Notes under the pieces: model-generated
What the model saw: the letters and a program-made list of their open reading frames with translations, nothing else
What the model was told of the DNA's origin: nothing
The model's database searches: none
Origin: Escherichia coli
Lineage (GTDB): Bacteria; Pseudomonadota; Gammaproteobacteria; Enterobacterales; Enterobacteriaceae
Assembly (NCBI RefSeq): GCF_050920415.1
Contig: NZ_CP169309.1
Direction: 5' to 3' (one strand)
Length of the DNA stretch: 64,000 nucleotides
Translations under genes and position numbers: made by a program
Part shown: piece after piece, positions 1 through 64,000 of the stretch
Layout: the number at the start of each line of letters is the position of its first letter
Numbering within the stretch: position 1 is the first letter of the stretch

Positions 1-2
1 TT

Positions 3-245
3 GTGTCACTTTGGCAGGAGCACGGCTTTACCGTACTGTTGGTGACGCATGATGTGAGCGAAGCGGTAGCAATGGCGGACCGGGTGTTGTTAATTGAAGA
101 GGGAAAAATTGGTCTGGATTTGACGGTGGATATCCCCCGTCCGCGCCGATTAGGGTCGGTGCGATTAGCGGAGCTGGAAGCGGAAGTGTTGCAGCGGGTA
201 ATGCAGCGTGGGCATTCTGAACAACCGATTCGACGTCATGGTTAA
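3..245 (+). CDS. ssuB: Aliphatic sulfonate ABC transporter ATP-binding protein, C-terminal fragment (5' end lies outside window)
   Basis: ORF track 3..245; translation [28 protein letters not shown] is a typical ABC ATPase C-terminus (H-loop region); position next to convergent pepN matches the K-12 ssu-pepN junction. Identity from memory, no search run. Confidence 0.8.
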
Positions 246-248
246 TAT

Positions 249-443
249 GCCGGATGTGGCGCACAAAACCAGCGGTTTCAACGGATTGTAGGCCTGATAA
301 GACGCGTCAAGCGTCGCATCAGGCATTTGGGCACGGCTGCCGGATGCGGCGTGAACGCCTTATCCAGCCTACAAAACCAGCATTTTCAACGGACTTGTAG
401 GCCTGATAAGACGCGTCAAGCGTCGCATCCGGCATTTGGGCTC
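249..443. repeat. BIME-type cluster of REP (repetitive extragenic palindromic) elements between convergent ssuB and pepN
   Basis: Seen directly: two near-identical ~70-bp direct copies (approx 262-340 and 371-440) each containing the palindrome GCCTGATAAGACGCGTCAAGCGTCGCATC(A/C)GGC, plus a third REP-like palindrome GCCGGATGCGGCGTGAACGCCTTATCCAGCCTAC at approx 339-372; these match the enterobacterial REP consensus as I recall it. Confidence 0.85.
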
Positions 444-450
444 AAAAGTA

Positions 451-3063
451 TCAAGCCAGTGCTTTAGTTATCTTCTCGTACAGATCTCCAGAGAGATTTT
501 CCAGCCCTTTCAACTGCTCCAGCGCCGCGCGCATTTTCTCCTGACGTTTGGCATCGTAACGCTTCAGGCGAATCAGCGGTTCAATCAGACGTGAAGCCAC
601 CTGCGGGTTACGGCTGTTGAGGTCGGTAAGCATTTCCACCAGGAACTGGTAACCGCTGCCATCTTCGGCATGGAACGCTGCCGGGTTGCTGCCCGCAAAT
701 GCCCCAATCAACGAACGAATGCGGTTCGGGTTGCTCATGGTAAATGAGCGATGCTGCAACAGACCACGCACCGTCTCCAGCACATTTGCCGCCGGACTCG
801 TGGCTTGCAGGATAAACCATTTATCCATCACCAGACCGTCCTGATGCCACTTGTCGTCGTACTCCTGCATCAGCGCGTCACGGCATGGCAGCTGTGCGGC
901 AACCGCCGCAGAAAGCGCCGCCAGCGCATCGGTCATATTGTTTGCTTCATGGTACTGCTTGCTTACCAGCACGTCAGCCAGATGCGTTTCACCAAAAGCG
1001 AGGAAGCGCAGGCAGGCATTACGCAGAGTGCGTTTTGCAATATCTTCATGCTCAACGCGGTACTCGCTCTGATAATTTGCGTTATAAATAGCCAGCAGCT
1101 CATCCGCCAGTTCAGTCGCCAGAGTACGGGTAAGTGCTTCGCGTACTTCGGCAATAGCAATCGGGTCGATGATATCGAACAGTTCCGCCATTTCATTGAC
1201 GGATGGCAGCGTCAGAATTTCTGCCGCCAGTGCCGGGTCAATCTTCTCATCCAGCAGCACCGCGCGGAAAGCATCGGCAACGTGTGCGGGTAAAGACAAT
1301 GGTTGACCTTGCTGATGACGGGCGACGTTCAGTTTGATGTAGGTTGCCAGCAGGCTTTGTGCCGCATCCCAGCGGGAGAAATCATTACGCGCATGACGCA
1401 TCAGGAAGGTCAGTTGCTGATCGCTCCACTTATATTCCAGTTTCACTGGCGCAGAGAATTCACACAGCAGTGCGGGCACCGGCTGGAAGTAGACATTATC
1501 AAAGACAAAGGTCTGTTCCGCCTGGGTGACGTTCAGTACCGAATTCACCGGGTGACCGCCTTTCTGCAACGGGATCACTTTGCCTTCGTTGTCATACAGT
1601 TCAATGGCAAACGGAATATGCAGCGGCTGTTTTTCTGCCTGATCCGGCGTAGCAGGCGTGCGCTGGCTGATGGTCAGGGTGTACTGCTCGGTTTCCGGAT
1701 TATAGTCGTCTTTGACGGTCACAACCGGCGTACCGGACTGGCTGTACCAACGGCGGAAATGGGAGAGATCGACATTTGACGCATCTTCCATCGCCTGAAC
1801 AAAGTCGTCGCAGGTTGCCGCACTGCCATCATGGCGCTCGAAATAGAGCTGCATCCCTTTCTGGAAGTTTTCTTCGCCCAGCAGAGTGTGGATCATGCGA
1901 ATCACTTCCGCGCCCTTCTCATAAACGGTCAGGGTGTAGAAGTTGTTCATTTCAATAACCATATCCGGGCGGATCGGGTGCGCCATCGGGCTGGCGTCTT
2001 CCGCAAACTGCAATCCGCGCATGGTGCGCACGTTGTTGATACGGTTTACTGCGCGGGAACCAAGATCAGAGCTGAATTCCTGATCGCGGAAGACGGTTAA
2101 GCCTTCTTTCAGGCTGAGCTGGAACCAGTCGCGGCAGGTCACACGGTTACCGGTCCAGTTATGGAAATATTCATGACCAATAACGCGCTCAATATCGAGA
2201 TAATCTTTATCGGTCGCGGTATCGATGCGCGCCAGTACATACTTAGAGTTAAAGATGTTAAGACCTTTATTCTCCATTGCGCCCATATTGAAGAAATCCA
2301 CCGCGACTATCATATAGATGTCGAGGTCATACTCCAGACCGAAGCGTTCTTCATCCCACTTCATGGAATTTTTCAGCGAGGTCATCGCCCACGGTGCACG
2401 GTCGAGATTACCACGATCAACATACAGCTCTAGCGCCACTTCGCGACCAGAACGCGTGGTGAAGGTGTCGCGCAGTACATCAAAGTCACCTGCCACCAGC
2501 GCAAACAGGTAGCACGGTTTCGGGAACGGGTCCTGCCATTGTACCCAGTGGCGTCCGTTTTCCAGTTCGCCTTGCGCAACGCGGTTACCGTTGGAAAGCA
2601 GGAACGGGTATTTGGTTTTATCGGCAATAATTTTGGTGGTAAAACGCGCCAGCACGTCCGGGCGGTCGAGATAATACGTAATATGGCGGAAACCTTCGGC
2701 TTCACACTGGGTGCAAAGCGCATCGCCTGACTGATAAAGCCCTTCCAGCGCAGTATTCGCCGCTGGGCTAATTTCATTAACGATCTTGAGCGTAAAACGC
2801 TCCGGCAAATTACTGATGACCAGTGCGCCCTCTTCTTCTTTCCAGGCGGTCCACGGCTCATCATTAATATGAACAGAAACCAGTTTAAGATCTTCGCCAT
2901 CAAGACGAAGCGGAGCATCTGATGCACCATGACGGACAGCCTGGCTGACCGCGGTAACGACCGTCTTTTGCGCGTCCAGGTCAAAGGTCAAGTCAATATC
3001 AGTAATCTGGTAATCCGGCGCACGATAATCGTGACGGTATTTGGCTTGTGGCTGTTGAGTCAT
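451..3063 (-). CDS. pepN: Aminopeptidase N (M1 family zinc metallopeptidase)
   Basis: 870-aa ORF; GAMEN motif and HEYFH...E zinc-binding motif visible in the translation; length and N-terminus MTQQPQAKYRHDY match E. coli PepN as I recall it. Confidence 0.96.
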   Translation of the reverse strand: MTQQPQAKYRHDYRAPDYQITDIDLTFDLDAQKTVVTAVSQAVRHGASDAPLRLDGEDLKLVSVHINDEPWTAWKEEEGALVISNLPERFTLKIVNEISPAANTALEGLYQSGDALCTQCEAEGFRHITYYLDRPDVLARFTTKIIADKTKYPFLLSNGNRVAQGELENGRHWVQWQDPFPKPCYLFALVAGDFDVLRDTFTTRSGREVALELYVDRGNLDRAPWAMTSLKNSMKWDEERFGLEYDLDIYMIVAVDFFNMGAMENKGLNIFNSKYVLARIDTATDKDYLDIERVIGHEYFHNWTGNRVTCRDWFQLSLKEGLTVFRDQEFSSDLGSRAVNRINNVRTMRGLQFAEDASPMAHPIRPDMVIEMNNFYTLTVYEKGAEVIRMIHTLLGEENFQKGMQLYFERHDGSAATCDDFVQAMEDASNVDLSHFRRWYSQSGTPVVTVKDDYNPETEQYTLTISQRTPATPDQAEKQPLHIPFAIELYDNEGKVIPLQKGGHPVNSVLNVTQAEQTFVFDNVYFQPVPALLCEFSAPVKLEYKWSDQQLTFLMRHARNDFSRWDAAQSLLATYIKLNVARHQQGQPLSLPAHVADAFRAVLLDEKIDPALAAEILTLPSVNEMAELFDIIDPIAIAEVREALTRTLATELADELLAIYNANYQSEYRVEHEDIAKRTLRNACLRFLAFGETHLADVLVSKQYHEANNMTDALAALSAAVAAQLPCRDALMQEYDDKWHQDGLVMDKWFILQATSPAANVLETVRGLLQHRSFTMSNPNRIRSLIGAFAGSNPAAFHAEDGSGYQFLVEMLTDLNSRNPQVASRLIEPLIRLKRYDAKRQEKMRAALEQLKGLENLSGDLYEKITKALA

Positions 3064-3328
3064 AAATAACCTTTAGCATCTTTTATAGAGTCTGGTGTTC
3101 AGTCTATTCCTGTTGCGTAAATCGCGCTATGCAGAATCTTCATCTTTTCAGGTACAAACGCCTTTATTGCTACATTTTTATAACATACGCAGCGCAATAC
3201 CATCGACCAGAAAGGTGACATATGGTGTGATCGGGGTTCAATAAATTACGAAACAAGGTATACTCCAGCAGTTCCTGAAGATGTTTATTGTACTAAACGC
3301 TCCTGTACGAGGACGCTACTGCGCACCT

Positions 3329-4531
3329 ATGACACAATTCGCTTCTCCTGTTCTGCACTCGTTGCTGGATACAGATGCTTATAAGTTGCATATGCAGCAA
3401 GCCGTGTTTCATCACTATTACGATGTGCATGTCGCGGCGGAGTTTCGTTGCCGAGGTGACGATCTGCTGGGTATTTATGCCGATGCTATTCGTGAACAGG
3501 TTCAGGCGATGCAGCATCTGCGCCTGCAGGATGATGAATATCAATGGCTCTCAGCCCTGCCTTTCTTTAAAGCCGACTATCTTAACTGGCTACGCGAGTT
3601 CCGCTTTAACCCGGAACAAGTCACCGTGTCCAACGATAATGGCAAGCTGGATATTCGTTTAAGCGGCCCGTGGCGTGAAGTCATCCTCTGGGAAGTTCCT
3701 TTGCTGGCGGTTATCAGTGAAATGGTACATCGCTATCGCTCACCGCAGGCCGACGTTGCGCAAGCCCTCGACACGCTGGAAAGCAAATTAGTCGACTTCT
3801 CGGCATTAACCGCCGATCTTGATATGTCGCGCTTCCATCTGATGGATTTTGGCACCCGCCGCCGTTTTTCTCGCGAAGTACAAGAAACCATCGTTAAGCG
3901 TCTACAACAAGAATCCTGGTTCGTAGGCACCAGTAATTACGATCTGGCGCGTCGGCTTTCCCTCACGCCAATGGGAACACAAGCACACGAATGGTTCCAG
4001 GCACATCAGCAAATCAGCCCGGACCTTGCCAACAGCCAGCGAGCTGCACTTGCTGCCTGGCTGGAAGAATATCCTGACCAACTTGGCATTGCGTTAACCG
4101 ACTGTATTACCATGGATGCGTTCCTGCGAGATTTCGGCGTAGAATTTGCCAGCCGCTATCAGGGCCTGCGTCATGACTCTGGCGACCCGGTTGAATGGGG
4201 CGAAAAAGCCATTGCACATTATGAGAAGCTGGGAATTGATCCGCAGAGTAAAACGCTGGTTTTCTCTGACAATCTGGATTTACGCAAAGCGGTTGAGCTA
4301 TACCGGCACTTCTCCTCCCGTGTGCAATTAAGTTTTGGTATTGGGACTCGCCTGACCTGCGATATCCCCCAGGTAAAACCCCTGAATATTGTCATTAAGC
4401 TGGTGGAGTGTAACGGTAAACCGGTGGCGAAACTTTCTGACAGCCCTGGCAAAACTATCTGCCACGATAAAGCGTTTGTTCGGGCGCTGCGCAAAGCGTT
4501 CGACCTTCCGCATATTAAAAAAGCCAGTTAA
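3329..4531 (+). CDS. pncB: Nicotinate phosphoribosyltransferase
   Basis: ORF track 3281..4531; start chosen at internal ATG 3329 ([19 protein letters not shown]) giving 400 aa, the length I recall for PncB; divergent from pepN as in K-12. Confidence 0.93.
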
Positions 4532-4699
4532 TATCATCAGGGAGCTAATCGGCTCCCTTTTTTTACCTTTAATTCCGAAATCTTTCGCTGCATTTGCGAA
4601 TTCTGCTTGTCTGATTGCAGATGCCAGGTAACATAGGTATCCCCCCATTTACGGGTGGACAAGTGTTTATTTTTTCCGACTATTAACAGAGAGAATATT

Positions 4700-6100
4700 A
4701 TGAGCGTTGTGCCTGTAGCCGACGTACTCCAGGGCCGCGTAGCCGTTGACAGCGAAGTCACCGTGCGCGGATGGGTACGTACCCGCCGAGATTCAAAAGC
4801 TGGCATCTCCTTCCTCGCCGTTTATGACGGTTCCTGCTTTGATCCTGTACAGGCTGTCATCAATAATTCTCTGCCCAATTACAATGAAGACGTTCTGCGT
4901 CTGACCACCGGTTGCTCGGTCATTGTGACGGGTAAAGTCGTGGCATCGCCAGGCCAGGGGCAACAATTTGAAATTCAGGCCAGCAAGGTTGAAGTTGCTG
5001 GTTGGGTTGAAGATCCAGACACTTACCCGATGGCGGCAAAACGCCACAGCATTGAGTATCTGCGTGAAGTCGCTCACCTGCGTCCGCGCACAAACCTGAT
5101 TGGTGCCGTCGCGCGCGTTCGCCATACGCTGGCGCAGGCGCTGCATCGCTTCTTTAACGAGCAGGGATTCTTCTGGGTTTCAACGCCACTGATTACTGCG
5201 TCTGATACCGAAGGGGCTGGCGAAATGTTCCGCGTTTCTACGCTGGATCTGGAAAACCTGCCGCGTAACGATCAGGGCAAAGTGGATTTCGACAAAGACT
5301 TCTTTGGTAAAGAGTCTTTCCTGACCGTATCTGGCCAGTTGAACGGTGAAACCTACGCTTGCGCATTGTCCAAAATTTATACCTTCGGCCCGACTTTCCG
5401 TGCTGAAAACTCCAACACCAGCCGTCACCTGGCGGAATTCTGGATGCTGGAGCCGGAAGTGGCGTTTGCTAACCTGAACGATATCGCGGGTCTGGCTGAA
5501 GCCATGCTGAAATATGTCTTCAAAGCGGTTCTCGAAGAACGCGCTGACGACATGAAATTCTTCGCTGAACGCGTAGATAAAGATGCCGTTTCACGTCTGG
5601 AACGCTTTATTGAGGCCGATTTCGCGCAGGTGGATTACACCGACGCAGTGACCATTCTCGAAAACTGCGGCAGGAAGTTTGAAAACCCGGTTTACTGGGG
5701 CGTCGATCTCTCTTCTGAGCATGAGCGTTATCTGGCAGAAGAACACTTTAAAGCACCGGTAGTGGTTAAAAACTATCCGAAAGATATTAAAGCGTTCTAT
5801 ATGCGCCTTAACGAAGACGGTAAAACCGTTGCGGCTATGGATGTTCTGGCTCCGGGCATCGGTGAAATCATTGGTGGTTCTCAGCGTGAAGAGCGTCTGG
5901 ACGTGCTGGACGAGCGTATGCTGGAAATGGGCCTGAATAAAGAAGATTACTGGTGGTATCGCGATCTGCGTCGCTACGGTACTGTTCCGCATTCCGGTTT
6001 CGGTCTTGGTTTTGAACGCCTGATTGCTTACGTAACTGGCGTGCAAAACGTGCGTGATGTGATTCCGTTCCCACGTACTCCGCGTAACGCCAGCTTCTAA
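4700..6100 (+). CDS. asnS: Asparagine--tRNA ligase (class II aminoacyl-tRNA synthetase)
   Basis: ORF track 4655..6100; start chosen at ATG 4700 ([13 protein letters not shown]) giving 466 aa; class II motifs ([21 protein letters not shown]) visible. Confidence 0.95.
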
Positions 6101-6112
6101 TTTAGCGTCTTC

Positions 6113-6142
6113 AAGAGCCAGCACCCGCTGGCTCTTTTTTTA
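6113..6142 (+). terminator. Candidate rho-independent terminator downstream of asnS
   Basis: Seen directly: inverted repeat AGAGCCAGC-ACCC-GCTGGCTCT followed by a T-run (TTTTTTTAT) just after the asnS stop codon. Confidence 0.7.
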
Positions 6143-6490
6143 TCCTTTCTGTCAAGTTATCTGTTTGTTAAGTCAAGCAATCTATTTGCAACCCCGCCAT
6201 AACGATCATCCTGTTACGGAATATTACACTGCAACATTTGCGCACAAAAACTAATCCGCATTCTTATTGCGGATTAGTTTTTTCTTAGCTGATAGCACAA
6301 TTTTCATACTATTTTTTGGCGTTCTGGATGTCTGAACGAGGATTTAGTGTCAGGTCGATAAAGTTTCTATCAGAAACAAAATTTCCTTTTAGTTAATTTA
6401 AATATAAGGAAATCATATAAATAGATAAAAATTGCTGTAAATATCATCTCGCTTCTAAGGAAATATGACGGTGTTCACAAAGTTCCTTAA

Positions 6491-6557
6491 ATTTTACTTT
6501 TAGTTACATATTTTTTCTTTTTGAAACCAAATCTTTATCTTTGTAGCACTTTCACGG
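6491..6557 (+). promoter_or_regulatory. ompF promoter-proximal OmpR-binding region (F1-F3 boxes); candidate -10 AAAGAT around 6580; long 5' UTR at approx 6592-6701
   Basis: Sequence TTTACTTTTAGTTACATATTTTTTCTTTTTGAAACCAAATCTTTATCTTTGTAGCACTTTCACGG closely matches the ompF OmpR-box region as I recall it from the literature; sits about 150-210 bp upstream of the ompF ATG inside a ~600-bp AT-rich intergenic region. Confidence 0.6.
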
Positions 6558-6701
6558 TAGCGAAACGTTAGTTTGAATGGAAAGATGCCTGCAGACACAT
6601 AAAGACACCAAACTCTCATCAATAGTTCCGTAAATTTTTATTGACAGAACTTATTGACGGCAGTGGCAGGTGTCATAAAAAAACCATGAGGGTAATAAAT
6701 A

Positions 6702-7790
6702 ATGATGAAGCGCAATATTCTGGCAGTGATCGTCCCTGCTCTGTTAGTAGCAGGTACTGCAAACGCTGCAGAAATTTATAACAAAGATGGCAACAAAGTA
6801 GATCTGTACGGTAAAGCTGTCGGTCTGCATTATTTCTCCAAGGGTAACGGTGAAAACAGTTACGGTGGCAATGGCGACATGACCTATGCCCGTCTTGGTT
6901 TTAAAGGGGAAACTCAAATCAATTCCGATCTGACCGGTTATGGTCAGTGGGAATATAACTTCCAGGGTAACAACTCTGAAGGCGCTGACGCTCAAACTGG
7001 TAACAAAACGCGTCTGGCATTCGCGGGTCTTAAATACGCTGACGTTGGTTCTTTCGATTACGGCCGTAACTACGGTGTGGTTTATGATGCACTGGGTTAC
7101 ACCGATATGCTGCCAGAATTTGGTGGTGATACTGCATACAGCGATGACTTCTTCGTTGGTCGTGTTGGCGGCGTTGCTACCTATCGTAACTCCAACTTCT
7201 TTGGTCTGGTTGATGGCCTGAACTTCGCTGTTCAGTACCTGGGTAAAAACGAGCGTGACACTGCACGCCGCTCTAACGGCGACGGTGTTGGCGGTTCTAT
7301 CAGCTACGAATACGAAGGCTTTGGTATCGTTGGTGCTTATGGCGCCGCTGACCGTACCAACCTGCAAGAAGCTCAACCTCTTGGCAACGGTAAAAAAGCT
7401 GAACAGTGGGCTACTGGTCTGAAGTATGACGCGAACAACATCTACCTGGCAGCGAACTACGGTGAAACCCGTAACGCTACGCCGATCACTAATAAATTTA
7501 CAAACATCAGCGGCTTCGCCAACAAAACGCAAGATGTTCTGTTAGTTGCGCAATACCAGTTCGATTTCGGTCTGCGTCCGTCCATCGCTTACACCAAATC
7601 TAAAGCGAAAGACGTAGAAGATATCGGTGATGTTGATCTGGTGAACTACTTTGAAGTGGGCGCAACCTACTACTTCAACAAAAACATGTCCACCTATGTT
7701 GACTACATCATCAACCAGATCGATTCTGACAACAAACTGGGCGTAGGTTCAGACGACACCGTTGCTGTGGGTATCGTTTACCAGTTCTAA
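6702..7790 (+). CDS. ompF: Outer membrane porin F
   Basis: 362-aa ORF; signal peptide [22 protein letters not shown]; C-terminal Phe (VYQF) typical of beta-barrel porins; recognised as OmpF. Confidence 0.96.
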
Positions 7791-7814
7791 TAGCACACCT
7801 CTTTGTTAAATGCC

Positions 7815-7848
7815 GAAAAAACAGGACTTTGGTCCTGTTTTTTTTATG
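7815..7848 (+). terminator. Candidate rho-independent terminator downstream of ompF
   Basis: Seen directly: hairpin AACAGGAC-TTT-GGTCCTGTT followed by TTTTTTTT immediately after the ompF stop. Confidence 0.75.
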
Positions 7849-7974
7849 CCTTCCAGAGCAATCTCACGTCTTGCAAAAACAGCCTGCGTTTTCATCAGTA
7901 ATAGTTGGAATTTTGTAAATCTCCCGTTACCCTGATAGCGGACTTCCCTTCTGTAACCATAATGGAACCTCGTC

Positions 7975-9165
7975 ATGTTTGAGAACATTACCGCCGCTCC
8001 TGCCGACCCGATTCTGGGCCTGGCCGATCTGTTTCGTGCCGATGAACGTCCCGGCAAAATTAACCTCGGGATTGGTGTCTATAAAGATGAGACGGGCAAA
8101 ACCCCGGTACTGACCAGCGTGAAAAAGGCTGAACAGTATCTGCTCGAAAATGAAACCACCAAAAATTACCTCGGCATTGACGGCATCCCTGAATTTGGTC
8201 GCTGCACTCAGGAACTGCTGTTTGGTAAAGGTAGCGCCCTGATCAATGACAAACGTGCTCGCACGGCACAGACTCCGGGTGGCACTGGCGCACTACGCGT
8301 GGCTGCCGATTTCCTGGCAAAAAATACCAGCGTTAAGCGTGTGTGGGTGAGCAACCCAAGCTGGCCGAACCATAAGAGCGTCTTTAACTCTGCAGGTCTG
8401 GAAGTTCGTGAATACGCTTATTATGATGCGGAAAATCACACCCTTGACTTCGATGCACTGATTAACAGCCTGAACGAAGCTCAGGCTGGCGACGTAGTGC
8501 TGTTCCATGGCTGCTGCCATAACCCAACCGGTATCGACCCTACGCTGGAACAATGGCAGACACTGGCACAACTTTCCGTTGAGAAAGGCTGGTTACCGCT
8601 GTTTGACTTCGCTTACCAGGGGTTTGCCCGTGGTCTGGAAGAAGATGCTGAAGGACTGCGCGCTTTCGCGGCTATGCATAAAGAGCTGATTGTTGCCAGT
8701 TCCTACTCTAAAAACTTTGGCCTGTACAACGAGCGTGTTGGCGCTTGTACTCTGGTTGCTGCTGACAGTGAGACCGTTGATCGCGCATTCAGCCAAATGA
8801 AAGCGGCGATTCGCGCTAACTACTCTAACCCTCCAGCACACGGCGCTTCTGTTGTTGCCACCATCCTGAGCAACGATGCGTTACGTGCGATTTGGGAACA
8901 AGAGCTGACTGATATGCGCCAGCGTATTCAGCGTATGCGTCAGTTGTTCGTCAATACGCTGCAGGAAAAAGGCGCAAACCGCGACTTCAGCTTTATCATC
9001 AAACAGAACGGCATGTTCTCCTTCAGTGGCCTGACAAAAGAACAAGTGCTGCGTCTGCGCGAAGAGTTTGGCGTGTATGCTGTTGCTTCTGGTCGCGTAA
9101 ACGTGGCCGGGATGACACCAGATAATATGGCTCCGCTGTGCGAAGCGATTGTGGCAGTGCTGTAA
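7975..9165 (+). CDS. aspC: Aspartate aminotransferase (PLP-dependent, class I)
   Basis: 396-aa ORF; N-terminus [23 protein letters not shown] and [14 protein letters not shown] (PLP lysine region) recognised as AspC. Confidence 0.96.
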
Positions 9166-9180
9166 GCGTTAAAAACAATG

Positions 9181-9207
9181 AAGCCCGCTGAAAAGCGGGC
9201 TTTTTTA
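9181..9207. terminator. Candidate bidirectional terminator between convergent aspC and gloC
   Basis: Seen directly: hairpin AAGCCCGCT-GAAA-AGCGGGCTT flanked by an A-rich run upstream and a T-run downstream. Confidence 0.7.
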
Positions 9208-9214
9208 TGCGCCT

Positions 9215-9862
9215 TTACCAGACGGGCATTTCGTCTTGCAGGAAGGGATTATGCAGGCGCTCATAACCAAGTGTGGATAATGGTCCGTGACCCGGAATAA
9301 ATGTCACATCATCCCCCAGTGGCAGCAATTTATCTTTGATTGAAGAAATCAGTTGATTATGATCGCCACGCGGGAAGTCACTGCGCCCTACTCCACCTTT
9401 GAAAATAACGTCGCCAGAAATCAGCAGCCTTGCCCGCTCATCAAAAAACACGACATGACCCGGCGTATGCCCAGGGCAATGTAACACCTGTAAAGTCACA
9501 TTCCCTATGCTGATGGTATCGCCTTCGTTCAGCCAACGATCTGGCGTCAGCGGCTGGCACTCTTCCAGACCAAACATACGACTTTGCGCAGGCAAGCCTT
9601 GCAGCCAGAACTCATCTTCTTTTTCCGGGCCAAAAACCGGCACGCCGTAATGTTGCACCAGTTCCGCCGCTGCGCCAACGTGGTCCAGATGACCATGAGT
9701 CAGCAGGATCTGCATCAGTGTCAGGCCGCTGGCATCAACTTCCTGTTTGATTTTTTCCGCATCGCCGCCAGGATCGACCAGTGCGGCCAGACGGGTTTGT
9801 TCACACCAGATCAATGAACAGTTCTGGGAGAATGCGGTGACCGGAATAATACGATAGTTCAT
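9215..9862 (-). CDS. gloC: Metallo-beta-lactamase fold hydrolase, glyoxalase II family (hydroxyacylglutathione hydrolase GloC/YcbL)
   Basis: 215-aa ORF; THGHLDHVG (HxHxDH) metal-binding motif visible. Confidence 0.88.
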
Positions 9863-9888
9863 ACTGCCCCTGTTTCGTTAAGCGATTA

Positions 9889-10437
9889 CTACCAGTGCCG
9901 TGCTGGCCCGGTATCAATATGCACAAAGTTACTACGTGGGTAATATCCTACACCACCTGCGCGCATAGATAACGCGGCTTTGCGAATATTGCTTAACGCG
10001 ATACCTTCAATGTGGAAATCCATCGCCTGGCCTTTAGTGTGATAGCTTTTCTTCGCTACTCCACGGCTGCGGGCGCGTAGTTCATTGTTGGTATCAATGG
10101 AACGATAACCGGAAATGAGTTGCACCGGTTTGCGGGTGCCTAACAACCCTTGCAGGCGATACAACTGGTCGAATAATCCTGGGTCGATGGACTTTATTTT
10201 GTTCGCGCGGTAATCGCGGAAAAAATGGTTAAGTTTTGCCAATTCTTCCTGAATATAGCCTCTGCCATCGAAAAACTCCGCTTTGATTGACTCTCCGGTA
10301 TGAAGATTATTGAGTGTCAAAATGCGCGGGCGTGGGGTCGAGAGTGTTGCAAACGCCGGGGTCGGCAGGATGGCGGCACCGAGTGCAACGCCACCAAGCG
10401 CCAGCAGTTTGCGGCGATTAGCGTCGAATTTGTCCAT
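9889..10437 (-). CDS. mepK: Periplasmic murein endopeptidase MepK (YcbK), Tat-exported, peptidase M15-like
   Basis: ORF track 9889..10446 begins at a TTG; start chosen at the ATG at 10437 (MDKFDANRRKLLALGG), giving 182 aa with a twin-arginine signal. Confidence 0.85.
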   Translation of the reverse strand: MDKFDANRRKLLALGGVALGAAILPTPAFATLSTPRPRILTLNNLHTGESIKAEFFDGRGYIQEELAKLNHFFRDYRANKIKSIDPGLFDQLYRLQGLLGTRKPVQLISGYRSIDTNNELRARSRGVAKKSYHTKGQAMDFHIEGIALSNIRKAALSMRAGGVGYYPRSNFVHIDTGPARHW

Positions 10438-10617
10438 GATAATCAAGTCTACAGGTCAATGTTATCGTTTATATGCACTTCTGGCGCACAAGAGGCACCT
10501 TAACCGCCCGTAAAGCAGACGTCAAGATGACTCAACCCCAGCAGTGACGGGGGCTGCAGAGAAGCGCCCCCGATCATGCTAATTATTACGACAACTGATT
10601 TCCCCGAACTGCTTCAT

Positions 10618-12465
10618 TTACCTGATTAATTGTTCCGCTTTCGATACGATTTGCGAGCTGGATCGCGCAGGCAGATCATAATTGTAAATATCTGTACGAT
10701 ACTGGGTACGACCATCTGCACCAACAAAGGCCGTCAGATAGAAGAGATTCACCGGAATCGACTGCCGAATATTGACGTAACGCGTATCGCCCTGCTTCAG
10801 CGCATCAGAAATACGTTTGTCATTCCAGCCTGCATCCTGCAACAGCATATTCGCCAGATCGGAAGCTTTATTCACTCGTACACAGCCTGAGCTCAATGCG
10901 CGTGTATCACGCTTGAACAGATTGTGGTTCGGCGTGTCATGCAAATAAATGGCCTCTGAACTCGGCATATTGAATTTATAGCGCCCCAGCGAGTTCCGTG
11001 GGCCTGGAGCCTGCTGGAAGCGGAACGGTAAATTCGAGGCCGTGATTGTAGACCAGTCAACCTGCCACGGATCAATCGCCTCCCTGCTGTTCCAACCGCG
11101 CATCACCGTATAGCCATGGCTTTCGAGATATCCCGGATCGTTGCGCACTTTCGGCAGAATATCTTTGCGTGCCAGAGTTGGTGGTACATTCCACGGCGGG
11201 TTTACCACCACGTTGTTAAGGGCACTGCTCATCATTGGCGTTTTGCGATCGGGGCGACCGACAATGACTCGCGAATCCAGCACCTGATTGCCGTTCTGAT
11301 AGTAGACCAGCGAATAGGCCGGAATGTTAACCATGATCCCGGTAGAAAGCTCTGTTGGCAGCAAGCGCAATCGCTGGATGTTGAGTGCCAACACGCCAGC
11401 ACGCTGGGCGGGCGTTACGTTTAACCAGTCACGCGTTGCCGGGCCAATAGCACCATCTGCCCCCAATCCTTGCCATGCCTGAAAACGTTTAACGGCTTCC
11501 ACCAGTTCATTATCGTAGGCGGCACGAACGACAGGCGCAGGTTTACTACGAGACGTAGTTTGCTTGTCCATCGGCTTAGTTTCTGCTGTTTCAACAGTAA
11601 CAGCGGATGGGCTGACTACCGCGTCAGTTGGCGTGTCATCGCCAGGTAGCGTAATTTTCGGCCCCCCGTCCAGCATGCCTGTACGCTGCAATATTTCGCG
11701 CAACGCCGGTACGTCGTTACTCCACTGCCCTGGGCGCAACGTTGCTTTGCCGGTCAGTTGGGGCCACGGTTTGGTGTCACTGAGTAAGGCCAGTAAAGAT
11801 TCATGCATCGCCGCATATTGCGGATGCTGCGGTGCCAGTCCTGCAACAAACGTCGGCAATTGACCTTTATCCAGCGCCAGCTGCCATTGGTTAATCACCG
11901 AGAGCGGCGGCGTGGAAAGCGCATAAGGTTTACTGCTGTATAACCAGCGAGTGCCTTTGACTGGAATATTTGCGATGAAATGGAGATAGCCCATCATCGC
12001 ATCAGAGAGCACCACATCGCGTGCCATCCCGTTAATACCAGGATCGGTCAGCAACTCTACCCATTTATTAAACTGCGGCTGGAAACCGGCAATCGCCACT
12101 TCTGCCAGCTGTTGCTGGAAGGCTTTAACAGCATCACGGTTTTCCCACATGGGTTGCATATCGCGTGCGGCATACAACAGTTGAAGCTGGTTAAGATAAA
12201 CCGGCTTATAGCCTGCAGGTAATTGAGATTCGATTTGCGTGCGGGCTTTTTCTGCCGCACCTTCAGGCAATGGCTGGATCCCCGCCATTATTGCCGTGGC
12301 CTGCGCCTGCGGCAGTGCCTCGCCCTGTTCGCTGACAGCCACCGGGCTGTCGCCAGGGATTACTTCAGGCTCATCGGCCTGAGCATTGAACAGTGGAGCG
12401 AATGTTACGGCCACGCACAAACTGATTGCCGACAGCCGACGACCACACATCATATTAAGCAACAT
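10618..12465 (-). CDS. ldtD: L,D-transpeptidase LdtD (YcbB)
   Basis: 615-aa ORF; YkuD-type catalytic region [23 protein letters not shown] with the active-site Cys visible; N-terminal signal sequence. Confidence 0.9.
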
Positions 12466-12685
12466 CCCTTGCCCCCTGTTTTTATCATACTCTGAATAGC
12501 CAGGCTGTTATTTTACGACTTGCCTGTACAACGCCAATACTCACGAAAGTATGACGAGCAAGCCTGTTACTCATCAGGCTTATCTTCAGTATATAAACGC
12601 CGATACGTTTTTACATAACCTAATGTAAAGAAGTTTAAAGAAAAGCGCGCCAGAATGTGGCACTTTTTTAGTGCAGAAACGGAGT

Positions 12686-12719
12686 TTTCAGAAACAGGAA
12701 AGGCGGCATCGCTGCCGCC
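12686..12719 (-). terminator. Candidate rho-independent terminator downstream of mukB
   Basis: Seen directly: on the minus strand, hairpin GGCGGCAGCGATGCCGCC followed by a T-rich tract (TTTCCTGTTTCTG) just after the mukB stop. Confidence 0.6.
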
Positions 12720-12725
12720 TCAATC

Positions 12726-15700
12726 TTAACTCGCCTGGGAAGGCGCTTCGTCAGTTCCTGGAAGCGTTTCAGGGAGTTGCGGTGCAAAACCACGCAGACC
12801 GACTACGTGAACGTGTTCGGTATTCTGGAAGACTTTACGCACCAGTTTATAGGTGGTGCCTTTTTCCGGGCTGATATTTTCCGGCGCTGCGATGATGAGC
12901 TGCATTTGCAAACGCTCACACAATTCAAACAGCGTGGCGATGGAACGGGCATCCAGTCGCGCTGCTTCATCAAGGAACAGCAGACGGCAAGGAGAGATAT
13001 CTTTACCGCGCAAGCGGCGAGATTCATCTTCCCAACTCTGTACCACCATCACCAGAATCGACATACCGGTACCAATAGCCTCACCGGTCGACAATGCACC
13101 AGACTCCGCGCGCAACCAGCCATCGGAACCACGGTTAACCTCAACTTCCATTTCAAGATAGTTACGGTAATCCAGCAGTTCTTCACCGATGGTCTGCGGC
13201 GTGCGCTGCCCCATATCAATCTGCGGATTAAGGCGCTGATACAGTTTCGCCAGCGCTTCCGAGAAGGTCAGACGGTTGCTGTTAAACAGATCCTGATGTT
13301 GTTCGTGCTGTTCAGAGAGCACATCCAGCAGCATGGCGTGCGTTTCACGCACGTTCACGTTGAGGCGCACGCTGTTCACCTGACCGAACGATACGTTCTG
13401 CAAGCCCTGGTTGAGCATACGGATACGGTTCTGCTCGCGCTGAATAGTTTTACGGATGATGTTCGCCACGCTGCGGGAACTGATCGCCAGTTTCTGTTCG
13501 CGGGACGTTAACTCTTCAGTCAGACGGCTAAGTTCGATCTCCATCTGCTCGATAGCTTCAACCGGATCATCGGTACGAATAATATCCTGACGAATACGCT
13601 CGCGCAGATGCTGATAAACCGCCACGAAGAACTGAATTTTACGTTCCGGACGTTTTGGATCTTCCGACATACGCAGCACGTCGCGCAGATGTTCGTTATC
13701 CGCTACCGCGAGACGCAACGCACCCAACGCCTTATCCGACATGGAACGCAAATCATCAGCGGAGAGATAAGCCAGCTCACGACGGTGTAAGCGGCGCTCA
13801 ACACCGTTATCTTTCACCATGCGCATCACTGCACACCAGCCCGCTTTCGCGGTCACTACCTGCTCGCGCATCTCAAAGTAATCACGCTCCAGCTTGCGCA
13901 GTTTGCGGGTCAGGTTGTCCATCTCCGCTTCGCAGAAGGTAAGCGCTTTTTCCAGTTGGTTGCGACGTGAACGGTTATTGCTCAGCTGCGCATGTAACTC
14001 ATCACGGCGAATACGCGCCCGCTCTTCTGCCCCGCTATCAGCACGCACGCCGATATCCTGCAATTCACGTTGCAGATCGTTGAGTAGCTCTTTTTTGGTG
14101 TCATACGAACTTTTCAGCGAAGCCAGTACCTGATTGTACTGACTTAACTGCGCGGCGTGTCCGCGCAACGCTTCACGAGCGCGGGTACGCTCCGCTTCCG
14201 CCTGTTCCAGACGTTCACGCAGTTTTTCGTTGAGATCGCTGTTACCGCTAAGCATTTCTGCCGAGTCAGAGTAGCTAAAGTGCGCACGACGCTGCACCAC
14301 TTCCGTCAGGGCAAACGCCTGCTGACGGGCATCGCGCTGCATCTGCTGAGAGTACGCGTAATCTTCTTTTAACTGTTCGAACTGTTCCGGGTCACTCTGC
14401 AATACCGAAACGATCGGTTCCAGTTTCGCCAGTTGATTACCGAACTGCTGAACAAAACGCGCGGCTTCCTGGGCTTCATCCAGACGTTCGCGGATTTCAT
14501 CGACGCGATCCGCCAGGCTGTCATCAGCCAACAGGTTGAGACGCGGCAGAATGCGGTTCAGCGCCGTAACGCCTTCTTTCGCCTGCTCAAACTGAATACG
14601 CTGCTGCTGGTTATCATTTTCATGATTACTCAACGCCCGCTCCAGTTCGACGCGACGGCTGTTCAGTTGACGGATTTCGGCTTCCGGATCAGACTCAAAC
14701 GCCACCGCCAGATGGCTGCCGATAAAGCGGCTGAACGCCTGATGCAGACGCTGGGTTTTCTGTACATCAAAGGAGAGCGTGGCGAAGCGTTCGGAAAGCA
14801 CTTCACGCTCGGCATGGAGGCTTTCGATGCGGCTTTCGCGCGCCGCGCGTCCAAACAGCGGCACTTCCGGGAAACGTGAATAACGCCACTGACGATCGGC
14901 GATTTTCACCACTACCGCTTTTTCCAGCTCATCAACGCTGAACACGCTGTCATCGAATGACTGCGGATCCCCTTCGATCAGATAGAGATCTTCCGGGCAA
15001 TCGGTCAAGCCTTCCAGGTGTTCGGTTACCTGTGACAGATCTGGCACCACGATGGCGTGGCGTGACGGGCCATACAGCGCCGAGAAGTACGGCGCATCTT
15101 CCAGGCTAACATCGTCATAAATTTCTGACAGCAACACGCCGCCAAAACGCTCCGCCAGCGCATTCAGACGCTGGTCTTCAGAACCACCTGGCTGGCTTAA
15201 ACGTTCGATCTCTTCATCGACGGCGTTTTTGCGCGCGCCTACTTCATCGCGTTCAACAATCGCCTCGCGCTCACGCTCCAGCAACTGTTGCAGAAATTCG
15301 GTGACATCCTGGCTTGAGGAGAATTCTTCGCCGCACTGTTCGCTCAACTGGTTGAGACTGTTTTGCGCTGCCAGCCAAACCGGCGCACGCTGCATCAAAC
15401 TCTGAATGCGAGACTGCAGCTGTTCCTGCTCCTGGCGCAGTGCCATACGCTCTTCGCGGGCGTTAGACACGCTATTGGAAAGAGAGGCAATGCGCGCTTC
15501 CAGCTCCTGATGCAGAGCTTCCAGTTCATCAATATCAAAATTCTTGCCCTGACGTTTGCAGAAATCTGCCAGCAGACGCTCAGCTTCTTGCTGTTCGCGC
15601 AGACGCTGTTCCAGTTCGCTTAAGCGCATTCGCAACGGCTGAACCTGCTCTGCCAGGTGACGCTGATCGACCCCTTCGCGCAGCAGTTCGCGAGCGACAT

Positions 15701-17186
15701 CCCACGCCTCGTTACGCGCCAGCGGGCCGTTGATTGCCACCACCAGCTGATAAGCCTGCTCAAACTGGCTGTGCGCGGTTTGCGCCATGCTCATTTTCTG
15801 CTCAAGAGAGAGCATTTTTTCAGTCGCTTCCAGCTCTTTCGCCTGGAAGGTTTCCAGCCATTCGGCGGCGCTGTCGGCGGTTAAGTCCGGCAGATGGCAC
15901 AGTTCTTTGGCACGATTAAGCGCAGCAATCGCCTGGTTATACTGGATCGCGCGCGTTTGCTGGACGTCCAGCGCCTGCTGGTAGTCAGCAAGCTGGCTTT
16001 TCAGCTCGTCCACTTCCAGTTCGGCAGCTTCCGCACGAGCCTCATTCTCTTCCTGGCGTTCGATGGCTTCTGCCACCACTTCGTTTTGCTCTTCCAGACG
16101 GATCTGCAGCTCATCGAGATCCGCTTCGTAGCGTTCGATCTTCTCCTGCTGACGCAGTGCGGTTTGCACCAGGTTCAGGTGATCGCTGGCCGCCTGATAA
16201 TCCGCTTCCAGATCGCCTTCGGCACCGTTGTGCTCTGCCAGTTCACGCGCCATATCGACGTGTTTGTACTGCTCAGCCGCCAGTTGCTGACGCGAAGTGT
16301 GAAGCTCACGACGAAACTCCAGCGCTTTATCCAGGTGAACACGGCGCTCGTTGGCGTGGCGCATGTAGTCCGCCGCCACGTAGTTAGTCGCTTCGCTGAT
16401 CAGATGCTTGAACAAGTCACGGTCAGACTGGGTAACACGAATCGCTTCCAGCGTCATACGGTTTTCACGCAGCGCCGCTTCCATGTCCTGAAACGCTTTG
16501 CGCACGCCGCTATTTTCTGGCAACAGGTAGTCGCGCAGAGAACGGGTGATGGCGCTGGAAATCCCGCCGTACAGCGAAGCTTCAATCAGACGATAGAATT
16601 TACTACGATCAGACGCTGAGCGCAGACGACGTGCGATGATGCCCAGATCGAACATCAGCGAGTGGTAATCGGTAATGGAGTTGAACTGCTTAAACTGCAC
16701 GCCTTCCATCGCTTCGAGCTTGTCTTTCAGCTCGTTAAGCGGGAGCACGCGCGCCTGACGTTCATTCAGAGTTTCGGTCACCAGTTGTGTCGGCTGCACC
16801 GACATCGGCAAGCCCTGAATGGCAAATGGTTTGATATCAACTTTACGATCGCGCCCGGCAACCTGTTGCAGACGCACGCCGACCACCACGCGCTGATGGC
16901 GCGAGTTAATGGTGTCGAGCATCGAATAGCAGACACCCGCTTTCAGCTTACCGTGCAGACCTTTATCGCGCGAACCGCTGGTGGCCCCGGCTTCCGTGGT
17001 GTTACGGAAATGCAGCAGGGTCAGGTCGGGGATCAGCGCCGTAACGAACGCCGCCATGGTAGTAGATTTACCCGCACCGTTACCACCGGAGAGCGTCGTA
17101 ACCAGCTCATCGAGGTCAAAAGTTCGGGCAAAAAAGCCGTTCCAGTTAATCAGCGTCAGTGAGCGAAATTTACCGCGTTCAATCAT
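12726..17186 (-). CDS. mukB: Chromosome partition protein MukB (SMC-like condensin ATPase)
   Basis: 1486-aa ORF; Walker [10 protein letters not shown] near the N-terminus; long coiled-coil-type sequence; length matches MukB as recalled. Confidence 0.97.
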
Positions 17187-17890
17187 TATTCTTCCTCTCC
17201 GCTATCTGGCTGATTCTCTTCGGTTTCATCGTTGAGTTGCAGATGATTTTCAATCGGCATTGCTTCGCCATCACGAATCAGGCGACGCTGTGCTTCACGG
17301 GGATCGTCGCCAGCACGCACATCGGCTCCGAAGCGGAACACCGATTCGGTAATGCGGAACTTGCTGCTGTCGTGGCCCATAAACCACACCATGCCTAAAC
17401 GACGCAGACGGTTGAGCGAAGAACGTACTTTCTCCTGCAACTTCTGCCGGTCAACGTCTGAACCGGTTGAACGGTTGTTCACCAGTTTCAGCAGTTTCGC
17501 TTCATCGGCCAGGGTGAGCAGTTCATCGTACAGTTCCTGCTGGGTGAAAATCCCCTCATTCGCCAGCCGTTCCGGGCTGAGATAAAGATAACAGAGGATT
17601 TTCCCGACCATCATATCCAGTTCCGACAAGACGGAACGAGGGATAATAGTGGTGGAACGTGGGCGTAAATAGAAGAACCCCTCCGGTGCGCGAATAAGCT
17701 CAACGTTATAACGCGCGTAAAATTCTTCCAGATATTCCTGAAAATCCATCAGGAATGCATGATTATCCAGTTCGTCAAGGCCAATATGGCGGCCTGAACG
17801 TAAGGCGCTATCCAGCGCCGGAAATAACGGATTCGCCAGCGCCTGCGCCAGCTTAACCGGCATCACTTGTTCAATATTTGTCGATGACAT
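17186..17890 (-). CDS. mukE: Chromosome partition protein MukE
   Basis: ORF track 17186..17917; start chosen at the ATG at 17890 ([14 protein letters not shown]), giving 234 aa; overlaps the mukF 3' end and abuts the mukB start, consistent with translational coupling. Confidence 0.88.
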
Positions 17891-19193
17891 GCGCCTGTAC
17901 CTTGGCTCCGTAATCATTAATCGGCTGCCATTTCGCTGGCAGTCCGGTGAAATCTGCTTGCGCTACGCCAAGACGTACCGCCTGATCAATAACAATGCGC
18001 GCAACGTCAAAGTGACGTGCACGCGGATACTGTGACAGATATTCGCGTACCACCAGACCAAGATCCAACGGCACTTGTCTGGTTTTGTACACGGCAAGTT
18101 GTTCTTCGATGATCGCCGCCAGCTGTTCGCGGATCTCGTTAAACTCTTCGTACTCCAGATCCTCAGGAAGTTCCCCAGTCACCTCTTCATCGCGCAGTGC
18201 CATCTCTTCGTCACGCATATCCAGCAGACGATCGGCATTGGCATAAGTTAGCGCCCACGGTTCATCAAAATAGGTTTGTACCGACTGACGTAACCGCTGA
18301 GCAAAGACGCGGTTTTTATCCATATCGATAGCGGTACGAATAAATTTGTGTACGTGGCGGTCGTAGCCAATCCATAAGTCGATGGATTGCTGGCCCCAGC
18401 TGATAATACGGTCAAGTTTGCTTTGCAGATCGAACACCAGACGATCGACGAAATGCAGATCATCATGAGTCATCGTCGCATCCTGAATGCGTAACAGATT
18501 AGCCTGCAATTTATCACCTGCCGCTTCCAGCGTATCCTGCAATTCACGCAGCGTTCCGGAAGTTTCCGAAAGCAACAATTCGCAGCTGGAAATCGCCGCC
18601 CGCCAGTCTTTGTTCAGCAACTGGGCGATATCATCTTTCACCTGCTGCTGCTGTTCGTCCATCAGACGTTGCGTCAGGTCGATGCTGTCGAAAATTTCTG
18701 CTACCGAATATTTCAGTGGCGCATAGACATTACGGTGCCAGTGAAACTCATCACCGCCCTCTTCGGCGGCATCTGCCGCGCGTTTCAGTTCGCCCGCCAC
18801 AATCGACAACTGCATAGAAAGGCGCAGCGTCGAAAACTCGCGCTGACGGATGTAGTAATCGGTAATACCGATGCCAAGCGGCGTCAGACGGTAAATTGCG
18901 TTCCCTTCAGCCTGCTCGCTGGTAAAGCGGTTCAGCAGACGTTGACGCACCATGTCGTTGATCGCGTTGTTGGCGCGCACGCCGATGGTTTCGCTGGTTT
19001 GCTCAAACGCATCACTCACATGGCGGAATGCATCCACCAGCTCGCCTTCACTCATCTCACCATCCAGACGCTCGCCGTTCAGCGTGGCAACTGCCAGCAG
19101 AAAAGAGAGTCGGTCTACCGGCAGCGAGATGGAGAAGTCATTTTTTCTGGCCCAGGCAACCAGTTCGGGGACTGTCTGGGAAAATTCACTCAT
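17871..19193 (-). CDS. mukF: Chromosome partition protein MukF (kleisin)
   Basis: 440-aa ORF, N-terminus [20 protein letters not shown]; immediately upstream of mukE-mukB. Confidence 0.95.
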
Positions 19194-19975
19194 ACTTTAT
19201 CCTTGCTCTGCGGTTTGCGCGCGGTGACATGAATATAACGCCCCAGGGTAATATACGGTTCCTGACGGCAATAACGCGTTTCTAATTCAAGTAATGCTTC
19301 ATAGCAGTCGCGCTGCTGGTGCTTCTCGCGCAGGTAATCATGAAACACGCGAACGCCGGTCTTACCCATAATTTGCCAACCAGCTTCTTCCAGCCACAGA
19401 TAAACCTGCGCCGGGTCGCGTGGATAATCTGGCGAAAGCGTCCGTTTTTTCTTTTTCGGCATTCCCGCCTGCACGTAATCAAAATTCCCGGCGACCATGT
19501 TATGCATCAGCAAGCCGTGCGCATTGTAGAACATTAACGACAACACACCGCCTGGACGTAACACTGACCACAGGGTCTGCAATACGCTGCGGGGATCGGC
19601 CACCCACTCGAGCACCGCATGGAACAATATCAGATCAACGGGCGTTTCCAAATGCGAAGCAACATCCTGAGCGGCGCAATGTATAAATTGCATGTTGTCG
19701 CTCACACCTTTTGCTTCTGCCGCCTGTTTTGCGCGGTCGATCATCTGCGCTGAAAGATCGCATAAAATGACCTGATGCCCACGCTCGGCCATTTTGATTG
19801 CGGTCTGCCCTTCTCCACCGCCAGCATCCAGCACACGCAGTTTTTGCGAGCCCATTTCCGCCAGCACGCGATCGAGATCCTGCCACAGAATAGCCTGTCG
19901 AAGCTGCCCTTTGGTGGTGCCGTAAATGTTACGGGAAAACTTTTCCGCAATATCATCAAAATTGCGATCCTGCAT
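19190..19975 (-). CDS. cmoM: SAM-dependent methyltransferase CmoM (SmtA), tRNA cmo5U methyl ester formation
   Basis: ORF track 19190..19987; start chosen at the ATG at 19975 ([13 protein letters not shown]); SAM-binding motif VLDAGGGEG visible; stop overlaps the mukF start (ATGA). Confidence 0.88.
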
Positions 19976-20110
19976 TGCTTTCTCCACCGGTTGGCTAAGA
20001 CGTTTTCTGATAAAGACGCTATTTTGTCACAGCCACGGCGAGAATGAACCCGTCTGGTGTAATATCGCTGGCGATCCCTTGCTATATGGTCAAAAAAGGA
20101 ACCAGAAAGG

Positions 20111-20890
20111 ATGCTTTTTACACTGAAAAAAGTGATTGGCAATATGTTGCTGCCACTTCCGCTGATGTTGCTGATTATTGGCGCTGGCCTGGCGCTGCTG
20201 TGGTTTAGCCGTTTTCAAAAAACCGGGAAGATTTTTATTAGCATTGGGTGGCTGGCGCTCTTGTTATTGAGTTTGCAACCGATAGCCGACCGCCTGCTGC
20301 GTCCCATCGAAAGCACCTATCCGACATGGAATAATTCGCAAAAAGTGGACTATATCGTGGTGCTCGGAGGTGGTTATACCTGGAACCCGCAGTGGGCACC
20401 GAGCTCTAATTTAATCAATAACAGTCTGCCACGCCTGAATGAAGGTATCCGCTTATGGCGCGAAAATCCGGGATCAAAACTGATCTTCACGGGAGGCGTA
20501 GCAAAAACCAATACGGTGAGTACAGCCGAAGTAGGTGCCCGAGTTGCGCAATCGCTGGGCGTGCCGCGCGAGCAAATTATCACTCTGGATTTGCCAAAAG
20601 ATACCGAAGAAGAAGCTGCGGCAGTGAAACAGGCAATTGGTGACGCACCTTTCCTGCTGGTGACCTCCGCATCACATCTGCCGCGGGCGATGATCTTTTT
20701 TCAGCAGGAAGGGTTAAATCCGCTACCAGCCCCGGCGAATCAGTTGGCCATCGACTCGCCGCTTAATCCGTGGGAACGAGCTATCCCTTCTCCAGTCTGG
20801 TTAATGCATAGCGATCGTGTTGGATATGAAACGCTTGGCCGCATCTGGCAGTGGCTGAAAGGTTCGTCAGGCGAGCCACGGCAAGAGTGA
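20111..20890 (+). CDS. elyC: Envelope biogenesis factor ElyC (YcbC), DUF218 family inner-membrane protein
   Basis: 259-aa ORF with an N-terminal hydrophobic segment; divergent from cmoM as in K-12. Confidence 0.85.
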   Translation: MLFTLKKVIGNMLLPLPLMLLIIGAGLALLWFSRFQKTGKIFISIGWLALLLLSLQPIADRLLRPIESTYPTWNNSQKVDYIVVLGGGYTWNPQWAPSSNLINNSLPRLNEGIRLWRENPGSKLIFTGGVAKTNTVSTAEVGARVAQSLGVPREQIITLDLPKDTEEEAAAVKQAIGDAPFLLVTSASHLPRAMIFFQQEGLNPLPAPANQLAIDSPLNPWERAIPSPVWLMHSDRVGYETLGRIWQWLKGSSGEPRQE

Positions 20891-21760
20891 TTTTGATGCC
20901 AGATCGAAGTTGCGCCGACTAAATCGTCCGGTATTAACCAGTTGCGCAACTTCATCCCATAACACATACAACCAACGCCGCCAGATGAACGACTCCGCCA
21001 CTGGCGCGCGTTGCAGATAACTCCAGAGCAAATCTTCCGCCAGAGAATTATCCATTAGTCGGAACAGTTCGTATTCTCGCGGTGCCCAAAGCATTAGTCC
21101 CGGTCCGACCATCGCCAGTAACTGATCGCTGCGCGAATCTTTCAGCATGCTGCCTAAACAGAAGTTACCGTGAATCAGCACACAATTGTCGTTAAAGCCT
21201 TCAAATAATGCCGGGAGACATTCACGGGTGCGAAACAGGATCCGCTTATCTTGCATCGTTAGACCGGTGTTATTGAACTGATTGAGCGTAGTCCATAGCA
21301 CTTCAACATGTTGCCGGTACCATGAGGGCCAGAAATTTTCCTGAGTATTGTCGACCGCGCCGACGCAACCACGACTGTCCTGACGGTGCCAGGCCAGTAA
21401 GGCTTCAACGATTTGGTCTTTGAGTTGTTCCCAGCGTTCTGGTGTTCGGGCTGGTGCCTCCACCGAAACACCACGCATTCGCTCCAGTAGCAGGACATCG
21501 GGGCCGGGGTGTTCTTCATGCGTCATCACACCATAAATAGTCGGCATACGGACAGTCCCACTTCTTGCCAGCATGGTGGTTTTCCATGCCAGTTGTCGGG
21601 CTCTTCCGGGCGCACTAAAGCTTCTTGCCATTAACGGCATTGGGTTTCCCTGGCTGTCATACAAAGCCCACAACGCCGTATCCGCTTTTTCATTGACGCA
21701 CTCAATACGACTGAGTTTTTCGCCCAGTAAATGGCTTAATTCGGCACGCAGCTGTTCCAT
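20867..21760 (-). CDS. ycbJ: Uncharacterised protein kinase-like / aminoglycoside phosphotransferase-fold protein YcbJ
   Basis: 297-aa ORF; the HGNF...D pattern resembles the catalytic loop of APH/choline-kinase-like phosphotransferases (inference); 3' end overlaps elyC by 24 nt in convergent orientation. Confidence 0.8.
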   Translation of the reverse strand: MEQLRAELSHLLGEKLSRIECVNEKADTALWALYDSQGNPMPLMARSFSAPGRARQLAWKTTMLARSGTVRMPTIYGVMTHEEHPGPDVLLLERMRGVSVEAPARTPERWEQLKDQIVEALLAWHRQDSRGCVGAVDNTQENFWPSWYRQHVEVLWTTLNQFNNTGLTMQDKRILFRTRECLPALFEGFNDNCVLIHGNFCLGSMLKDSRSDQLLAMVGPGLMLWAPREYELFRLMDNSLAEDLLWSYLQRAPVAESFIWRRWLYVLWDEVAQLVNTGRFSRRNFDLASKSLLPWLA

Positions 21761-21913
21761 TCAGATTACCCTCATAAAAGCTACTGCTTTCATAATGAGC
21801 GCCAATATAAAAGATGTCACCTGAATGAGATCAATTGTTGAAAAGAAAAATTGAGGAAAATCGTAACGGTACGACACTCCTCCCAAAATTGGCTGGAGTG
21901 TCGTGAAGTGAAA

Positions 21914-22839
<926 letters not shown>

Positions 22840-22890
22840 AGTTCCTCCAGATGGATCGGGTTATGAATGCATAAATCTTATCATAATCAT

Positions 22891-24123
22891 TTATGCGACG
22901 GGGTCTATTTCCCAGCCGGCGCGGCAATCAGTAAAGAGGCCTTGCGGGCAGCGTCCTAATGTCACCCGCGTTGCCTGCTGCCAGTTAGCGAAATCAGTAA
23001 TCGCCTGACGTAACCCTTTTTGCAGCGTTGTCGTTGGTTTAATGCCTTCCTGTAACCACAGAGAGATAACTTCAAGGATGCCTGTCTGGCGATGCATTTT
23101 GGCATCCATTCGCCCAACTAATTGCCCACGATGTAATAACGGCAGAACAAAATAGCCATACTGGCGTTTCGGCGCTGGGGTATAGCACTCCAGCCGGTAG
23201 CTAAAATCAAAAAGCTGCTCCGCGCGTTTGCGATCCCAGACAACAGGATCAAAAGGCGAAAGTACCGCGCTGTGCGTTGCAGTGAGCTTTCCGGCGAGCG
23301 CGCGTTCGAGTAGCGGCAGCAAATCAGCATGCAGCCAAAGATTGCCCAATTTTTCAACATGCACAGCAATGATTTGCTGCTGTTCAGCCCTCGCTTCGCG
23401 CCAAGCCGCCAGTGCCGGACGTTTCAGCCGATAGTAATCTGCCAGCCACTGTTCGCGGAATATGCCCAGGCTACGCGCACTGTTATCCAGCATGATGATT
23501 TCTGCTTCTGTTTGCGAAACGAGATCGCGCTCATCATCCCAGTCAGGCATGACACGGTGGGTTAAATCATAAACGCGCTGGAAGTTGCGCCGTTCAATCA
23601 CCATCACCTTTCCGGCAGTAAATAAACCTTCCAGATGCCGTTTATGCGGCTTCCATTCCCACCAACCGCTTGCACCTTTACGAGAATGCTCGAAATCGGC
23701 TGAACGTACCGGCCCCTTATCATGAATATGTTGAATTAACTGTGCAATTTCTGCCGCATGTTCCTGCATCCAGGCGTCTTTGTATTTCCAGCCCATTTTT
23801 TCAGGTGCCAGCATGCGGTGGCGAATAAGACGAAAATCGCTACGTGGCATAAAGCAGGCTTCATGCGCCCAGTATTCCATTAATTCGCCACGCGCCAGAG
23901 ACTCATCCAACCACTGCGCAGGATAATTTCCCAGACGACTGAAAAGCACCAGATATGGACTACGGGCAACAATATTGATGGTATCGATTCGCAGCAAGGA
24001 CATGCGGGAGATCGTTGCCGGAATATCCTCCAACGACGCTCGACGGCGGGGTTTGTTTAACAGGCCTTGCGCGGCAAGGTGAAGATTACGCGCATCAGCA
24101 AGGGAGAGGTGCGGCAGCGACAT
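22891..24123 (-). CDS. ycaQ: Winged-helix DNA glycosylase-like protein YcaQ (HTH_42 / AlkZ-like family)
   Basis: 410-aa ORF positioned between lpxK and ycaR as in K-12; family assignment from memory of this locus, not from a motif I can verify by eye. Confidence 0.8.
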   Translation of the reverse strand: MSLPHLSLADARNLHLAAQGLLNKPRRRASLEDIPATISRMSLLRIDTINIVARSPYLVLFSRLGNYPAQWLDESLARGELMEYWAHEACFMPRSDFRLIRHRMLAPEKMGWKYKDAWMQEHAAEIAQLIQHIHDKGPVRSADFEHSRKGASGWWEWKPHKRHLEGLFTAGKVMVIERRNFQRVYDLTHRVMPDWDDERDLVSQTEAEIIMLDNSARSLGIFREQWLADYYRLKRPALAAWREARAEQQQIIAVHVEKLGNLWLHADLLPLLERALAGKLTATHSAVLSPFDPVVWDRKRAEQLFDFSYRLECYTPAPKRQYGYFVLPLLHRGQLVGRMDAKMHRQTGILEVISLWLQEGIKPTTTLQKGLRQAITDFANWQQATRVTLGRCPQGLFTDCRAGWEIDPVA

Positions 24124-24159
24124 TCATGACTCCGTCAATCGAACGCTGCCGCGGCGTAA

Positions 24160-25146
24160 CTAGTTGCCAGAAGCCAGCGAGGTTAGTTGCGCAAGCAGTT
24201 TCGCTGGTTCATCGCCTGAAAGCTGTGCGTCAACAGGCAAATACCACCAATTATCATCTGCAAAGGCCCGGCATTTCACCGCATCTTTTTCAGTCATAAC
24301 TAGCGTTTGCCCGTCGCTTACCAACGCGCTGACATCCGTATAATTCAAAGACTGATGATCGGCCAGTGGTACACATTTTTCCGGTTGTACGCCGCACATC
24401 TTCAGCGTGGCAAAAAAGCGCGGCGGATGCCCAATCCCCGCCATCGCCACCACATGTTCAAGTTGAGCAACGTCACAACGCGTACCGGTACGTAAATTCA
24501 CCGCCTGCCCCGGCAGCAGATGCATGGGGATTTCACCGCTGCGGGGGACACCGCCGTTGACGATTACCGCATCAACCGACTTTAAGCGCCCCGCTCGCTC
24601 ACGCATTGGCCCCGCCGGCAACCACCAGCCATTGCCAAAGCGACGCACGCCATCAATAACGACGATTTCAACATCACGCGCCAGACGATAATGCTGTAAA
24701 CCGTCGTCGGTTACGATGATCTGCACATCAGGGTGTTGCGCCAGAATGGCTTTTACCGCATCAGAACGCACGGGAGAAACCGCAACAGGCGCGCCAGTGC
24801 GTTGATAAATCAACACAGGTTCATCACCCGCCTGTGCTGTGGTGGTATCTACCGACAATAACAGCGGATACGATTCAGCCTTACCGCCATATCCCCGGGA
24901 CACGACTCCCACGCGAATACCGCGCTGTTGCAACTGTTCCACCAGCCAGACAACGACCGGAGTTTTTCCGTTGCCGCCAGCGGTGAGATTACCAACCACG
25001 ACAACCGGTACGGGGGCACGCCAGGCGCGCTTCAGTTTTAGTTTATAGCAAAGACGGATCGCGCCACTCACCAGACCATACAACCAGGAGAGTGGCAGCA
25101 ATAGCCGCCACAAAGGGGATTCACCAGACCAGATTTTTTCGATCAT
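24160..25146 (-). CDS. lpxK: Tetraacyldisaccharide 4'-kinase (lipid A biosynthesis)
   Basis: 328-aa ORF; P-loop [12 protein letters not shown] visible; start overlaps the msbA stop. Confidence 0.94.
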
Positions 25147-26891
25147 TGGCCAAACTGCATTTTGTGAAGTTGCGCGTAAACGCCACGGTGCTCAAGCAAA
25201 TCGTTATGCGTACCGCGTTCCACAATGACACCATCCTCGACGACCACGATTTCGTCTGCCTTTTCAATGGTAGACAAGCGGTGGGCAATCACCAGAGAGG
25301 TACGGTTTTTCTGCAACTCATCCAGTGCCGCCTGAATCGCACGTTCAGATTCGGTATCCAGCGCCGAGGTAGCTTCGTCCAGAATCAGAATCGGGCTATC
25401 ACGCAACAAGGCTCGAGCGATGGCAATACGCTGACGCTGACCGCCAGAGAGCAGCACGCCGTTTTCACCAATCACTGTATCGAGACCGTTATCCATCTTA
25501 TTGATGAAGTCCATGGCGTAGGCCATACGCGCCGCTTCTTCAATTTGCTCACGGCTGTACTGTTCTGTCCGTGCGTAAGCAATGTTGTTGGCAACCGTAT
25601 CGTTAAACAGATGGACATTCTGCGACACCAGAGCAACCTGGTTACGTAAAGACGCCAGGGTATACTCGCGCAGATCGTGACCATCCATCAGGATTTCGCC
25701 TTCATCAATATCGTAAAAACGTGTGATTAGGCTGGCGATGGTTGATTTACCTGAACCAGAGCGTCCAACCAGAGCAACCGTCTTCCCTGCCGGAATTTTC
25801 AGGTTGATGTTACGCAATGCGGGTACATCACGTCCCGGATAAGTAAAGGTGACATTGCGGAATTCTACGTCGCCAGTCGCACGCTCGATCACGCGCTTAC
25901 CTTCGTCTTTCTCCTGCTCACTGTCCAGAATGGTAAACAGCGTCTGACAAGCCGCCATACCGCGCTGGAACTGGGCGTTAACGTTGGTCAGCGATTTCAG
26001 CGGACGCATCAGTGCAATCATTGAAGAGAAAACAACGGTAATCGTACCGGCAGTCAGGCTATCCATGACGCTAGGGAAGCTCGCCGCATACAGAACAAAC
26101 GCCAGCGCTAAAGAGGCGATCAACTGAATGATCGGATCAGAGATGGAAGAGGCTGAAACCATTTTCATCCCCTGAAGACGCATTCGGTTACTGACTTTAT
26201 CGAAGCGTTTCGTTTCCACCTCCTGACCACCAAAAATCAATACTTCTTTGTGGCCCTTCAGCATTTGTTCTGCGCTGGTGGTCACCTGCCCCATGGTGTT
26301 CTGCATGTTTTTACTGATGTTGCGAAAACGCTTCGATACAACGCGAATCGCAATCGAAACAATCGGTGCCAGCACAATCAAAATGATCGACAGTTGCCAA
26401 CTGTAATAGAACATCATGATGAACAGGCCGATGATCGACGCACCTTCACGCACAACAGTAATCAGTGCGCCGGAAGAAGAAGAAGCAACCTGTTCGGAAT
26501 CGTAGGTGATACGTGACAACAGCGTACCCGTTGACTGTTTGTCAAAGAATGAAACTGGCATTCCCATCATGTGACCAAACAGGCGGCGACGCATGGTCAT
26601 TACCACCTTTCCTGATACCCAGGAGATACAGTAGCTGGAGACATAGCTGGTGATACCACGTAAAATCATCAGCCCGATCACCACCAGCGGCATCCACACC
26701 AGCACGGAGCGATCTGTTTTACCAAAGCCATCATCAAGAAGTGGCTTAAGGAGCGATAACATGAAGGTATCGCTGGCTGCGTTGAGGATTAACGCTACGC
26801 CCGCCACGATCAGACCCGCTTTAAAAGGCGCAATGGTTGGCCACAGTCGGCGGAACGTCTGCCACGTAGAGAGATCTTTGTCGTTATGCAT
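25143..26891 (-). CDS. msbA: Lipid A / LPS flippase MsbA (ABC exporter, fused permease-ATPase)
   Basis: 582-aa ORF; Walker [13 protein letters not shown] signature LSGGQRQR and six N-terminal TM segments visible. Confidence 0.97.
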
Positions 26892-26927
26892 TCAAAAAAC
26901 CAGCATTTGTTGAAATAGCCGCATATT

Positions 26928-29192
26928 CTACCCGTTATCCACTGGCACGCCAAACCACTGATGATACCAACGAGGTAAAATTTGCTCCCTGAGGCTGCTA
27001 ATCCGCCAGCCTTGCGCTGAAAAATCGACCGTTACTTGCCCCTGATGAGGAGTATCAAGCCACGTATAACCCTGTTGTTGATAGCGATGCTTAACTTTGT
27101 TAGAGGGCAGTCGCCATGCGTTATAGCGCGATGCCGATGCGAGTGCCACTTTTCCATTCACTCGCTGAATTAATGGCAACGATGATGAGGTATTACTGCC
27201 ATGGTGAGGTACCTGAAGTAATGTTGCCTGCATTTGCTGCCAGTAACGGCTTAGCATCTTTTGTTCAGCGGGGGCTTCAATATCACCGGTTAGAAGAATG
27301 CTATTCGTCCCGTCATCAATCTTAACCACACAGGAATGGTTATTTCCTTTATCGTTGCTACCTTGTAAAGGCCAGTGCGCGCTGAAACGCAATCCTTGCC
27401 ATTGCCACGCTTCGCCACGCACACAGGGCTGATGATGTTCCCAGCTTAAAGGGCTTCTGACCCATAACGTCGGCCAGGCTCGTAATATCGAGTCCAGCCC
27501 TCCCCGATGATCCAGATGTTCATGACTCAAAATGACGCCTTCTGGTTCAAGATTATGCCAGCGTAGCCAGGGGATAATCAGTTGTTGCCCACTATCCCCC
27601 TCCGGCCAGGCCAGTCCGGTGTCATAGAGAATCGCTTTACCGTTTCGCGCAATGACCATTGCCAGCCCTTGCCCGACATCAAGCATGTACACCTGCCACG
27701 CGTCAGGCCGAGGTTTTTGCCACAGCGGCCAGCACATCAGCAAGCCTCCAGCCACACACATTGCCGGCAACGCTCGCCAGGCGTTTAATCGCCATACCAC
27801 CAGTAAGAACCATGGGGAAAATGTTAGCCATTGCCAACGTTCAGCAATGTTGATCCACCCTTCCGGCAAACTCTTTAACCCCCAGAAAAGTAAAGCCAAA
27901 GACCGGTCGGCAAGAAACCATACTCCTTGTTCTACGATTAACGGCCCGCTTAAATGCATAACCATCGCTGCGAGGATCAACGGAACCGTGATAAATGTCA
28001 CCAGGGGAATTGCAAATAGGTTTGCAATAAACGAGGTCAGACTAATGCCATGAAATATGACGATTTGCACGGGCATAAGCAGGAGGGTGATTCCCAGTTG
28101 CAGATGGATGAGGGAAACAACCGCGCGCAATACCGGCGGCAGCTGCCACTCCGGACAGGGAAACCACTGATACCAAAAAATCAGTGCCGCGACCGCAGCG
28201 GCAGAGAGCCATAAACTTTGCGAGAGAATGGCAACAGGATCCATCAGCAAAATTGCCGCCAGACAACATATCCATACATCCCAGCCACTCCATTGTCGTC
28301 CACTTAACTTAAGCATTCCCCAAATGGCAAGCGCCACCACGGTACGCAATGCAGGAGGTTGCATTCCCGTTAGCCAGGCGTAAAAAGCAGCACAGCAGAT
28401 TCCACCAATTAATGGCATTTGCCAGTGGATCCAGCACCCAGGCAGAAAAACTTGCCCACCGCGAATGAGTCCTGCAGCCAGCAACGCCGCAAAAGCGATG
28501 TGCAATCCTGATATCGCCATTAAATGCGCCGTTCCAGTATCACGCATGATATTTTTGATTTCTTTGGGGACGGATAACCGTTCCCCCATACCTAATCCAA
28601 GAATAACCGCGTTCCACATATAGGGTTGCAGCGTTGTTTGTAGTGACGCCAGATACTGTGCACGCAGGCTACAATTCGGTTCAATGACACTTGCCTGCAG
28701 AAAACGCCCGGTGAGCGGTTGATGCTGGGCAATGGCATAACGCTGGCTATCAAAGCCGCCATCATTAAGTTGGCCATGAACTGCACGAACTTTGAGTTTC
28801 ATTGACCATACTTGTCCGGCACAAACCGCTTGCGGAAGATATTCGCCATACAGTACGAGGCCTGGCGCAGGGAATATACGTCGACCTTGTAGATGAGTAA
28901 TTTGACCGTAATGAGTGGTCATGCCGTCAGTAGCAATGATCTCAACAATTGCATCCTGCGTCGAGCCAGTTAAGGTTTCTCCTGCCCACAAAATTTGCTT
29001 TGCCGCTGATATGCCCCAAAGAAAAAACAGCAACGTCAGCGCGATATAACGGACGGCTTTAACACGAATAAATGCCAGTACGCAGGCGAAGATAGTCAGA
29101 AGCACAAGGGTTACTGTCCCTGGCAATTGGGGCAAAATCAGCAACGGAAAAATTCCGCAAATTATGCATACTCCGACTGTCGTTATTTTCAT
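26928..29192 (-). CDS. ycaI: ComEC/Rec2-family inner-membrane protein with C-terminal metallo-beta-lactamase domain (YcaI)
   Basis: ORF track 26928..29222; start chosen at the ATG at 29192 (MKITTVGVCIICGIF), giving 754 aa; polytopic membrane N-terminal part and C-terminal SHEHLDHRGG (HxHxDH) motif. Confidence 0.88.
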   Translation of the reverse strand: MKITTVGVCIICGIFPLLILPQLPGTVTLVLLTIFACVLAFIRVKAVRYIALTLLFFLWGISAAKQILWAGETLTGSTQDAIVEIIATDGMTTHYGQITHLQGRRIFPAPGLVLYGEYLPQAVCAGQVWSMKLKVRAVHGQLNDGGFDSQRYAIAQHQPLTGRFLQASVIEPNCSLRAQYLASLQTTLQPYMWNAVILGLGMGERLSVPKEIKNIMRDTGTAHLMAISGLHIAFAALLAAGLIRGGQVFLPGCWIHWQMPLIGGICCAAFYAWLTGMQPPALRTVVALAIWGMLKLSGRQWSGWDVWICCLAAILLMDPVAILSQSLWLSAAAVAALIFWYQWFPCPEWQLPPVLRAVVSLIHLQLGITLLLMPVQIVIFHGISLTSFIANLFAIPLVTFITVPLILAAMVMHLSGPLIVEQGVWFLADRSLALLFWGLKSLPEGWINIAERWQWLTFSPWFLLVVWRLNAWRALPAMCVAGGLLMCWPLWQKPRPDAWQVYMLDVGQGLAMVIARNGKAILYDTGLAWPEGDSGQQLIIPWLRWHNLEPEGVILSHEHLDHRGGLDSILRAWPTLWVRSPLSWEHHQPCVRGEAWQWQGLRFSAHWPLQGSNDKGNNHSCVVKIDDGTNSILLTGDIEAPAEQKMLSRYWQQMQATLLQVPHHGSNTSSSLPLIQRVNGKVALASASRYNAWRLPSNKVKHRYQQQGYTWLDTPHQGQVTVDFSAQGWRISSLREQILPRWYHQWFGVPVDNG

Positions 29193-29397
29193 GCACCCTC
29201 CCTGTTTATAGAAAGTGTGCAACTTTGTTGAATGGTTGTCTGGTGGAAGTTTTGCGTTCCCCGAGGCACGTTCAGAAGAATTTAACGACAGGGTGAAAAC
29301 TGCTCAAAACTCTGCGAGGCAGCTTCCAGTTCCAGATTAGAGAAATGAAAAAAGCACCCGACAGGTGCTTTTCTCGCGTTCAAGTTTGAGTAAAAAC

Positions 29398-29682
29398 TTA
29401 ACCGTAAATATTGGCGCGATCGCGCAGTTCTTTACCTGGTTTAAAGTGAGGAACGTATTTTCCTTCCAGTTCTACTTTATCGCCAGTCTTCGGATTACGT
29501 CCGGTACGTGGTGCGCGGTAGTGCAAAGAGAAACTGCCGAAACCGCGGATTTCAATACGCTCGCCCTGCGCAAGAGTCGAGGCCATATGCTCCAGCATCT
29601 CTTTTACTGCATCTTCAACCGTCTTGGCGGGAATGTGCGATTGCTGGGTGGCAAGTCTTTCTATCAATTCTGACTTGGTCAT
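29398..29682 (-). CDS. ihfB: Integration host factor subunit beta
   Basis: 94-aa [14 protein letters not shown]...; HU/IHF family. Confidence 0.96.
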
Positions 29683-29737
29683 GATTCCTCCGGTTCCTTA
29701 AAGGCAAATTTAGCGGCTGCTGTTGCTGCATTGATTA

Positions 29738-29762
29738 AGGGCGGCCGTAGCCGCCCTTAGTG
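29738..29762 (-). terminator. Candidate hairpin terminator/attenuator between rpsA and ihfB
   Basis: Seen directly: perfect 9-bp stem AAGGGCGGC-CGTA-GCCGCCCTT; the downstream T-run on the minus strand is weak, so this may be a partial terminator. Confidence 0.45.
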
Positions 29763-29841
29763 CTTGATTACAGGACGAAACCTGCAATCTGTCAAGTAAA
29801 CTCAACAAACTTCGGAATAAAAATCCCGAAGAGTCAGAGAA

Positions 29842-31515
29842 TTACTCGCCTTTAGCTGCTTTGAAAGCTTCAGCCATTGCGTTGTTGGAGAAGTTTGCAT
29901 CTTCCTGTTTGTTAACAGTTGCGATTGCATCTTTCTCGTCAGCTTCGTCTTTCGCACGAACAGACAGGCTGATTGCGCGGTTTTTACGATCAACGCCGGT
30001 GAATTTAGCTTCAACTTCGTCGCCAACGCTCAGAACCAGGGTAGCGTCTTCAACGCGGTCACGGGATGCTTCAGAAGCACGCAGGTAACCTTCTACGCCG
30101 TCAGCCAGTTCTACGGTTGCGCCTTTAGCGTCAACTGCAGTTACTTTACCGGTTACGATAGCGCCTTTCTTGTTCAGAGCAACCCAGTTGTTGAACGGAT
30201 CTTCTGCGAGCTGTTTAACGCCCAGGGAGATACGTTCACGTTCTGCGTCAACCTGCAGAACAACTGCAGCGATTTCGTCGCCTTTTTTGTATTCACGAAC
30301 TGCTTCTTCGCCTGCAACGTTCCAGGAGATGTCAGACAGGTGAACCAGGCCGTCGATGCCGCCGTCCAGGCCGATGAAGATACCGAAGTCAGTGATAGAC
30401 TTGATTTTACCTTCAACACGGTCACCCTTGTTGTGGGTTTCCGCGAACTGCTGCCACGGGTTAGCTTTGCACTGTTTCAGACCCAGGGAGATACGACGAC
30501 GTTCTTCGTCGATATCCAGAACCATAACTTCCACTACATCGCCAACGTTAACAACTTTGGACGGGTGGATGTTTTTGTTGGTCCAATCCATTTCGGAAAC
30601 GTGTACCAGGCCTTCAACGCCTTCTTCGATTTCAACGAAGCAGCCGTAGTCGGTCAGGTTGGTCACGCGACCAGTCAGTTTGGTACCTTCCGGATAACGT
30701 TTAGCGATAGCTACCCACGGATCTTCGCCCAGCTGTTTCAGGCCCAGGGATACACGGGTACGTTCGCGGTCGAACTTCAGCACTTTAACAGTGATTTCGT
30801 CGCCCACGTTGACGATTTCGCTCGGATGCTTAACACGTTTCCAGGCCATATCAGTGATGTGCAGCAGGCCGTCAACGCCGCCCAGATCAACGAATGCACC
30901 GTAGTCAGTGAGGTTCTTAACGATACCTTTAACTTCCATGCCTTCCTGCAGGTTTTCCAGCAGCTGATCGCGCTCTGCGCTGTTTTCGGATTCGATAACG
31001 GCACGACGAGAAACAACAACGTTGTTGCGCTTCTGATCCAGCTTGATTACTTTGAATTCAAGCTCTTTGCCTTCCAGGTGCAGAGTGTCACGCACCGGAC
31101 GAACGTCTACCAGAGAACCTGGCAGGAACGCACGAATACCGTTCAGCTCAACAGTGAAGCCGCCCTTAACTTTGCCGTTGATAACACCGGTAACAGTTTC
31201 AGCATCTTCGTAAGCTTTTTCCAGCGTGATCCAGGCTTCGTGACGTTTAGCTTTCTCACGGGACAGCAGAGTTTCACCGAAGCCGTCTTCTACTGCGTCC
31301 AGAGCAACGTCAACTTCGTCACCTACCTGGATTTCCAGCTCGCCCTGGGCGTTTTTGAACTGCTCAGCCGGGATGGCGGACTCAGATTTCAGACCAGCGT
31401 CAACCAGTACTACGTCTTTGTCGATAGCAACAACAACGCCACGAACGATAGAACCCGGGCGGGTTTCGATTTCTTTTAAGGACTCTTCAAAGAGTTGAGC
31501 AAAAGATTCAGTCAT
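29842..31515 (-). CDS. rpsA: 30S ribosomal protein S1
   Basis: 557-aa ORF with six repeated S1 domains, N-terminus [24 protein letters not shown]. Confidence 0.97.
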
Positions 31516-31625
31516 GTTTAATCTTCAGGTTTATATTTAACGTCCACCTGGCTCCATGCCGGATGGGGTTGTTTAACATACCCGCTGTCATTCCATTGCA
31601 ACGGGGGTACTGCAAATTCGGTCGC

Positions 31626-32309
31626 TTATGCGAGAGCCAATTTCTGGCGCGCGTATTGTAGCGCTTTTTCAATCACTTGCTCAATGCTTAAGGTGGTGGA
31701 ATCCAACACTAAAGCATCGGCTGCCGGAACCAGTGGCGCTACCGCTCGGTTACGATCGCGGTCGTCGCGTTCTTTGATCTCGGCCAAAAGGCGCTCAAAG
31801 TTAACACTAAAGCCCTTCTCCTGCAACTGTAGCATGCGGCGATGCGCACGTTCTTCCGAGGAGGCGTCAAGGAAAATTTTCACTGGCGCATCAGGGAATA
31901 CCACCGTTCCCATATCGCGGCCATCGGCAATCAAGCCTGGTAATTCGCGAAACGCGCGTTGGCGACGCAATAATGCTTCACGAACGCGTGGGAATGCCGC
32001 GACTTGTGAAGCAGCATTCGCCACTTCCTGAGTACGAATTTCGCCGCTGACATCTTCCCCTTCGAGGATCACTTCCAGATTGCCATTGGTCGACACAAAA
32101 CGTACATCCAGATGGGATGCCAGCGGCACGAGCGCATCTTCCGTTGCAACATCAACATGGTGATGTAATGCCGCCAGTGCCAGTACGCGATAAATTGCAC
32201 CCGAGTCCAGCAGATGCCATTGCAACGCTTCCGCCATAGCCTTACACAAGGTGCCTTTCCCTGCACCGCTTGGGCCATCAATGGTAATAACCGGGGCAAT
32301 TGCCGTCAT
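31626..32309 (-). CDS. cmk: Cytidylate kinase
   Basis: 227-aa ORF; P-loop GPSGAGKGT visible. Confidence 0.95.
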
Positions 32310-32481
32310 CTTTATCTCCTTAAAACAGGCGTACCGTTAACATAACCGCGCGCATTATACGCGCCGACGCCACAAATCGTTAACGTTGTGTGCAAAAACC
32401 AGTTTTGTCTGTATTCAGATGGGGATTTATTGCGCAATTATAGCGGGCTGGCAGAAGACCAGCCCGAAAGATGACAATGAT

Positions 32482-33246
32482 TTACTTACCAGAGGCGATA
32501 CGATCACGGATGTGTTGCGCACGCTCTGTTGATGGTGGATGAGAGTCAAACATGGACTGGGTACGGCCGCCATCCAGGCTGGCCAATTTTTCAAAGCTGC
32601 CAACCAGCCCCTGGGTGCTGATGCCACGTTTCTTCAACAGATCAAAGGAGAAATCATCTGCTTCGGACTCTTTATCGCGGGAGTATTTAGCATTGATCGC
32701 GCCTTCTGCGATATCACCTAATTGTGAGCGAGAAAGCTGGGAAGCCACACCGCTGGTAGCGGAAATCGCATCACGTGCGGCAACGATCGCATAAGAAGCT
32801 TTCATTTCAGCCAGCGAGTGACCCAACGCGACGTGGCCCAGTTCATGACCCAGAACGCCTTCAATTTCGTTGTCGTTCATCATGTCCATCAGGCCACTGT
32901 AGACACGAACACAGCCGTTCGCCATCGCCCATGCGTTGACGTCGCTGGTCATATAAACCTTATAGTTGACCGGCGTGCCATTAATATTGTTACCCAATGC
33001 TTTGGCGATTTTTGCCAGACGTTTACCGTACTTGCTGGATTTACTTGCGACTTGATTGCCGCTGTCCATTTCGGCACAGCCCTGATTGGCAATCGCTTTT
33101 GCATCAGCATCGCTTAACGTTGCTGCTTTATAGGCATTTAAACCTGAGCTGATAGCCATATTGGTATCAATACCGTGGGTATTCTGACACCCTGTCAGTA
33201 AAGCTGCAGAGGCCGCAATCGCCAGCAGTAATTTAGTATTCTTCAT
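32482..33246 (-). CDS. ycaL: Putative M48-family zinc metalloprotease lipoprotein YcaL
   Basis: ORF track 32482..33270; start chosen at the ATG at 33246 (MKNTKLLLAIAASAALLTGC, lipobox); HELGH zinc motif (GVLGHELGHVALGH). Confidence 0.88.
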   Translation of the reverse strand: MKNTKLLLAIAASAALLTGCQNTHGIDTNMAISSGLNAYKAATLSDADAKAIANQGCAEMDSGNQVASKSSKYGKRLAKIAKALGNNINGTPVNYKVYMTSDVNAWAMANGCVRVYSGLMDMMNDNEIEGVLGHELGHVALGHSLAEMKASYAIVAARDAISATSGVASQLSRSQLGDIAEGAINAKYSRDKESEADDFSFDLLKKRGISTQGLVGSFEKLASLDGGRTQSMFDSHPPSTERAQHIRDRIASGK

Positions 33247-33414
33247 GTGAATCATCCGTTGATTAATCATATATAAATATTATGTATCAATAACTTACAT
33301 CGACAAACGACGCTACCATTAATCAAAATGACTCACAAGGTCCGAAAAAAAACGCCGGCAATGTGCCGACGTATTGATAAAGAAAGATTTGGCTATTTAT
33401 TGCACGTTGTTCAT

Positions 33415-34698
33415 TCAGGCTGCCTGGCTAATCCGCGCCAGCTGCTCGAAATAATCCGGAAATGTTTTGGCCGTGCATTTGGGATCAAGAATCGTCACTG
33501 GTGTATCTGACAACGCCACCAGCGAGAAACACATCGCCATCCGGTGATCATTGTATGTTGCGATCTCGGCAAAGTTCAGTTTTTCCGGTGGAGTGATACG
33601 AATGTAATCGTGCCCCTCTTCTACTTCCGCGCCGACTTTACGTAGCTCTGTTGCCATCGCAAACAGGCGATCGGTCTCTTTAACACGCCAGTTATAGATA
33701 TTGCGCAGCGTGGTAGTGCCTTTTGCAAATAATGCCGCCGTGGCAATGGTCATCGCCGCATCGGGAATATGGTTCATATCCATATCAATAGCGTTCAGTT
33801 CACCACGCGTGCAGGAAATATAATCATCGCCCCAGCAAATGGTCGCGCCCATTTTTTCCAGCACATCAGCAAAGCGAATATCACCCTGCATACTGTTGCG
33901 TCCAATGCCGGTCACTTTTACAGTGCCGCCTTTGATTGCTGCTGCTGCCAGGAAGTAAGAAGCCGAAGATGCATCGCCTTCGACCAAATAAGTACCCGGA
34001 GACTGATAAGACTGCCCGCCTTTTACGACAAATTGTTGATAGTGCTGATTTTCAATTTCAACACCAAACGTCTTCATCAGATTGAGTGTGATGTCGATAT
34101 AAGGTTTAGAGACCAGATCGCCTTTAATACGAATCACCGTATCTTCCGGTGCAAGAGGCGCAGTCATTAACAGTGCGGTGAGGAACTGGCTGGAAACGGA
34201 GCCATCAACGTCAACGTTGCCGCCAGTAAAGCCGCCCTGTAAACGCAATGGTGGATAATTTTCTTGTTCCAGGTAAGTGATCTTCGCCCCGCCCAGGCGC
34301 AGCGCATCCACCAGATGACCAATGGGGCGTTCTTTCATACGCGGTTCACCGGTCAGCACAATATCATTGCTACCCAGACAAAGAGCTGCCGCCAGCGGAC
34401 GCATTGCCGTTCCGGCGTTACCGAGGAACAACTCCAGGGCACTTTTTGCGTGTAATGGACCGCCGTTACCGATGATTTCGCAACGCGTACGATCGGCTGA
34501 AAGCGTATAGCTTACCCCTAACGCTGTTAATGCATTCAGCATATGGCGCACGTCATCGCTATCCAGCAGATTGGTTAATACTGTTTTGCCGTGTGCTAAT
34601 GCCGCCAGCAATAAAGCGCGGTTAGAAACGCTCTTGGAACCGGGCAGATTAATGGTGCCATCGACACGAGCGATGGGTTGTAACGTCAGGGATTCCAT
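33415..34698 (-). CDS. aroA: 3-phosphoshikimate 1-carboxyvinyltransferase (EPSP synthase)
   Basis: 427-aa ORF, N-terminus [35 protein letters not shown]. Confidence 0.97.
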
Positions 34699-34768
34699 GA
34701 ACTCAACTCTCTACAACAGAAATAAAAACCCCACAGGCTGGCTGTGGGGATTAAGCAAAATTTCGGCA

Positions 34769-35857
34769 TTAGCCGTGACGGCGTTCGAACTCAATCATGA
34801 AGTCTGTCAGCGCTTTAACGCCTTCCAGAGGCATTGCGTTATAAATTGACGCACGCATACCGCCGACCACACGATGCCCTTTCAGGGCATGCAGCCCCGC
34901 AGCAAAAGACTCTTCAAGGAACAATTTGTCAAGCGCACTGTCCGCCAACTGGAACGGCACGTTCATCCGCGAACGGTTAGCTTTCGCCACGTCATTGCGG
35001 TAGAAATCGCTGTTATCAATCACCCCATACAGCAGTTCTGCTTTTTGCTGATTGATTTTATCCATTGCAGCCACGCCGCCGTTCGCTTTCAGCCATTTGA
35101 ATACCAGACCGGACAGGTACCAGGCAAATGTCGGCGGCGTGTTAAACATTGAGTCGTTATCGTTAAGGATGGAATAATCCAGAATCGACGGACAAGCGAT
35201 ATTCGCTTTACCCAGTAAGTCTTCACGAACGATGACGATTGTCAGGCCCGCCGGGCCGATATTTTTCTGTGCGCCAGCATAAATCACACCGTAACGACTG
35301 ACGTCAATTGGACGGGAAAGAATCGTTGAAGAGAAGTCGGCTGCAACCACCACTTCTTTACCAAAGTCTGGCGTTTCGTCGATGGCGATACCATCGATGG
35401 TCTCATTTGGGCAGTAATGCATATAAGCGGCATTATCAGAGAGCTGCCATTCACGCATTGGCTTAACCGCACGAAGACCATCAACAGTCACTTTGGCGTC
35501 AAAGACATTTGGCTTGCAGTATTTTTTCGCTTCTTTAATGGCACTTGCCGCCCAGTAACCGGCATCAACATAATCTGCAGTGGTTTTATCACCAAGAATA
35601 TTCAGCGGAACAGCAGCAAACTGACCGCGACCACCGCCGTGGCAGAACAATACTTTATAGTTGGAGGGGATATTAAGAAGATCGCGAAAATCCTTCTCGG
35701 CTTCCTCTGCAACCTGAATGAACTCTTTACCACGGTGGCTCACTTCCATCACCGACGTACCAAGACCGTTCCAGTCGCGCAGTTCCTGTTGAGCCTGTTT
35801 AAGCACCTCTGCCGGTAGCATTGCCGGACCAGAACTAAAATTGAAGATTTGAGCCAT
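34769..35857 (-). CDS. serC: Phosphoserine aminotransferase
   Basis: 362-aa ORF, N-terminus [15 protein letters not shown]; upstream of aroA in the serC-aroA operon arrangement. Confidence 0.96.
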
Positions 35858-36055
35858 TTCCCCTCACCACGTTGCGTTGCCATTAACCCACGGACAATCG
35901 ATTGCGACCGCGGGTAATACATTATTCCTGTGGCTATCGGTTTTATCATTCAGTGGCGCGCATCGCAATGGGTAAAACAGTCGAGGGCAAAAATGCGGCA
36001 CGCGTCACACAATAGAATCTCTCGGATTATTGTCCAAAAACCGATTTTTTTGCTG

Positions 36056-36748
36056 TCAGGTCACCCGTTTAGCCCGACTTGCCTTCGTCCATTCTGGATT
36101 TGCACAGCGCGGACATAATTGTTTTTCCCCTGCGTTCATATGAATGATCTCACTGCAACGGATGCAAGCATAGTCCGCCGACTCAGGCACCACTTTGTAA
36201 CGCTGAGTACAGTCACTGGGTAAAATAAGTAATCCCGGTTTGACCTTGTCATCTTCAAAGAAATAGACACTGATTTGCCCGTTGGTTTCGAGAATCGCCA
36301 GACGTACCTGCCCCAACTGCTCCACTCCACGCAGTCGCAGCTCCATAAAGAACTCAAATTCCGTCATGTTGGAGTTATTAAGTTTCGACCAGGCCAGCTC
36401 ACCATCCTCAATAATGACAACCGGCTTGCCTTCCAGAAGATCCTCCAGTTTTTCACTGTGCGCCATCAACCACATTACCAGACGGTATAACAACGCCAGA
36501 GTAATAAAGACGATAAGCACCGGAACCATCGGCACATCATCATAAAACGCCACATCCCCCGCCGCTGACCCCAGCGTCAGAATGATTAACACTTCAAAAA
36601 GCGACATCTGCCGCACACCGCGTCTTCCGGTCATTTTGAGGAACAAAAAAACCAGTACAAAGGTATAAAGACTACGTAGTGCAACTTCGCCAAGGAAATC
36701 AAAAGGCACTTTATCAAGTGCCATACGGTGGAGATCGAACGCCTTCAT
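36056..36748 (-). CDS. ycaP: DUF421 (YetF-like) family membrane protein YcaP
   Basis: 230-aa ORF with N-terminal TM segments; position between serC and ycaO. Confidence 0.85.
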   Translation of the reverse strand: MKAFDLHRMALDKVPFDFLGEVALRSLYTFVLVFLFLKMTGRRGVRQMSLFEVLIILTLGSAAGDVAFYDDVPMVPVLIVFITLALLYRLVMWLMAHSEKLEDLLEGKPVVIIEDGELAWSKLNNSNMTEFEFFMELRLRGVEQLGQVRLAILETNGQISVYFFEDDKVKPGLLILPSDCTQRYKVVPESADYACIRCSEIIHMNAGEKQLCPRCANPEWTKASRAKRVT

Positions 36749-36877
36749 TTTTATGCTCTTATCGTGGTTTATCCACTAAAAGCATAGTCAACAGTTCATC
36801 GGCATGGCGGCGGTGATAGCGCCTTTGAGATAAAACCCGTATTATTGCGCGCTTTCCGTACGACTAAAGTGATTTTC

Positions 36878-38638
36878 ATGACGCAAACATTTATCCCCGG
36901 CAAAGATGCCGCTCTGGAAGATTCCATCGCTCGCTTCCAGCAAAAACTTTCAGACCTCGGTTTTCAGATTGAAGAGGCCTCCTGGCTGAATCCCGTGCCT
37001 AACGTCTGGTCTGTACATATTCGCGACAAAGAGTGCGCACTGTGTTTTACCAACGGTAAAGGCGCAACCAAAAAAGCGGCGCTGGCTTCTGCACTCGGTG
37101 AATATTTCGAGCGTCTGTCTACCAACTACTTTTTTGCTGACTTCTGGCTGGGCGAAACCATCGCCAACGGTCCATTCGTGCATTATCCCAACGAAAAATG
37201 GTTCCCACTGACCGAAAACGACGATGTACCAGAAGGGCTGCTCGATGACCGTCTGCGCGCATTTTACGATCCGGAGAATGAACTGACCGGCAGCATGCTG
37301 ATTGACCTACAATCTGGTAACGAAGATCGTGGTATTTGCGGTCTGCCGTTTACGCGCCAGTCCGACAATCAGATCGTTTATATTCCGATGAATATCATTG
37401 GTAACCTGTACGTTTCTAACGGTATGTCCGCTGGCAATACCCGAAACGAAGCACGCGTCCAGGGGTTGTCCGAAGTTTTCGAACGCTACGTGAAAAACCG
37501 GATTATTGCTGAAAGCATCAGCCTGCCAGAGATCCCGGCAGACGTGCTGGCGCGTTATCCAGCGGTGGTTGAAGCGATCGAAACACTGGAAGCGGAAGGT
37601 TTCCCGATCTTCGCTTATGATGCCTCGCTTGGCGGTCAATATCCGGTGATCTGCGTGGTACTGTTCAATCCAGCTAACGGTACCTGCTTTGCATCCTTCG
37701 GTGCACATCCTGATTTTGGCGTTGCACTGGAACGTACCGTGACCGAGTTGCTGCAAGGCCGCGGTCTGAAAGATTTGGATGTGTTTACTCCGCCAACCTT
37801 CGATGATGAAGAAGTCGCTGAACATACTAACCTCGAAACGCACTTTATCGATTCCAGCGGTTTAATCTCCTGGGACCTATTCAAGCAGGATGCTGATTAT
37901 CCGTTTGTGGACTGGAGCTTCTCAGGCACCACGGAAGAAGAGTTTGCTACGCTGATGGCTATCTTCAACAAAGAAGATAAAGAAGTTTATATTGCCGATT
38001 ACGAGCATCTGGGCGTTTATGCTTGCCGCATTATCGTGCCTGGCATGTCCGATATTTATCCGGCAGAAGATCTGTGGCTGGCGAATAACAGCATGGGCAG
38101 CCATTTACGTGAAACGATTCTTTCACTCCCAGGCAGCGAGTGGGAAAAAGAAGATTACCTGAACCTCATCGAGCAACTGGATGAAGAAGGTTTTGATGAC
38201 TTTACTCGCGTGCGTGAGCTGTTGGGTCTGGCGACCGGGTCGGATAACGGTTGGTACACCCTGCGTATCGGAGAATTAAAAGCCATGCTGGCGCTGGCTG
38301 GTGGCGATCTGGAACAGGCTCTGGTCTGGACCGAATGGACGATGGAGTTTAACTCATCAGTATTTAATCCGGAACGCGCCAACTATTATCGCTGTCTGCA
38401 AACGTTGTTATTACTGGCACAGGAAGAAGACCGCCAACCACTGCAATATCTGAATGCCTTCGTTCGTATGTATGGCGCAGATGCCGTAGAAGCCGCCAGT
38501 GCGGCAATGAGCGGTGAATCGGCGTTTTATGGCTTGCAACCCGTAGATAGCGATCTGCACGCGTTTGCTGCACATCAGTCGTTGTTGAAGGCCTACGAAA
38601 AGCTGCAGCGCGCCAAAGCAGCATTCTGGGCAAAATAA
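36878..38638 (+). CDS. ycaO: YcaO-domain protein (ATP-dependent; implicated with RimO in ribosomal protein S12 methylthiolation)
   Basis: ORF track 36845..38638; start chosen at the ATG at 36878 (MTQTFIPGKDAALEDS), giving 586 aa; function from literature recall. Confidence 0.9.
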   Translation: MTQTFIPGKDAALEDSIARFQQKLSDLGFQIEEASWLNPVPNVWSVHIRDKECALCFTNGKGATKKAALASALGEYFERLSTNYFFADFWLGETIANGPFVHYPNEKWFPLTENDDVPEGLLDDRLRAFYDPENELTGSMLIDLQSGNEDRGICGLPFTRQSDNQIVYIPMNIIGNLYVSNGMSAGNTRNEARVQGLSEVFERYVKNRIIAESISLPEIPADVLARYPAVVEAIETLEAEGFPIFAYDASLGGQYPVICVVLFNPANGTCFASFGAHPDFGVALERTVTELLQGRGLKDLDVFTPPTFDDEEVAEHTNLETHFIDSSGLISWDLFKQDADYPFVDWSFSGTTEEEFATLMAIFNKEDKEVYIADYEHLGVYACRIIVPGMSDIYPAEDLWLANNSMGSHLRETILSLPGSEWEKEDYLNLIEQLDEEGFDDFTRVRELLGLATGSDNGWYTLRIGELKAMLALAGGDLEQALVWTEWTMEFNSSVFNPERANYYRCLQTLLLLAQEEDRQPLQYLNAFVRMYGADAVEAASAAMSGESAFYGLQPVDSDLHAFAAHQSLLKAYEKLQRAKAAFWAK

Positions 38639-38969
38639 AATCAAATAGCCTACGCAATGTAGGCTTAATGATTCGTCTGAGTTATATTACGGGGCGTTTT
38701 TTTAATGCCCCGCTTTACATATATTTGCATTAATAAAATAATTGTAATTATAAAGTTAAATATCGGTAATTTGTATTTAATAAATACGATCGATATTGTT
38801 ACTTTATTCGCCTGGTGCTCCCTTTTAATTAACTGTTTTAGCGGAGGATGCGGAAAAAATTCAACTCATTTGTTAATTTTTAAAATTTATTTTTATTTGG
38901 ATAATCAAATATTTACTCCGTATTTGCATAAAAACCATGCGAGTTACGGGCCTATAAGCCAGGCGAGAT

Positions 38970-38998
38970 ATGATCTATATCAATTTCTCATCTATAAT
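38970..38998 (+). promoter_or_regulatory. Candidate FNR half-site palindrome (ATGATctatATCAA) with adjacent TATAAT -10 hexamer in the focA-pflB upstream promoter region
   Basis: Seen directly: near-consensus TTGAT-N4-ATCAA at 38970-38983 and TATAAT at 38993-38998 in a ~400-bp AT-rich region upstream of focA; the pfl operon is known to be FNR-activated from multiple promoters. The spacing to the -10 is not classical, so the exact assignment is uncertain. Confidence 0.4.
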
Positions 38999-39043
38999 GC
39001 TTTGTTAGTATCTCGTCGCCGACTTAATAAAGAGAGAGTTAGT

Positions 39044-39901
39044 GTGAAAGCTGACAACCCTTTTGATCTTTTACTTCCTGCAGCAATGGCCAAAGTGGCC
39101 GAAGAGGCAGGTGTCTATAAAGCAACGAAACATCCGCTTAAGACTTTCTATCTGGCGATTACCGCCGGTGTTTTCATCTCAATCGCATTCGTCTTCTATA
39201 TCACAGCAACCACTGGCACAGGAACAATGCCCTTCGGCATGGCAAAACTGGTTGGCGGCATTTGCTTCTCTCTGGGGCTGATTCTTTGTGTTGTCTGCGG
39301 AGCCGATCTCTTTACTTCCACAGTGTTGATTGTTGTTGCTAAGGCGAGTGGGCGCATCACCTGGGGTCAGTTGGCGAAAAACTGGCTAAATGTCTATTTT
39401 GGCAACCTGGTCGGCGCACTGCTGTTTGTACTTTTAATGTGGCTTTCCGGCGAGTATATGACCGCGAATGGTCAATGGGGACTAAACGTCCTACAAACCG
39501 CCGACCACAAAGTGCACCATACTTTTATTGAGGCCGTCTGTCTTGGTATCCTGGCAAACCTGATGGTATGTCTGGCAGTATGGATGAGTTATTCTGGCCG
39601 CAGCCTGATGGATAAAGCGTTCATTATGGTGCTGCCGGTCGCGATGTTTGTTGCCAGCGGTTTTGAGCACAGTATCGCAAACATGTTTATGATCCCGATG
39701 GGTATTGTAATCCGCGACTTCGCATCTCCGGAATTCTGGACCGCTGTCGGTTCTGCACCGGAAAATTTTTCTCACCTGACCGTGATGAACTTCATCACTG
39801 ATAACCTGATTCCGGTTACGATCGGTAATATTATCGGCGGTGGTTTGTTGGTTGGGTTGACATACTGGGTCATTTACCTGCGTGAAAACGATCACCATTA
39901 A
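39044..39901 (+). CDS. focA: Formate channel FocA (formate-nitrite transporter family)
   Basis: ORF track 38705..39901 extends far upstream; start chosen at GTG 39044 (VKADNPFDLLLPAAMAK), giving 285 aa; FNT-family polytopic membrane protein. Confidence 0.88.
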   Translation: MKADNPFDLLLPAAMAKVAEEAGVYKATKHPLKTFYLAITAGVFISIAFVFYITATTGTGTMPFGMAKLVGGICFSLGLILCVVCGADLFTSTVLIVVAKASGRITWGQLAKNWLNVYFGNLVGALLFVLLMWLSGEYMTANGQWGLNVLQTADHKVHHTFIEAVCLGILANLMVCLAVWMSYSGRSLMDKAFIMVLPVAMFVASGFEHSIANMFMIPMGIVIRDFASPEFWTAVGSAPENFSHLTVMNFITDNLIPVTIGNIIGGGLLVGLTYWVIYLRENDHH

Positions 39902-39955
39902 TGGTTGTCGAAGTACGCAGTAAATAAAAAATCCACTTAAGAAGGTAGGTGTTAC

Positions 39956-42238
39956 ATGTCCGAGCTTAATGAAAAGTTAGCCACAGCCTGGGAAGGTTTT
40001 ACCAAAGGTGACTGGCAGAATGAAGTAAACGTCCGTGACTTCATTCAGAAAAACTACACTCCGTACGAGGGTGACGAGTCCTTCCTGGCTGGCGCTACTG
40101 AAGCGACCACCACCCTGTGGGACAAAGTAATGGAAGGCGTTAAACTGGAAAACCGCACTCACGCGCCAGTTGACTTTGACACCGCTGTTGCTTCCACCAT
40201 CACCTCTCACGACGCTGGCTACATCAACAAAGCGTTGGAAAAAGTTGTTGGTCTGCAGACTGAAGCTCCGCTGAAACGTGCTCTTATCCCGTTCGGTGGT
40301 ATCAAAATGATCGAAGGTTCCTGCAAAGCGTACAACCGCGAACTGGACCCGATGATCAAAAAAATCTTCACTGAATACCGTAAAACTCACAACCAGGGCG
40401 TGTTCGACGTTTACACTCCGGACATCCTGCGTTGCCGTAAATCCGGTGTTCTGACCGGTCTGCCAGATGCTTATGGCCGTGGTCGTATCATCGGTGACTA
40501 CCGTCGCGTTGCGCTGTACGGTATCGACTACCTGATGAAAGACAAATACGCTCAGTTCACCTCTCTGCAGGCTGATCTGGAAAACGGCGTAAACCTGGAA
40601 CAGACTATCCGTCTGCGCGAAGAAATCGCTGAACAGCACCGCGCTCTGGGTCAGATGAAAGAAATGGCTGCGAAATACGGCTACGACATCTCTGGTCCGG
40701 CTACCAACGCTCAGGAAGCTATCCAGTGGACTTACTTCGGCTACCTGGCTGCTGTTAAGTCTCAGAACGGTGCTGCAATGTCCTTCGGTCGTACCTCCAC
40801 CTTCCTGGATGTGTACATCGAACGTGACCTGAAAGCTGGCAAGATCACCGAACAAGAAGCGCAGGAAATGGTTGACCACCTGGTCATGAAACTGCGTATG
40901 GTTCGCTTCCTGCGTACTCCGGAATACGATGAACTGTTCTCTGGCGACCCGATCTGGGCAACCGAATCTATCGGTGGTATGGGCCTCGACGGTCGTACCC
41001 TGGTTACCAAAAACAGCTTCCGTTTCCTGAACACCCTGTACACCATGGGTCCGTCTCCGGAACCGAACATGACCATTCTGTGGTCTGAAAAACTGCCGCT
41101 GAACTTCAAGAAATTCGCTGCTAAAGTGTCCATCGACACCTCTTCTCTGCAGTATGAGAACGATGACCTGATGCGTCCGGACTTCAACAACGATGACTAC
41201 GCTATCGCTTGCTGCGTAAGCCCGATGATCGTTGGTAAACAAATGCAGTTCTTCGGTGCGCGTGCAAACCTGGCGAAAACCATGCTGTACGCAATCAACG
41301 GCGGCGTTGACGAAAAACTGAAAATGCAGGTTGGTCCGAAATCTGAACCGATCAAAGGCGACGTCCTGAACTACGATGAAGTGATGGAGCGCATGGATCA
41401 CTTCATGGACTGGCTGGCTAAACAGTACATCACTGCACTGAACATCATCCACTACATGCACGACAAGTACAGCTACGAAGCCTCTCTAATGGCGCTGCAC
41501 GACCGTGACGTTATCCGCACCATGGCATGTGGTATTGCTGGTCTGTCCGTTGCTGCTGACTCCCTGTCTGCAATCAAATATGCGAAAGTTAAACCGATTC
41601 GTGACGAAGACGGTCTGGCTATCGACTTCGAAATCGAAGGCGAATACCCGCAGTTTGGTAACAACGACCCGCGTGTAGATGACCTGGCGGTTGACCTGGT
41701 AGAACGTTTCATGAAGAAAATTCAGAAACTGCACACCTACCGTGACGCAATCCCGACTCAGTCTGTTCTGACCATCACTTCTAACGTTGTGTATGGTAAG
41801 AAAACTGGTAACACCCCAGACGGTCGTCGTGCTGGCGCGCCGTTCGGACCGGGTGCTAACCCGATGCACGGTCGTGACCAGAAAGGTGCTGTAGCATCTC
41901 TGACTTCCGTTGCTAAACTGCCGTTTGCTTACGCTAAAGATGGTATCTCCTACACCTTCTCTATCGTTCCGAACGCACTGGGTAAAGACGACGAAGTTCG
42001 TAAGACCAACCTGGCTGGTCTGATGGATGGTTACTTCCACCACGAAGCATCCATCGAAGGTGGTCAGCACCTGAACGTTAACGTGATGAACCGTGAAATG
42101 CTGCTCGACGCGATGGAAAACCCGGAAAAATATCCGCAGCTGACCATCCGTGTATCTGGCTACGCAGTACGTTTCAACTCGCTGACTAAAGAACAGCAGC
42201 AGGACGTTATTACTCGTACCTTCACTCAATCTATGTAA
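39956..42238 (+). CDS. pflB: Pyruvate formate-lyase (glycyl radical enzyme)
   Basis: 760-aa ORF; C-terminal glycyl-radical motif RVSGYAVRF; N-terminus [15 protein letters not shown]. Confidence 0.97.
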
Positions 42239-42280
42239 TTAGTTTTGACTGAAATCGTACAGTAAAAAGCGTACAATAAA

Positions 42281-42307
42281 GGCTCCACGAAAGTGGGGCC
42301 TTTTTTA
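42281..42307 (+). terminator. Candidate rho-independent terminator downstream of pflB
   Basis: Seen directly: GGCTCCAC-GAAA-GTGGGGCC stem-loop followed by TTTTTT. Confidence 0.65.
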
Positions 42308-42429
42308 GCACGAGAGCCTTTTTTGTCAGCTATCTATACTTTAAGGTGACTGCCAAAACAGACTCGACGTAGCCTTCGAGCTGCGCACCAACACGGCCTC
42401 AGATGGGCCACATCTGGAGAAACACCGCA

Positions 42430-43170
42430 ATGTCAGTTATTGGTCGCATTCACTCCTTTGAATCCTGTGGAACCGTAGACGGCCCGGGTATTCGCTTTAT
42501 CACCTTTTTCCAGGGCTGCCTGATGCGCTGCCTGTATTGTCATAACCGCGACACCTGGGACACGCATGGCGGTAAAGAAGTTACCGTTGAAGATTTGATG
42601 AAGGAAGTGGTGACCTATCGCCACTTTATGAACGCTTCCGGCGGCGGCGTTACCGCATCCGGCGGTGAAGCAATCCTGCAAGCTGAGTTTGTTCGTGACT
42701 GGTTCCGCGCCTGCAAAAAAGAAGGCATTCATACCTGTCTGGATACCAACGGTTTTGTTCGTCGTTACGATCCGGTGATTGATGAACTGCTGGAAGTAAC
42801 CGACCTGGTAATGCTCGATCTCAAACAGATGAACGACGAGATCCACCAAAATCTGGTTGGAGTTTCCAACCACCGCACGCTGGAGTTTGCTAAATATCTG
42901 GCGAATAAAAATGTGAAGGTGTGGATCCGCTACGTTGTTGTCCCAGGCTGGTCTGACGATGACGATTCAGCGCATCGCCTCGGTGAATTTACCCGTGATA
43001 TGGGCAACGTTGAGAAAATCGAGCTTCTCCCCTACCACGAGCTGGGCAAACACAAATGGGTGGCGATGGGTGAAGAATACAAACTTGATGGTGTTAAACC
43101 ACCGAAGAAAGAGACCATGGAACGCGTGAAAGGCATTCTTGAGCAGTACGGTCATAAGGTAATGTTCTAA
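42430..43170 (+). CDS. pflA: Pyruvate formate-lyase activating enzyme (radical SAM)
   Basis: ORF track 42403..43170; start chosen at the ATG at 42430 ([23 protein letters not shown]), giving 246 aa; radical-SAM CxxxCxxC ([10 protein letters not shown]). Confidence 0.95.
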
Positions 43171-43251
43171 TTTCCCCGTAAAGCGGCAACTTTATTGAGT
43201 TGCCGCTTTGTTATTCCGCGCTTCATTCTGCTACAGCGTTTTTAACACATC

Positions 43252-43842
43252 TTATAGTGCATCTACCATATCCCGTACCTGAGATAATAACGACTGATAA
43301 TAGCTCGCGTGAAGTTCTTCCCCATCGAATACCACTGTATTACACAAGAAAGTGACATCGGCATCTTCAATACCAAGATAACTGCACATATTTATCAAAT
43401 AATCGCTTATATTTTTTTCCCAGCCTATCTGGACAAATGATTCTTTGTCTCCTCCAACCAGCGCCACCCAACGAACTTTATTGAATGGTAATTTGTGCCC
43501 ATCTCCATAAGCCAGCCCATTATTCCATACTCTGTCAATATATCCTTTTAGCATTGCTGGGAAGCTGTACCACCAGAGAGGAAAAACCACCACTAACGTG
43601 TCATGTTCAAGCAGCTCTGAATAAAGCTGATGAACCTCTGGAGAATAACGTTTATCCATATTCTTCCAGTCTGGTTCATCTTCCGGCGTCATCACCGGGT
43701 TGAAATTACGCCGATATAAATCGAGTTCCGTCACCTGTATTTTCCGCTCCATTGCCCGCTGATGGATCGCATCAGCAATATGTGCGGTCAATGAATCATG
43801 ACGAGGATGGGCCCATACCAAATAAATACGTTCAGACTGCAT
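43252..43842 (-). CDS. ycaK: Flavodoxin-like-fold NAD(P)H oxidoreductase family protein YcaK
   Basis: 196-aa ORF; N-terminal pattern IYLVWAHPRHDSLT resembles NAD(P)H:quinone oxidoreductase / KefF-MdaB-like proteins (inference). Confidence 0.8.
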   Translation of the reverse strand: MQSERIYLVWAHPRHDSLTAHIADAIHQRAMERKIQVTELDLYRRNFNPVMTPEDEPDWKNMDKRYSPEVHQLYSELLEHDTLVVVFPLWWYSFPAMLKGYIDRVWNNGLAYGDGHKLPFNKVRWVALVGGDKESFVQIGWEKNISDYLINMCSYLGIEDADVTFLCNTVVFDGEELHASYYQSLLSQVRDMVDAL

Positions 43843-43941
43843 AATTTTACCTCCACGTTAAGTTCTGGAGCGCACTTTACGCAGGCGGCATCATCCTGTA
43901 AACGTGATGATTCAGGATGAGTTAATGAAGGATTTTCACTA

Positions 43942-44850
43942 ATGCGGATGAATATGTCTGACTTTGCCACTTTCTTTGCCGTGGCCCGTAATCAAAGCTT
44001 TCGTGCAGCAGGCGATGAGTTAGGCTTATCTTCGTCCGCCATTAGCCATAGTATTAAAACACTGGAACAACGTCTTAAAATTCGCTTATTCAATCGGACA
44101 ACCCGAAGCGTATCGTTAACGGAAGCGGGTTCTAATCTCTATGAACGATTGCGCCCAGCTTTCGACGAAATTCAGATCATGTTAGATGAGATGAATGATT
44201 TTCGTCTGACACCGACAGGTACGCTCAAAATCAATGCCGCCCGGGTAGCTGCACGTATATTTTTAATACCTTTACTGGTTGGTTTCACACGTGAATATCC
44301 TGATATTAAAGTCGAGCTCACAACTGACGACTCTCTTGTTGATATCGTCCAGCAGGGCTTTGACGCTGGCGTTCGACTTAGTGGCATCGTCGAAAAAGAT
44401 ATGATCAGCGTGGCGATCGGCCCGCCAGTGAAATTATGTGTAGCAGCAACGCCAGAGTACTTTGCAAGATATGGCAAACCCCGCCATCCTCATGATCTGC
44501 TTAATCATCAATGTGTTGTTTTTCGTTATCCCAGCGGCAAACCTTTCCACTGGCAATTTGCAAAGGAGCTGGAAATTGCTGTCGCAGGAAATATCATTCT
44601 GGATGATGTTGATGCTGAACTGGATGCCGTTTTGATGGGTGCTGGTATCGGGTATCTGCTCTATGAACAGATCAAGGAGTACCTTGATACCGGTCGTTTA
44701 GAATGTGTACTGGAAGACTGGATCACAGAGCGTCCAGGCTTCCAGATCTATTACCCAAACCGCCAGTATATGTCCTGCGGCTTGCGCGCATTTCTCGATT
44801 ATGTAAAAACGGGTCAGATCTGCCAGAGTCAGCGTCACCGACCACAATAA
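43942..44850 (+). CDS. ycaN: LysR-type transcriptional regulator YcaN
   Basis: 302-aa ORF; N-terminal HTH typical of LTTRs (FRAAGDELGLSSSAISHSIKTLEQRLKIRLFNRTTR); divergent from ycaK. Confidence 0.88.
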   Translation: MRMNMSDFATFFAVARNQSFRAAGDELGLSSSAISHSIKTLEQRLKIRLFNRTTRSVSLTEAGSNLYERLRPAFDEIQIMLDEMNDFRLTPTGTLKINAARVAARIFLIPLLVGFTREYPDIKVELTTDDSLVDIVQQGFDAGVRLSGIVEKDMISVAIGPPVKLCVAATPEYFARYGKPRHPHDLLNHQCVVFRYPSGKPFHWQFAKELEIAVAGNIILDDVDAELDAVLMGAGIGYLLYEQIKEYLDTGRLECVLEDWITERPGFQIYYPNRQYMSCGLRAFLDYVKTGQICQSQRHRPQ

Positions 44851-46281
44851 TTATTTGCTATTCGCTTTACGCGCCAGCAGCGGGAATATCAGCCCTAATC
44901 CCACCAGCACAAACGGCGTTGCAACATTCAGCGCCAACTGGAATGTCCACTCTGCGGTGAAGGCTTCCATTTTCGGGAAAATACCCGTCAGGCAGGCAAA
45001 AGCGGTAAAGGCAAAACACCAAATTCCGACGGTCATTGCCAGCGGCTTATTACGAATAAAGACATATTCCGGCTTATATTTCTGCGCCAGGCGAACAACT
45101 GCAATAAATGCAACAAATACCCATAAATAACGCAGCGGCATCACTACCGAGTTAAGGTTCAACAGCCATTTATAGAGATTGTTCATATCACCGATGCCGA
45201 GAGTCGGCAGCATAATCAGGATCGCCACCAGCACCAGGGTCAGAAAATAGCCATTAACGGGCGTACCAGATGCGTTGGTACGACATAAACTGGCAGGAAT
45301 ATATTTGCTGTCAGCATCGCCTAATAATACTTTAAGCGGCGCATCAATCGAGAATACCAGCGCAGCTACTTGACCCAGAGTATTCGCAATGGCGTAAATC
45401 ACCATTAAAGTATTACCCATGCTGTAATACTCGCCCAGCTTCTGGAAGGCGTAATACTGGCCGTTGGTCATTAAGTCATCGGGAATATTGCGGGAGTCAA
45501 ACATCATCCCCATTGCAAGCGATCCAAGGATCGCGCACACCGCAACCATCACCGCCAGGCATAACATCCCTTTTGGAAATTCTTTTCCTGGGTTGCGCGT
45601 TTGATTAACGTAGGGAGAAATCTTCTCTGCTCCACCAACCGCAAAGACCAGCATTGAAATAGTGGTAATGTAGGTAAAGTCGATATGAGGAATAAACGTT
45701 TCCCAGGTAATGTTTGTGGTCGCAATATGCACTTCAGTAATCGCAGGCGCGGTTACCGCCATCGCCACATACAGGAGCGACATAACAAACATCGCAATCC
45801 CTGCCACAGAACCGACGATTTTCAGCGATTTCATACCGCGTGAAGCAACCCACATAAAGAAGACAAACAGCACCAGCGTTAACCCCTGTAACGCTACGAC
45901 GGAATATTCTTTGATTAGCGAACCGTCGCCTTTCATCGCCCAACCGAGCGCAATCAGTATTGCCTGGGGTTTTTGTGCCAGATAGGGAATATGCACTACC
46001 CAGTAGGTCCACGCGGCGAGGTAAGCCAGTCCGGGTCCCATCGTGTGTTTAATCCAGGTACTGACCCCGCCCTTCCCATCTTTGAAGGTCGAGCCTAACT
46101 GACCAACAATTAGCGCATAAGGTGTGAAATAGAGCGCAAAGATAAACACCCATGAAAAAACAACCACCAGCCCCTGGTTGGCGTAGTTATTAACAACGTT
46201 GCCAAAACCCCAGACAGTGATAAAAGACATCAGCGCAATGTTGTACCATCGCAGCTGTTTTTCCTGAACATTCCCAGCCAT
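44851..46281 (-). CDS. ycaM: APC-superfamily putative amino acid / polyamine transporter YcaM
   Basis: ORF track 44851..46473; start chosen at the ATG at 46281 (MAGNVQEKQLRWYNIALMSF), giving 476 aa; about 12 TM segments. Confidence 0.82.
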   Translation of the reverse strand: MAGNVQEKQLRWYNIALMSFITVWGFGNVVNNYANQGLVVVFSWVFIFALYFTPYALIVGQLGSTFKDGKGGVSTWIKHTMGPGLAYLAAWTYWVVHIPYLAQKPQAILIALGWAMKGDGSLIKEYSVVALQGLTLVLFVFFMWVASRGMKSLKIVGSVAGIAMFVMSLLYVAMAVTAPAITEVHIATTNITWETFIPHIDFTYITTISMLVFAVGGAEKISPYVNQTRNPGKEFPKGMLCLAVMVAVCAILGSLAMGMMFDSRNIPDDLMTNGQYYAFQKLGEYYSMGNTLMVIYAIANTLGQVAALVFSIDAPLKVLLGDADSKYIPASLCRTNASGTPVNGYFLTLVLVAILIMLPTLGIGDMNNLYKWLLNLNSVVMPLRYLWVFVAFIAVVRLAQKYKPEYVFIRNKPLAMTVGIWCFAFTAFACLTGIFPKMEAFTAEWTFQLALNVATPFVLVGLGLIFPLLARKANSK

Positions 46282-46490
46282 AGACAAATCCTTCGCCAAA
46301 ATTAAAGGGGCATCTGTAAAACGAGGGATTATGCGCGGCAAATAAGAAGTGCGGAAATAGCGAAATGCAAAATTATAACCTGCTGCACATTTTATTTTGA
46401 AACGAATAAAATTTTGAAAAAAGCAAGTCAGAGAGAAGAAACAAAAAAGCAGAGTGTGAAACAGTAAGTTCACACTCTGCGTTAATTCAT

Positions 46491-47639
46491 TTACACGTGA
46501 GCAACGGGTTTCGGCGTATGACCGGCGTTGCGAAGCAGCATCAGCAAATAGATAAATGATACGCTGGCGATCATGATAAACAATAAATTATCGGAGAAAT
46601 TCTGCATTAGCATGGCAGTAAATGACGGACCAAGCAGGCTTCCCACAGTATAGCTCAACAGTAAGGCCTGGTTCATCGCCACCAGTTGATGATGTTCAAC
46701 TTTCTCGCAAGCCCATGCCATCGCCACCGGATATAGCGTAAAGCCAGCGGCACCGAGGATGAATAAAGCCGGGGCCATCGCCGCCTGGCTAAGCATCGCG
46801 ATACTGCCGAGAATGACGACAAAGACCTGAACACGCAACACCAGCAGTCGACCAAACTTATCCGCCAGACGTCCAATCGGCCATTGTCCAAGGATACCCG
46901 CACTGACCAGGACCGCCATCCAGAAACCAATGCTGGCATTGCTCACCCCTTTGTGATTGAGGTACAGCGGCATCAGGCCATATAGAGATCCCAGAACGAT
47001 TCCTGAGATAATGCAGCCATTCACGCCAAGCCGCGCCTGACGGAGTTTTAGCATTGACGTAATTGACGTCGAATCATGGTTTTCAGCCTGCTGATTCAGC
47101 ACACGCGTAAACAACAGCGGTAAGATCCCTGCCAACGTCAAACCTGTAACCCACGGCAATACGGACATCAGCTCGGTTGAAACTTTGCTGACCAGTAACT
47201 GGCCTAAAAACGTTCCCACGTAATAAACCATCATATACGCAGCAAGCAAACGACCACGGTTACGTGACGTCCCACTGCACATCAGCGCGCTCTCAACGAC
47301 CACCCAAATCATGGCACAGCCGACACCCGCTACAAAACGCCACGCCAACCAGCTCCAGAAACCAATCATCAGGCCAAGACCTGCACAGCCAGCGGCAAAA
47401 ATGAAGGAGGCCAGATAATAGCTGCGGTTAAAGCCAATGCGCTTAATGACATACCCTGTCAGCAATGTACCGACCAGGTTGCCGGTAAAATAGGATGAGC
47501 TGACAACGCCTACCTGCCATGTGGACATATGTTCCTGGGCGAGCCAAAGCGGCACGAGCGTATTTAACACTGCGATCGCCAAAGTCAACAAAAGCAGGCC
47601 AGACAGCAAAAGCATGACAGGCCGGGTATACGTGGACAT
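46491..47639 (-). CDS. ycaD: Major facilitator superfamily transporter YcaD
   Basis: 382-aa ORF, polytopic membrane protein with MFS-like organisation. Confidence 0.85.
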
Positions 47640-47953
47640 GAATTAAAACCGTGAGGAAGTTCAAATTTCATGCGCATCATGCCACCGCCAAAAACATTGT
47701 CAATGGGTGAAAATACGCGCATATCGCAGCTGAGGTATTATCGATTTATATTACTCATTCATAACGCTAATGCTGGAGAGACGATTAATCTCATCTGATT
47801 GTTTTTATTGATCTAACACAAATTTCATACGCTTCGTTCAGTCGAAAAATTTCATGGTCACAGCAAACTCATATTTCCCGTCTATGCTTTCAGAGCAATG
47901 CATCGCGTCTGACCGATTTCAGACGTACCGCTGACTCTCGAAAGGAGAAGAGG

Positions 47954-48580
47954 ATGACCAAACCGTATGTTCGTCTCGATAAAAATGATGCTGCCGTTTT
48001 GCTTGTTGATCACCAGGCTGGTTTACTTTCCCTTGTACGGGATATCGAACCCGATAAGTTTAAAAATAACGTGCTGGCGCTGGGTGATCTGGCTAAGTAT
48101 TTCAACTTATCTACTATTCTTACCACCAGTTTTGAAACCGGTCCTAACGGCCCATTAGTTCCAGAACTGAAAGCACAGTTCCCCGATGCACCTTACATTG
48201 CTCGCCCGGGAAATATTAACGCCTGGGATAACGAAGATTTTGTGAAAGCGGTAAAAGCGACAGGTAAAAAACAATTGATTATCGCTGGTGTGGTAACCGA
48301 AGTTTGCGTTGCGTTCCCGGCACTTTCGGCAATTGAAGAAGGGTTTGATGTCTTTGTCGTGACTGACGCGTCAGGGACCTTTAATGAAATTACCCGGCAT
48401 TCGGCGTGGGATCGAATGTCGCAAGCGGGTGCGCAATTGATGACATGGTTCGGCGTGGCGTGCGAGCTGCATCGCGACTGGCGTAATGATATTGAAGGAC
48501 TGGCGACGTTGTTCTCTAACCATATTCCTGATTATCGTAATTTGATGACCAGTTATGACACGTTAACGAAGCAGAAATAA
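47954..48580 (+). CDS. ycaC: Isochorismatase-family cysteine hydrolase YcaC
   Basis: 208-aa ORF; VLLVDHQAG near the N-terminus and a conserved Cys (VTEVCVAFP) typical of the isochorismatase-like family. Confidence 0.88.
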   Translation: MTKPYVRLDKNDAAVLLVDHQAGLLSLVRDIEPDKFKNNVLALGDLAKYFNLSTILTTSFETGPNGPLVPELKAQFPDAPYIARPGNINAWDNEDFVKAVKATGKKQLIIAGVVTEVCVAFPALSAIEEGFDVFVVTDASGTFNEITRHSAWDRMSQAGAQLMTWFGVACELHRDWRNDIEGLATLFSNHIPDYRNLMTSYDTLTKQK

Positions 48581-48615
48581 AAGAGAACCGGGGCCGAAAC
48601 CCCGGTTGTTACTCA

Positions 48616-49479
48616 TTAACTTGCGACGGCCATCCCCACGGTCATATGCAAACCATAGAATACGCCACGACCGATTAATTCCCCTGCCAGAAGCAGAATG
48701 AATGATACAGAAAGTAGCGGAACTGCAGGCTGATAACCTTTTAGCTGTGGGGCAATCCACAAGCACAGGGCAACAGCCAAAAGTACGATACGCCAGGACA
48801 TCAGCGCACCATAGTCCGGCACCAGCGCTGCAGCCTGCTGCACAGAGCTATGAATAGTCGCCAGCTCTGCGCCCTGCATCACTGACACCACGCCACTCAC
48901 TACCAGGGCCAGTACAGAAATAGCTGGCAGCAGACGCATCGCCCAGCCATCGACGCCAGCCAGACTCAGTAACAGGTAACCCAGTAACGGGCCGCCCATG
49001 AACATCGTCAGGAAGAAGCCCATCGGTGTCCAGATGCTGTACCAGGTGGGTACGGTATCGATGCTGTTATAAACGCGCACCATCATCCAGACAAAGACTA
49101 CGCCAAGAACCATCGTCACCACCAGCCACAGCGTACGCAGTGCTGGCGACAGCTTTTTCAGTATTGCCAGCACCCAACCGATGCCACCAACGGCAAAAAA
49201 GATCGAACCGCTGGCGATTTCGTTACTGAGTGCTGAAGCCCCTACCCGGTTGAGCGAGTTAAAAGCGCGCATCGGCGAACCAAGATGGAGCATAGAGGCG
49301 ATAAAGCCAATACCCATCAGCACCCATAAGCCAAACATACAGGCAATAACACGCTGCTGGGCTTCTGCTCGCAGGTCGCCTTTGAGCAGCGCCAAAGCCA
49401 GAACGATAAAACCACCTGCTACACATTGCCCGAAGACCGTGAAGATCATCAGCGGCCATTCATGCCATCCACTTCCCAT
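48616..49479 (-). CDS. dmsC: DMSO reductase membrane anchor subunit
   Basis: ORF track 48616..49542; start chosen at the ATG at 49479 (MGSGWHEWPLMIFTV), giving 287 aa; 8-TM type hydrophobic protein. Confidence 0.9.
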   Translation of the reverse strand: MGSGWHEWPLMIFTVFGQCVAGGFIVLALALLKGDLRAEAQQRVIACMFGLWVLMGIGFIASMLHLGSPMRAFNSLNRVGASALSNEIASGSIFFAVGGIGWVLAILKKLSPALRTLWLVVTMVLGVVFVWMMVRVYNSIDTVPTWYSIWTPMGFFLTMFMGGPLLGYLLLSLAGVDGWAMRLLPAISVLALVVSGVVSVMQGAELATIHSSVQQAAALVPDYGALMSWRIVLLAVALCLWIAPQLKGYQPAVPLLSVSFILLLAGELIGRGVFYGLHMTVGMAVAS

Positions 49480-49480
49480 C

Positions 49481-50098
49481 TCACACCTCCTTCGGGTTTG
49501 CCAGATAGCCAGTGGTATCCCCGGTCGGGCGGCTGTTGGCATTGGGTTTGATCACAATATTCGGTTTGGTAAAGTGAGCTCGCGGCAACGGCGCAACAGC
49601 CGCCAAATCGCCATGTTTTTTACGCAGCTCGTCGATAGGGCCGAAATCCAGCGCCCGCAGCGGGCAGGATTCTACGCAGATCGGTTTTTTCCCCTCCGCA
49701 ACACGGTCATAACAACCATCGCATTTGGTCATATGGCCTTTCGTTTCGTTATATTGCGGTGCGCCGTACGGGCAAGCCATATGGCAGTAACGGCAGCCAA
49801 TGCATACATCTTCATCGACCACAACAAAACCATCTTCACGTTTATGCATCGCACCGCTCGGGCAGACTTTAGTACAAGCCGGATCTTCGCAGTGGTTACA
49901 TGAAATCGACAGATAGTAGGCAAACACGTTCTGATGCCAGACACCGTTATCTTCCTGCCAGTCACCGCCAGCATATTCATAAATGCGGCGGAAGCTGACT
50001 TCCGGCGTCAGATCTTTATAGTCTTTACAGGCCAGCTCGCAGGTTTTGCAACCGGTGCAACGGCTGGAATCAATAAAAAATCCATACTGGGTTGTCAT
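49481..50098 (-). CDS. dmsB: DMSO reductase iron-sulfur subunit (4x [4Fe-4S] ferredoxin)
   Basis: 205-aa ORF with four Cys clusters (e.g. CTGCKTCELAC, CNHCEDPACTKVCP, CIGCRYCHMACP). Confidence 0.96.
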   Translation of the reverse strand: MTTQYGFFIDSSRCTGCKTCELACKDYKDLTPEVSFRRIYEYAGGDWQEDNGVWHQNVFAYYLSISCNHCEDPACTKVCPSGAMHKREDGFVVVDEDVCIGCRYCHMACPYGAPQYNETKGHMTKCDGCYDRVAEGKKPICVESCPLRALDFGPIDELRKKHGDLAAVAPLPRAHFTKPNIVIKPNANSRPTGDTTGYLANPKEV

Positions 50099-50108
50099 CG
50101 GTTACTCC

Positions 50109-52553
50109 TTACACCTTTTCAACCTGAACCAGGTTTGTATGTGACGGATTCCCCTTAGCGAGAGGAGACGGACGTTGAGTGGTCAGTACGTTAATACAAC
50201 CGCCCTTATCGACACGTTTTGCATCCGGGTCATACCAGGCACCTTCACCCAGTGCGACCACACCCGGCATCATTCGTGGCGTCACTTTTGCCTCAATGTG
50301 AACCTCACCACGGTCGTTAAAGATCCTGACCTTATCGCCGTTGTTGATACCGCGTTTTTGTGCATCAAGCGGGTTGATCCACATTTCCTGACGGCAAGCT
50401 GCTTTCAGCACATCAACGTTGCCGTAAGTTGAGTGAACGCGAGATTTGTAGTGGAAGCCAGTAAGCTGCAGCGGATATTGTTTGTTCAGCGGATCCTGAT
50501 AACTTTCAAAGCCCGGCGTGTAGATCGGCAGTGGATCGATCACGTCGCCTTCTGGCAATTCCCAGGTCGCGGCAATGTCAGCAAGCGCCTGCGAATAAAT
50601 CTCAATTTTACCCGATGGCGTGGTCAGTGGATTTGCCTGCGGATCTTCACGGAAGGCTTTATAAGCAACGTGATGCCCTTGTGGGTCGCGCTTTTTAAAG
50701 ATCCCCTGCTTGCGGAACTCTTCAAACGTTGGCAGTTCAGGAATCGCTTCCCGCGACTGGGCATACAGATGCCGCATCCACTCTTCCTGGGTACGGCCTT
50801 CGGTGAACTGCTGCTCGACGCCAAGACGTTTTGCCAGTTCACTGGTCATCTCATAGATGGTCTTACATTCAAAGCGCGGTTTAATCACCTGGTCGTTGAA
50901 AATCACATAAGACATATTCCCGCAGGATGCATCCAGCGCAAAGTCCATCTGTTCGGAAGCAGTGCAGTCAGGCAGCAGGATGTCAGCATATTTCGCCGAT
51001 GAGGTCATGTGGCAGTCGATAACCACAATCAGCTCGCACTTCTTATCATCCTGGAGGATTTCATGAGTACGGTTGATTTCAGAATGCTGGTTAATCAGGC
51101 AGTTACCGGCATAGTTCCAGATCATTTTGATCGGCACATCAAGCTTATCTTTCCCGCGCACCCCATCACGCAGCGCTGTCATTTCCGGGCCACGTTCAAT
51201 GGCATCGGTCCACATAAACATCGAAATGCTGGTCTGGATCGGGTTTTCGAGGGTCGGCATACGGACAAAAGGTAAGCTGTATGAACCTTCACGCGCGCCG
51301 CTGTTGCCCCCGTTAATACCAACGTTACCGGTCAGAATCGCCAGCATTGAGATAGCACGGGTTGCGATTTCACCGTTAGCGTGACGCTGCGGCCCCCATC
51401 CCTGACTGATAAACGCGGGTTTAGTACTGCCGATCTCACGTGCCAGTTTGACGATTTTGTCTGCCGGAACACCGGTAATTTGCGAGGCCCATTCCGGTGT
51501 TTTGGCCACGCCATCTGGCCCTTCCCCCAGAATATAAGCTTTATAGTGACCATTTTTCGGTGCACTGGCTGGCAGGGTTTTCTCGTCGTAGCCAACGCAA
51601 TATTTATCGAGGAATTCCTGATCAACCAGATTTTCGCTGATCATGACGTACGCCAGACCATTAACCAGTGCGGCATCTGTTCCCGGACGAATGGGGATCC
51701 ACTCATCTTCACGCCCTGCACCGGTGTCGGTATAGCGCGGATCGATAATGATCATACGAGCGTTGGATTTCTGACGAGCCTGCTCAAGGTAATAAGTCAC
51801 CCCACCACCGCTCATTCGCGTTTCGCCAGGGTTATTACCAAACAGTACCACCAGCTTACTGTTTTCAATATCTGACGGGCTATTACCATCCGCCCAGCCG
51901 CCGTAGGTATAGTTCAAACCTTCCGCAATTTGCGCGGAAGAGTAGTCACCGTAATGGTTCAGATAACCGCCGCAGCAGTTCATCAGGCGAGCGACCAGGG
52001 TATTTCCCGGCGGCCAGGAGCGGGTCATGGTGCCGCCCAGCGTACCGGTACCATAGTTCAGATAGATAGACTCGTTGCCGTACTCTTTGATCAGACGCTG
52101 CATGTTCGTGGCGATAATGTCGTAGGCTTCTTCCCAGCTAATGCGCTCGAATTTGCCTTCGCCGCGCGCCCCAACTCGTTTCATCGGATATTTCAGGCGG
52201 TCAGGGTTATAAACGCGGCGACGCATGGAACGCCCACGCAGGCAGGCGCGTACCTGGTGCAGCCCGTCGTAATTATCATCGCCGGTATTGTCTGTTTCGA
52301 CATATTTGATTTCACCGTCCACTACGTGCATACGTAGCGGGCAGCGGCTACCACAGTTAACTGTACAGGCGCTCCAGATAACCTTTTCGTCTGACTTTGC
52401 CGGAAGGGCACTATCAACAGCGTGCGCAATCCGACTAAAAGGTAAGGTTAATGCGCTGCTGGCCATTGCCAGGCCGCCGATCGCTGTCGTTTTTACCAAA
52501 CCACGGCGACTCACCTCAGCAGCCAATACCGCATCAGGGATTTTCGTTTTCAT
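50109..52553 (-). CDS. dmsA: DMSO reductase catalytic subunit (molybdopterin guanine dinucleotide enzyme), Tat-exported
   Basis: 814-aa ORF; twin-arginine signal (SRRGLVKTTAIGGLAMASSALTLPFSRIAHA); N-terminal Cys cluster CTVNCGSRCPLR. Confidence 0.95.
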   Translation of the reverse strand: MKTKIPDAVLAAEVSRRGLVKTTAIGGLAMASSALTLPFSRIAHAVDSALPAKSDEKVIWSACTVNCGSRCPLRMHVVDGEIKYVETDNTGDDNYDGLHQVRACLRGRSMRRRVYNPDRLKYPMKRVGARGEGKFERISWEEAYDIIATNMQRLIKEYGNESIYLNYGTGTLGGTMTRSWPPGNTLVARLMNCCGGYLNHYGDYSSAQIAEGLNYTYGGWADGNSPSDIENSKLVVLFGNNPGETRMSGGGVTYYLEQARQKSNARMIIIDPRYTDTGAGREDEWIPIRPGTDAALVNGLAYVMISENLVDQEFLDKYCVGYDEKTLPASAPKNGHYKAYILGEGPDGVAKTPEWASQITGVPADKIVKLAREIGSTKPAFISQGWGPQRHANGEIATRAISMLAILTGNVGINGGNSGAREGSYSLPFVRMPTLENPIQTSISMFMWTDAIERGPEMTALRDGVRGKDKLDVPIKMIWNYAGNCLINQHSEINRTHEILQDDKKCELIVVIDCHMTSSAKYADILLPDCTASEQMDFALDASCGNMSYVIFNDQVIKPRFECKTIYEMTSELAKRLGVEQQFTEGRTQEEWMRHLYAQSREAIPELPTFEEFRKQGIFKKRDPQGHHVAYKAFREDPQANPLTTPSGKIEIYSQALADIAATWELPEGDVIDPLPIYTPGFESYQDPLNKQYPLQLTGFHYKSRVHSTYGNVDVLKAACRQEMWINPLDAQKRGINNGDKVRIFNDRGEVHIEAKVTPRMMPGVVALGEGAWYDPDAKRVDKGGCINVLTTQRPSPLAKGNPSHTNLVQVEKV

Positions 52554-52723
52554 AATGGCTCACTCAAGCTTGCTCACGATTGATTCCAGTAACAAACCGT
52601 ATTGTGTAATTATTTCTATAGCAGGTCGCTATATAGGTTTGTATACATCGAATGATTTGAAAATCAAAGAGATAGGCAGATTTTCACTCGAAAGTAGTAT
52701 TACGTGTAAGTGAGGAGTAATTA

Positions 52724-52737
52724 TTGTTCGGTATCAA
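52724..52737 (-). promoter_or_regulatory. Candidate FNR box of the dmsABC promoter (minus-strand TTGATaccgAACAA)
   Basis: Seen directly: TTGTTcggtATCAA on the plus strand, a near-consensus FNR site (TTGAT-N4-ATCAA) in the serS-dmsA intergenic region; the dms operon is known to be FNR-dependent. The distance to the dmsA ATG (~170 bp) implies a long leader. Confidence 0.45.
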
Positions 52738-52745
52738 AGGGAGAC

Positions 52746-52771
52746 AAAAAAAGCGCCCGAAGGCGCTTTTT
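52746..52771 (-). terminator. Candidate rho-independent terminator downstream of serS (symmetric, possibly bidirectional)
   Basis: Seen directly: AAAAAAAGCGCCCGAAGGCGCTTTTTAG, a GC stem flanked by A- and T-runs, just after the serS stop. Confidence 0.7.
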
Positions 52772-52791
52772 AGATTCAGAAAAATTGGGTA

Positions 52792-54105
<1,314 letters not shown>

Positions 54106-54174
54106 TTAAATGGGAGATGTGGCCACAGCCTGCGACCACAGGGATACAGTAACAACATTACCGCAACGATAACA

Positions 54175-55518
54175 TTAACGGTAGCGTTTTATGGGGCTAT
54201 TTTGATCCTGTTCAGCCAGCCAGGCGAGCTTTTCGCCAATCTTGCCTTCAAGGCCCCTGTTTGTCGGGAAATAATAGCGTGTTTGTGCTATTTCCGGCGG
54301 GAAGTAAACCTCACCGGCAGCATAAGCGTTTGCTTCATCATGAGCATAACGATATTCCTGACTGTAGCCCATTTCCTTCATTAATTTTGTCGGCGCATTA
54401 CGCAAATGAACCGGCACGTCATAATCCGGACGTTCGCGAGCATCGGCCAGCGCGGCTTTAAATGCGGTATAGACAGCGTTACTTTTTGGCGCGCAGGCCA
54501 GGTAAACAATCGCCTGAGCAATGGCACGTTCACCTTCAGCCGGACCAACTCGAGTAAAGCAATCCCAGGCCGCAATAGCCACCTGCATCGCCCGTGGGTC
54601 AGCATTACCCACATCTTCAGACGCAATCGCCAGGCAGCGACGCGCGACATATAACGGATCTCCACCGGCGGTAATAATTCGCGCATACCAGTACAGCGCC
54701 GCATCGGGTGCGCTCCCACGCACCGATTTATGCAGTGCAGAGATCAGATCGTAAAAGCGATCGCCTTTGTTATCAAAGCGGGCGCTACGCTCACCGGCGA
54801 TTTCGGTCAGTAATTCAGGCTTCAGGACCCGCTTACCGCTATCATCGACTTCGGCCATATCCGCCATCATTTCCAGCGTATTTAACGCCCGGCGCGCGTC
54901 GCCATTCACCAGTTCAGCAATGGCGCGTCGTGTTTCATCTGGCAGAACAATATCCTGACCACCATAGCCACGGGTTTTGTCTTCCATCGCCTGAGTCAGT
55001 ACTTGCTCAATATCCTCTGTACTGAGGGATTTCAGCAGATAGACACGGGCACGGGAAAGCAGCGCCGAATTAAGCTCAAACGACGGGTTTTCAGTCGTCG
55101 CACCAATAAAAGTGATGGTGCCGTCTTCAATATGTGGCAGAAATGCATCCTGCTGGCTTTTGTTGAAACGGTGAACTTCGTCAACAAAAAGAATAGTGCG
55201 GCGACCAGCATTGCGGTTTTGCCGAGCGCGCTCGATCGCCTCGCGAATCTCTTTCACGCCAGAGGTGACGGCAGAAATACGTTCCACATCAGCGTTCGCA
55301 TAACGGGCTATAACTTCAGCGAGGGTTGTTTTGCCGGTACCCGGTGGCCCCCAGAGGATCATAGAATGCAAATGCCCAGCTTCGATAGCGCGCGGCAATG
55401 GCTTCCCGGCAGCCAGCAAATGTTGCTGGCCGATATACTGTGCTAAATTTTCTGGCCGCATACGCGCGGCCAGAGGTTGAAAAGTATTATCCGAAAAATC
55501 GAGCGACAGATTGCTCAC
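54175..55518 (-). CDS. rarA: Replication-associated recombination protein A (AAA+ ATPase, MgsA/RarA)
   Basis: 447-aa ORF; Walker [10 protein letters not shown] and Walker [10 protein letters not shown] visible. Confidence 0.95.
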
Positions 55519-55528
55519 TCAGGTGCCT

Positions 55529-56140
55529 CTACTTACGTTGATCATCTACCGTGACGCCTTGCGGCGGGGTGAAGGTAAATTTCGCTGCATCCACAGCCCC
55601 ATTTTGCTGGGATTTCAGCTGATAACTGCTGCGCTGATCGTCCTGCTCCACCGCGCTAAACTGATGGATTGTGCCATCACGCCCTACGTTAATGGTGAAC
55701 TGCTTCAAATTGCCATTGCTGGCTTTCGGCGTCAGGACAAAGTCATCGCCATTCTGTTTGATATTGTACTGCTGCCAGTCGCTGGACTGGTTGCGGGCAA
55801 TCAGCATAAACGGCGTATTACCGGTGGCATCTTTCAGCCAGGTTGCCGTAGCTTGCTCAACGAACGGGTTATAGAACCACAGTGTTTTACCGTCAGAAAC
55901 CAGAATGCTTTCATCAGGTTGAGTCATATGCCAGTTGAATAAGTTTGGACGTTTCACCCACAGATCGCCCTGACCTTCCTGCACCGCAGCGCCGCTACCG
56001 TCAGTCACTTTTTGTGTGAAGCTGGCGTGGAAGCTGCTGACTTTATCCAGACGGCTTTTCAGATCGCTTGCGGCATCAGCCCAAACACTGGACGCCACTA
56101 AACTTGAGAGTAATGCACAGGTGATGGCAATTTTTTTCAT
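55529..56140 (-). CDS. lolA: Outer-membrane lipoprotein carrier protein LolA
   Basis: ORF track 55529..56143 (MMKK...); second Met chosen, giving 203 aa with signal peptide [21 protein letters not shown]. Confidence 0.93.
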
Positions 56141-56252
56141 CATTGTTCCTCAAATTACGTCACTCCCGATCGGGAGTTCCCTCTACTCTCTATTCCAGGC
56201 TAATAATCAGCTTGAGGAAAGAAGAAAATACTGAATTTTCAGTTGATAGAGT

Positions 56253-56287
56253 GCCGGATGCAACGCTACCTCGCCTTATCCGGCCTA
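56253..56287. repeat. REP-like palindromic element in the ftsK-lolA intergenic region
   Basis: Seen directly: GCCGGATGCAACGCTACCTCGCCTTATCCGGCCTAC resembles the REP consensus (GCCGGATG...CTTATCCGGCCTAC). Confidence 0.65.
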
Positions 56288-56298
56288 CGATGCATTAA

Positions 56299-59200
56299 TT
56301 AGTCAAACGGCGGTGGGGCCAGCACTTCACGATTACCGTTGTGCCCCTGTTCGCTGACAATCCCTTGCGCTTCCATCTGTTCGATAATACGCGCTGCACG
56401 GTTATAACCAATGCGGAACTGACGCTGTACGCCTGAAATTGACGCTTTGCGTTTTTCAGTGACAAACTGCACTGCCTGATCGAACAACGGATCCAATTCT
56501 TCAGCGCCATCGAAACCACCCGCACCACCTTCGCTTTCGCTGTCGGAGGTGATGCCGTCAACATACTGTGGGCGACCACGCGCTTTCCAGTCCTGCACCA
56601 CGGCATGAACTTCCTGATCGCGAACAAAAGCACCGTGGACACGTACTGGCAGCGTGGAGTTCGGCCCAGAGTAGAGCATATCCCCCATACCCAGCAGGGA
56701 TTCCGCGCCAGCCTGATCAAGAATGGTACGTGAGTCAATCTTACTGGATACGGTAAAGGCGATACGGGTCGGAATATTCGCTTTAATCAGACCAGTAATA
56801 ACATCAACCGATGGACGCTGAGTTGCCAGTACGAGGTGGATACCTGCAGCACGGGCTTTTTGCGCCAGACGTGCTATCAGCTCTTCCACTTTTTTACCTA
56901 CCGTCATCATCAGGTCGGCAAATTCGTCCACCAACACCACAATGTACGGTTCTTTTTTCAGCACCGGATGCTGGGCATCCATACTGTCACCCGGCTTCCA
57001 GTACGGGTCTGGAATCGGACGCATCATGCGATCGGCTTCAGCAATTTTTTCGTTATAACCCGCCAGATTACGCACACCCAGCGCAGACATCAGTTTGTAA
57101 CGACGCTCCATCTCGTTAACACACCAGCGCAGCGCGTTGGCGGCATCTTTCATATCGGTAACAACTTCCGTTAACAGGTGCGGAATGCCTTCATAAACCG
57201 AAAGCTCCAGCATTTTCGGGTCGATCATGATGAAACGCACATCTTCTGGCTGTGCTTTATAAAGCATGCTCAGGATCATCGCGTTCACACCGACAGATTT
57301 ACCGGAACCGGTAGTCCCCGCAACCAACAAGTGCGGCATCTTCGCCAGATCGGCAACCACCGGCTCACCGGCGATATCTTTACCCAGCACCACAGTTAAT
57401 GGTGACGGATTATCGCGGAACTTCGCATTATCAAGCACTTCGCGCAGATAAACGGTTTGTCGTTTTTTATTCGGTAACTCCAGACCTACATAAGGTTTGC
57501 CAGGAATAACTTCAACGACACGCACCGCCACCGTCGAAAGTGAACGGGCAAGGTCACGAGACAAGTTAGAAATGCGCGCCGCTTTTACGCCCGGTGCCAG
57601 ATTCAATTCAAAGCGAGTGATAACCGGTCCCGGAGAGTAATTGACGACATCGGCTTTAATACGGAAATCAGCCAGACGCGCTTCCACCAGGCGCGCCATT
57701 TGTTCAAGCGCAAAGGTATCTACCGGTTCCACTTCGCTCGGTGGCGGTGTCAGCAAATCCAGAGAAGGCAGCGGCGTCGTCGGTTTATGCAACGGACGGC
57801 TGTCGCCATTGCGCATCAACAGTGGATGAAGCAGGGTATCCTGCGGCTGCGGCGCAACCGGTTGTTGTGGCTGCTGATACTGCGGCTGCGGCGCAACTGG
57901 CTGTTGCGGCTGCTGATATTGCTGCTGTGGTGCAACCGGCTGTTGTGGCTGCTGATACTGCGGCTGTGGTGCAACCGGCTGTTGCGGCTGCTGATATTGC
58001 GGCTGCTGTGCAACCGGTTGTTGCGGCTGCTGGTATTGCTGCTGCGGCGCTATCGGTTGTTGCGGCTGCTGATACTGCGGCTGCGGCACTACCGGTTGTT
58101 GCGGCTGCTGTACAGGTTCAACAATTGGCGTAAACAGCGGTTCGTGTGGCCCATCATCCAGCAAAGCTTTCATTGGCGAAAATTCGAAATCATCCAGCGA
58201 GAACGGATTCGCCCCAGCTGGTTGTTCGCCCGAATAACGTTGCTGTTGAGTTTGAGCAAACTGACGAGCCAGTTCTGCCTCTGCTACAGCATCTGTATCT
58301 TCTGCGTTGACTGGCACATCATGTTGATACTGTTCGCCATAGCGTTGCTGCTGCGTCTGGGCGAACTGACGCGCCAGTTCATCCTGCTGCATCGCATCGA
58401 TTTCATCATCGTTATACTGATCGCCGGAATCGTACTGATTGCGCTGGGCTTCACGGGCTTTTTCTTCTGCTGCACGCTGTGAGGGCAGCTTAATGCCATA
58501 TGACGCCAGTTCACGACGAGTTGGCACGCGGATACGTTTCGGTCGTGGCAACTGCGGGCCAATCCCCTCTTTAACCTGCGGACGCGGTCCACCGCTATTT
58601 GCCAGACTGAAGACTGGTGCGGCAACGGTTGCGGCAGCCCCCGTCGCCAATGTCGCTTTTTTCACGCCAGATGCCAGAGGGGAAACAGCGGCAGCGGCTT
58701 CCACTGGAGGTACTGCTGCAACAGAAGGTGCTTTCAGCGAAGATTTGATCGGTTCTGGTTCTTTAACCGGTTCAGGAATCGGTTGATACCAGGCCGCAAG
58801 TTGTTCACGTTCACGGGCACGCTTCTCTTCCACTTCTTCAAAATAGTAAAGCGGCGGACGCGCGGGTTTTGTCTCTTCTACAATGGGTTCAGGCTCCACA
58901 ACAGGCTGCTGTTCAACGGGTTGCGGCTGTTGGTACAACGGCTCCTGAGCGGCTGGCTGCTGATAAGTTTGCTCAGTCTGGTATGTAGACTGTGGAGCAA
59001 AAGTGGATTGCTGCTCTTCGGCTTGCCAGGCGTTACCTGCCATCGATTGTTCTGGCGCAGGGGCGTAATACGGCTGTTGCGCAGACTGTTCCGCCGCAGT
59101 TGTGTAATACGGCTGCTGAACAGGTTGTTCCGGCGCAGGAGCGTAGTAAGGTTGTTGCACAGGCTGTTCAGCTGCAGGCGCATAATACGGCTGCTGTGGC

Positions 59201-60405
59201 TGTACAGGTTGTTGCAGCGGCTCATTATATTGCTCTGCAGGCTGCGCATATTGTGACTGCTGTGGGTAACCTTCCGGTGCAGGTGCAATAACCGGTTCTC
59301 CCGTTTGCGGCCCCGGTACAGGCTGCCAGGCTACTGTAGGTTGCGTAGGTGGAACATCAACAGAGGCAACTGGCGGCGTCTGAGTCACAGGTTCAACCGG
59401 TGCAGCCCAGCTTTGTGTCGCCGTGGTAGCAGCAGCTGCTACAGCAACAGGTTCGGTAATTGGCGCACCGTTTAATAATGGATCGTATTCGTCATATTCT
59501 GGCTGCGTTGCACGATTGCCCGAAAAGAGGACGTCGTCAGGGTCGGCAGCCACACCGCGTGCAGTGTAGGTAATCTCTTCTTCATCATCCATCCGCTTAC
59601 CGGAGAACAACGCAGCATCTGTTTGCCGCCCCATCGGATTAATAAATTTTTCCGCCAACCGTTTACGACGCGCTAACGCGCCGCGAAGAATACGGGCACG
59701 GCGCGATTCATGCTGTTTGCCGTGATTTTCATCTTCATATTCTTCGTCGTCTTCATACTCATCTTCATCGACCCAGGTATCATCGCGACGGGTACGATTA
59801 CTGGCGAAGGTGAGAATGTTTAAAATCCAGCCGCCAAGTTTTTCAGCAATGGTCACCCATGACCAACCGGTAAACAGTGTCAGGCCCGCCGCCCAAACGC
59901 AGAGCAGCGCAATAGTTCCCCCGCTACTGTGTAGCAGTGGTTGTAGCGTAGTGCTTAGTAAGCTGCCGATGACGCCACCGGAGGCAAAATACCAGATATC
60001 GTCAGCGTTGATTGCCGCCAGACCACAAGAGGTAAGGATGAGCGCCAAAACGCCAATGATGCGTAGCGAAACGGCAAAATAATCAATGTATTCGTCACTG
60101 GACTGATGACGCCAGGCAAACCAACAGCCGCCGACGATAATGACGGGAATGGTGTAAGCCATCACGCCAAAAATAAAGAACAGCGTATCTGCCAGCCACG
60201 CACCGGGCATCCCACCTAAATTATGGATAGGTTCATGCCAGGCCGTTTGCGACCAGCTGGGGTCCGAAGGGTTAAAGCTTAGTAAGGCAGCCATCAACCA
60301 GACGGCAAACAGGACAATAAGGATCAGCAACGCCTCCAGAAGGCGGCGGCCGCTACTTAACTTTGTCAATGTGACTTCTTTGTCTTCAGTGTATTCCTGG
60401 CTCAA
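56299..60405 (-). CDS. ftsK: DNA translocase FtsK
   Basis: 1368-aa ORF; N-terminal 4-TM domain ([31 protein letters not shown]), long Pro/Gln-rich linker with tandem repeats, C-terminal motor with Walker A GTTGSGKS. Confidence 0.96.
57841..58115 (-). repeat. In-frame tandem repeat array (~33-bp unit, about 8 copies) encoding the FtsK linker [11 protein letters not shown] repeats
   Basis: Seen directly: repeated CTGCGGCTGCGGCGCAACCGGTTGTTGTGGCTGCTGATA-like units on the plus strand; translation shows [13 protein letters not shown] repeated about 8 times. Confidence 0.9.
59050..59230 (-). repeat. Second in-frame tandem repeat array (~39-bp unit, about 4 copies) encoding [13 protein letters not shown] repeats of the FtsK linker
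   Basis: Seen directly: repeated ...GGCGCAGGAGCGTAATACGGCTGCTGAACAGGTTGTTC... units; translation shows QQPYYAPA(A/P)EQ repeated four times. Confidence 0.85.
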
Positions 60406-60483
60406 GAAAGGCTCTCCAGGTTACAGGCTTTTCCTGCCCGATGCTAAAACGGACAACAGTACCAGGTTACCCCAGTACTGTTG

Positions 60484-60499
60484 CTGTATGGATTAACAG
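60484..60499 (-). promoter_or_regulatory. Candidate LexA (SOS) box upstream of ftsK
   Basis: Seen directly: CTGTATGGATTAACAG fits the CTGT-N8-ACAG LexA consensus, ~80 bp upstream of the ftsK start; ftsK (dinH) is a known SOS-inducible gene. Confidence 0.55.
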
Positions 60500-60539
60500 G
60501 AGTGTAATCAAAATACGCCGATTTTGCACCTGTTCCGTG

Positions 60540-61034
60540 TTAGCGCGTCTTAATAACCAGACGATTACTCTGCTTGACTTCTTCCATAACAACGTATGTC
60601 CGCGTGTCATTGACGCCAGGCAGACGCAGCAGGGTTTCCCCCAGCAACTTACGGTAAGCTGACATATCCGGCACGCGTGTTTTCAACAGGTAGTCGAAAT
60701 CGCCGGATACTAAATGACACTCCTGAATTTCTTCAAGTTTTTGTACAGCAGTATTGAATTGTTCAAACACATCCGGTGCGCCACGATTCAGAGTAATCTC
60801 AACGAATACCAGAAGTGATGCATCCAGATAATGGGGGTTCAGCAGCGCTGTATAGCCCTGAATAAACCCTTGTCTTTCCAGCCGACGCACACGCTCAAGG
60901 CACGGCGTTGGGGAAAGTCCCACACGTTTAGAAAGCTCGACGTTAGAAATACGCCCATCCTTTTGCAACTCATTAAGAATGTTACGATCGATACGGTCGA
61001 GATCTTTGCCAGGGCGCTTCTTGCTATCTACCAT
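60540..61034 (-). CDS. lrp: Leucine-responsive regulatory protein (AsnC/Lrp family)
   Basis: ORF track 60540..61088; start chosen at the ATG at 61034 (MVDSKKRPGKDLDRIDRNILNELQKDGRISNVELSKRVGLSPTPC), giving 164 aa. Confidence 0.96.
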   Translation of the reverse strand: MVDSKKRPGKDLDRIDRNILNELQKDGRISNVELSKRVGLSPTPCLERVRRLERQGFIQGYTALLNPHYLDASLLVFVEITLNRGAPDVFEQFNTAVQKLEEIQECHLVSGDFDYLLKTRVPDMSAYRKLLGETLLRLPGVNDTRTYVVMEEVKQSNRLVIKTR

Positions 61035-61460
61035 TATTATTGTCTCTCTGTATTCCTTCCCTACTCCTGTCTGACCCTGAAACATCACTGTTCAGAGTCG
61101 CTACCCGTCACGATAGACCGAAATCATTAAGATTCACGGCGCGCAATGCCTGGTCTACGGTGAGAAGACCGTTGCCTGGTGGCAGCTATCGACATCACGA
61201 ATGGCGTCTGTCCACGCCATACGTAGATTTCACTAGCACGGTAAACATGGTATTTACATGCATGGTTATGCGCATATAAGAATACTGTTTTTTTTCTTCC
61301 TCGAATGTTTTCGCAAAACACCAGGGGATTGTCAAAGCAAAACATCGATTTTTAGTACAACATGCCAGATATTCATTAACAGGGGCGTTTATTCATCATT
61401 TAATCGGCTTATAAAGCGGGAAATTTAAGTAGCAGAGGTGATAATGACTGGAGAATTTGA

Positions 61461-62543
<1,083 letters not shown>

Positions 62544-62570
62544 TTTTACAAATCAGTAACAAAAGTAAAG

Positions 62571-62610
62571 AAGGCGACACCATGCGACTATGGGTCGCCT
62601 TTATTTTTTC
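62571..62610 (+). terminator. Candidate rho-independent terminator downstream of trxB
   Basis: Seen directly: AGGCGAC-...-GTCGCCT stem followed by TTATTTTTTC. Confidence 0.6.
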
Positions 62611-62665
62611 CCCGTTGTAACATTGCTCTGCAAATAATTCTGATAACTCACCTGCTAAGCGTGCA

Positions 62666-64000
62666 ATGAATAAATCCCGTCAAAAAGAGTTAACCCGCTG
62701 GTTAAAACAGCAAAGCGTCATCTCCCAACGTTGGCTGAATATTTCTCGTCTACTGGGCTTTGTGAGCGGCATATTGATCATTGCCCAGGCCTGGTTCATG
62801 GCGCGTATTCTGCAACATATGATTATGGAGAGTATTCCCCGTGAAGCCCTGCTGCTTCCCTTTACGTTACTGGTTCTGACCTTTGTACTGCGCGCATGGG
62901 TGGTCTGGTTACGCGAACGAGTGGGTTATCACGCCGGGCAGCATATCCGCTTTGCCATCCGCCGTCAGGTTCTCGACCGTCTGCAACAAGCAGGGCCAGC
63001 GTGGATTCAGGGTAAACCGGCGGGGAGCTGGGCGACGCTGGTACTCGAGCAAATTGACGATATGCATGATTACTATGCACGCTACCTGCCGCAAATGGCG
63101 CTGGCAGTGTCGGTGCCGTTGCTGATTGTGGTGGCTATCTTCCCCTCTAACTGGGCTGCGGCGCTCATTCTGCTGGGCACTGCTCCGTTAATTCCGTTAT
63201 TTATGGCGCTGGTTGGAATGGGGGCTGCCGATGCTAACCGACGCAACTTTCTCGCTCTTGCTCGCTTAAGTGGGCATTTTCTCGATCGCCTGCGCGGCAT
63301 GGAAACATTGCGTATTTTTGGTCGTGGTGAAGCTGAAATTGAAAGTATTCGTTCTGCTTCGGAAGATTTCCGCCAACGGACAATGGAAGTGCTACGGCTG
63401 GCGTTTTTATCCTCCGGCATTCTCGAATTTTTTACCTCGCTGTCAATTGCTCTGGTCGCGGTCTACTTTGGTTTTTCCTATCTCGGTGAGCTGGATTTTG
63501 GGCACTACGATACTGGCGTGACGCTGGCTGCGGGGTTTCTGGCCCTGATCCTTGCGCCGGAGTTTTTCCAGCCATTGCGCGATCTGGGTACGTTTTATCA
63601 TGCTAAAGCCCAGGCTGTTGGCGCGGCAGACAGTCTGAAAACGTTTATGGAAACCCCGCTCGCCCATCCGCAGCGCGGTGAGGCTGAATTAACGTCGGCC
63701 GATCCGGTGACCATTGAGGCCGAGGATCTGTTTATCACGTCGCCGGAAGGTAAAACGCTGGCCGGACCGTTGAACTTTACTTTGCCAGCAGGCCAACGAG
63801 CGGTGTTGGTTGGTCGTAGCGGTTCAGGTAAAAGCTCACTACTGAATGCGCTTTCCGGTTTTCTTTCATATCAGGGATCGCTACGAATCAACGGAATAGA
63901 ATTACGTGATTTATCACCGGAATCATGGCGTAAGCATCTCTCCTGGGTTGGTCAAAATCCACAATTACCAGCAGCAACACTACGAGATAACGTACTGCTG
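62666..64000 (+). CDS. cydD: Glutathione/cysteine ABC exporter CydD, N-terminal 445 codons (3' end outside window)
   Basis: Not in the ORF track because it has no stop in the window. My own translation from the ATG at 62666 gives MNKSRQKELTRWLKQQSVISQRWLNISRLLGFVSGILIIAQAW; a Walker A ([10 protein letters not shown]) is encoded near 63810-63840; frame stays open to the window end. Confidence 0.9.
   Translation, partial: MNKSRQKELTRWLKQQSVISQRWLNISRLLGFVSGILIIAQAWFMARILQHMIMESIPREALLLPFTLLVLTFVLRAWVVWLRERVGYHAGQHIRFAIRRQVLDRLQQAGPAWIQGKPAGSWATLVLEQIDDMHDYYARYLPQMALAVSVPLLIVVAIFPSNWAAALILLGTAPLIPLFMALVGMGAADANRRNFLALARLSGHFLDRLRGMETLRIFGRGEAEIESIRSASEDFRQRTMEVLRLAFLSSGILEFFTSLSIALVAVYFGFSYLGELDFGHYDTGVTLAAGFLALILAPEFFQPLRDLGTFYHAKAQAVGAADSLKTFMETPLAHPQRGEAELTSADPVTIEAEDLFITSPEGKTLAGPLNFTLPAGQRAVLVGRSGSGKSSLLNALSGFLSYQGSLRINGIELRDLSPESWRKHLSWVGQNPQLPAATLRDNVLL

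Follow-up and report, generated by a model that had tools for sequence, protein, structure and literature searches.

The window analysed is a stretch of 64,000 nucleotides of an Escherichia coli chromosome, in which the segment serC-aroA / ycaP / ycaO / focA-pflB-pflA has the standard arrangement. The genes and spacers considered in this study are the following:

36056..36748, minus strand: ycaP coding sequence, 230 aa (ORF listing and annotation)
36749..36877, spacer, no strand: divergent region between ycaP and ycaO, exactly 129 bp
36878..38638, plus strand: ycaO coding sequence, 586 aa and a stop codon, annotated ATG at 36878 (profile matches and alignment with PDB 4Q84)
38639-39043: spacer between ycaO and focA, 405 bp
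39044..39901, plus strand: focA coding sequence (formate channel), GTG start (annotation)
39956..42238, plus strand: pflB coding sequence (pyruvate formate-lyase) (ORF listing and annotation)

An earlier, sequence-only reading of this DNA had described ycaP and ycaO as a divergent pair separated by 129 bp, which the ORF listing and the annotation confirm to the base, and had placed ycaO directly upstream of the focA-pflB promoters, which is borne out, focA beginning 405 bp past ycaO. It also rightly took ycaO for a stand-alone gene: its neighbours are serC, ycaP, focA and pflB, none of which is an E1-like, dehydrogenase or precursor partner. When the region 35500-39500 was compared by megablast, matches were obtained in 5425 of the 5426 complete E. 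coli genomes, and NZ_CP169399.1, which matches at 100%, carries in its RefSeq annotation serC, ycaP, ycaO, focA, pflB and pflA in the same order and orientation as here. A 597-aa version of ycaO starting from the TTG at 36845 and a 398-aa version of focA starting from the ATG at 38705 were discarded as ORFs extended mechanically, since the crystallised YcaO protein and the annotation start at 36878 and the annotated focA start is 39044. Since both ycaP and ycaO products have Pfam and PDB matches, these genes are not chance ORFs. We consider it very probable that ycaP-ycaO-focA-pflB is an ordinary, previously described E. coli neighbourhood, holding no new system or hidden peptide gene; earlier publications already cover the locus, its synteny, the lack of a precursor peptide and the substrate of the enzyme (PMC7550191, PMC13063428).

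The YcaO protein matches PF02624 over the whole profile (positions 1-325, E 1.4e-75) and, at residues 407-581, PF18381 YcaO_C (E 5e-65), which corresponds to the C-terminal helical (TPR-like) domain of about 150-170 residues. Aligned over 586/586 residues with PDB 4Q84, it is identical at 581 and differs by five conservative substitutions (T166I, G249A, N347S, S497N and A548S), none of which falls at an invariant column of our alignment A1. No variation occurs in this alignment at E199 and E202, and conservation reaches at least 90% at E75 and E78; the protein encoded here carries E202 and the EVFERYVK motif. The gene, its locus, the two Pfam domains, the flanking genes and the spacer lengths are the same as for E. 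coli K-12 YcaO (UniProt P75838; PDB 4Q84/4Q85/4Q86), for which an acidic pI of 4.4 was reported (PMC13063428), against 4.38 computed here. Values between 4.33 and 4.89 were computed for all 80 YcaO homologues from other genomes, so that these match the acidic uL16-modifying group defined in the same study (PMC13063428).

The function of EcYcaO has been established by Rice et al. (Biochemistry 2026; PMC13063428), who showed genetically and in vitro that it is an ATP-dependent thioamide synthase acting on Met82 of uL16: the thioamide is lost upon ycaO deletion, and the enzyme reproduced the thioamidation in vitro when given full-length uL16, Na2S, Mg and ATP, the two proteins binding with a Kd of 9.8 nM (about 10 nM). 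With 99% identity to the K-12/BW25113 protein, from which the activity is carried over, the YcaO encoded here is very probably also a uL16 Met82 thioamide synthase. The gene for uL16, rplP, lies outside the window. According to the general YcaO mechanism (PMC13063428), a sulfide-equivalent nucleophile would attack the backbone amide carbonyl, ATP would phosphorylate the intermediate and phosphate would be eliminated. The very acidic YcaO (pI 4.4) very probably recognises the folded, very basic uL16 rather than a linear peptide, so that neither a precursor gene, nor an RRE, nor a nearby partner is needed. The sequence-only reading had asked whether YcaO has further substrates; this question is largely answered by a proteome-wide AlphaFold3 screen, in which uL16 alone was catalytically posed as an EcYcaO substrate and the confident partners were uL16, uL29 and YcaO itself, no others (PMC13063428). 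The closest functional parallel is the methanogen enzyme thioamidating the McrA glycine (TIGR03266; PDB 6PE3, MJ1094), with which YcaO shares the catalytic domain (PDB match E 5e-4; 39.9 bits on TIGR03266, below its cut-off of 365) and the chemistry, both enzymes using ATP to thioamidate the backbone of a folded protein close to an active site (PMC13063428). The methanogen enzyme, however, is without the C-terminal TPR-like domain and takes short peptides, which is the opposite of EcYcaO, and it is usually paired with TfuA, whereas E. coli has neither TfuA nor ThiS-like partners (PMC13063428).

A different role, that of an accessory factor for the beta-methylthiolation of S12 Asp88 by RimO, is alluded to in the sequence-only reading, which links YcaO with RimO in S12 modification, and is still carried by the databases: the NCBIfam model NF040716 'YcaO_for_S12' matches the protein with 915.7 bits, above its curated cut-off of 700, and RefSeq uses the same product name. 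This role originates from Strader et al. 2011 who, as far as their work is summarised in PMC13063428, recovered YcaO together with tagged S12 during purification and observed that deleting ycaO lowered the S12 modification from 99% to 84%. Against this, RimO on its own is able to modify an S12 peptide in vitro, the modification is abolished by deletion of rimO, and the AlphaFold3 ipTM is only 0.31 for YcaO-uS12 and 0.16 for YcaO-RimO (PMC13063428). Furthermore, it is hard to see what ATP-dependent amide activation would contribute to a radical-SAM methylthiolation, and uL16 is the direct substrate that has been demonstrated. The S12/RimO role is now doubtful, and we regard it as improbable that it is the main role of YcaO. 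The RefSeq name 'S12 methylthiotransferase accessory factor' is outdated, as is the functional framing of the sequence-only reading, and should be read as uL16 Met82 thioamide synthase; the practical value of the analysis of this locus is the correction of this functional label.

To the question whether ycaO is co-regulated with the anaerobic genes, also put in the sequence-only reading, the sequence of the two spacers is relevant. The features that probably delimit the ycaO transcription unit are:

36835..36875, plus strand: conserved, putative ycaO promoter / 5'-UTR block, near-invariant in 14 Enterobacteriaceae
38647..38665, plus strand: first hairpin past the ycaO stop codon (AGCCTAC-GCAAT-GTAGGCT)
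38690..38712, plus strand: second hairpin, 9-bp GC-rich stem (CGGGGCGTT-TTTTT-AATGCCCCG), from the fold and conservation

The promoter block holds a -10-like TATTAT at 36840-36845 and, after it, TGCGCGC as a GC-rich discriminator. Enterobacterales preserve CGTATNAT and a GC-rich stretch behind it irrespective of the gene lying upstream of ycaO, and the TATTAT with a GC-rich discriminator is retained at the ycaO genes of Aeromonas and of the Pasteurellaceae. No convincing -35 hexamer was found for this promoter, the conserved GATAGC being roughly placed but a poor match to TTGACA. The ycaP-proximal half of the 129-bp spacer is poorly conserved among the 14 Enterobacteriaceae. These data suggest that ycaO has its own promoter, the transcription start and the discriminator being read from conservation only, and the GC-rich discriminator suggests a putative growth-rate or stringent control, which is typical of translation genes. 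Scans of the ycaP-ycaO spacer for FNR sites (up to 2 mismatches) and ArcA sites (up to 1 mismatch) returned none. CRP-like matches at 3 mismatches occur in this spacer.

At the other end of the gene, the region 38630-38730 folds with a z-score of -5.28. Among the 14 Enterobacteriaceae, the first hairpin is kept in Escherichia and Citrobacter only; in the generic scan it came out as terminator-like for the minus strand. The second hairpin is found at the same position in all 14, with a T run after it in the other species, and its stems vary yet stay complementary (GGGGCG/CGCCC, GGGGCC/GGCCC, GGAGCG/CGCTCC), so that it is likely to be the intrinsic terminator of ycaO. As the counts of the generic promoter and terminator scan equal the shuffled expectation, its calls were used only together with conservation and the literature.

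Downstream of this putative terminator, the 405-bp spacer contains the following regulatory features of focA-pflB:

38714..38742, plus strand: upstream focA-pflB promoter, TTTACA-17-AATAAT, 10/12 consensus matches, about 1.2 kb 5' of pflB
38825..38834, minus strand: ArcA-box-like site AGTTAATTAA, 0 mismatches to WGTTAATTAW
38970..38998, plus strand: FNR-like site ATGATCTATATCAA (38970-38983) with -10 TATAAT (38993-38998), the focA-proximal promoter, published P6

The hexamers of the upstream promoter are also listed in PMC3946193 for a promoter between focA and ycaO, given there as constitutive and of the sigma-70 type, and the upstream promoter is probably the published P7. The TTTTAATTAAC block at the ArcA-like site is conserved, the FNR-like site has 1 mismatch to TTGATNNNNATCAA, and the FNR/TATAAT stretch is almost invariant in the 14 Enterobacteriaceae. 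The FNR-like site, the TATAAT, the upstream promoter and the ArcA-like boxes thus all match the focA-pflB-(pflA) operon described by Sawers and co-workers, with its multiple promoters controlled by FNR, ArcA and IHF, and the spacer is intact here, without the IS insertions that arise there during adaptation to the mouse gut. The FNR- and ArcA-like sites are restricted to the focA spacer and absent from the ycaP-ycaO spacer. From these motifs, transcription of focA-pflB would depend on a promoter cluster of its own within the 405 bp, under FNR/ArcA control. As for the suggested co-regulation of ycaO with the anaerobic genes, the sequence evidence speaks against it: ycaO appears to have its own promoter block and terminator and has no FNR- or ArcA-like site upstream, and Watson et al. 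2020, with reference to Sawers 2005, describe focA-pfl transcription as independent of ycaO (PMC7550191). In all likelihood, ycaO, focA-pflB and ycaP are three independent transcription units which are neighbours by chance.

The gene order itself, already published by Watson et al. 2020 (PMC7550191), could nevertheless be functional and tie ycaO to anaerobiosis or formate. In our synteny survey of 80 genomes (79 non-self loci), ycaO, focA and pflB follow each other co-directionally in 42 of the 44 Enterobacterales loci with enough downstream sequence and in 5/5 Aeromonas loci, which have asd instead of serC on the upstream side; in 2/2 Vibrionaceae loci pflB lies 3' of ycaO, with a DUF3360 gene in place of focA. 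The persistence of the linkage in Aeromonas despite the changed opposite flank is not particularly well explained by a pure chance neighbourhood. However, the linkage is absent from all 11 Pasteurellaceae loci and from Gilliamella, Shewanella, Pseudoalteromonas, Methylophaga and Bacteriovoracaceae, and in Rosenbergiella ycaO has been kept but is not followed by focA-pflB; a gene order inherited within related orders is a sufficient explanation.

RoxA, the O2-dependent oxygenase which hydroxylates Arg81, offers a possible connection, in which the thioamide would be balanced against this hydroxylation. Deletion of roxA slows growth in poor medium, and the additional deletion of ycaO rescues it. 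On the other hand, the thioamide is found in aerobically grown cells, and the functions of ycaO and focA-pfl were judged unrelated by Watson et al. (PMC7550191). Taken together with the separate promoter and terminator of ycaO, these data make a functional linkage improbable, to the same degree as the S12 role. A shade less probable still is the more specific proposal that the linkage reflects a coupling of oxygen or formate status to the modification of uL16 near the peptidyl-transferase centre or, in a weaker variant, that the Cys4 domain of YcaP aids sulfur delivery in Enterobacteriaceae. If such a coupling were true, the sulfur donor might depend on anaerobic metabolism, and the output of ycaO might be tuned by the neighbouring, strongly anaerobically induced promoter region, since O2 is required for the hydroxylation of Arg81 and a thioamide lacking the hydroxyl seems to carry a cost.

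To consider ycaP as a possible partner of YcaO, its product has to be described. That ycaP encodes a DUF421 membrane protein, as the sequence-only reading had it, is corroborated by a match to PF04239 (E 5.9e-17, 61.8 bits against a gathering threshold of 23.6), which covers only profile positions 2-76 of 129, and by three predicted transmembrane helices (15-39, 46-66 and 73-96) in the AF2 model. The YetF_N model (PF20730) scores 23.3 bits, under its cut-off of 26.5, and many homologues carry a precomputed match to it. YcaP also matches PDB 3C6F YetF, with one subdomain aligned (residues 102-165) and a second stretch insignificant. The AF2 model, whose best PDB match is again 3C6F, is moderately confident (pLDDT 68.7, pTM 0.45) and its fold matches support domain identity only; its C-terminus matches rubredoxin-type zinc ribbons, and an RpoP-type match is found too. 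C195, C198, C212 and C215 do not vary among 13 homologues, the most distant of which share 56% identity. On these profile and model matches, YcaP is an inner-membrane YetF/DUF421-type protein that has a single globular subdomain and ends in a predicted Cys4 zinc ribbon. It shares the N-terminal transmembrane region and the YetF-type subdomain with Bacillus subtilis YetF (PDB 3C6F) and the YdfS/2Duf proteins of the spore inner membrane (PMC10126465), whereas the YetF crystal structure has two globular subdomains per monomer and YcaP one, plus the invariant Cys4 ribbon, and its host, unlike that of the spore YdfS/2Duf proteins, is a non-sporulating Gram-negative. By analogy with B. subtilis YetF, YcaP would most likely modulate membrane or membrane-protein stability under stress. 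In the literature, where no functional study of ycaP was found, it appears as a linked marker, as a ChIP-exo target of YciT and as a growth-transition gene, being induced at this transition in O157:H7, with ycaO not in the same table.

A functional partnership with YcaO, through a Cys4 sulfur relay, a membrane tether or co-regulation from the divergent promoters, is favoured by the four invariant cysteines and by the divergent adjacency of the two genes, which is seen across 127-139 bp in 18 Enterobacteriaceae loci. As EcYcaO has no TfuA (PMC13063428), an accessory factor delivering the sulfur in vivo should exist somewhere, and a nearby gene may encode it. But ycaP is present in only 20 of the 79 non-self ycaO loci, and is thus not an obligatory partner, this candidate role being ruled out by its patchy presence in the 80 genomes. 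In Hafnia and Serratia silvae it lies about 1.3 kb from ycaO, the gap in Hafnia holding an asparaginase-like ORF. It is absent from the ycaO loci of Pantoea, Erwinia, Pectobacterium, Yersinia, Photorhabdus, Edwardsiella and Budvicia and from all sampled loci outside Enterobacterales, so that most genomes with an acidic orthologous YcaO have no ycaP there, and it was lost while ycaO was kept in Citrobacter youngae, Mangrovibacter and two further loci (L010 and L014). Homologue searches returned 987 relatives of YcaP against at least 8000 of YcaO. Moreover, YcaO of Pseudomonas aeruginosa, expressed in E. coli, thioamidates the P. aeruginosa uL16 (PMC13063428). The CxxC...CxxC arrangement with ribbon-type strands resembles structural zinc sites, the confident partners of the AlphaFold3 screen comprise no protein beyond the three named above, and the spacer is poorly conserved in its ycaP-proximal half. 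A partnership of any of the three kinds is therefore very unlikely, and ycaP is very probably a lineage-restricted insertion between serC and ycaO, unrelated to YcaO.

That YcaO acts on a small, unannotated RiPP-like precursor encoded in the 129-bp or the 405-bp spacer is the least credible proposal and can be practically dismissed, even though most characterised YcaO enzymes modify peptides encoded alongside them (PMC13063428). Both spacers, extended by 30 bp on each side, were scanned for ORFs of at least 10 codons with ATG, GTG or TTG starts, and 11 candidates of 10-35 codons were obtained within or close to them. None of the 11 has a usable Shine-Dalgarno sequence, and their Cys+Ser+Thr fraction does not exceed 0.21 in the 129-bp spacer and 0.29 overall. 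Nor are they conserved, lying in segments variable by substitutions and indels among the 14 Enterobacteriaceae or overlapping the terminator or the conserved focA promoter. An 11-codon ORF at 38848 was rejected: its GGAGG touches the ATG without spacing, and the ATG is missing in other species. A Rfam search of 35500-40000 (E <= 1) returned no RNA family. The sequence-only reading had likewise seen no convincing small peptide ORF nearby, and this judgement stands. The enzyme itself points the same way, as EcYcaO has no RRE and short peptides are not its substrates (PMC13063428), and the SagD/TOMM model TIGR03604 scores 46.6 bits on YcaO, below its cut-off of 219. TOMM loci have an E1-like/RRE partner, a dehydrogenase and a precursor gene, none of which lies beside ycaO here, whereas the ATP-binding fold of YcaO and the amide O-phosphorylation mechanism are common to this enzyme and to the SagD/McbD-type cyclodehydratases.

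Our analysis indicates that the ycaO locus very probably consists of three independent units lying side by side: ycaO, focA-pflB and ycaP. Their coordinates and gene names, as given by the sequence-only reading, are exact, since they agree with the ORF list, with megablast and with the RefSeq annotation of a record (NZ_CP169399.1) 100% identical over 35500-39500, in which the gene order is serC(-), ycaP(-), ycaO(+), focA(+), pflB(+), pflA(+):

36056-36748, minus strand, ycaP, a 230-aa ORF in the ORF list
36749-36877, the ycaP-ycaO spacer of 129 bp
36878-38638, plus strand, ycaO, a long ORF with the annotated ATG start, its stop ending at 38638
39044 (GTG start), plus strand, focA, 405 bp beyond the ycaO stop
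39956-42238, plus strand, pflB, after focA

A 398-aa ORF with an ATG start at 38705-39901 was rejected as focA extended mechanically into the AT-rich promoter region (GC 31%) upstream of it, the true start being the GTG at 39044.

The YcaO protein matches PF02624 (E 1.4e-75) and PF18381 (E 5e-65) and exceeds the cut-off of the NCBIfam equivalog NF040716 (915.7 bits vs 700); its scores are far under the cut-offs of the TOMM/SagD (46.6 vs 219) and McrA-thioamidation (39.9 vs 365) models. In a full-length alignment it differs from the crystallised E. coli enzyme (PDB 4Q84/4Q85/4Q86) at five residues (T166I, G249A, N347S, S497N, A548S). The computed pI is 4.38 and all 80 homologues are acidic (pI 4.33-4.89), so that they belong to the group predicted by Rice et al. 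(Biochemistry 2026, PMC13063428) to modify uL16. In the proteome-wide AlphaFold3 screen of these authors, E. coli YcaO (EcYcaO) was paired with 4,403 E. coli proteins and the confident partners were only uL16, uL29 and YcaO itself, uL16 alone inserting a loop, that of its Met82, into the active site. The Met82 thioamide is missing from ribosomes of a ycaO deletion strain, and full-length uL16, but not peptides of 11 or 21 residues, is thioamidated by purified MBP-EcYcaO in the presence of Na2S, MgCl2 and ATP; the Kd is 9.8 nM, and the K. pneumoniae and P. aeruginosa enzymes likewise thioamidate their own uL16 (PMC13063428). YcaO had already been put forward as candidate enzyme by Watson et al. 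2020 (PMC7550191). With high confidence, the ycaO product encoded here is predicted to be the ATP-dependent uL16 Met82 thioamide synthase, standing beside two other independent units. Such an acidic YcaO would recognise uL16 in its folded form, and for this reason would need no adjacent substrate or partner gene.

The S12-related framing adopted by the sequence-only reading is outdated in the light of the published uL16 thioamidation. An accessory role of YcaO with RimO on S12 is in agreement with a drop of modification from 99% to 84%, but RimO is sufficient in vitro, the ipTM values are 0.31 with uS12 and 0.16 with RimO, and the link is described as unclear in the same work (PMC13063428); we consider this role very unlikely. 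The locus finding is already known from the 2020 (PMC7550191) and 2026 (PMC13063428) papers, and each question raised by the sequence-only reading is therefore published, as answered or as still open. The useful output here is a corrected functional label for YcaO, together with minor regulatory and architectural notes.

A coupling of ycaO to anaerobiosis, by co-regulation with the genes downstream, is also very unlikely in view of the following sites:

36835-36875, conserved block AAAACCCGTATTATTGCGCGCTTTCCGTACGA, directly upstream of ycaO
38647-38665, first hairpin after the ycaO stop (RNA fold)
38690-38712, second hairpin after the ycaO stop (RNA fold)
38714-38742, upstream focA promoter TTTACA-17-AATAAT
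38754-38880, ArcA-like boxes
38970-38983, FNR-like site with one mismatch, immediately upstream of TATAAT
38993-38998, TATAAT, the -10 just downstream of the FNR-like site

The FNR-like site, the ArcA-like boxes and both focA promoter elements all lie downstream of ycaO, and scanning of the 129-bp spacer revealed no FNR-like or ArcA-like site. Identical hexamers for the upstream promoter are given by Shimada et al. for the focA/ycaO spacer (PMC3946193). The RNA just past the ycaO stop folds into two hairpins (fold z = -5.3); the second keeps its position in other genera among 14 Enterobacteriaceae, with stems that differ yet remain complementary and a T run after them, and by this conservation signature it is the predicted intrinsic terminator of ycaO. 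Here, in E. coli, part of the T run falls within the loop, and the upstream focA promoter has its -35 (38714) beginning 2 bp past the terminator stem. On the other side of the gene, the block AAAACCCGTATNATTGCGCGCTTTCCGTACGA is near-invariant across Enterobacteriaceae. The core of this block, in which a GC-rich discriminator comes after a TATNAT -10, is kept throughout Enterobacterales with any upstream gene and, with changes, also in Aeromonas and Pasteurellaceae; a convincing -35 was not found for the block. We infer that it is the putative promoter of ycaO itself, and the discriminator suggests that, like other translation genes, ycaO may be controlled by growth rate or by the stringent response. 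The focA-pflB unit is a classical FNR/ArcA-controlled fermentation operon, transcribed independently according to the statement of Watson et al. 2020 (PMC7550191) that cites Sawers 2005. Recurrent adaptive IS insertions have been described in the focA/ycaO spacer during mouse gut colonisation by E. coli (PMC4674774); in the window this spacer (38639-39043, 405 bp) is intact.

The depth of the ycaO-focA-pflB linkage was examined in 80 loci from as many species, each taken with 7 kb on either side. They were retrieved by means of 20 diverse, aligned YcaO sequences and screened by tblastn with the AroA, SerC, YcaP, FocA and PflB of the window. The arrangement downstream of ycaO was:

Enterobacterales with sufficient downstream sequence, focA-pflB directly downstream in 42 of 44, the exceptions being two Rosenbergiella
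Aeromonas, focA-pflB directly downstream in 5 of 5, with asd and not serC upstream
Enterovibrio and Grimontia, pflB after ycaO, with a DUF3360 gene replacing focA
Pasteurellaceae, focA-pflB directly downstream in 0 of 11
Gilliamella, Shewanella, Pseudoalteromonas, Methylophaga and Bacteriovoracaceae, focA-pflB absent from this position

Since hydroxylation of uL16 at the neighbouring Arg81 requires O2 and interacts epistatically with the thioamide, the deep linkage could carry a physiological meaning, which we nevertheless judge highly improbable; Watson et al. 2020 (PMC7550191) showed the colocalisation of gammaproteobacterial ycaO with focA-pfl and regarded the functions as probably unrelated. 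The two Rosenbergiella loci (L023, L050; Erwiniaceae), the sole Enterobacterales lacking the linkage among sampled loci with enough downstream sequence, keep aroA-serC-ycaO, but focA-pflB is missing from the 7 kb that follow. In Enterovibrio nigricans (L068:9179-10723) a 514-aa DUF3360 protein (PF11840, E 2.6e-284) is encoded between ycaO and pflB at the focA position, as in Grimontia hollisae (L069); this protein may serve the pfl system as a different transporter, for formate or another substrate.

A sulfur relay through YcaP is similarly improbable. The ycaP gene was found in just 20 of the 80 loci, in core Enterobacteriaceae and in Serratia silvae, Hafnia and Rahnella; it is absent from Citrobacter youngae, Mangrovibacter and two further close relatives, from Erwiniaceae, Pectobacteriaceae, Yersinia, Photorhabdus, Edwardsiella and Budvicia, and from everything beyond. 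With this patchy distribution, ycaP is thus an insertion between serC and ycaO confined to certain lineages, and no conserved partner. In Hafnia and Serratia silvae ycaP lies about 1.3 kb away from ycaO, the gap in Hafnia containing an asparaginase-like ORF; divergent ORFs with an asparaginase-type N-terminus occur upstream of ycaO in Hafnia (L031:5810-6883) and Yersinia (L034:5815-6852), with a Pfam asparaginase match confirmed for the latter.

The ycaP product is a YetF-type membrane protein with a predicted zinc ribbon. Its match to PF04239 (DUF421, 'YetF C-terminal domain'; E 5.9e-17) is confined to the first half of the profile, its score with the YetF_N transmembrane model lies slightly under the cut-off, and B. 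subtilis YetF (3C6F) is its sole solved relative. The last 40 or so residues contain a CxxC-13-CxxC tail (residues 195-215, window 36104-36166), whose four cysteines show no variation among 13 homologues, with identities as low as 56%. The AlphaFold2 model (pLDDT 68.7, moderate) has three long helices at the N-terminus, a single small alpha/beta domain and, as its best-predicted part, a C-terminal beta-ribbon; Foldseek places YetF on top, and the tail then matches zinc ribbons of the rubredoxin, RpoP and MCM types. YcaP therefore differs from YetF in having one of its two globular subdomains plus the zinc-ribbon tail, a variant for which no description was found in the literature searched. By analogy with YetF (PMC10126465), YcaP may help to keep the membrane, or proteins within it, stable during stress; the reported induction of ycaP in O157:H7 at a growth transition and its appearance among YciT targets fit this role.

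A hidden RiPP precursor is very unlikely as well, and the view of the sequence-only reading that neither spacer holds a convincing YcaO-substrate ORF stands: a complete listing of ORFs from 10 codons upward, inside or within 30 bp of the spacers, gave 4 near the 129-bp and 7 near the 405-bp spacer (10-35 aa); none of the 11 has a Shine-Dalgarno motif at usable distance or is Cys/Ser/Thr-rich (combined fraction at most 0.29), and in the alignment of 14 Enterobacteriaceae they sit in indel-rich, weakly conserved sequence or overlap either the terminator or the focA promoter, which is conserved. No Rfam match was obtained over 35500-40000 at E ≤ 1.

The segment 35500-39500 matches 5425 of 5426 complete E. 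coli genomes as a single piece, with identity over these 4 kb of at least 99% in just 4 and of 95-99% in 5420, so that the lineage of the window is sparsely sequenced; the best match, strain MFDS1022581, was isolated from food in Korea. Downstream of pflA, the annotation of the identical record shows an NAD(P)H oxidoreductase gene, ycaK in K-12, split by an IS2 insertion (window about 43252-45177):

about 43252-43632, 3' fragment of the NAD(P)H oxidoreductase gene
about 43643-44870, frameshifted IS2 transposase
about 44962-45177, 5' fragment of the NAD(P)H oxidoreductase gene

What the first reader, a model, noticed from the sequence alone, without database searches (positions are those of the whole stretch)
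38639..39043. AT-rich 400-bp focA upstream region with FNR-like palindrome, and GTG start for focA
The long ORF in the track (38705-39901, 398 aa) is an artefact of an open frame running through the promoter. The real gene most plausibly begins at the GTG at 39044. The upstream region is strongly AT-rich, with poly-A/T tracts suggestive of intrinsic curvature, and contains a near-consensus FNR site plus a perfect TATAAT, consistent with the multi-promoter anaerobic control known for this operon. A non-ATG start on a channel gene may tune focA:pflB stoichiometry.
Basis: partly seen in the sequence, partly recalled or inferred. Interest (0 to 1): 0.25.

Follow-up and report, generated by a model that had tools for sequence, protein, structure and literature searches.

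The report
E. coli focA promoter and GTG start

Summary
Window 38639-39043 is the 405-bp ycaO-focA intergenic region of E. coli (100% identical to sequenced chromosomes).
- GC is 31%, against 51% for the whole window.
- ATGATCTATATCAA lies at 38970-38983.
- TATAAT lies at 38993-38998.
- GTG lies at 39044.

The 398-aa ORF is an artefact. A strain-specific TGA-to-TGG change at 38815 opens the frame. K-12 has a stop there, and other genera have in-frame stops only 15-39 nt upstream of the GTG. The GTG is invariant in 79/79 Enterobacteriaceae loci.

Published work settles most of the rest:
- FNR ChIP places FNR on exactly this 14-mer.
- Published start sites lie at -27, -37 and -348.
- ArcA ChIP maps a site at 38731-38784.
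- Changing GUG to AUG raises FocA about 10-fold.
- A 2025 preprint describes an upstream 30S-binding site at -213.

Two details need correcting. The perfect TATAAT fits the -37 start, not the FNR class II promoter, whose -10 is TAGTAT at 39006-39011. The A/T tracts show no helical phasing, so intrinsic curvature is not supported.

Verdict: real, correctly read, already known, low interest.

The parts
38647..38665 (+). Hairpin just after the ycaO stop codon (AGCCTAC-gcaat-GTAGGCT)
   Evidence: Fold of 38630-38730 gives z = -5.28 against shuffles. Flagged as terminator-like on the minus strand.
38683..38688 (+). TATATT, inferred -10 hexamer of the distal focA promoter. The published start at -348 is window 38696.
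   Evidence: The preprint's supplementary table gives TSS 954,814 and a 348-nt 5'UTR. An anaerobically increased sigma70 ChIP peak at 954,032 (U00096.2) maps to about window 38701. The hexamer is at least 90% conserved across 77 sequences. Assigning it as the -10 is my inference from spacing.
38690..38712 (+). GC-rich 9-bp hairpin (CGGGGCGUU/AAUGCCCCG), a likely ycaO terminator. It overlaps the distal start site.
   Evidence: fold. Its 5' arm is conserved. The terminator role is inferred.
38731..38784 (+). ArcA multi-direct-repeat binding site
   Evidence: Park et al. 2013 supplement gives ChIP peak focA2 at 953,962-953,967 and a predicted site at 953,949-954,002. Its printed sequence equals the window sequence except for one SNP. 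The core 38743-38762 is conserved.
38813..38815 (+). TGG codon in the focA frame. It is TGA in K-12, and this SNP creates the 398-aa ORF.
   Evidence: At most 766 of 5426 E. coli genomes share a 28-nt word spanning this allele.
38831..38865 (+). Upstream 30S-binding site (uRBS, 5' end at -213) with strong SD-like GGAGGA at 38843-38848. The ATG at 38848 directly abuts the SD-like motif, which is too close to serve as a start.
   Evidence: Preprint 10.1101/2025.04.04.647229 reports 30S-seq, tRNAi-independent toeprint, and about a 10-fold lower focA-lacZ in the uSD mutant. Sequence. A 5-nt SD lies near -200 in 32/76 loci. The 3' limit of the site is approximate.
38903..38915 (+). IHF consensus match AATCAAATATTTA
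   Evidence: Exact WATCAANNNNTTR match. It is not beyond chance on its own (3 found against 2.5 expected). It is present near the same position (-141 or -142) in 55/76 loci with a variable N4. IHF activation of pfl is cited. Binding at this exact site is not shown here.
38970..38983 (+). FNR binding site ATGATCTATATCAA, centred 40.5 nt upstream of the -27 start site
   Evidence: It is identical to the ChIP-bound site TTGATATAGATCAT at 953,750 in Myers et al. 2013. Table 1 of that paper gives position -40.5 and anaerobic activation. Both half-sites are kept in 74/76 loci (two change one base of the right half-site) with a variable spacer.
38993..38998 (+). Perfect TATAAT. It fits as the -10 of the overlapping promoter whose published start is at -37 (window 39007).
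   Evidence: Sequence. Exact in 75/76 loci. The TSS at -37 is listed in the preprint's Extended Data Fig. 8 legend. The pairing is inferred from spacing.
39006..39011 (+). TAGTAT, -10 of the FNR class II promoter (P6). The published start at -27 is window 39017.
   Evidence: FNR site at -40.5. TSS at -27. Exact in 76/76 loci. The pairing is inferred from spacing.
39032..39038 (+). GAGAGAG, a weak overlapping Shine-Dalgarno 5 nt before the GTG
   Evidence: Invariant in 79/79 loci. The preprint says SD_TIR mutations abolish focA-lacZ expression and tRNAi-dependent 30S binding. No SD of 4 nt or more is listed in NAR 2022.
39042..39047 (+). GTGTGA: an out-of-frame GTG at 39042 followed at once by TGA, overlapping the true start
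   Evidence: Sequence. focA is listed as a gtGTG gene. The arrangement is described in the preprint supplement. Invariant in 79/79 loci.
39044..39901 (+). focA coding sequence, GTG start, 285 aa
   Evidence: RefSeq annotation. Identical over 285 residues to PDB 3kcu FocA. GTG in 79/79 loci.

Best explanation
The region is the ycaO-focA intergenic control region of E. coli, in front of the anaerobically induced focA-pflB operon.

Transcription starts at three published sites.
- A distal promoter starts at about 38696 (-348).
- A promoter served by the perfect TATAAT starts at 39007 (-37).
- An overlapping promoter served by TAGTAT starts at 39017 (-27).

FNR binds ATGATCTATATCAA, centred 40.5 nt upstream of the -27 start. 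That is class II activating geometry. The same site covers the -35/spacer region of the TATAAT promoter. ArcA binds a multi-repeat site at 38731-38784. An IHF consensus sits between the distal and proximal promoters at 38903-38915.

focA is translated from the GTG at 39044. That start is preceded only by a weak GAGAGAG Shine-Dalgarno and overlapped by an out-of-frame GTG-TGA. This poor initiation region keeps FocA much scarcer than PflB. On long transcripts a strong SD-like GGAGGA about 200 nt upstream (38843-38848) recruits 30S subunits and boosts expression.

The 398-aa ORF is an accident. It arises from an AT-rich frame without stops plus a strain-specific TGA-to-TGG change.

Basis of each step:
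- Shown here: identity, coordinates, conservation, in-frame stops, and geometry.
- From the literature: FNR and ArcA occupancy, the start sites, the GUG-to-AUG effect, and 30S binding.
- Inferred: which -10 hexamer serves which start, the exact IHF site, and the terminator role of the hairpins.
For: - **Identity.** The region is 100% identical to E. coli chromosomes, with focA annotated at 39044-39901.
- **Start codon.** GTG is present in 79/79 Enterobacteriaceae loci, within the invariant AGAGAGAGTTAGTGTGAAAGCTGACAAC. In-frame stops lie at -15 (Mangrovibacter), -18 (Kluyvera) and -39 (Klebsiella, Raoultella, Phytobacter, Kosakonia).
- **ORF artefact.** K-12 has TGA at -231 where the window has TGG.
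- **N-terminus.** The Vibrio FocA structure 3kly aligns from residue 4, so the N-terminus is coding. Deleting K2-P31 abolishes channel function.
- **FNR.** The exact 14-mer is listed as ChIP-bound. The operon is anaerobically activated, and the site is at -40.5.
- **RNA polymerase.** Two anaerobically increased sigma70 peaks lie near -6 and -343.
- **Start sites.** Published TSSs are at -27, -37 and -348.
- **ArcA.** The ChIP peak and site sequence match 38731-38784.
- **Translation.** GUG to AUG gives about 10-fold more FocA. The uSD mutation lowers expression about 10-fold, SD_TIR mutation abolishes it, and the toeprint at the start needs tRNAi.
- **Conservation.** It peaks over 38945-39069. 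TATAAT is exact in 75/76 loci and TAGTAT in 76/76. Both FNR half-sites are kept in 74/76 with a variable spacer.
Against: - No transcript or protein data were generated on this strain. All functional evidence comes from K-12-type strains.
- The second FNR site counted by Myers et al. could not be located by consensus.
- The ArcA site lies downstream of the distal start. That is unusual for an activator, and Park et al. call its mechanism unknown.
- The simple promoter scan recognised none of the three promoters. This is expected for activator-dependent promoters with weak -35 elements, but it is not positive support.
- PDB sequences follow the annotation, so they are not independent evidence for the start.
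- The 30S-seq work is an unreviewed preprint.
Confidence: 0.95

Rival explanations
1. An upstream in-frame start is used. This strain would then make an N-terminally extended FocA of up to 398 aa, starting from ATG 38705 or an in-frame TTG.
For: The frame is open from 38705 in this strain. ATG 38705 lies 9 nt downstream of the distal start at 38696, so it is present on the long transcript.
Against: - The frame is open only because of one SNP. K-12 has TGA at -231 and another E. coli strain has TAG at -147.
- Other genera have stops at -15 to -39.
- The ATG at 38705 is not conserved.
- There is no SD in front of it.
- The proximal transcripts (-27, -37) do not contain any upstream start.
- The predicted extension is an Ile/Leu/Asn/Tyr-rich translation of AT-rich DNA.
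Confidence: 0.01
2. Translation really starts downstream at Met15 (ATG 39086), and the GTG is only an annotation convention.
For: ATG is the commoner start codon. The GTG has only a weak GAG-type SD.
Against: - Residues 2-14 are conserved as protein. The Vibrio FocA structure aligns from residue 4.
- The cytoplasmic N-terminal domain (K2-P31) is needed for function.
- Changing the GUG to AUG raises FocA about 10-fold.
- SD_TIR mutations abolish expression, and a tRNAi-dependent toeprint sits at the start region.
Confidence: 0.01
3. The AT-richness marks foreign or H-NS-silenced DNA, or intrinsically curved DNA, rather than a packed regulatory region.
For: GC is 31% against a 51% background. 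There are nine A/T tracts.
Against: - The region is syntenic and alignable across 77 Enterobacteriaceae sequences, with conserved blocks that coincide with known sites.
- There is no 10-11 bp AA/TT periodicity above shuffles.
- FNR occupies the site in wild type as well as in the hns/stpA mutant (file 7).
Confidence: 0.03
4. The intergenic region encodes its own product, either a small RNA or a small protein such as the 11-codon ORF starting at ATG 38848.
For: A strong SD-like GGAGGA immediately precedes ATG 38848. 30S subunits bind there.
Against: - The SD-like motif directly abuts the ATG, which is too close for initiation.
- 30S binding is tRNAi-independent and 70S coverage is poor.
- The ATG is not conserved.
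- No Rfam family matches. The only hit has E = 0.58 and is spurious.
Confidence: 0.02

Closest known systems
E. coli K-12 focA-pflB (pfl) operon promoter-regulatory region. The names P6, P6A and P7 come from the Sawers laboratory and are recalled from memory. Start sites at -27, -37 and -348.
   Same: It is the same locus. Only 3 differences from MG1655 fall in the 405-bp intergenic region. The FNR 14-mer is identical. The ArcA site matches except for one SNP (the A/G difference at 38754). The -10 hexamers, SD, GTGTGA and intergenic length are the same.
   Different: Three SNPs: 38674, 38754 and 38815. The last converts an in-frame TGA to TGG, which is why a 398-aa ORF appears in this strain.
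Class II FNR-activated promoters (site centred near -41.5), such as dmsA, narG and yfiD
   Same: The half-sites ATGAT/ATCAA are centred at -40.5 relative to the -27 start. The -35 is weak, and sigma70 occupancy and expression rise anaerobically.
   Different: A second promoter with a perfect TATAAT overlaps it, 10 nt upstream. FNR sits over the -35/spacer region of that promoter. ArcA, IHF and a distal promoter are also involved.
Upstream ribosome binding sites and standby sites (uRBS of the 30S-seq preprint, tisB standby site)
   Same: A strong SD-like motif lies far upstream in the 5'UTR. It binds 30S without initiator tRNA and raises expression of a gene with a poor initiation region.
   Different: It is about 200 nt from the start codon, among the most distant reported. 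It is absent from the proximal transcripts and from several genera.

Membership tests
focA (formate-nitrite transporter family) gene with GUG start | The product is a full-length FNT channel homologous to solved FocA structures | tested here: met
   285/285 residues match PDB 3kcu. Salmonella and Vibrio FocA, NirC and HSC also hit.
focA (formate-nitrite transporter family) gene with GUG start | The start codon is conserved, and upstream in-frame starts are excluded in relatives | tested here: met
   GTG in 79/79 loci. In-frame stops lie at -15, -18 and -39 in several genera.
focA (formate-nitrite transporter family) gene with GUG start | Initiation at this codon is shown experimentally | not testable with these tools
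   Literature only. The GUG-to-AUG strain makes about 10-fold more FocA. A tRNAi-dependent toeprint and SD_TIR mutants are reported.
Class II FNR-activated promoter | A TTGAT-N4-ATCAA site | tested here: met
   ATGATCTATATCAA, 1 mismatch. Both half-sites are kept in 74/76 loci with a variable spacer.
Class II FNR-activated promoter | The site is centred about 41.5 nt upstream of the transcription start | tested here: met
   The centre at 38976.5 against the published TSS at -27 (window 39017) gives -40.5. The TSS itself comes from the literature.
Class II FNR-activated promoter | FNR occupancy and FNR-dependent expression in vivo | not testable with these tools
   Literature: a ChIP-seq peak at 953,741-953,746, and the focA and pflB expression-ratio entries of 0.145 and 0.212 in supplementary file 12. 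The column header of that file was not read, so the comparison (taken to be fnr mutant over wild type) is assumed.
Class II FNR-activated promoter, with the perfect TATAAT as its -10 | The -10 hexamer ends about 6-8 nt upstream of the FNR-dependent start | tested here: not met
   TATAAT ends at 38998, 19 nt before the -27 start. FNR would be centred near -28.5 to -30.5 for a start served by it. TAGTAT at 39006-39011 fits instead.
Intrinsically curved DNA (phased A-tracts) | A/T tracts repeat in phase with the helix (about 10-11 bp) | tested here: not met
   AA/TT periodicity at 10-11 bp equals the shuffle mean. 38-42% of shuffles do as well.
Upstream ribosome binding site (uRBS/standby) | A strong SD-like motif lies in the 5'UTR far from the start, without a usable start codon | tested here: met
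   GGAGGA at 38843-38848, about 200 nt upstream. The only nearby ATG directly abuts the SD-like motif.
Upstream ribosome binding site (uRBS/standby) | The motif is conserved in relatives | tested here: inconclusive
   A 5-nt SD lies near -200 in 32/76 loci, and a 4-nt motif in many more. None is found in Klebsiella/Raoultella, Kluyvera or Mangrovibacter.
Upstream ribosome binding site (uRBS/standby) | 30S binding, and an effect on expression | not testable with these tools
   Preprint only.
IHF binding site | A WATCAANNNNTTR match kept at a conserved position | tested here: met
   Exact match at 38903-38915. It lies at -141 or -142 in 55/76 loci with a variable N4. Binding at this site is not shown here.

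The most novel reading that the evidence does not exclude
The invariant GTGTGA, an out-of-frame GUG followed at once by UGA and overlapping the true GUG, may be a selected start-stop decoy that throttles FocA synthesis. The nucleotide-level invariance of the leader and the first 8 codons, synonymous sites included, would belong to the same device. On this reading the arrangement is not just a weak start codon. The preprint notes the overlap but did not test it.
Probability: 0.12. Interest if true: 0.35.

Novelty: already known. Interest (0 to 1): 0.07.

Why it matters
The finding mainly shows that a tool-free reading of raw sequence correctly rejected a spurious 398-aa ORF. It also recovered a non-ATG start and an FNR site. 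Biologically the region is a textbook case of anaerobic control: FNR, ArcA, IHF and several promoters, plus translational throttling of a channel co-transcribed with a very abundant enzyme. Nothing here changes that picture. For annotation, the lesson is that a single SNP in an AT-rich leader can create a long false ORF in some strains.

Tried and rejected
- **Original papers not held.** I could not read Sawers & Suppmann 1992 (PMC206030), Beyer et al. 2013 (PMC3624525) or the dRNA-seq start-site paper (PMC4288677). The names P6, P6A and P7, and the details of Kaiser & Sawers 1997 and Suppmann & Sawers 1994, therefore rest on memory plus secondary citations.
- **Literature searches.** A four-term search (focA, GUG, translation, pflB) found nothing. 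One hit (PMC10100776) matched 'focal', not focA.
- **Second FNR site.** I looked for the second site counted by Myers et al. No other match with at most 2 mismatches lies in the intergenic region. The only nearby one (38565-38578) is inside ycaO and shows codon-type conservation only.
- **Promoter scan.** It found only TTTACA-17-AATAAT at 38714-38742, fewer sites than in shuffles (1 against 3.4). It missed all three published promoters.
- **Curvature test.** Negative.
- **Rfam.** Nothing real.
- **Leader structure.** The -27 leader plus the first codons is less structured than shuffles (z = +1.19). No sequestering hairpin explains the weak start.

Full report
**What is there**

The window is E. 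coli chromosome. A 701-bp query across the finding matches 5425 of 5426 complete E. coli genomes, the best at 100% identity. RefSeq annotates ycaO ending at window 38638 and focA at 39044-39901. MG1655 has the same 405-bp intergenic length.

- the mechanical ORF 38705-39901, 398 aa;
- ATGATCTATATCAA at 38970-38983;
- TATAAT at 38993-38998;
- GTG at 39044.

The intergenic region is 31.1% GC against 50.8% for the window. It sits in the lowest 0.08% of 405-bp windows. The only comparable trough is the asnS-ompF intergenic region.

**The start codon**

I fetched 80 loci from other Enterobacteriaceae species whose FocA is 89-100% identical.

- In all 79 loci where the 5' end is present, the codon before KADNPF is GTG. 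The string AGAGAGAGTTAGTGTGAAAGCTGACAAC is invariant.
- The reading frame upstream is closed very close to the GTG in several genera. The stop lies at -15 in Mangrovibacter and at -18 in Kluyvera. It lies at -39 in Klebsiella, Raoultella, Phytobacter and Kosakonia. No upstream in-frame start is possible there.
- Within E. coli, K-12 has TGA at -231 where the window has TGG, through a single SNP at 38815. Another strain has TAG at -147.
- At most 766 of 5426 genomes share a 28-nt word spanning the G allele, O157:H7 among them.

So the 398-aa ORF is a strain-specific accident in an AT-rich leader.

A downstream start at Met15 is also excluded:
- Residues 2-14 are conserved as protein, and Vibrio FocA aligns from residue 4.
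- The N-terminal domain K2-P31 is required for function.
- Converting the GUG to AUG (strain REK702, from Suppmann & Sawers 1994) gives about 10-fold more FocA.
- A 2025 preprint reports a tRNAi-dependent 30S toeprint at the start. Mutating the weak SD abolishes expression.

**Fine structure of the start**

The annotated GTG is the second of GTGTG. The first GTG (39042) is out of frame and is followed at once by TGA. focA is listed among gtGTG genes without an SD of 4 nt or more. The preprint supplement describes three overlapping GAG motifs and the aborted out-of-frame start. The -27 leader is not more structured than shuffles, with z = +1.19.

**Transcription control**

- **FNR.** The 14-mer is exactly the FNR site that Myers et al. 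2013 list as ChIP-bound: TTGATATAGATCAT at 953,750, the reverse complement. Coordinates map linearly because the intergenic lengths are equal. Their Table 1 gives the top site at -40.5, with anaerobic increases in sigma70 occupancy and in expression.
- **Start sites.** Published focA start sites are at -27, -37 and -348. These are window 39017, 39007 and 38696.
- **Geometry.** The FNR centre at 38976.5 is 40.5 nt from 39017. The -10 of the FNR class II promoter is therefore TAGTAT at 39006-39011. The perfect TATAAT ends 19 nt before that start and fits the -37 start instead. For that promoter, FNR sits over the -35/spacer region. This matches the title of Kaiser & Sawers 1997, 'Overlapping promoters modulate Fnr- and ArcA-dependent...' (citation confirmed; details from memory).
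- **Distal promoter.** Two anaerobically increased sigma70 ChIP peaks map near -6 and -343. The distal one agrees with the -348 start. A conserved TATATT at 38683-38688 is well placed as its -10 (the pairing is inferred).
- **ArcA.** Park et al. 2013 give an ArcA ChIP peak and a multi-repeat site. Its printed sequence is window 38731-38784 apart from the A/G SNP at 38754.
- **IHF.** An exact consensus match lies at 38903-38915. It is not beyond chance on its own. It sits at -141 or -142 in 55 of 76 loci with a variable N4.
- **Background.** Activation of pfl by FNR, ArcAB and IHF, and repression by NarL, are stated with references.

**Conservation**

An alignment of 77 distinct upstream sequences shows near-invariance from about 38945 to 39069. 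TATAAT is exact in 75/76 loci and TAGTAT in 76/76. Both FNR half-sites are kept in 74/76 loci, and the other two change one base of the right half-site. The 4-nt spacer takes at least six forms. That is the footprint expected of a real binding site.

The motif count alone is not significant: 5 matches against 2.6 expected.

The first 8 codons have invariant third positions. Only 16.8% of third positions are that conserved over the whole gene.

**Upstream ribosome binding site**

The preprint identifies a 30S-binding site with its 5' end at -213 (window 38831) and a strong upstream SD. Mutating that SD lowers focA-lacZ about 10-fold. In the window this is GGAGGA at 38843-38848. The adjacent ATG directly abuts the SD-like motif, is too close to be used, and is not conserved. 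A 5-nt SD lies near -200 in 32/76 loci and weaker versions in many more. None is found in Klebsiella/Raoultella, Kluyvera or Mangrovibacter.

**What did not hold**

- Nine A/T tracts are present, but AA/TT periodicity at 10-11 bp equals the shuffle mean. Intrinsic curvature by phased A-tracts is not supported. Any bend is more likely protein-induced by IHF.
- The simple promoter scan found none of the published promoters.
- Rfam gave nothing real.
- The second FNR site counted by Myers et al. was not located.

**Verdict**

The region is the classical focA-pflB control region, so the finding is already known and of low interest.

The one untested point is whether the invariant GTGTGA start-stop overlap and the synonymous-site invariance of codons 2-8 form a selected throttling device.

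Noticed in passing
window 39044-39067: The first 8 focA codons have third positions at least 95% conserved (six of them invariant) across 80 Enterobacteriaceae sequences. Only 16.8% of third positions gene-wide are that conserved. The block is contiguous with the invariant leader 38985-39043 and suggests an RNA- or DNA-level constraint beyond the protein.
   Followed up: partly
window 38815: A single SNP (G here, A in K-12) turns an in-frame TGA into TGG and creates the 398-aa ORF. At most 766 of 5426 complete E. coli genomes, O157:H7 among them, share the surrounding 28-nt word.
   Followed up: yes
window 38647-38712: Two stable hairpins follow the ycaO stop codon (z = -5.28 for 38630-38730). 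The GC-rich second one (38690-38712) overlaps the published distal focA start at 38696, so a terminator and a promoter appear to share sequence.
   Followed up: partly
window 38714-38742: This is the best sigma70 consensus match in the region (TTTACA-17-AATAAT, 10/12). It overlaps the edge of the ArcA site. No start site for it appeared in the sources read.
   Followed up: no
L015-L019, L032, L038, L039, L047, L049, L074, L075, L078 (about -210 to -190 from focA): The upstream SD-like motif that binds 30S in E. coli is missing in Klebsiella/Raoultella, Kluyvera and Mangrovibacter. The proximal promoter and start region are unchanged in those genera.
   Followed up: partly
window about 6100-6700: This is the only other stretch of the window as AT-rich as the focA leader. 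It is the asnS-ompF intergenic region, the long ompF regulatory region.
   Followed up: partly
L051 (CACSKA010000002.1): An assembly labelled Chryseobacterium sp. 18061 carries an enterobacterial focA locus (91% protein identity, identical leader). The assembly is probably mislabelled or contaminated.
   Followed up: no
window 43252-43842, compared with L083 43252-45177: The best-matching reference strain has an IS2 inserted in ycaK. The window has an intact 196-aa ORF there, so the window is not from that strain.
   Followed up: no

Follow-up and report, generated by a model that had tools for sequence, protein, structure and literature searches.

Do five genes that lie side by side on a bacterial chromosome necessarily work together? 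Between pflA and dmsC, Escherichia coli carries ycaK, ycaN, ycaM, ycaD and ycaC, which encode a putative oxidoreductase, a transcriptional regulator, two transporters and a hydrolase. A first-pass annotation of the window, by which we mean the whole 64,000-nucleotide stretch analysed here, placed the five genes correctly between these flanks, as the ORF listing and the RefSeq annotation bear out, and read them as a single module for uptake, detoxification or catabolism. That reading is contradicted by co-occurrence across genomes, by presence counts within the species, by a terminator and by the single copy of a candidate regulator site. We favour a mosaic of independent units, in which YcaN would act through a dyad in the ycaK-ycaN spacer, repressing its own gene and, together with a ligand, activating ycaK; we put the probability of this reading at about 0.65.

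Gene identities and layout of the locus

Gene coordinates were taken from the ORF listing and from RefSeq, where an E. coli genome with 100% identity is annotated. The five genes were identified by ORF, annotation and profiles, with an AlphaFold model in addition for ycaK; the flanks follow the ORF listing and annotation.

42430-43170, plus strand: pflA (flank)
43252-43842, minus strand: ycaK, 196 aa, putative NAD(P)H:quinone oxidoreductase, NQO1/NQO2-type flavoprotein
43843-43941: ycaK-ycaN spacer, 99 bp
43942-44850, plus strand: ycaN, 302 aa, LysR-type transcriptional regulator (LTTR)
44851-46281, minus strand: ycaM, 476 aa, APC-superfamily permease
46491-47639, minus strand: ycaD, 382 aa, MFS transporter
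47954-48580, plus strand: ycaC, isochorismatase-family cysteine hydrolase
48616-49479, minus strand: dmsC (flank)

These are annotated genes, a chance pattern being excluded, and profile searches uphold the family proposed earlier for each of them. YcaN combines an N-terminal HTH_1 domain (PF00126, 74 bits) with a C-terminal LysR_substrate domain (PF03466, 113 bits). YcaD matches MFS_1 and scores 730 bits against PRK03633, while YcaC reaches 404 bits against the equivalog NF041461 (C_hydro_YcaC, cut-off 310); the solved structure of E. coli YcaC is 1YAC (PMC4519933). YcaM matches AA_permease_2 and stays under the equivalog cut-offs for YjeM (161 bits versus 400) and GadC (101 versus 640); only its membership of the APC superfamily is established. 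The mechanical ORF of ycaM extends to 46473, beyond the annotated 46281.

The genes ycaN and ycaM are convergent, with 0 bases separating their stop codons, and the two have been given as a convergent excludon (PMC12288877). Compared with K-12 MG1655, the region is 98-99% identical and its gene order is unchanged. Four 3-kb alignments, likewise 98-99% identical and with only two 1-bp indels, show that the window is not unusually diverged from K-12. The G+C content of ycaK, ycaN and ycaC lies below that of the flanks.

A portable divergent gene pair

Which of the five genes keep each other's company elsewhere? At YcaN orthologue loci in 11 Enterobacterales genomes from several genera, YcaN (59-75% identity) is encoded next to a divergent ycaK orthologue (50-57%), and the spacer measures about 100 bp in all 11. 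A metagenome contig holds one more divergent ycaN-ycaK pair of the same layout, at 57% and 49% identity. Only ycaK and ycaN are common to all 11 genomic loci, the flanks being unrelated: ycaM, ycaD, ycaC, pflA and dmsC are absent within 10 kb of the pair in 11/11, and counting the contig, ycaM, ycaD and ycaC do not adjoin it in any of the 12 further loci. A search for a third gene that travels with the pair returned none shared except among closely related genomes. The regulator with a divergent target, which had been proposed for ycaN and ycaK from their arrangement, thus holds together at 12 further loci; of the five genes, only these two form a conserved, portable pair.

Gain and loss of the other units

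We counted presence and absence in 5,426 complete E. coli genomes. Nearly all have ycaD (5424/5426, 99.96%) and ycaC (5416/5426, 99.8%); ycaM is found in 4355 (80%), and ycaK-ycaN in 3322 (61%), leaving about 39% without the pair. The earlier description of the five as conserved core genes fits ycaD and ycaC, which are near-universal, but not ycaK-ycaN or ycaM. Since the pair is missing from so many complete genomes, and sits in unrelated contexts in other Enterobacterales, ycaK-ycaN is a dispensable, accessory and self-contained two-gene cassette. The following features mark the edges of the units:

43213-46440, no strand: haplotype C deletion, with ycaK, ycaN, ycaM and the ycaM promoter region lost
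43227-44737, no strand: haplotype B deletion, with ycaK and most of ycaN lost
46372-46401, minus strand: promoter-like site upstream of ycaM, TTCAAA-18-TATAAT (consensus scan, 10/12 positions match)
46449-46480, minus strand: intrinsic terminator directly 3' of the ycaD stop, a 12-bp stem followed by TTTTTTGTTT
47676-47703, minus strand: promoter-like ycaD site, TTGACA-16-CATGAT with an upstream TG (consensus scan)
47859-48615, plus strand: segment present in E. coli and missing from the Salmonella locus, comprising ycaC and about 95 bp upstream
48586-48607, no strand: G+C-rich, terminator-like hairpin between the convergent ycaC and dmsC

Haplotype B accounts for about 19% of complete E. coli genomes (the difference between the ycaM and ycaK-ycaN counts), and in it the last 113 nt of ycaN persist as a pseudogene adjoining ycaM. 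Because these 113 nt are kept, and because its spacer shows no homology to the one between ycaM and pflA in Salmonella, haplotype B is a deletion derivative, and we rejected it as the ancestral state. A terminator or structured ycaM 3' end in the ycaN remnant was also discarded, its fold being no better than that of shuffled sequence (z = -0.44). Haplotype C, with its junction at the ycaD terminator, makes up about 20% of complete E. coli genomes.

The Salmonella locus reads dmsC-ycaD-ycaM-pflA only, with YcaD 88% identical at the same position and ycaM at 83% identity. These two are separately transcribed transporters, inherited together with Salmonella, and ycaM was afterwards lost from about 20% of E. 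coli. A ycaD-ycaM operon is ruled out, and the two genes are assigned to different transcription units, because the strong intrinsic terminator directly 3' of ycaD separates them. After Salmonella, the next relatives of ycaM are in Firmicutes (63-70%); this, together with the low G+C of ycaK, ycaN and ycaC, sits poorly with the earlier statement that the block is not an acquired island.

The promoter-like ycaD site falls in a control region common to Salmonella, at about 47640-47858. Three AAATTTCAT repeats in the ycaD-ycaC spacer were considered as a control element of YcaN or of ycaC and rejected: two of them fall in conserved blocks within the stretch of spacer that is also found in Salmonella, a locus without ycaC or ycaN, and we therefore attribute the repeats to ycaD control.

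Relative to Salmonella, ycaC is a separate insertion. Its orthologues, at 87-90% amino-acid identity, occur in LTTR-pirin-(isochorismatase)-ycaC operons of Erwinia, Pseudomonas and Marinobacter, the last of which additionally carries an FMN reductase. Like these operons, E. coli has a near-identical YcaC and a similar general "redox/electrophile" gene set; unlike them, its ycaC stands alone, with no pirin gene beside it. The LTTR of these operons is of the PRK14997 type, and at 27% identity to YcaN and 25% to YhaJ it is neither of the two.

YcaK has the fold of a quinone oxidoreductase

YcaK matches Flavodoxin_2 (PF02525, 134 bits versus a cut-off of 27) and NCBIfam PRK09739 (351 bits versus 162). 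[quoted passage not shown] From this model we confidently assign YcaK the fold of an NQO1/NQO2-type NAD(P)H:quinone oxidoreductase. Family and fold are shared with NQO1/NQO2 and with MmNQO (4R81), but sequence identity is just 17-24%. The subfamily is narrow: of 1.84 billion representatives searched, 27 clusters match at E <= 1e-30, and many of these are fragments. In a literature search we found no report of enzymatic activity for YcaK, which figures in published nitroreductase candidate sets.

KefF and KefG, quinone-reductase-like ancillary subunits of glutathione-gated K+ efflux systems, belong to the same Flavodoxin_2 superfamily, and KefF itself is a quinone oxidoreductase (cited in PMC4051601). 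Unlike KefF and KefG, YcaK scores far under the cut-offs of their families and is paired with a regulator instead of a Kef-type partner gene; no gene for a Kef-type efflux partner neighbours ycaK in the window or at the 12 other loci.

Conserved blocks in the ycaK-ycaN spacer

Does the DNA between the two genes hold a site for the regulator? We aligned the spacer from 12 taxa and used ycaN third codon positions and the ycaK 5' leader as baseline. Three blocks are conserved at fixed spacing, with majority fractions of 0.93-0.98 and 65-75% invariant columns, as compared to 0.62 and 3-4% for the baseline. They include the following elements:

43874-43902, minus strand: predicted ycaK sigma-70 promoter, -35 TTTACA at 43902-43897, 17-nt spacer, -10 TAAAGT at 43879-43874 (consensus scan)
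43922-43942, no strand: candidate LysR-type T-N11-A box, core TGAAGGATTTTCA at 43926-43938 (read from the sequence)

The two ycaK hexamers are invariant or nearly so in the 12 taxa, at fixed spacing (majority fractions 0.94-0.98 versus the 0.62 baseline), and transcription of ycaK is predicted to start near 43867. With respect to this predicted start, the extended dyad TTAATGAA/TTCACTAA is centred at about -65. The core ends 3 nt ahead of the ycaN ATG, and the extended dyad covers the first base of that codon. Within the dyad block 65% of columns are invariant: the arms TGA and TTCAC(TAA) do not change among the 12 taxa, whereas the centre, which contains the Shine-Dalgarno bases, varies. A more distant pair, L099, retains the TGA-N7-TCA core at another distance from the ATG. 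The spacer therefore does hold a T-N11-A box, one that is under purifying selection and canonically placed relative to the conserved ycaK promoter. In part, the block could instead be conserved as the 5' leader of ycaN.

No second copy of the dyad was found in the 64-kb window, either as a 21-mer with <=3 mismatches or as the core dyad pattern, and the same searches rule out further copies near ycaM, ycaD or ycaC. A second, activation-type site is not recognisably conserved.

Published YcaN data

Reviews give PycaC and PycaD as YcaN targets. In RNA-seq of a ycaN deletion, grown in M9 with threonine to late exponential phase, ycaC went down and ycaD and focA went up; ycaK is not named among the changed genes (PMC9068703). 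The deletion changed 702 genes in all, including tnaAB, astCADBE and lsr, and had a formate-utilisation phenotype (PMC9068703). Counting towards the independence of the genes, published RNA-seq base means are 1012 for ycaC, 397 for ycaD, 18 for ycaM, 65 for ycaN and 74 for ycaK. YcaN ChIP-exo in glucose M9 yielded six sites, all of them weak (signal/noise 1.06-4.45) and all outside this region. Sites at yihQ and ynjB reappear in the table of YidZ, and another regulator's table again lists yihQ (assigned to the adjacent yihP) and a further peak in the yfiD-ung region, suggesting that the recurring sites are hot spots. Too weak, and in part coincident with peaks of other regulators, the ChIP-exo sites were rejected as a guide to targets. 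Since neither experiment contained a candidate inducer, and since the deletion changed 702 genes, ChIP-exo and deletion RNA-seq weigh little either way.

Weighing the alternatives

Could all five genes still be one YcaN-controlled module for uptake, detoxification or catabolism? They are adjacent both in the window and in K-12, and the shifts of ycaC, ycaD and focA in the deletion strain (PMC9068703) can be read as direct control, but with 702 genes changed in late exponential phase, the changes in the neighbours may be indirect, and no YcaN ChIP-exo peak falls in the region. This reading coincides in part with a claim in the literature, namely that the neighbouring ycaC and ycaD are under YcaN control. 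Strand order (- + - - +), the ycaD terminator and a 209-bp, promoter-bearing gap before ycaM speak against co-transcription. Conserved co-occurrence is likewise not found: ycaM, ycaD and ycaC never accompany ycaK-ycaN at the 12 other loci, presence in E. coli spans 61% to 99.96% by gene, Salmonella has ycaD and ycaM only, and ycaC is paired elsewhere with a different LTTR. With no copy of the conserved dyad upstream of ycaM, ycaD or ycaC either, we hold a single module to be quite unlikely. Less probable still is that YcaK serves the neighbouring transporter YcaM as an ancillary subunit, in the manner of KefF/KefG for KefC/KefB. A ycaN-ycaK-ycaM cluster has been noted in the literature for E. 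coli and Shigella, and YcaK shows weak similarity to KefF (57.8 bits; E 6e-8 to KefF in PDB 3eyw) and KefG (49.3 bits), yet the equivalog cut-offs are 210 and 240 bits. YcaM is an APC permease with permease domains only, in which no Kef-type domain for KefF binding was detected. Moreover, the cassette lacks ycaM at 12 other loci, about 19% of E. coli genomes retain ycaM without ycaK, and the best structural matches of YcaK are soluble quinone reductases.

Two further readings concern the pair itself. YcaN might mainly control distant genes of threonine, formate and amino-acid metabolism, the adjacency of ycaK having no regulatory meaning; the breadth of the deletion response, with tnaAB, astCADBE, lsr and the formate phenotype, agrees with this, and so do the reported ChIP-exo sites, all of them distant. 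These sites are weak, however, and some recur in the tables of other regulators. Several genera keep the divergent pairing and its fixed spacer of about 100 bp amid unrelated flanks, a conserved dyad sits in that spacer at the position canonical for LTTRs, and a regulator of central metabolism would hardly be missing from about 39% of E. coli, all of which makes this reading unlikely. Alternatively, the spacer blocks might be promoter and translation signals only, such as the ycaN leader and its Shine-Dalgarno sequence, without any regulator site. The ycaK promoter hexamers plausibly account for two of the three blocks, and the dyad block abuts the start codon and holds AAGGA 9 nt before the ATG. 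Yet the Shine-Dalgarno positions vary while the symmetric arms stay invariant, a pattern expected of a dyad-binding protein and not of ribosome binding, and in the L099 spacer TGA-N7-TCA is retained although its distance from the ATG differs. We regard this reading, too, as improbable.

YcaN as a probable local regulator of ycaK

We thus return to the mosaic, with YcaN acting locally. Of the original interpretation, the LTTR with ycaK as divergent target stands, whereas the single five-gene module and the core-gene status fall. The most likely binding site of YcaN is the conserved T-N11-A dyad at 43926-43938. It precedes the predicted ycaK start by about 65 bp and stands just before the ycaN ATG, a position that would suit both repression of ycaN by its own product and activation of ycaK by YcaN with a bound small-molecule ligand; autorepression in particular is implied by a candidate site placed directly before the regulator's own start codon. 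As YcaK is an NQO1/NQO2-type flavoprotein, it would probably serve to reduce a quinone, or a related electrophile, by two electrons. The published effects of YcaN on PycaC and PycaD would then be indirect.

Like the classical LTTRs with divergent targets (BenM-benA, CatM-catB and DntR; general architecture reviewed in PMC11495319), ycaN-ycaK combines HTH_1 and LysR_substrate domains, a spacer of about 100 bp and a T-N11-A dyad near -65 of the predicted target promoter. Unlike in those systems, ligand, binding and activation are predictions for ycaN-ycaK, and published ChIP-exo missed the candidate YcaN site. We lean, if only somewhat, towards the fuller proposal that ycaK-ycaN is a portable, self-regulated cassette for sensing and detoxifying quinones or electrophiles, which comes and goes as one piece both among Enterobacterales and among E. 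coli strains, with PycaK as the true YcaN target via TGA-N7-TCA and PycaC and PycaD affected indirectly.

What does this mean for E. coli? The pair, itself uncharacterised, exemplifies a regulatory layout that is very common, and it overturns no known biology; the work is a modest refinement of known y-gene annotation, and the biology is ordinary. Two annotations are corrected: the conserved partner of YcaN is ycaK, as opposed to the ycaC and ycaD of current reviews, and ycaK, ycaN and ycaM belong to the accessory, not the core, genes of E. coli. Natural deletion strains for these three genes exist already, so that phenotypes can be compared, and a 13-bp site, a promoter and a gene pair are named for testing, with quinones or electrophiles as the predicted class of inducer. 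If the cassette proposal is true, YcaN and PycaK would make a ready-made orthogonal biosensor pair whose ligand could be screened for directly.

Results

Gene content and transcription units of the block

Do the five genes between pflA and dmsC form one functional unit, as the first-pass annotation proposed? Their positions and families are confirmed by ORF listing, the RefSeq annotation of an identical genome, Pfam, NCBIfam and the gene order of K-12, which all agree. The features are as follows.

42430-43170, plus strand, pflA
43252-43842, minus strand, ycaK; Flavodoxin_2 member, PRK09739 (351 bits)
43942-44850, plus strand, ycaN; LysR-type regulator, nearest named family YafC, scoring well under the YafC cut-off
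44851-46281, minus strand, ycaM; APC-superfamily permease, closest to YjeM and GadC, far under both cut-offs
46480-46449, minus strand, strong intrinsic terminator directly after the ycaD stop codon; 12-bp stem, then TTTTTTGTTT
46491-47639, minus strand, ycaD; MFS transporter, PRK03633
47954-48580, plus strand, ycaC; isochorismatase-family cysteine hydrolase YcaC
48616-49479, minus strand, dmsC

The window is E. coli chromosomal DNA. An 8-kb query spanning the block has 100% identity to two RefSeq genomes and matches in 5,425 of 5,426 complete E. coli genomes; K-12 MG1655 shows 98-99% identity over the region, with gene order unchanged. In MFDS1022581 (NZ_CP169399.1), otherwise 100% identical to the window, an IS2 element splits ycaK into two annotated fragments. 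Two short patches of substitutions relative to K-12 are clustered in pflB (about 40231-40247 and 40547-40553), the rest of which is near-identical; they resemble small tracts of recombination or gene conversion.

The strands of the five genes run - + - - +. Past the ycaD terminator, the 209-bp gap before ycaM is A+T-rich and has a 10/12 promoter match; ycaC and ycaD are divergently oriented, and a G+C-rich hairpin lies between ycaC and dmsC. This layout implies five promoters or more and no operon of several genes. Mean RNA-seq expression is also very different from gene to gene (ycaC 1012, ycaD 397, ycaM 18, ycaN 65, ycaK 74; PMC8464067). No base separates the stop codons of ycaN and ycaM (44848-44853), so that their transcripts must overlap, and this convergent overlap has been described as an 'excludon' (PMC12288877). 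A 126-nt stretch of the ycaM strand, covering the ycaM stop codon and the sequence immediately 3' of it, showed no structured 3' element. In the ycaD-ycaC spacer, AAATTTCAT occurs three times (47664-47672, 47820-47828 and 47847-47855); these copies may be sites for a regulator of ycaD, since two of the three lie in blocks upstream of ycaD that are conserved with Salmonella.

Distribution and history of the five genes

A segment was scored as present when a genome held at least 80% of it.

Presence of segments in complete E. coli genomes
ycaD: 5424/5426 genomes, 99.96%
ycaC region: 5416/5426 genomes, 99.8%
ycaM: 4355/5426 genomes, 80.3%
ycaK + ycaN: 3322/5426 genomes, 61.2%

Example genomes reveal three haplotypes. 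Haplotype A, found in the window and in K-12, is the full block. In haplotype B, about 40-55 nt of unrelated sequence stands in place of 43227-44737, and the last 113 nt of ycaN persist as a pseudogene adjoining an intact ycaM; because this remnant is kept, haplotype B is evidently a deletion derivative. Haplotype C is without 43213-46440, which brings the ycaD terminator and ycaD directly next to pflA. Subtracting the segment counts gives roughly one fifth of genomes for B and roughly one fifth for C. Given these counts and haplotypes, the description of all five as conserved core genes holds for ycaD and ycaC, but not for ycaK, ycaN and ycaM.

On one contig of the nearest available outgroup, Salmonella enterica, the order is serS-dmsABC-ycaD-ycaM-pflA-(small ORF)-sopD-like-pflB-focA, with no ycaC, ycaN or ycaK at this locus. 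Nucleotide comparison places the end of E. coli-Salmonella homology upstream of ycaD at about 47858 and its resumption at dmsC (48616); ycaC and about 95 bp upstream of it (47859-48615) are therefore a 0.76-kb segment not in the Salmonella locus. The 300-bp Salmonella ycaM-pflA spacer likewise holds no ycaN- or ycaK-like sequence. G+C content is 43-44% in ycaK, 45-46% in ycaN and 43-47% in ycaC, below that of ycaD (51-53%) and the flanks (49-55%). The simplest history would start from an ancestral interval dmsC-ycaD-ycaM-pflA, into which ycaC and the ycaK-ycaN pair were gained in the Escherichia lineage, with later loss of ycaK-ycaN or ycaK-ycaN-ycaM in many E. coli lines. The genes missing from the Salmonella contig may alternatively have been lost there rather than gained in Escherichia. 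The Salmonella ycaM (10001-11263 of locus L083) is itself missing about 155 nt internally, encodes 420 aa vs 476 and differs at its C-terminal end; it may be a decaying copy.

YcaC shares 87-90% amino-acid identity with proteins of Marinobacter, Pigmentiphaga, Brucella, Cupriavidus, Pseudomonas, Pasteurellaceae and Erwinia, a range that spans alpha-, beta- and gamma-proteobacteria; its unusual conservation has been remarked on earlier (PMC4519933). In Erwinia, Pseudomonas and Marinobacter, ycaC is part of an operon transcribed divergently from a LysR gene, together with a pirin and often a second isochorismatase; the Marinobacter operon adds an ABM-domain protein and an FMN reductase. The Erwinia and Pseudomonas regulators score above the PRK14997 equivalog cut-off and that of Marinobacter just under it (349 bits vs 380). 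Gene calls at the Brucella locus are ambiguous: ycaC is overlapped on its opposite strand by a long ORF annotated as LysR, one LysR gene is convergent downstream, and the LysR neighbour belongs to a different family from PRK14997. In E. coli, ycaC stands alone. It is thus detached from its usual partners, and YcaN is not its usual regulator: the regulator of the Erwinia operon is only 27% identical to YcaN (and 25% to YhaJ).

Homologues of YcaM comprise E. coli clusters, a few matches at 83-94% (two labelled Salmonella) and then, with no other Proteobacteria listed in between, only Firmicutes among the named sequences (Paenibacillus 70%, Brevibacillus and Clostridium 63-68%). This distribution points to transfer of ycaM between phyla. 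The genes around the Paenibacillus homologue (for an ArsR-type regulator, DUF2087 and an S9 peptidase) offer no clear substrate hint.

ycaK and ycaN travel as a pair

A scan of one genome per species recovered 11 orthologue-level YcaN loci at 59-75% identity: Limnobaculum, a strain labelled Caballeronia dw_276, Rahnella, two Cedecea, two Serratia, two strains labelled Enterobacter sp. and two Symbiopectobacterium. The other matches were LysR paralogues (37-45%). Each of the 11 has a ycaK orthologue (50-57% identity) divergent from ycaN over about 100 bp, and relatives of ycaM, ycaD, ycaC, pflA and dmsC are found within 10 kb in none of them. Clustering of all flanking ORFs left ycaK and ycaN as the only genes common to the 11 loci; further flanking genes were held in common only between closely related genomes. 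A metagenome contig carries a 49% YcaK homologue with a divergent LysR gene 57% identical to YcaN. YcaK homologues at 38-44% lie near MerR-type regulators, not LysR. From these neighbourhoods we conclude that ycaK-ycaN is a two-gene cassette moving independently of ycaM, ycaD and ycaC. In Symbiopectobacterium 'North America' (L013, 4714-6315) both ORFs are truncated, to 132 and 242 aa, which fits cassette decay in a symbiont genome.

A conserved predicted promoter and candidate LysR box between ycaK and ycaN

A 12-taxon alignment of the ycaK-ycaN spacer contains three conserved blocks, with no gap between them.

43874-43879, block 1, ACTTTA
43897-43902, block 2, TGTAAA
Block 3, ending in the ycaN start codon, TGA-N7-TTCACTAATG
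43926-43938, within block 3, TGAAGGATTTTCA

On the ycaK strand, blocks 1 and 2 read TTTACA-17 nt-TAAAGT, a sigma-70 promoter with which a consensus scan agrees; the predicted ycaK start is near 43867, about 7 nt downstream. A candidate for the LysR box that was to be looked for in this spacer lies in block 3: TGAAGGATTTTCA is an exact T-N11-A and a perfect TGAA/TTCA dyad, extendable to TTAATGAA/TTCACTAA. Its centre (43932) is 65 bp upstream of the predicted ycaK start, which is where LysR recognition sites canonically lie in the general architecture (PMC11495319). Between the dyad core and the ycaN ATG there are 3 nt, and the extended dyad reaches into the first ATG base, a position that fits autorepression.

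Conservation in the spacer and in ycaN (majority fraction; invariant columns)
ycaN third codon positions, baseline: 0.62; 4%
ycaK 5' leader part of spacer: 0.62; 3%
-10 block: 0.98; 75%
-35 block: 0.94; 67%
Dyad block: 0.93; 65%
ycaN second codon positions: 0.92; 67%

All three blocks thus reach the conservation level of ycaN second codon positions. Could the dyad block simply be a ribosome site? Its arms are invariant in the 12 taxa and its centre, which holds the Shine-Dalgarno bases, is variable, and this argues for a dyad-binding protein rather than for the ribosome alone. A more distant and diverged ycaK-ycaN pair (L099) retains TGAGTTTCATTCA, that is, TGA-N7-TCA. A second, weaker inverted repeat nearer the -35 (ATCATC in the window vs ATAATC in K-12) is not conserved in the other taxa aligned. 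Searching the 64-kb window for the 21-nt dyad, with up to 3 mismatches allowed, and for its core pattern gave one match each, so nothing comparable precedes ycaM, ycaD or ycaC.

The YcaK protein

Sequence searches of solved structures return only distant relatives of YcaK (4R81, 3LCM/4F8Y, NQO1, NQO2 and KefF; E 5e-14 to 6e-8). The subfamily is narrow, with 27 clusters at E <= 1e-30 among 1.84 billion cluster representatives, many of them E. coli fragments. [quoted passage not shown] We also considered YcaK as a transporter subunit, which is unlikely since its scores for the KefF and KefG equivalogs are far under cut-off and no Kef-type partner gene is present. Published mentions of YcaK are confined to sets of nitroreductase candidates.

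Discussion

Published work has linked YcaN to other genes of this region. In a 2022 study of seven LysR-type regulators, deletion of ycaN changed 702 genes (M9 + threonine, late exponential phase); among the neighbours ycaC went down and ycaD and focA up, and the authors concluded that YcaN "regulates adjacent y-genes" (PMC9068703). Following that study, a 2024 review gives PycaC and PycaD as YcaN promoters (PMC11495319). The YcaN ChIP-exo table lists six weak sites (signal/noise 1.06-4.45), none in this region, and some match peaks in other regulators' tables (PMC8464067). A YcaN-ycaK link is absent from both the ChIP-exo and the deletion RNA-seq; we regard these data as neutral on it, because both were run without any inducer. 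Other published reports concern the remaining genes. In K-12, a fairly strong ChIP-exo peak of the LacI-type regulator YcjW was assigned to ycaC (signal/noise 47.8), and a FliA site within the ycaD gene, upstream of ycaM, had no effect on expression. A preprint implicates YcaM in colistin killing (bioRxiv 10.1101/2025.07.07.662571).

The notion of a single five-gene module is not borne out: the other three genes are never near the cassette in the 11 loci, presence in E. coli is uneven, and no multi-gene operon is predicted. The narrower part of the first-pass annotation, ycaN as a regulator with ycaK as its divergent target, is well supported by the comparative evidence and can be tied to a specific site and promoter. 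YcaN would bind there, with ligand-dependent activation and autorepression, and YcaK may act on a quinone or electrophile. The biology is ordinary: this is one more uncharacterised case of a very common arrangement, in a genome that is well known.

Follow-up and report, generated by a model that had tools for sequence, protein, structure and literature searches.

A serS terminator and an FNR-dependent dmsA promoter as adjoining modules in the serS-dmsA spacer of Escherichia coli

The spacer between serS and dmsA raises a question of assignment. An FNR-like palindrome and a G+C-rich hairpin lie close together in it, at some distance from the dmsA start codon, and it has to be decided which gene each of them serves and what the stretch between palindrome and start codon represents. 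A first-pass annotation, made from the letters of the sequence, had read the palindrome as a near-perfect FNR site about 170 bp upstream of the dmsA ATG and the hairpin as a symmetric terminator of serS that might also insulate dmsA from read-through. We followed this up in the window, that is, the whole stretch of 64,000 nucleotides that was analysed, on whose minus strand both genes lie:

54084..52792, minus strand: serS (serine-tRNA ligase), 430 aa, from the ORF list and E. coli annotation; stop codon TAA at 52794..52792
52554-52791, genes on the minus strand: serS-dmsA spacer, 238 bp, from the ORF coordinates
52771..52746, minus strand: serS intrinsic terminator, from its fold and its conservation across enterobacterial sequences
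52737..52724, minus strand: FNR box TTGATaccgAACAA, a 9/10 match; centre 52730.5, taken as -41.5 of dmsA P1
52702..52697, minus strand: -10 hexamer TAATAC of dmsA P1, kept in position relative to the FNR box and 0.94 conserved
52689, minus strand: predicted transcription start of dmsA P1 (G, +/-1 nt), from the box centre minus 41.5
52688..52554, minus strand: predicted 5' untranslated leader of dmsA, about 136 nt counting +1, from the predicted start to the ATG
52553..50109, minus strand: dmsA, 814 aa, with twin-arginine leader MKTKIPDAVLAAEVSRRGLVK..., from the ORF list and annotation

The reading that we consider highly probable, at roughly 93%, is that the region consists of two adjoining, separately conserved modules, the terminator of serS and a class II FNR-dependent promoter, dmsA P1. 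In this model, a Rho-independent terminator 20 nt past the serS stop would end serS transcripts and keep constitutive transcription out of dmsABC. Under anaerobiosis, dimeric [4Fe-4S]-FNR would bind TTGATaccgAACAA at -41.5, replacing a -35 element, and would recruit sigma70 RNA polymerase to the TAATAC -10 hexamer, with transcription starting near 52689. In the presence of nitrate, NarL-phosphate at the heptamer TACTCCT (-30..-24) and at weaker heptamers would repress P1. The leader of about 136 nt, which has no conserved fold, would carry a ModE (molybdate) operator at about +51 in its DNA and, in its RNA, a conserved ribosome-binding block that is a known target of the AdiZ sRNA.

The position given for the palindrome in the first-pass annotation proved exact to the base. 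Read on the plus strand, the box is TTGTTcggtATCAA (52724-52737), with one mismatch to TTGAT-N4-ATCAA; it is identical in K-12, where it is the published -41.5 site, and its distance to the A of the dmsA ATG is 171 bp from its near edge and 177.5 bp from its centre, in good agreement with the 170 bp first proposed. The meaning of the box comes from its context, its conservation and published experiments rather than from the significance of the bare pattern, which has five matches at one mismatch or fewer in the 64-kb window against 2.64 expected, a result that 14 of 100 shuffles equal or exceed. This lack of enrichment favours an explanation in which the palindrome matches by chance and the control of dmsA lies elsewhere, to which we give almost no credence. 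The box is the only site with two mismatches or fewer inside the spacer; it is present, in the form TTGAY-N4-RRCAA, in 33 of 33 enterobacterial sequences, and in every one of these a -10-like hexamer lies exactly 28 bp from its centre (TAATAC in 24, CAATAC in four, TAATAT in two and nGATAC in three). Published ChIP and expression data also contradict a chance match, with a single listed FNR site at -41.5 under the ChIP peak (Myers 2013, PMC3688515). The comparison drew on 33 loci, retrieved with a degenerate pattern for the DmsA twin-arginine motif in reference genomes of Escherichia, Citrobacter, Enterobacter, Lelliottia, Huaxiibacter, Yokenella, Pluralibacter and Salmonella; upstream sequence sufficed for 32 of them to be aligned with the window. 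As regards class II architecture, the box match is seen in the window itself and the placement at -41.5 follows from homology and spacing only. The identification of the palindrome as the FNR site of the dmsA promoter is supported.

Other candidate sites in the spacer were rejected. A sigma70-like TTGTCT-16-AATAAT (52747..52720, minus strand) was found once against 1.1 expected, and its -35 part is not conserved; it overlaps the FNR box and might correspond to a weak FNR-independent start. The sequence TGATTT-TC-AAATCA (52653-52666), considered as a second FNR site, is a poor box match at either spacing and is specific to Escherichia.

Peaks published for K-12 were placed on the window with an offset between U00096.2 and U00096.3 that we take to be about 777 bp. 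In Table 1 of Myers 2013 (PMC3688515), dmsABC is directly FNR-activated and has one FNR site, its best-scoring position lying at -41.5 relative to the known start. The same study gives a dmsA FNR ChIP-seq peak centre of 940,035, with a second peak at 939,992 in the supplements (U00096.2), a sigma70 peak at 940,050 that rises from 30.8 aerobically to 447.5 anaerobically, and a serS sigma70 peak that is strong in both conditions. Its supplementary expression table holds a dmsA RNA ratio of 0.018, which we read as fnr mutant over wild type, an FNR dependence of about 55-fold. The serS sigma70 peak of Myers lies 53 bp before the serS ATG, with which the offset is consistent. In U00096.2 coordinates, under the assumed offset, the box centre falls at 940,004.5 and the predicted dmsA start at about 940,046; this start is 4 bp from the sigma70 peak, and the FNR peak centres are 12 and 30 bp off the box centre and not on the box. 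In statements quoted from Bearson et al., the dmsA promoter belongs to class II and prefers -41.5, and NarL protects the FNR and RNA polymerase sites. FNR occupancy, the -41.5 assignment and control by FNR, NarL and ModE are thus all published for K-12. From the box centre at 52730.5 and the published -41.5 we therefore infer +1 at G52689. The original mapping reportedly put the dmsA start 223 nt upstream of the start codon annotated at that time, and the stretch from 52689 to Met30, an internal codon of dmsA, measures exactly 223 nt, which matches it.

The arrangement of serS terminator and dmsA P1 is already known and already mapped, and the spacer of the window is nearly identical to that of K-12. 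The K-12 dmsA P1, a class II promoter activated by FNR, repressed by NarL and dependent on ModE and IHF, has the same FNR box, -10 hexamer, NarL heptamer and hairpin arms as the window. In MG1655 the spacer is also 238 bp long (NC_000913.3, 940,721-940,958) and differs by five substitutions; from the hairpin through the -10 hexamer the two sequences differ in the hairpin loop alone, UUCG in the window and UGCG in K-12. Another substitution falls in the left half of the ModE palindrome, where CGATGTATA is present in both and the flanking base is A against G (column 174), one lies 3' of the ModE right half, and two are in the early leader. From the sequence, no functional difference from the K-12 promoter is expected. 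A 438-bp query (52454-52891) found a match in 5425 of the 5426 complete E. coli genomes, and the genes annotated beneath the match are serS and dmsA. Identity to the window over the 438 bp is at least 99% in only five of the 5425, most of which lie at 95-99%, so that the window may belong to a lineage that is sequenced less often. As a reference class II FNR promoter that is present essentially unchanged, the dmsA promoter carries little weight as a discovery here; the check shows that a functional site is recognisable from sequence alone, gives exact coordinates, and settles the choice between leader and signal peptide set out below. The narG promoter of E. coli offers a parallel, both being class II FNR promoters at -41.5 that serve an anaerobic respiratory molybdoenzyme operon with nitrate and molybdate inputs. 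The inputs of narG are NarL, IHF and ModE, with NarL activating from far upstream, whereas the NarL heptamers of dmsA overlap the core promoter and repress.

To account for the distance between the FNR box and the start codon, two alternatives had been offered, a long untranslated leader and a DmsA signal peptide initiated further upstream. The former stands, at about 136 nt. The latter is ruled out by an in-frame TGA at 52562..52560 (-9..-7): the codons that run up to and include the dmsA start read GAG TGA GCC ATT ATG, so that no in-frame start is possible further upstream, and the 45-residue Tat leader of DmsA begins at the annotated ATG. Among species the box stands at variable distances from the ATG, with implied leaders of 95-144 nt in the 33 sequences. 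A structured leader or riboswitch was considered and rejected, as the leader has no significant single-sequence fold (z -1.55), no conserved structure (a consensus fold over 33 sequences of -0.22 kcal/mol) and no Rfam match above noise on the dmsA strand. Within the leader only the two ModE half-sites (0.80 and 0.90 in the 33 sequences) and one further block before the ATG are conserved:

52582..52554, minus strand: conserved block GTGAGCAAGC..GAGTGAGCC, covering the ribosome-binding region and the surroundings of about -22; 0.83 conserved and nearly invariant in 33 sequences

In Salmonella, the AdiZ sRNA pairs with the dmsA mRNA around -22, with a compensatory mutation G-22C (PMC12746102). 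In the early leader (+24..+37), TGATTT-TC-AAATCA forms a perfect palindrome that is found in Escherichia only and is imperfect in K-12 (AAATTA); it is adjoined by an IHF-like match with one mismatch (52662-52674, plus strand).

A scan for ModE and NarL sites between 52554 and 52724, suggested in the first-pass annotation, found both:

52719..52713, minus strand: perfect NarL-type heptamer TACTCCT, at -30..-24 of dmsA P1
52650..52627, minus strand: ModE-type operator CGATGTATA-N6-TATATAGCG, centred at about +51 from the predicted start

Further NarL heptamers with one mismatch lie at -10..-4, +11..+17 and +15..+21, and the motif as such is at chance frequency (33 matches against 29.3 expected). 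According to the literature, NarL represses dmsA and leaves a broad footprint across the FNR and RNA polymerase sites. The ModE palindrome, CGATGTATA-caaacc-TATATAGCG, has one mismatch to the pattern CGnTATATA-N6-TATATAnCG, which was drawn from the cross-species alignment and the ModE consensus, and it is unique in the 64 kb at up to three mismatches, with 0.10 expected. Dependence of dmsA on ModE and IHF is cited from McNicholas 1998, and from its sequence the palindrome is probably the published ModE site of dmsA. Its location about 51 bp downstream of the predicted start is an unusual place for a factor that is reported to stimulate expression.

The second module is the hairpin, whose coordinates of 52746-52771 had likewise been given exactly. 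On the minus strand it begins 20 nt past the serS TAA and comprises A5 (52771..52767), GCGCC (52766..52762), the loop UUCG (52761..52758), GGCGC (52757..52753) and U7 (52752..52746); on the plus strand, it reads A7 (52746-52752), GCGCC (52753-52757), CGAA (52758-52761), GGCGC (52762-52766) and T5 (52767-52771). The description of it as symmetric therefore holds only approximately, with A5...U7 on the serS strand and A7...U5 on the opposite one. A G+C-rich stem-loop followed immediately by a U-run, downstream of the serS stop, is what is looked for in an intrinsic terminator. As RNA on the serS strand the hairpin has a folding energy of -15.4 kcal/mol (z = -3.75; one of 200 shuffles was equally good), its 5-bp GC stem being lengthened by A-U pairs. 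A rule-based consensus terminator scan returned no match at the hairpin, probably because its rule asks for more T than remain once the stem has been lengthened by A/T pairs. Across the 33 enterobacterial sequences conservation reaches 0.98-0.99 in the arms and the T7 run and 0.96 in the A-tract, and is 0.65 in the loop; GCGCC-N4-GGCGC followed by T7 occurs in 32 of the 33, with 12 tetraloop variants. Invariant stems around a variable loop are the pattern expected if the structure is kept for its stem, and covariation lends the hairpin no support because the stems never vary. The proposal that the hairpin can terminate serS is thus borne out by its position, its fold and the near-invariance of its stems and T-run under 12 different loops, and we infer its termination efficiency. 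Among the rows listed in the Term-seq tables of Adams 2021, none is a serS 3' end near K-12 9407xx. The UUCG loop of the window, closed by a C-G pair, is an extra-stable tetraloop, and the corresponding loop of K-12 is UGCG.

In its GC stem, tetraloop, U-run and 5' A-run the hairpin resembles those intrinsic terminators with flanking A- and U-tracts that are potentially bidirectional; it differs from them in that serS and dmsA are co-directional, with no convergent gene, and in the length of its U-run, 7 on the serS strand against 5 on the other. The question of bidirectionality also arises from a match on the opposite strand:

52644..52778, plus strand: match to Rfam RF02084, STnc130 (candidate sRNA), full length, 138.8 bits against a gathering score of 55

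This match, above the gathering threshold and spanning model positions 1-135, lies antisense to dmsA P1 and to the first 46 nt or so of the leader, and ends at the serS hairpin as read on the plus strand. It is possible to construct from it a reading in which the hairpin is chiefly a bidirectional terminator that also ends an antisense STnc130 RNA (plus strand, 52644..~52771) interfering with dmsA, an RNA that would start inside the ModE operator and cross the dmsA start, the -10 hexamer and the FNR box. In favour of this are the full-length match with its 138.8 bits, a TATATA (52630-52635) that lies 7 nt before an A at 52643 on the plus strand, and the plus-strand hairpin followed by U5, with the A-tract that supplies this U-run 0.96 conserved without a convergent gene. 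Strong terminators that work in one direction also often have conserved A-tracts. At the STnc130 region the consensus scan yields no plus-strand promoter, the -35 region is poor and the plus-strand fold is unremarkable (z -1.32), and the Rfam model itself has no structure beyond the terminator; its conserved blocks are all explained by DNA sites of dmsA (FNR box, -10 and ModE) together with the terminator. STnc130 is, moreover, a computational prediction only: Table S3 of Sittka 2008, which places it between serS and dmsA, gives 0 cDNA reads for each of the two libraries and a Northern result of 'nd' despite a probe, and Barquist 2013 still terms it 'putative'. Given the coincidence of its conserved blocks with DNA sites and its lack of detection in Salmonella, we treat the match as spacer homology that does not count as evidence for an sRNA, and we give low weight to the idea that STnc130 is a real sRNA. 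A chiefly bidirectional terminator is on these grounds very unlikely, as is an antisense RNA that takes the course described. What the comparison with RF02084 establishes is homologous sequence opposite dmsA, whereas the family rests on prediction without experimental detection and membership by sequence is silent on RNA production; the family may simply model conserved DNA sites and the serS terminator.

A further idea, likewise very unlikely, is that, with a two-way terminator, ModE at about +51 might stimulate dmsA by silencing an antisense promoter inside its own operator and not in the manner of a classical activator. The STnc130 transcript from that promoter would, unless silenced, meet dmsA P1 head-on, pass through it and end at the serS hairpin. 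If true, this would explain both an 'activator' site downstream of the start and a conserved 5' A-tract without a convergent gene. We retain the reading of the hairpin as the terminator of serS, as set out above.

It had further been suggested that the hairpin may insulate dmsA from read-through. In the published data, dmsA RNA in an fnr mutant is 1.8% of wild type despite the strong serS sigma70 peak; as dmsA RNA is at about 2% without FNR while the serS peak is strong in both conditions, serS read-through therefore contributes little. This is indirect support, and makes it plausible that the hairpin shields dmsA from read-through.

In 351 of the 5426 complete E. coli genomes, a P2/P88-like prophage lies between serS and dmsA, exactly at the hairpin, and the same insertion is found in the E. 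albertii type strain NBRC 107761. The prophage junctions have a 22-bp core in common, AAAGCGCCTGCGGGCGCTTTTT, with the hairpin serving as attB; the terminator is therefore duplicated at both prophage ends. The ogr/D end of the prophage adjoins serS and its integrase adjoins dmsA, so that in lysogens one copy of the hairpin follows serS and the other separates the FNR box from the phage integrase gene, whose direction is towards dmsA. This natural experiment points the same way as insulation of dmsA by the hairpin. The use of the hairpin as attB, the ModE operator and the opposite-strand STnc130 match had all been missed in the first reading of the sequence, and they lend the present check a modest use for annotation, namely a downstream ModE operator, an unvalidated Rfam sRNA family with its conservation accounted for by DNA sites, and prophage integration that rebuilds the terminator hairpin.

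The close packing of activator site and terminator, singled out at the start as worth mapping, is real, with a gap of 8 nt (gtctccct) in the window; the arrangement, as stated above, is one that has already been mapped. Among the enterobacterial sequences, terminator and FNR box are separated by 8 bp in 24 cases, by 9 bp in one and by 11 bp in seven, and in Pluralibacter the dmsA promoter stands behind a different upstream sequence that holds only TTTT; the terminator and promoter modules are therefore separable. It could be argued that the tight packing is itself functional, with the T7 run of the terminator (-63..-57) doubling as an A/T-rich docking site for the alpha-CTD of RNA polymerase, the domain that touches the upstream FNR subunit at class II promoters. 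Activating region 1 of FNR is the part that contacts the alpha-CTD. The title of Lamberg and Kiley 2000 states that activation of dmsA requires this region, conservation of the T-run reaches 0.99 at the gaps just given, and lysogens retain a copy of the hairpin beside the dmsA promoter. However, a change from 8 to 11 bp amounts to a rotation of about 100 degrees around the helix, which speaks against strict alpha-CTD contact, Pluralibacter has its dmsA promoter behind only TTTT, and termination accounts in full for the conserved T-run. We regard a docking function as unlikely, and continue to view the spacer as a terminator and a promoter that adjoin.

Elsewhere in the window, another FNR box with one mismatch, ATGATctatATCAA (38970-38983, plus strand), precedes the focA GTG (39044) by about 60 bp, and the published focA-pflB FNR ChIP peak maps no more than about 15 bp from it; two of the five FNR-like matches in the window hence belong to known FNR promoters.

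Follow-up and report, generated by a model that had tools for sequence, protein, structure and literature searches.

The ftsK gene of this Escherichia coli strain encodes a protein of 1368 aa, 39 residues (117 bp) longer than the 1329 aa of K-12 FtsK, and alignment of the two proteins places every extra residue inside two arrays of 39-bp repeats in the Pro/Gln-rich linker. The excess over K-12 is one of repeat copy number, as an earlier note on this DNA had proposed. Length polymorphism of the ftsK linker is already known, and the length found in this strain is ordinary, 1368 aa being one of the two commonest. We consider it very probable that the polymorphism arose as units were slowly gained and lost in frame, with alleles stable within clones, in a disordered Pro/Gln-rich linker that tolerates changes in length.

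The ftsK gene and the source of its extra length

In the window, which denotes the whole 64-kb stretch analyzed here, ftsK is a TTG-started ORF at 56299-60405 on the minus strand. The length of 1368 aa given in the earlier note was borne out by the ORF list and by the RefSeq annotation, where the source record NZ_CP169399.1 names the ORF ftsK and the protein WP_000077105.1; the TTG start is common to 17/17 ftsK alleles examined. Four Pfam domains were identified in order and far above the Pfam cut-offs, all on the minus strand: the N-terminal membrane domain FtsK_4TM (59833-60348, aa 20-191; PF13491, E = 5e-42), FtsK_alpha (57469-57771, aa 879-979; PF17854, E = 1e-29), the ATPase or beta domain FtsK_SpoIIIE (56806-57447, aa 987-1200; PF01580, E = 9e-88), and FtsK_gamma (56317-56499, aa 1303-1363; PF09397, E = 3e-28). 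The gene order lrp-ftsK-lolA-rarA-serS is the same in the source record and in K-12. The product is an E. coli-type FtsK DNA translocase with a 4TM anchor, a long linker and an alpha-beta-gamma motor.

Outside the alignment gaps the protein is 99% identical to K-12 FtsK, whose length the earlier note had given correctly as about 1329 aa. K-12 shows a gap of 26 aa in the N-proximal array, corresponding to two 13-aa units (78 bp) more in this strain, and a gap of 13 aa in the C-proximal array, corresponding to one unit (39 bp). In terms of the typing loci described below, four ms06 units together with CVN001 allele 6 give 1368 aa, and two units with allele 5 give the 1329 aa of K-12. The 117 bp had been equated with three copies of a single 39-bp unit, which the alignment corrects to 78 bp in the N array and 39 bp in the C array; the alternative offered at the time, a change in the C array, accounts for one unit, but the other two lie in the N array. 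The alignment revealed neither an equal length or repeat count in K-12 nor extra residues outside the arrays, the two outcomes named beforehand as contradicting a copy-number difference.

Other complete genomes are at most 96.3% identical to this ftsK. Foreign import of the gene was nevertheless ruled out by the divergence of the window as a whole, which matches K-12 at 95-99% identity (about 97%), a range that includes ftsK. The genes neighboring ftsK likewise have no match of at least 99%.

Structure of the repeat arrays

Both in-frame arrays were detected by Tandem Repeats Finder where the earlier note had located them. The N-proximal array (59040-59217, minus strand) consists of four 13-residue units followed by a partial unit, and was reported by the program at 59047-59196 with copy numbers of 3.7 at period 39 and 1.9 at period 78 (score 209). 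The C-proximal array (57838-58110, minus strand) contains six full units, each PQ(P/Q) followed by ten further residues, together with partial end units; here the program reported 57841-58110 with period 39, 6.9 copies, 88% matches and a score of 386. The unit of the C array is 39 bp (13 aa) and had been misread as 33 bp (11 aa). To call the repeats nearly perfect was likewise an overstatement, as pairs of full C units agree at 32-36 of 39 positions (82-92%) and pairs of N units at 28-30 (72-77%). No identical pair of units is found in the arrays of the window, any two units differing by at least 3 bases, and the longest exact internal repeat is 26 bp in the C array and 14 bp in the N array.

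Within the arrays, pS and pN are 0.49 and 0.04 for the C units and 0.70 and 0.11 for the N units, and purifying selection acts on the unit peptide. With divergence at synonymous sites but a conserved peptide, the units must be old copies selected at the peptide level and not the product of a recent expansion.

Two further repeats are present in the protein. A third internal duplication, seen in the translation, comprises two copies of a 14-residue peptide (58234-58380, minus strand) at aa 676-689 and 711-724, spaced by 35 aa (105 bp). Both copies are kept in all Escherichia species examined and have diverged in Phytobacter and Trabulsiella; the pair shows no copy-number variation in the 17-allele alignment, which is free of gaps there. 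An acidic run of 14 residues (59728-59769, minus strand; Tandem Repeats Finder period 6 bp, 7 copies) is the sole indel site outside the arrays in the 17 alleles, where strain 500010 shows a change of 1 aa near residue 223. Long antisense ORFs overlie the arrays, for example at 57700-58482 (plus strand, 260 aa) and 58783-59256 (plus strand, 157 aa). They are taken as by-products of the CAG/CCG repeat composition, which is stop-free.

In other Escherichia species the N array has 2-5 units and the C array about 2-9, and species-specific unit variants such as YQPPQQ and YQPSQQ occur; the N array of E. whittamii has 5 units. Units were more alike within an array than between lineages in 4/5 Escherichia lineages, E. 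whittamii being the exception, a pattern that fits ongoing turnover and homogenization. A degenerate-anchor scan across genera for an 11-residue stretch matched only 7 species, Salmonella not among them.

Correspondence to known typing loci

The C array is the locus typed as ms07 in the Shigella/E. coli MLVA panel and as CVN001, with primers matching at 0-1 mismatch and the same 39-bp unit. The CVN001 primers lie at 58205-58223 and 57740-57759 with one mismatch each and give a 484-bp product, hence allele 6 by the published formula, (484-250)/39 = 6. The ms07 primers match at 58351-58370 and 57745-57764, and the C-array primers from PMC11773471 also match the window. Its position between the primers, its 39-bp period and its variable copy number among strains all agree with CVN001, a 39-bp VNTR in ftsK (PMC11773471, PMC8143711). 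The generic E. coli MLVA scheme that includes CVN001 is credited to Lindstedt et al. 2007 in the accounts given by PMC5217547 and PMC8143711. Alleles 4-8 have been reported, of which 5 and 6 each account for 40% (PMC5217547); this range and the dominance of these two alleles agree with our sample, in which allele 6 was the most frequent (55%, 31/56 genomes). The array does not differ in substance from the published locus; the differences between its units and those in other E. coli are mostly synonymous and come from the divergence of about 3% that separates the window as a whole from K-12. Fragment sizing of CVN001 rounds off the partial-unit alleles of the sample (-24 and -15 bp) and the nearly unit-less allele.

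The N array is MLVA locus ms06, allele 4 in this strain. It has a 39-bp unit and lies inside the published primers, which match at 59287-59306 and 58928-58947 and give a 379-bp amplicon, and its three size classes correspond to alleles 2-4. The Shigella/E. coli MLVA panel with ms06 is reportedly that of Gorge et al. 2008. For ms06, alleles 2, 3 and 4 with amplicons of 301-379 bp have been described, together with the primers (PMC8215070), so that the amplicon here stands at the top of the reported range. The array and the published ms06 locus do not differ in substance; E. whittamii, with 5 units, exceeds the alleles described for E. coli. The view of the linker as a hotspot of length polymorphism suited to strain typing is therefore correct: both arrays vary across complete genomes and both have long served as MLVA markers.

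The ftsK gene of Salmonella likewise holds a 39-bp VNTR used for typing, STTR7/SENTR2 (PMC2430564). It shares the gene, the linker and the period with the E. coli array, but has a higher copy number (9.3) and belongs to another genus; from the literature, it would be the positional ortholog of the E. coli C array. CVN004/SENTR1 is likewise an in-frame VNTR in the gene of a cell-envelope protein and belongs to the same MLVA schemes (PMC11773471, PMC2430564), but it lies in tolA, outside this window, with a unit of 15 bp in E. coli and 45 bp in Salmonella.

Copy-number variation among complete genomes

For the frequencies, the 5,426 complete E. coli genomes of RefSeq, a biased collection, were sampled systematically, at about 57-59 genomes per sample. 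The C array and the whole linker were sized with a flanks-only BLAST query, joining the alignment across the array. At ms06, amplicon classes of 341, 302 and 263 bp, spaced by 39 bp, were found in 19 genomes each (n=57), the alleles of 2, 3 or 4 units being about equally shared. The C array showed seven size classes in 56 genomes. Flank-to-flank spans, again in steps of 39 bp, of 695 bp (31 genomes), 656 bp (12), 734 bp (6), 617 bp (2) and 578 bp (1) were accompanied by rare partial-unit deletions of 24 bp (671 bp, 3 genomes) and 15 bp (680 bp, 1 genome). FtsK lengths (n=59) were headed by 1329 aa in 17 genomes (29%) and 1368 aa in 16 (27%), followed by 1355 aa in 11 and 1342 aa in 5, over a range of 1264-1394 aa. 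At the unit level, 17 alleles of 1264-1381 aa carried about 1 to 8 C units, the C array of one urine isolate being down to about one unit, and their non-array part was constant at 1185 aa apart from the single 1-aa indel mentioned above. Within each sample, O157:H7 genomes were all of one size, as were K-12 genomes. The record BL12, H308 has a broken ftsK of 3994 bp that looks like a sequencing error.

Such an error, and the standing of tandem repeats as a classic site of misassembly, could suggest that the extra 117 bp is an artefact, the repeats having been either expanded here or collapsed in other records. This is extremely unlikely: a 4107-bp ftsK occurs in 16/59 independently assembled complete genomes, the ms06 and CVN001 sizes of this strain recur in 19/57 and 31/56 genomes, and the same alleles have been obtained by PCR-based MLVA (PMC5217547, PMC8215070). 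Moreover, the arrays are just 150-270 bp long and are unambiguous to assemble because every pair of units differs by at least 3 bases.

Tandem repeats within coding sequence are also the usual substrate of phase variation, and the arrays could be read as a contingency locus switching between forms of FtsK at high frequency. We give this reading practically no credence. A change in copy number produces no frame shift or expression switch, as the 39-bp unit spans 13 codons, and the ORF is intact in 17/17 alleles; clones carry identical alleles, the unit identity of only 72-92% speaks against high-rate slippage, and the N-terminal domain of ftsK is needed for cell division (PMC3870252).

The lengths of the two arrays covary positively, the variance of the total being 2.07 units squared against 1.26 for the summed parts. 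Compensation in length between the arrays, which would give a negative covariance, was thereby ruled out. Common descent would explain the positive covariance more simply. The covariance would alternatively follow if lineages were selected for long- or short-linker FtsK, so that the copy numbers of the arrays were not independent neutral characters; we regard this as improbable, but such selection, if real, would tune how the linker engages the divisome or how far the motor extends from the closing septum.

The proposal that copy number is adaptive, with lineages tuning total linker length and the polymorphism held by selection on motor reach or divisome contacts and not by tolerated drift, appears slightly less probable still. 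The tie between linker length and motor reach drawn in the earlier note agrees with a review's summary of Bigot 2004 and Dubarry 2010 (PMC5357621), according to which large linker deletions impair FtsK and the linker contacts FtsQ, FtsL, FtsI and FtsZ. The purifying selection on the unit peptide, the persistence of both arrays across Escherichia species and the positive covariance also point this way. Stabilizing selection on total length, however, predicts the compensation that is absent, and clonal ancestry alone would yield the covariance. Against a linker length of about 650 aa the variation is 1-10%, and natural isolates span the whole range given above, including the urine isolate nearly devoid of the C array. 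In Salmonella, a natural ftsK indel of 2 of 9 repeats was swapped between strains, with no egg-white survival phenotype in the one assay used (PMC6137255).

Origin of the length variants and significance

The reading we favor is that a length-tolerant linker gradually gains and loses units. The two arrays are in-frame 39-bp (13-codon) minisatellites in the linker that joins the membrane anchor of FtsK to its DNA-pumping motor, in which units are now and then gained or lost, putatively through replication slippage or RecA-dependent unequal recombination of similar neighbors. The exact internal repeats, at most 26 and 14 bp, count against such a mechanism. Since the unit length is divisible by 3, the reading frame is always kept, and length variants would persist and reach fixation within clones because the linker tolerates the change. 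By analogy with Salmonella, where the sole allele-swap test was made, in one assay, changes in copy number may be nearly neutral.

The finding has little importance beyond bookkeeping. The length of E. coli FtsK is not fixed at the 1329 aa of K-12, 1368 aa being about as common in the sample, and the cause of the difference is now exact at the level of units. In-silico MLVA alleles of the two arrays can be called from assemblies (ms06 = 4, CVN001 = 6 in this strain). For FtsK biology, the natural span of viable linker lengths, corresponding to proteins of 1264-1394 aa, is a useful by-product: since this span occurs in nature and one isolate is nearly without a C array, it argues that the number of PQ repeats can change without loss of viability, although the unit peptide itself is conserved.

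Repeat arrays and the length difference from K-12

The ftsK gene of strain MFDS1022581 is a minus-strand ORF with a TTG start that encodes 1368 aa (56299-60405); in NZ_CP169399.1, to which the window is 100% identical, it is annotated as ftsK (WP_000077105.1) and its neighbours are lrp and lolA. Pfam assigns a complete architecture, with the 4TM anchor at aa 20-191, the alpha domain at aa 879-979, the FtsK/SpoIIIE ATPase at aa 987-1200 and the gamma domain at aa 1303-1363, and these bounds leave an anchor-to-motor linker of ~690 aa. FtsK of K-12 MG1655 has 1329 aa, as given in an earlier note made from the sequence alone. Pairwise alignment of the two proteins (99% identity) contained exactly two gaps, both in K-12, of 26 aa (two units) in the N-proximal array and 13 aa (one unit) in the C-proximal array; the position of a gap within a repeat is arbitrary, the counts per array are not. 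The 117-bp excess is thus 78 + 39 bp, and the earlier note correctly placed it within the repeat arrays, although the three copies of one family that it offered as one option do not account for it.

Tandem Repeats Finder reported a period of 39 bp for both arrays, with 6.9 copies (88% matches, score 386) in the C array (57841-58110) and 3.7 copies in the N array (59047-59196), the latter scoring also at a doubled period of 78 bp with 1.9 copies. Read in frame, the units are 13 codons long and begin with PQ(P/Q) in the C array and PA(A/P) in the N array, each followed by ten further residues; the C-proximal unit of 33 bp and 11 aa suggested earlier was a miscount. The repeats had also been called nearly perfect. 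Full C units have 32-36 of 39 bases in common and N units 28-30 of 39, every unit in either array of the window ftsK differs from the rest, and the longest exact internal repeat is 26 bp in the C array and 14 bp in the N array, at an offset of 78 bp in both. Differences between units are overwhelmingly synonymous (pS = 0.49 and pN = 0.04 for C units; pS = 0.70 and pN = 0.11 for N units), so the units are old copies with a conserved peptide and not the product of recent expansion. Since the units are diverged with their peptide conserved, and hence old, it is also unlikely that the extra length is an assembly artefact. The observation of the earlier note is real, but needs correcting on three points: how long the unit is, how the extra units divide between the arrays (2 + 1), and how imperfect the repeats are.

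Lineage of the strain

At the DNA level, the best identity of the window ftsK to the 5,425 other complete E. coli genomes was 96.3%. An oddity specific to ftsK was ruled out, as the window is 95-99% (~97%) identical to K-12 over its full length, with no local dip at ftsK, and the lolA-rarA-serS-dmsA flank (51500-56200 checked) had a best match of 98.5% and none of ≥99% among the other complete E. coli genomes. Because the FtsK protein is 99% identical to K-12 despite the DNA divergence, this divergence is mostly synonymous. MFDS1022581 is a food isolate from South Korea, and a close relative was absent among the 5,425 genomes, which points to a lineage that is seldom sequenced and has little representation in the complete-genome set.

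Length variation in E. coli

Variation was sampled from 5,426 complete E. coli genomes by taking evenly spaced rows along each ranking. N-array amplicons of 341, 302 and 263 bp, corresponding to four, three and two units, were found in 19 genomes each. C-array spans, measured flank to flank with a query of the flanks only, equalled that of the window (695 bp) in 31 of 56 genomes and were of the K-12 type (656 bp) in 12; the others were 734 bp (+1 unit; six genomes), 671 bp (-24 bp; three), 617 bp (-2 units; two), 680 bp (-15 bp; one) and 578 bp (-3 units; one). The 24-bp and 15-bp classes (24 + 15 = 39) are partial-unit deletions between within-unit sub-motifs, a footprint that slippage at short direct repeats would be expected to leave. 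For the whole protein, 1329 aa (17/59 genomes) and 1368 aa (16/59) were the two commonest lengths, the window thus having one of them, followed by 1355 aa (11/59), 1342 aa (5/59), 1316, 1347 and 1381 aa (2/59 each) and 1360, 1369 and 1394 aa (1/59 each). In each of the three samples all O157:H7 rows shared one size, as did all K-12 rows, so the loci are clone-stable and slow.

In 17 alleles (the window and 16 others retrieved, 1264-1381 aa), aligned as the earlier note had proposed, length differences sit in the arrays, and the non-array sequence is constant at 1185 aa bar one single-residue indel. This lies in an acidic run with a 6-bp period (59728-59769, minus strand; Tandem Repeats Finder), which has one additional residue in strain 500010 (FtsK 1356 aa); a 4110-bp ftsK length class also occurs in the sample.

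The shortest allele belongs to strain 25403, a clinical urine isolate (NZ_CP195555.1, 899-4693; 1264 aa), in which the C array is cut to about one unit, six fewer than in the window; provided that the genome was assembled correctly, the array has been almost deleted in nature here. The remaining sampled genome (1/59), strain BL12 (NZ_CP079780.1, 2219-5873), has a broken ftsK of 3994 bp flank to flank, annotated as split FtsK fragments and hypothetical proteins, probably a frameshift by sequencing error and not a genuine pseudogene. Plasmid-labelled records (e.g. NZ_CP194962.1, 243 kb) hold eight ftsK matches in the N-array, C-array and whole-gene length queries, against 16 places in the search for ftsK identity, and one of the 5,426 genomes lacks a match; the former are likely mislabelled chromosome fragments, the latter an odd or incomplete assembly.

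Other linker features and related species

A third internal repeat (58234-58380, minus strand) consists of a 14-aa motif present twice, 35 aa apart. Its copy number did not vary among the 17 E. coli alleles, and diverged versions of it persist in Phytobacter and Trabulsiella; it thus looks old and possibly functional. Plus-strand antisense ORFs of 260 aa (57700-58482), 130 aa (57741-58133) and 157 aa (58783-59256) span both arrays and are Leu-, Arg- or Ala-rich, as expected for the reverse complement of stop-free CAG/CCG-rich repeats; the composition of the three gave no sign of gene status.

Seven species were retrieved with a degenerate DNA anchor immediately downstream of the C array. Both arrays were present in all Escherichia lineages retrieved (N, 2-5 units; C, ~2-9 units), with lineage-specific variants common to the units of one array, such as YQPPQQ in MOD1-EC7003 and YQPSQQ/YQPPQQ in E1V33. 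Identity between units averaged 0.87-0.89 within an array and 0.77-0.85 between lineages, within exceeding between for most lineages, a likeness that fits continued turnover and homogenisation. Of the species retrieved, Phytobacter and Trabulsiella are PQ-rich at the C-array position, with neither a clean C array nor an N array found.

Correspondence to known typing loci

The arrays are a textbook VNTR pair, already known and exploited. The earlier note rightly expected repeat-number polymorphism useful for strain typing: the sampled genomes vary, and published MLVA primers match both arrays. The "CNV001 (ftsK)" primers (PMC11773471) match 57749-57770 and 58205-58225, and the original CVN001 pair (PMC8143711) sits at 57740-57759 and 58205-58223 and gives a product of 484 bp; by the published formula, (PS-250)/39, the window has allele 6 and K-12 allele 5. 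In a Swedish collection, CVN001 alleles 4, 5, 6, 7 and 8 made up 1, 40, 40, 13 and 5% (PMC5217547), close to our in-silico C-array sample. For ms06 and ms07, whose units are 39 bp long, the primers (PMC8215070) match 59287-59306/58928-58947 (amplicon 379 bp) and 58351-58370/57745-57764, respectively. By its primer positions ms06 is the N array, and its reported alleles 2, 3 and 4 are the same three classes found here; ms07 and CVN001 are one and the same array. Salmonella ftsK carries a 39-bp VNTR, STTR7/SENTR2, with 9.3 copies (PMC2430564), and swapping a natural ftsK indel (2/9 repeats) between two S. Enteritidis strains left egg-white survival, the assayed phenotype, unchanged (PMC6137255).

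Origin and tolerance of length changes

Compensation between the arrays would point to stabilising selection acting on total length. It was rejected, as total length had a variance of 2.07 units squared, above the summed array variances (1.26 units squared); the bootstrap interval of the excess was 0.20-1.43, for a statistic that ignores kinship. Positive N-C covariance is what clonal ancestry predicts. Changes in ftsK length are in frame, confined to the arrays, frequent between lineages and stable within clones, with the unit peptides conserved. Units would be gained and lost through replication slippage or unequal exchange, and the linker may tolerate such changes by virtue of being an unstructured tether (PMC5357621, PMC3870252).
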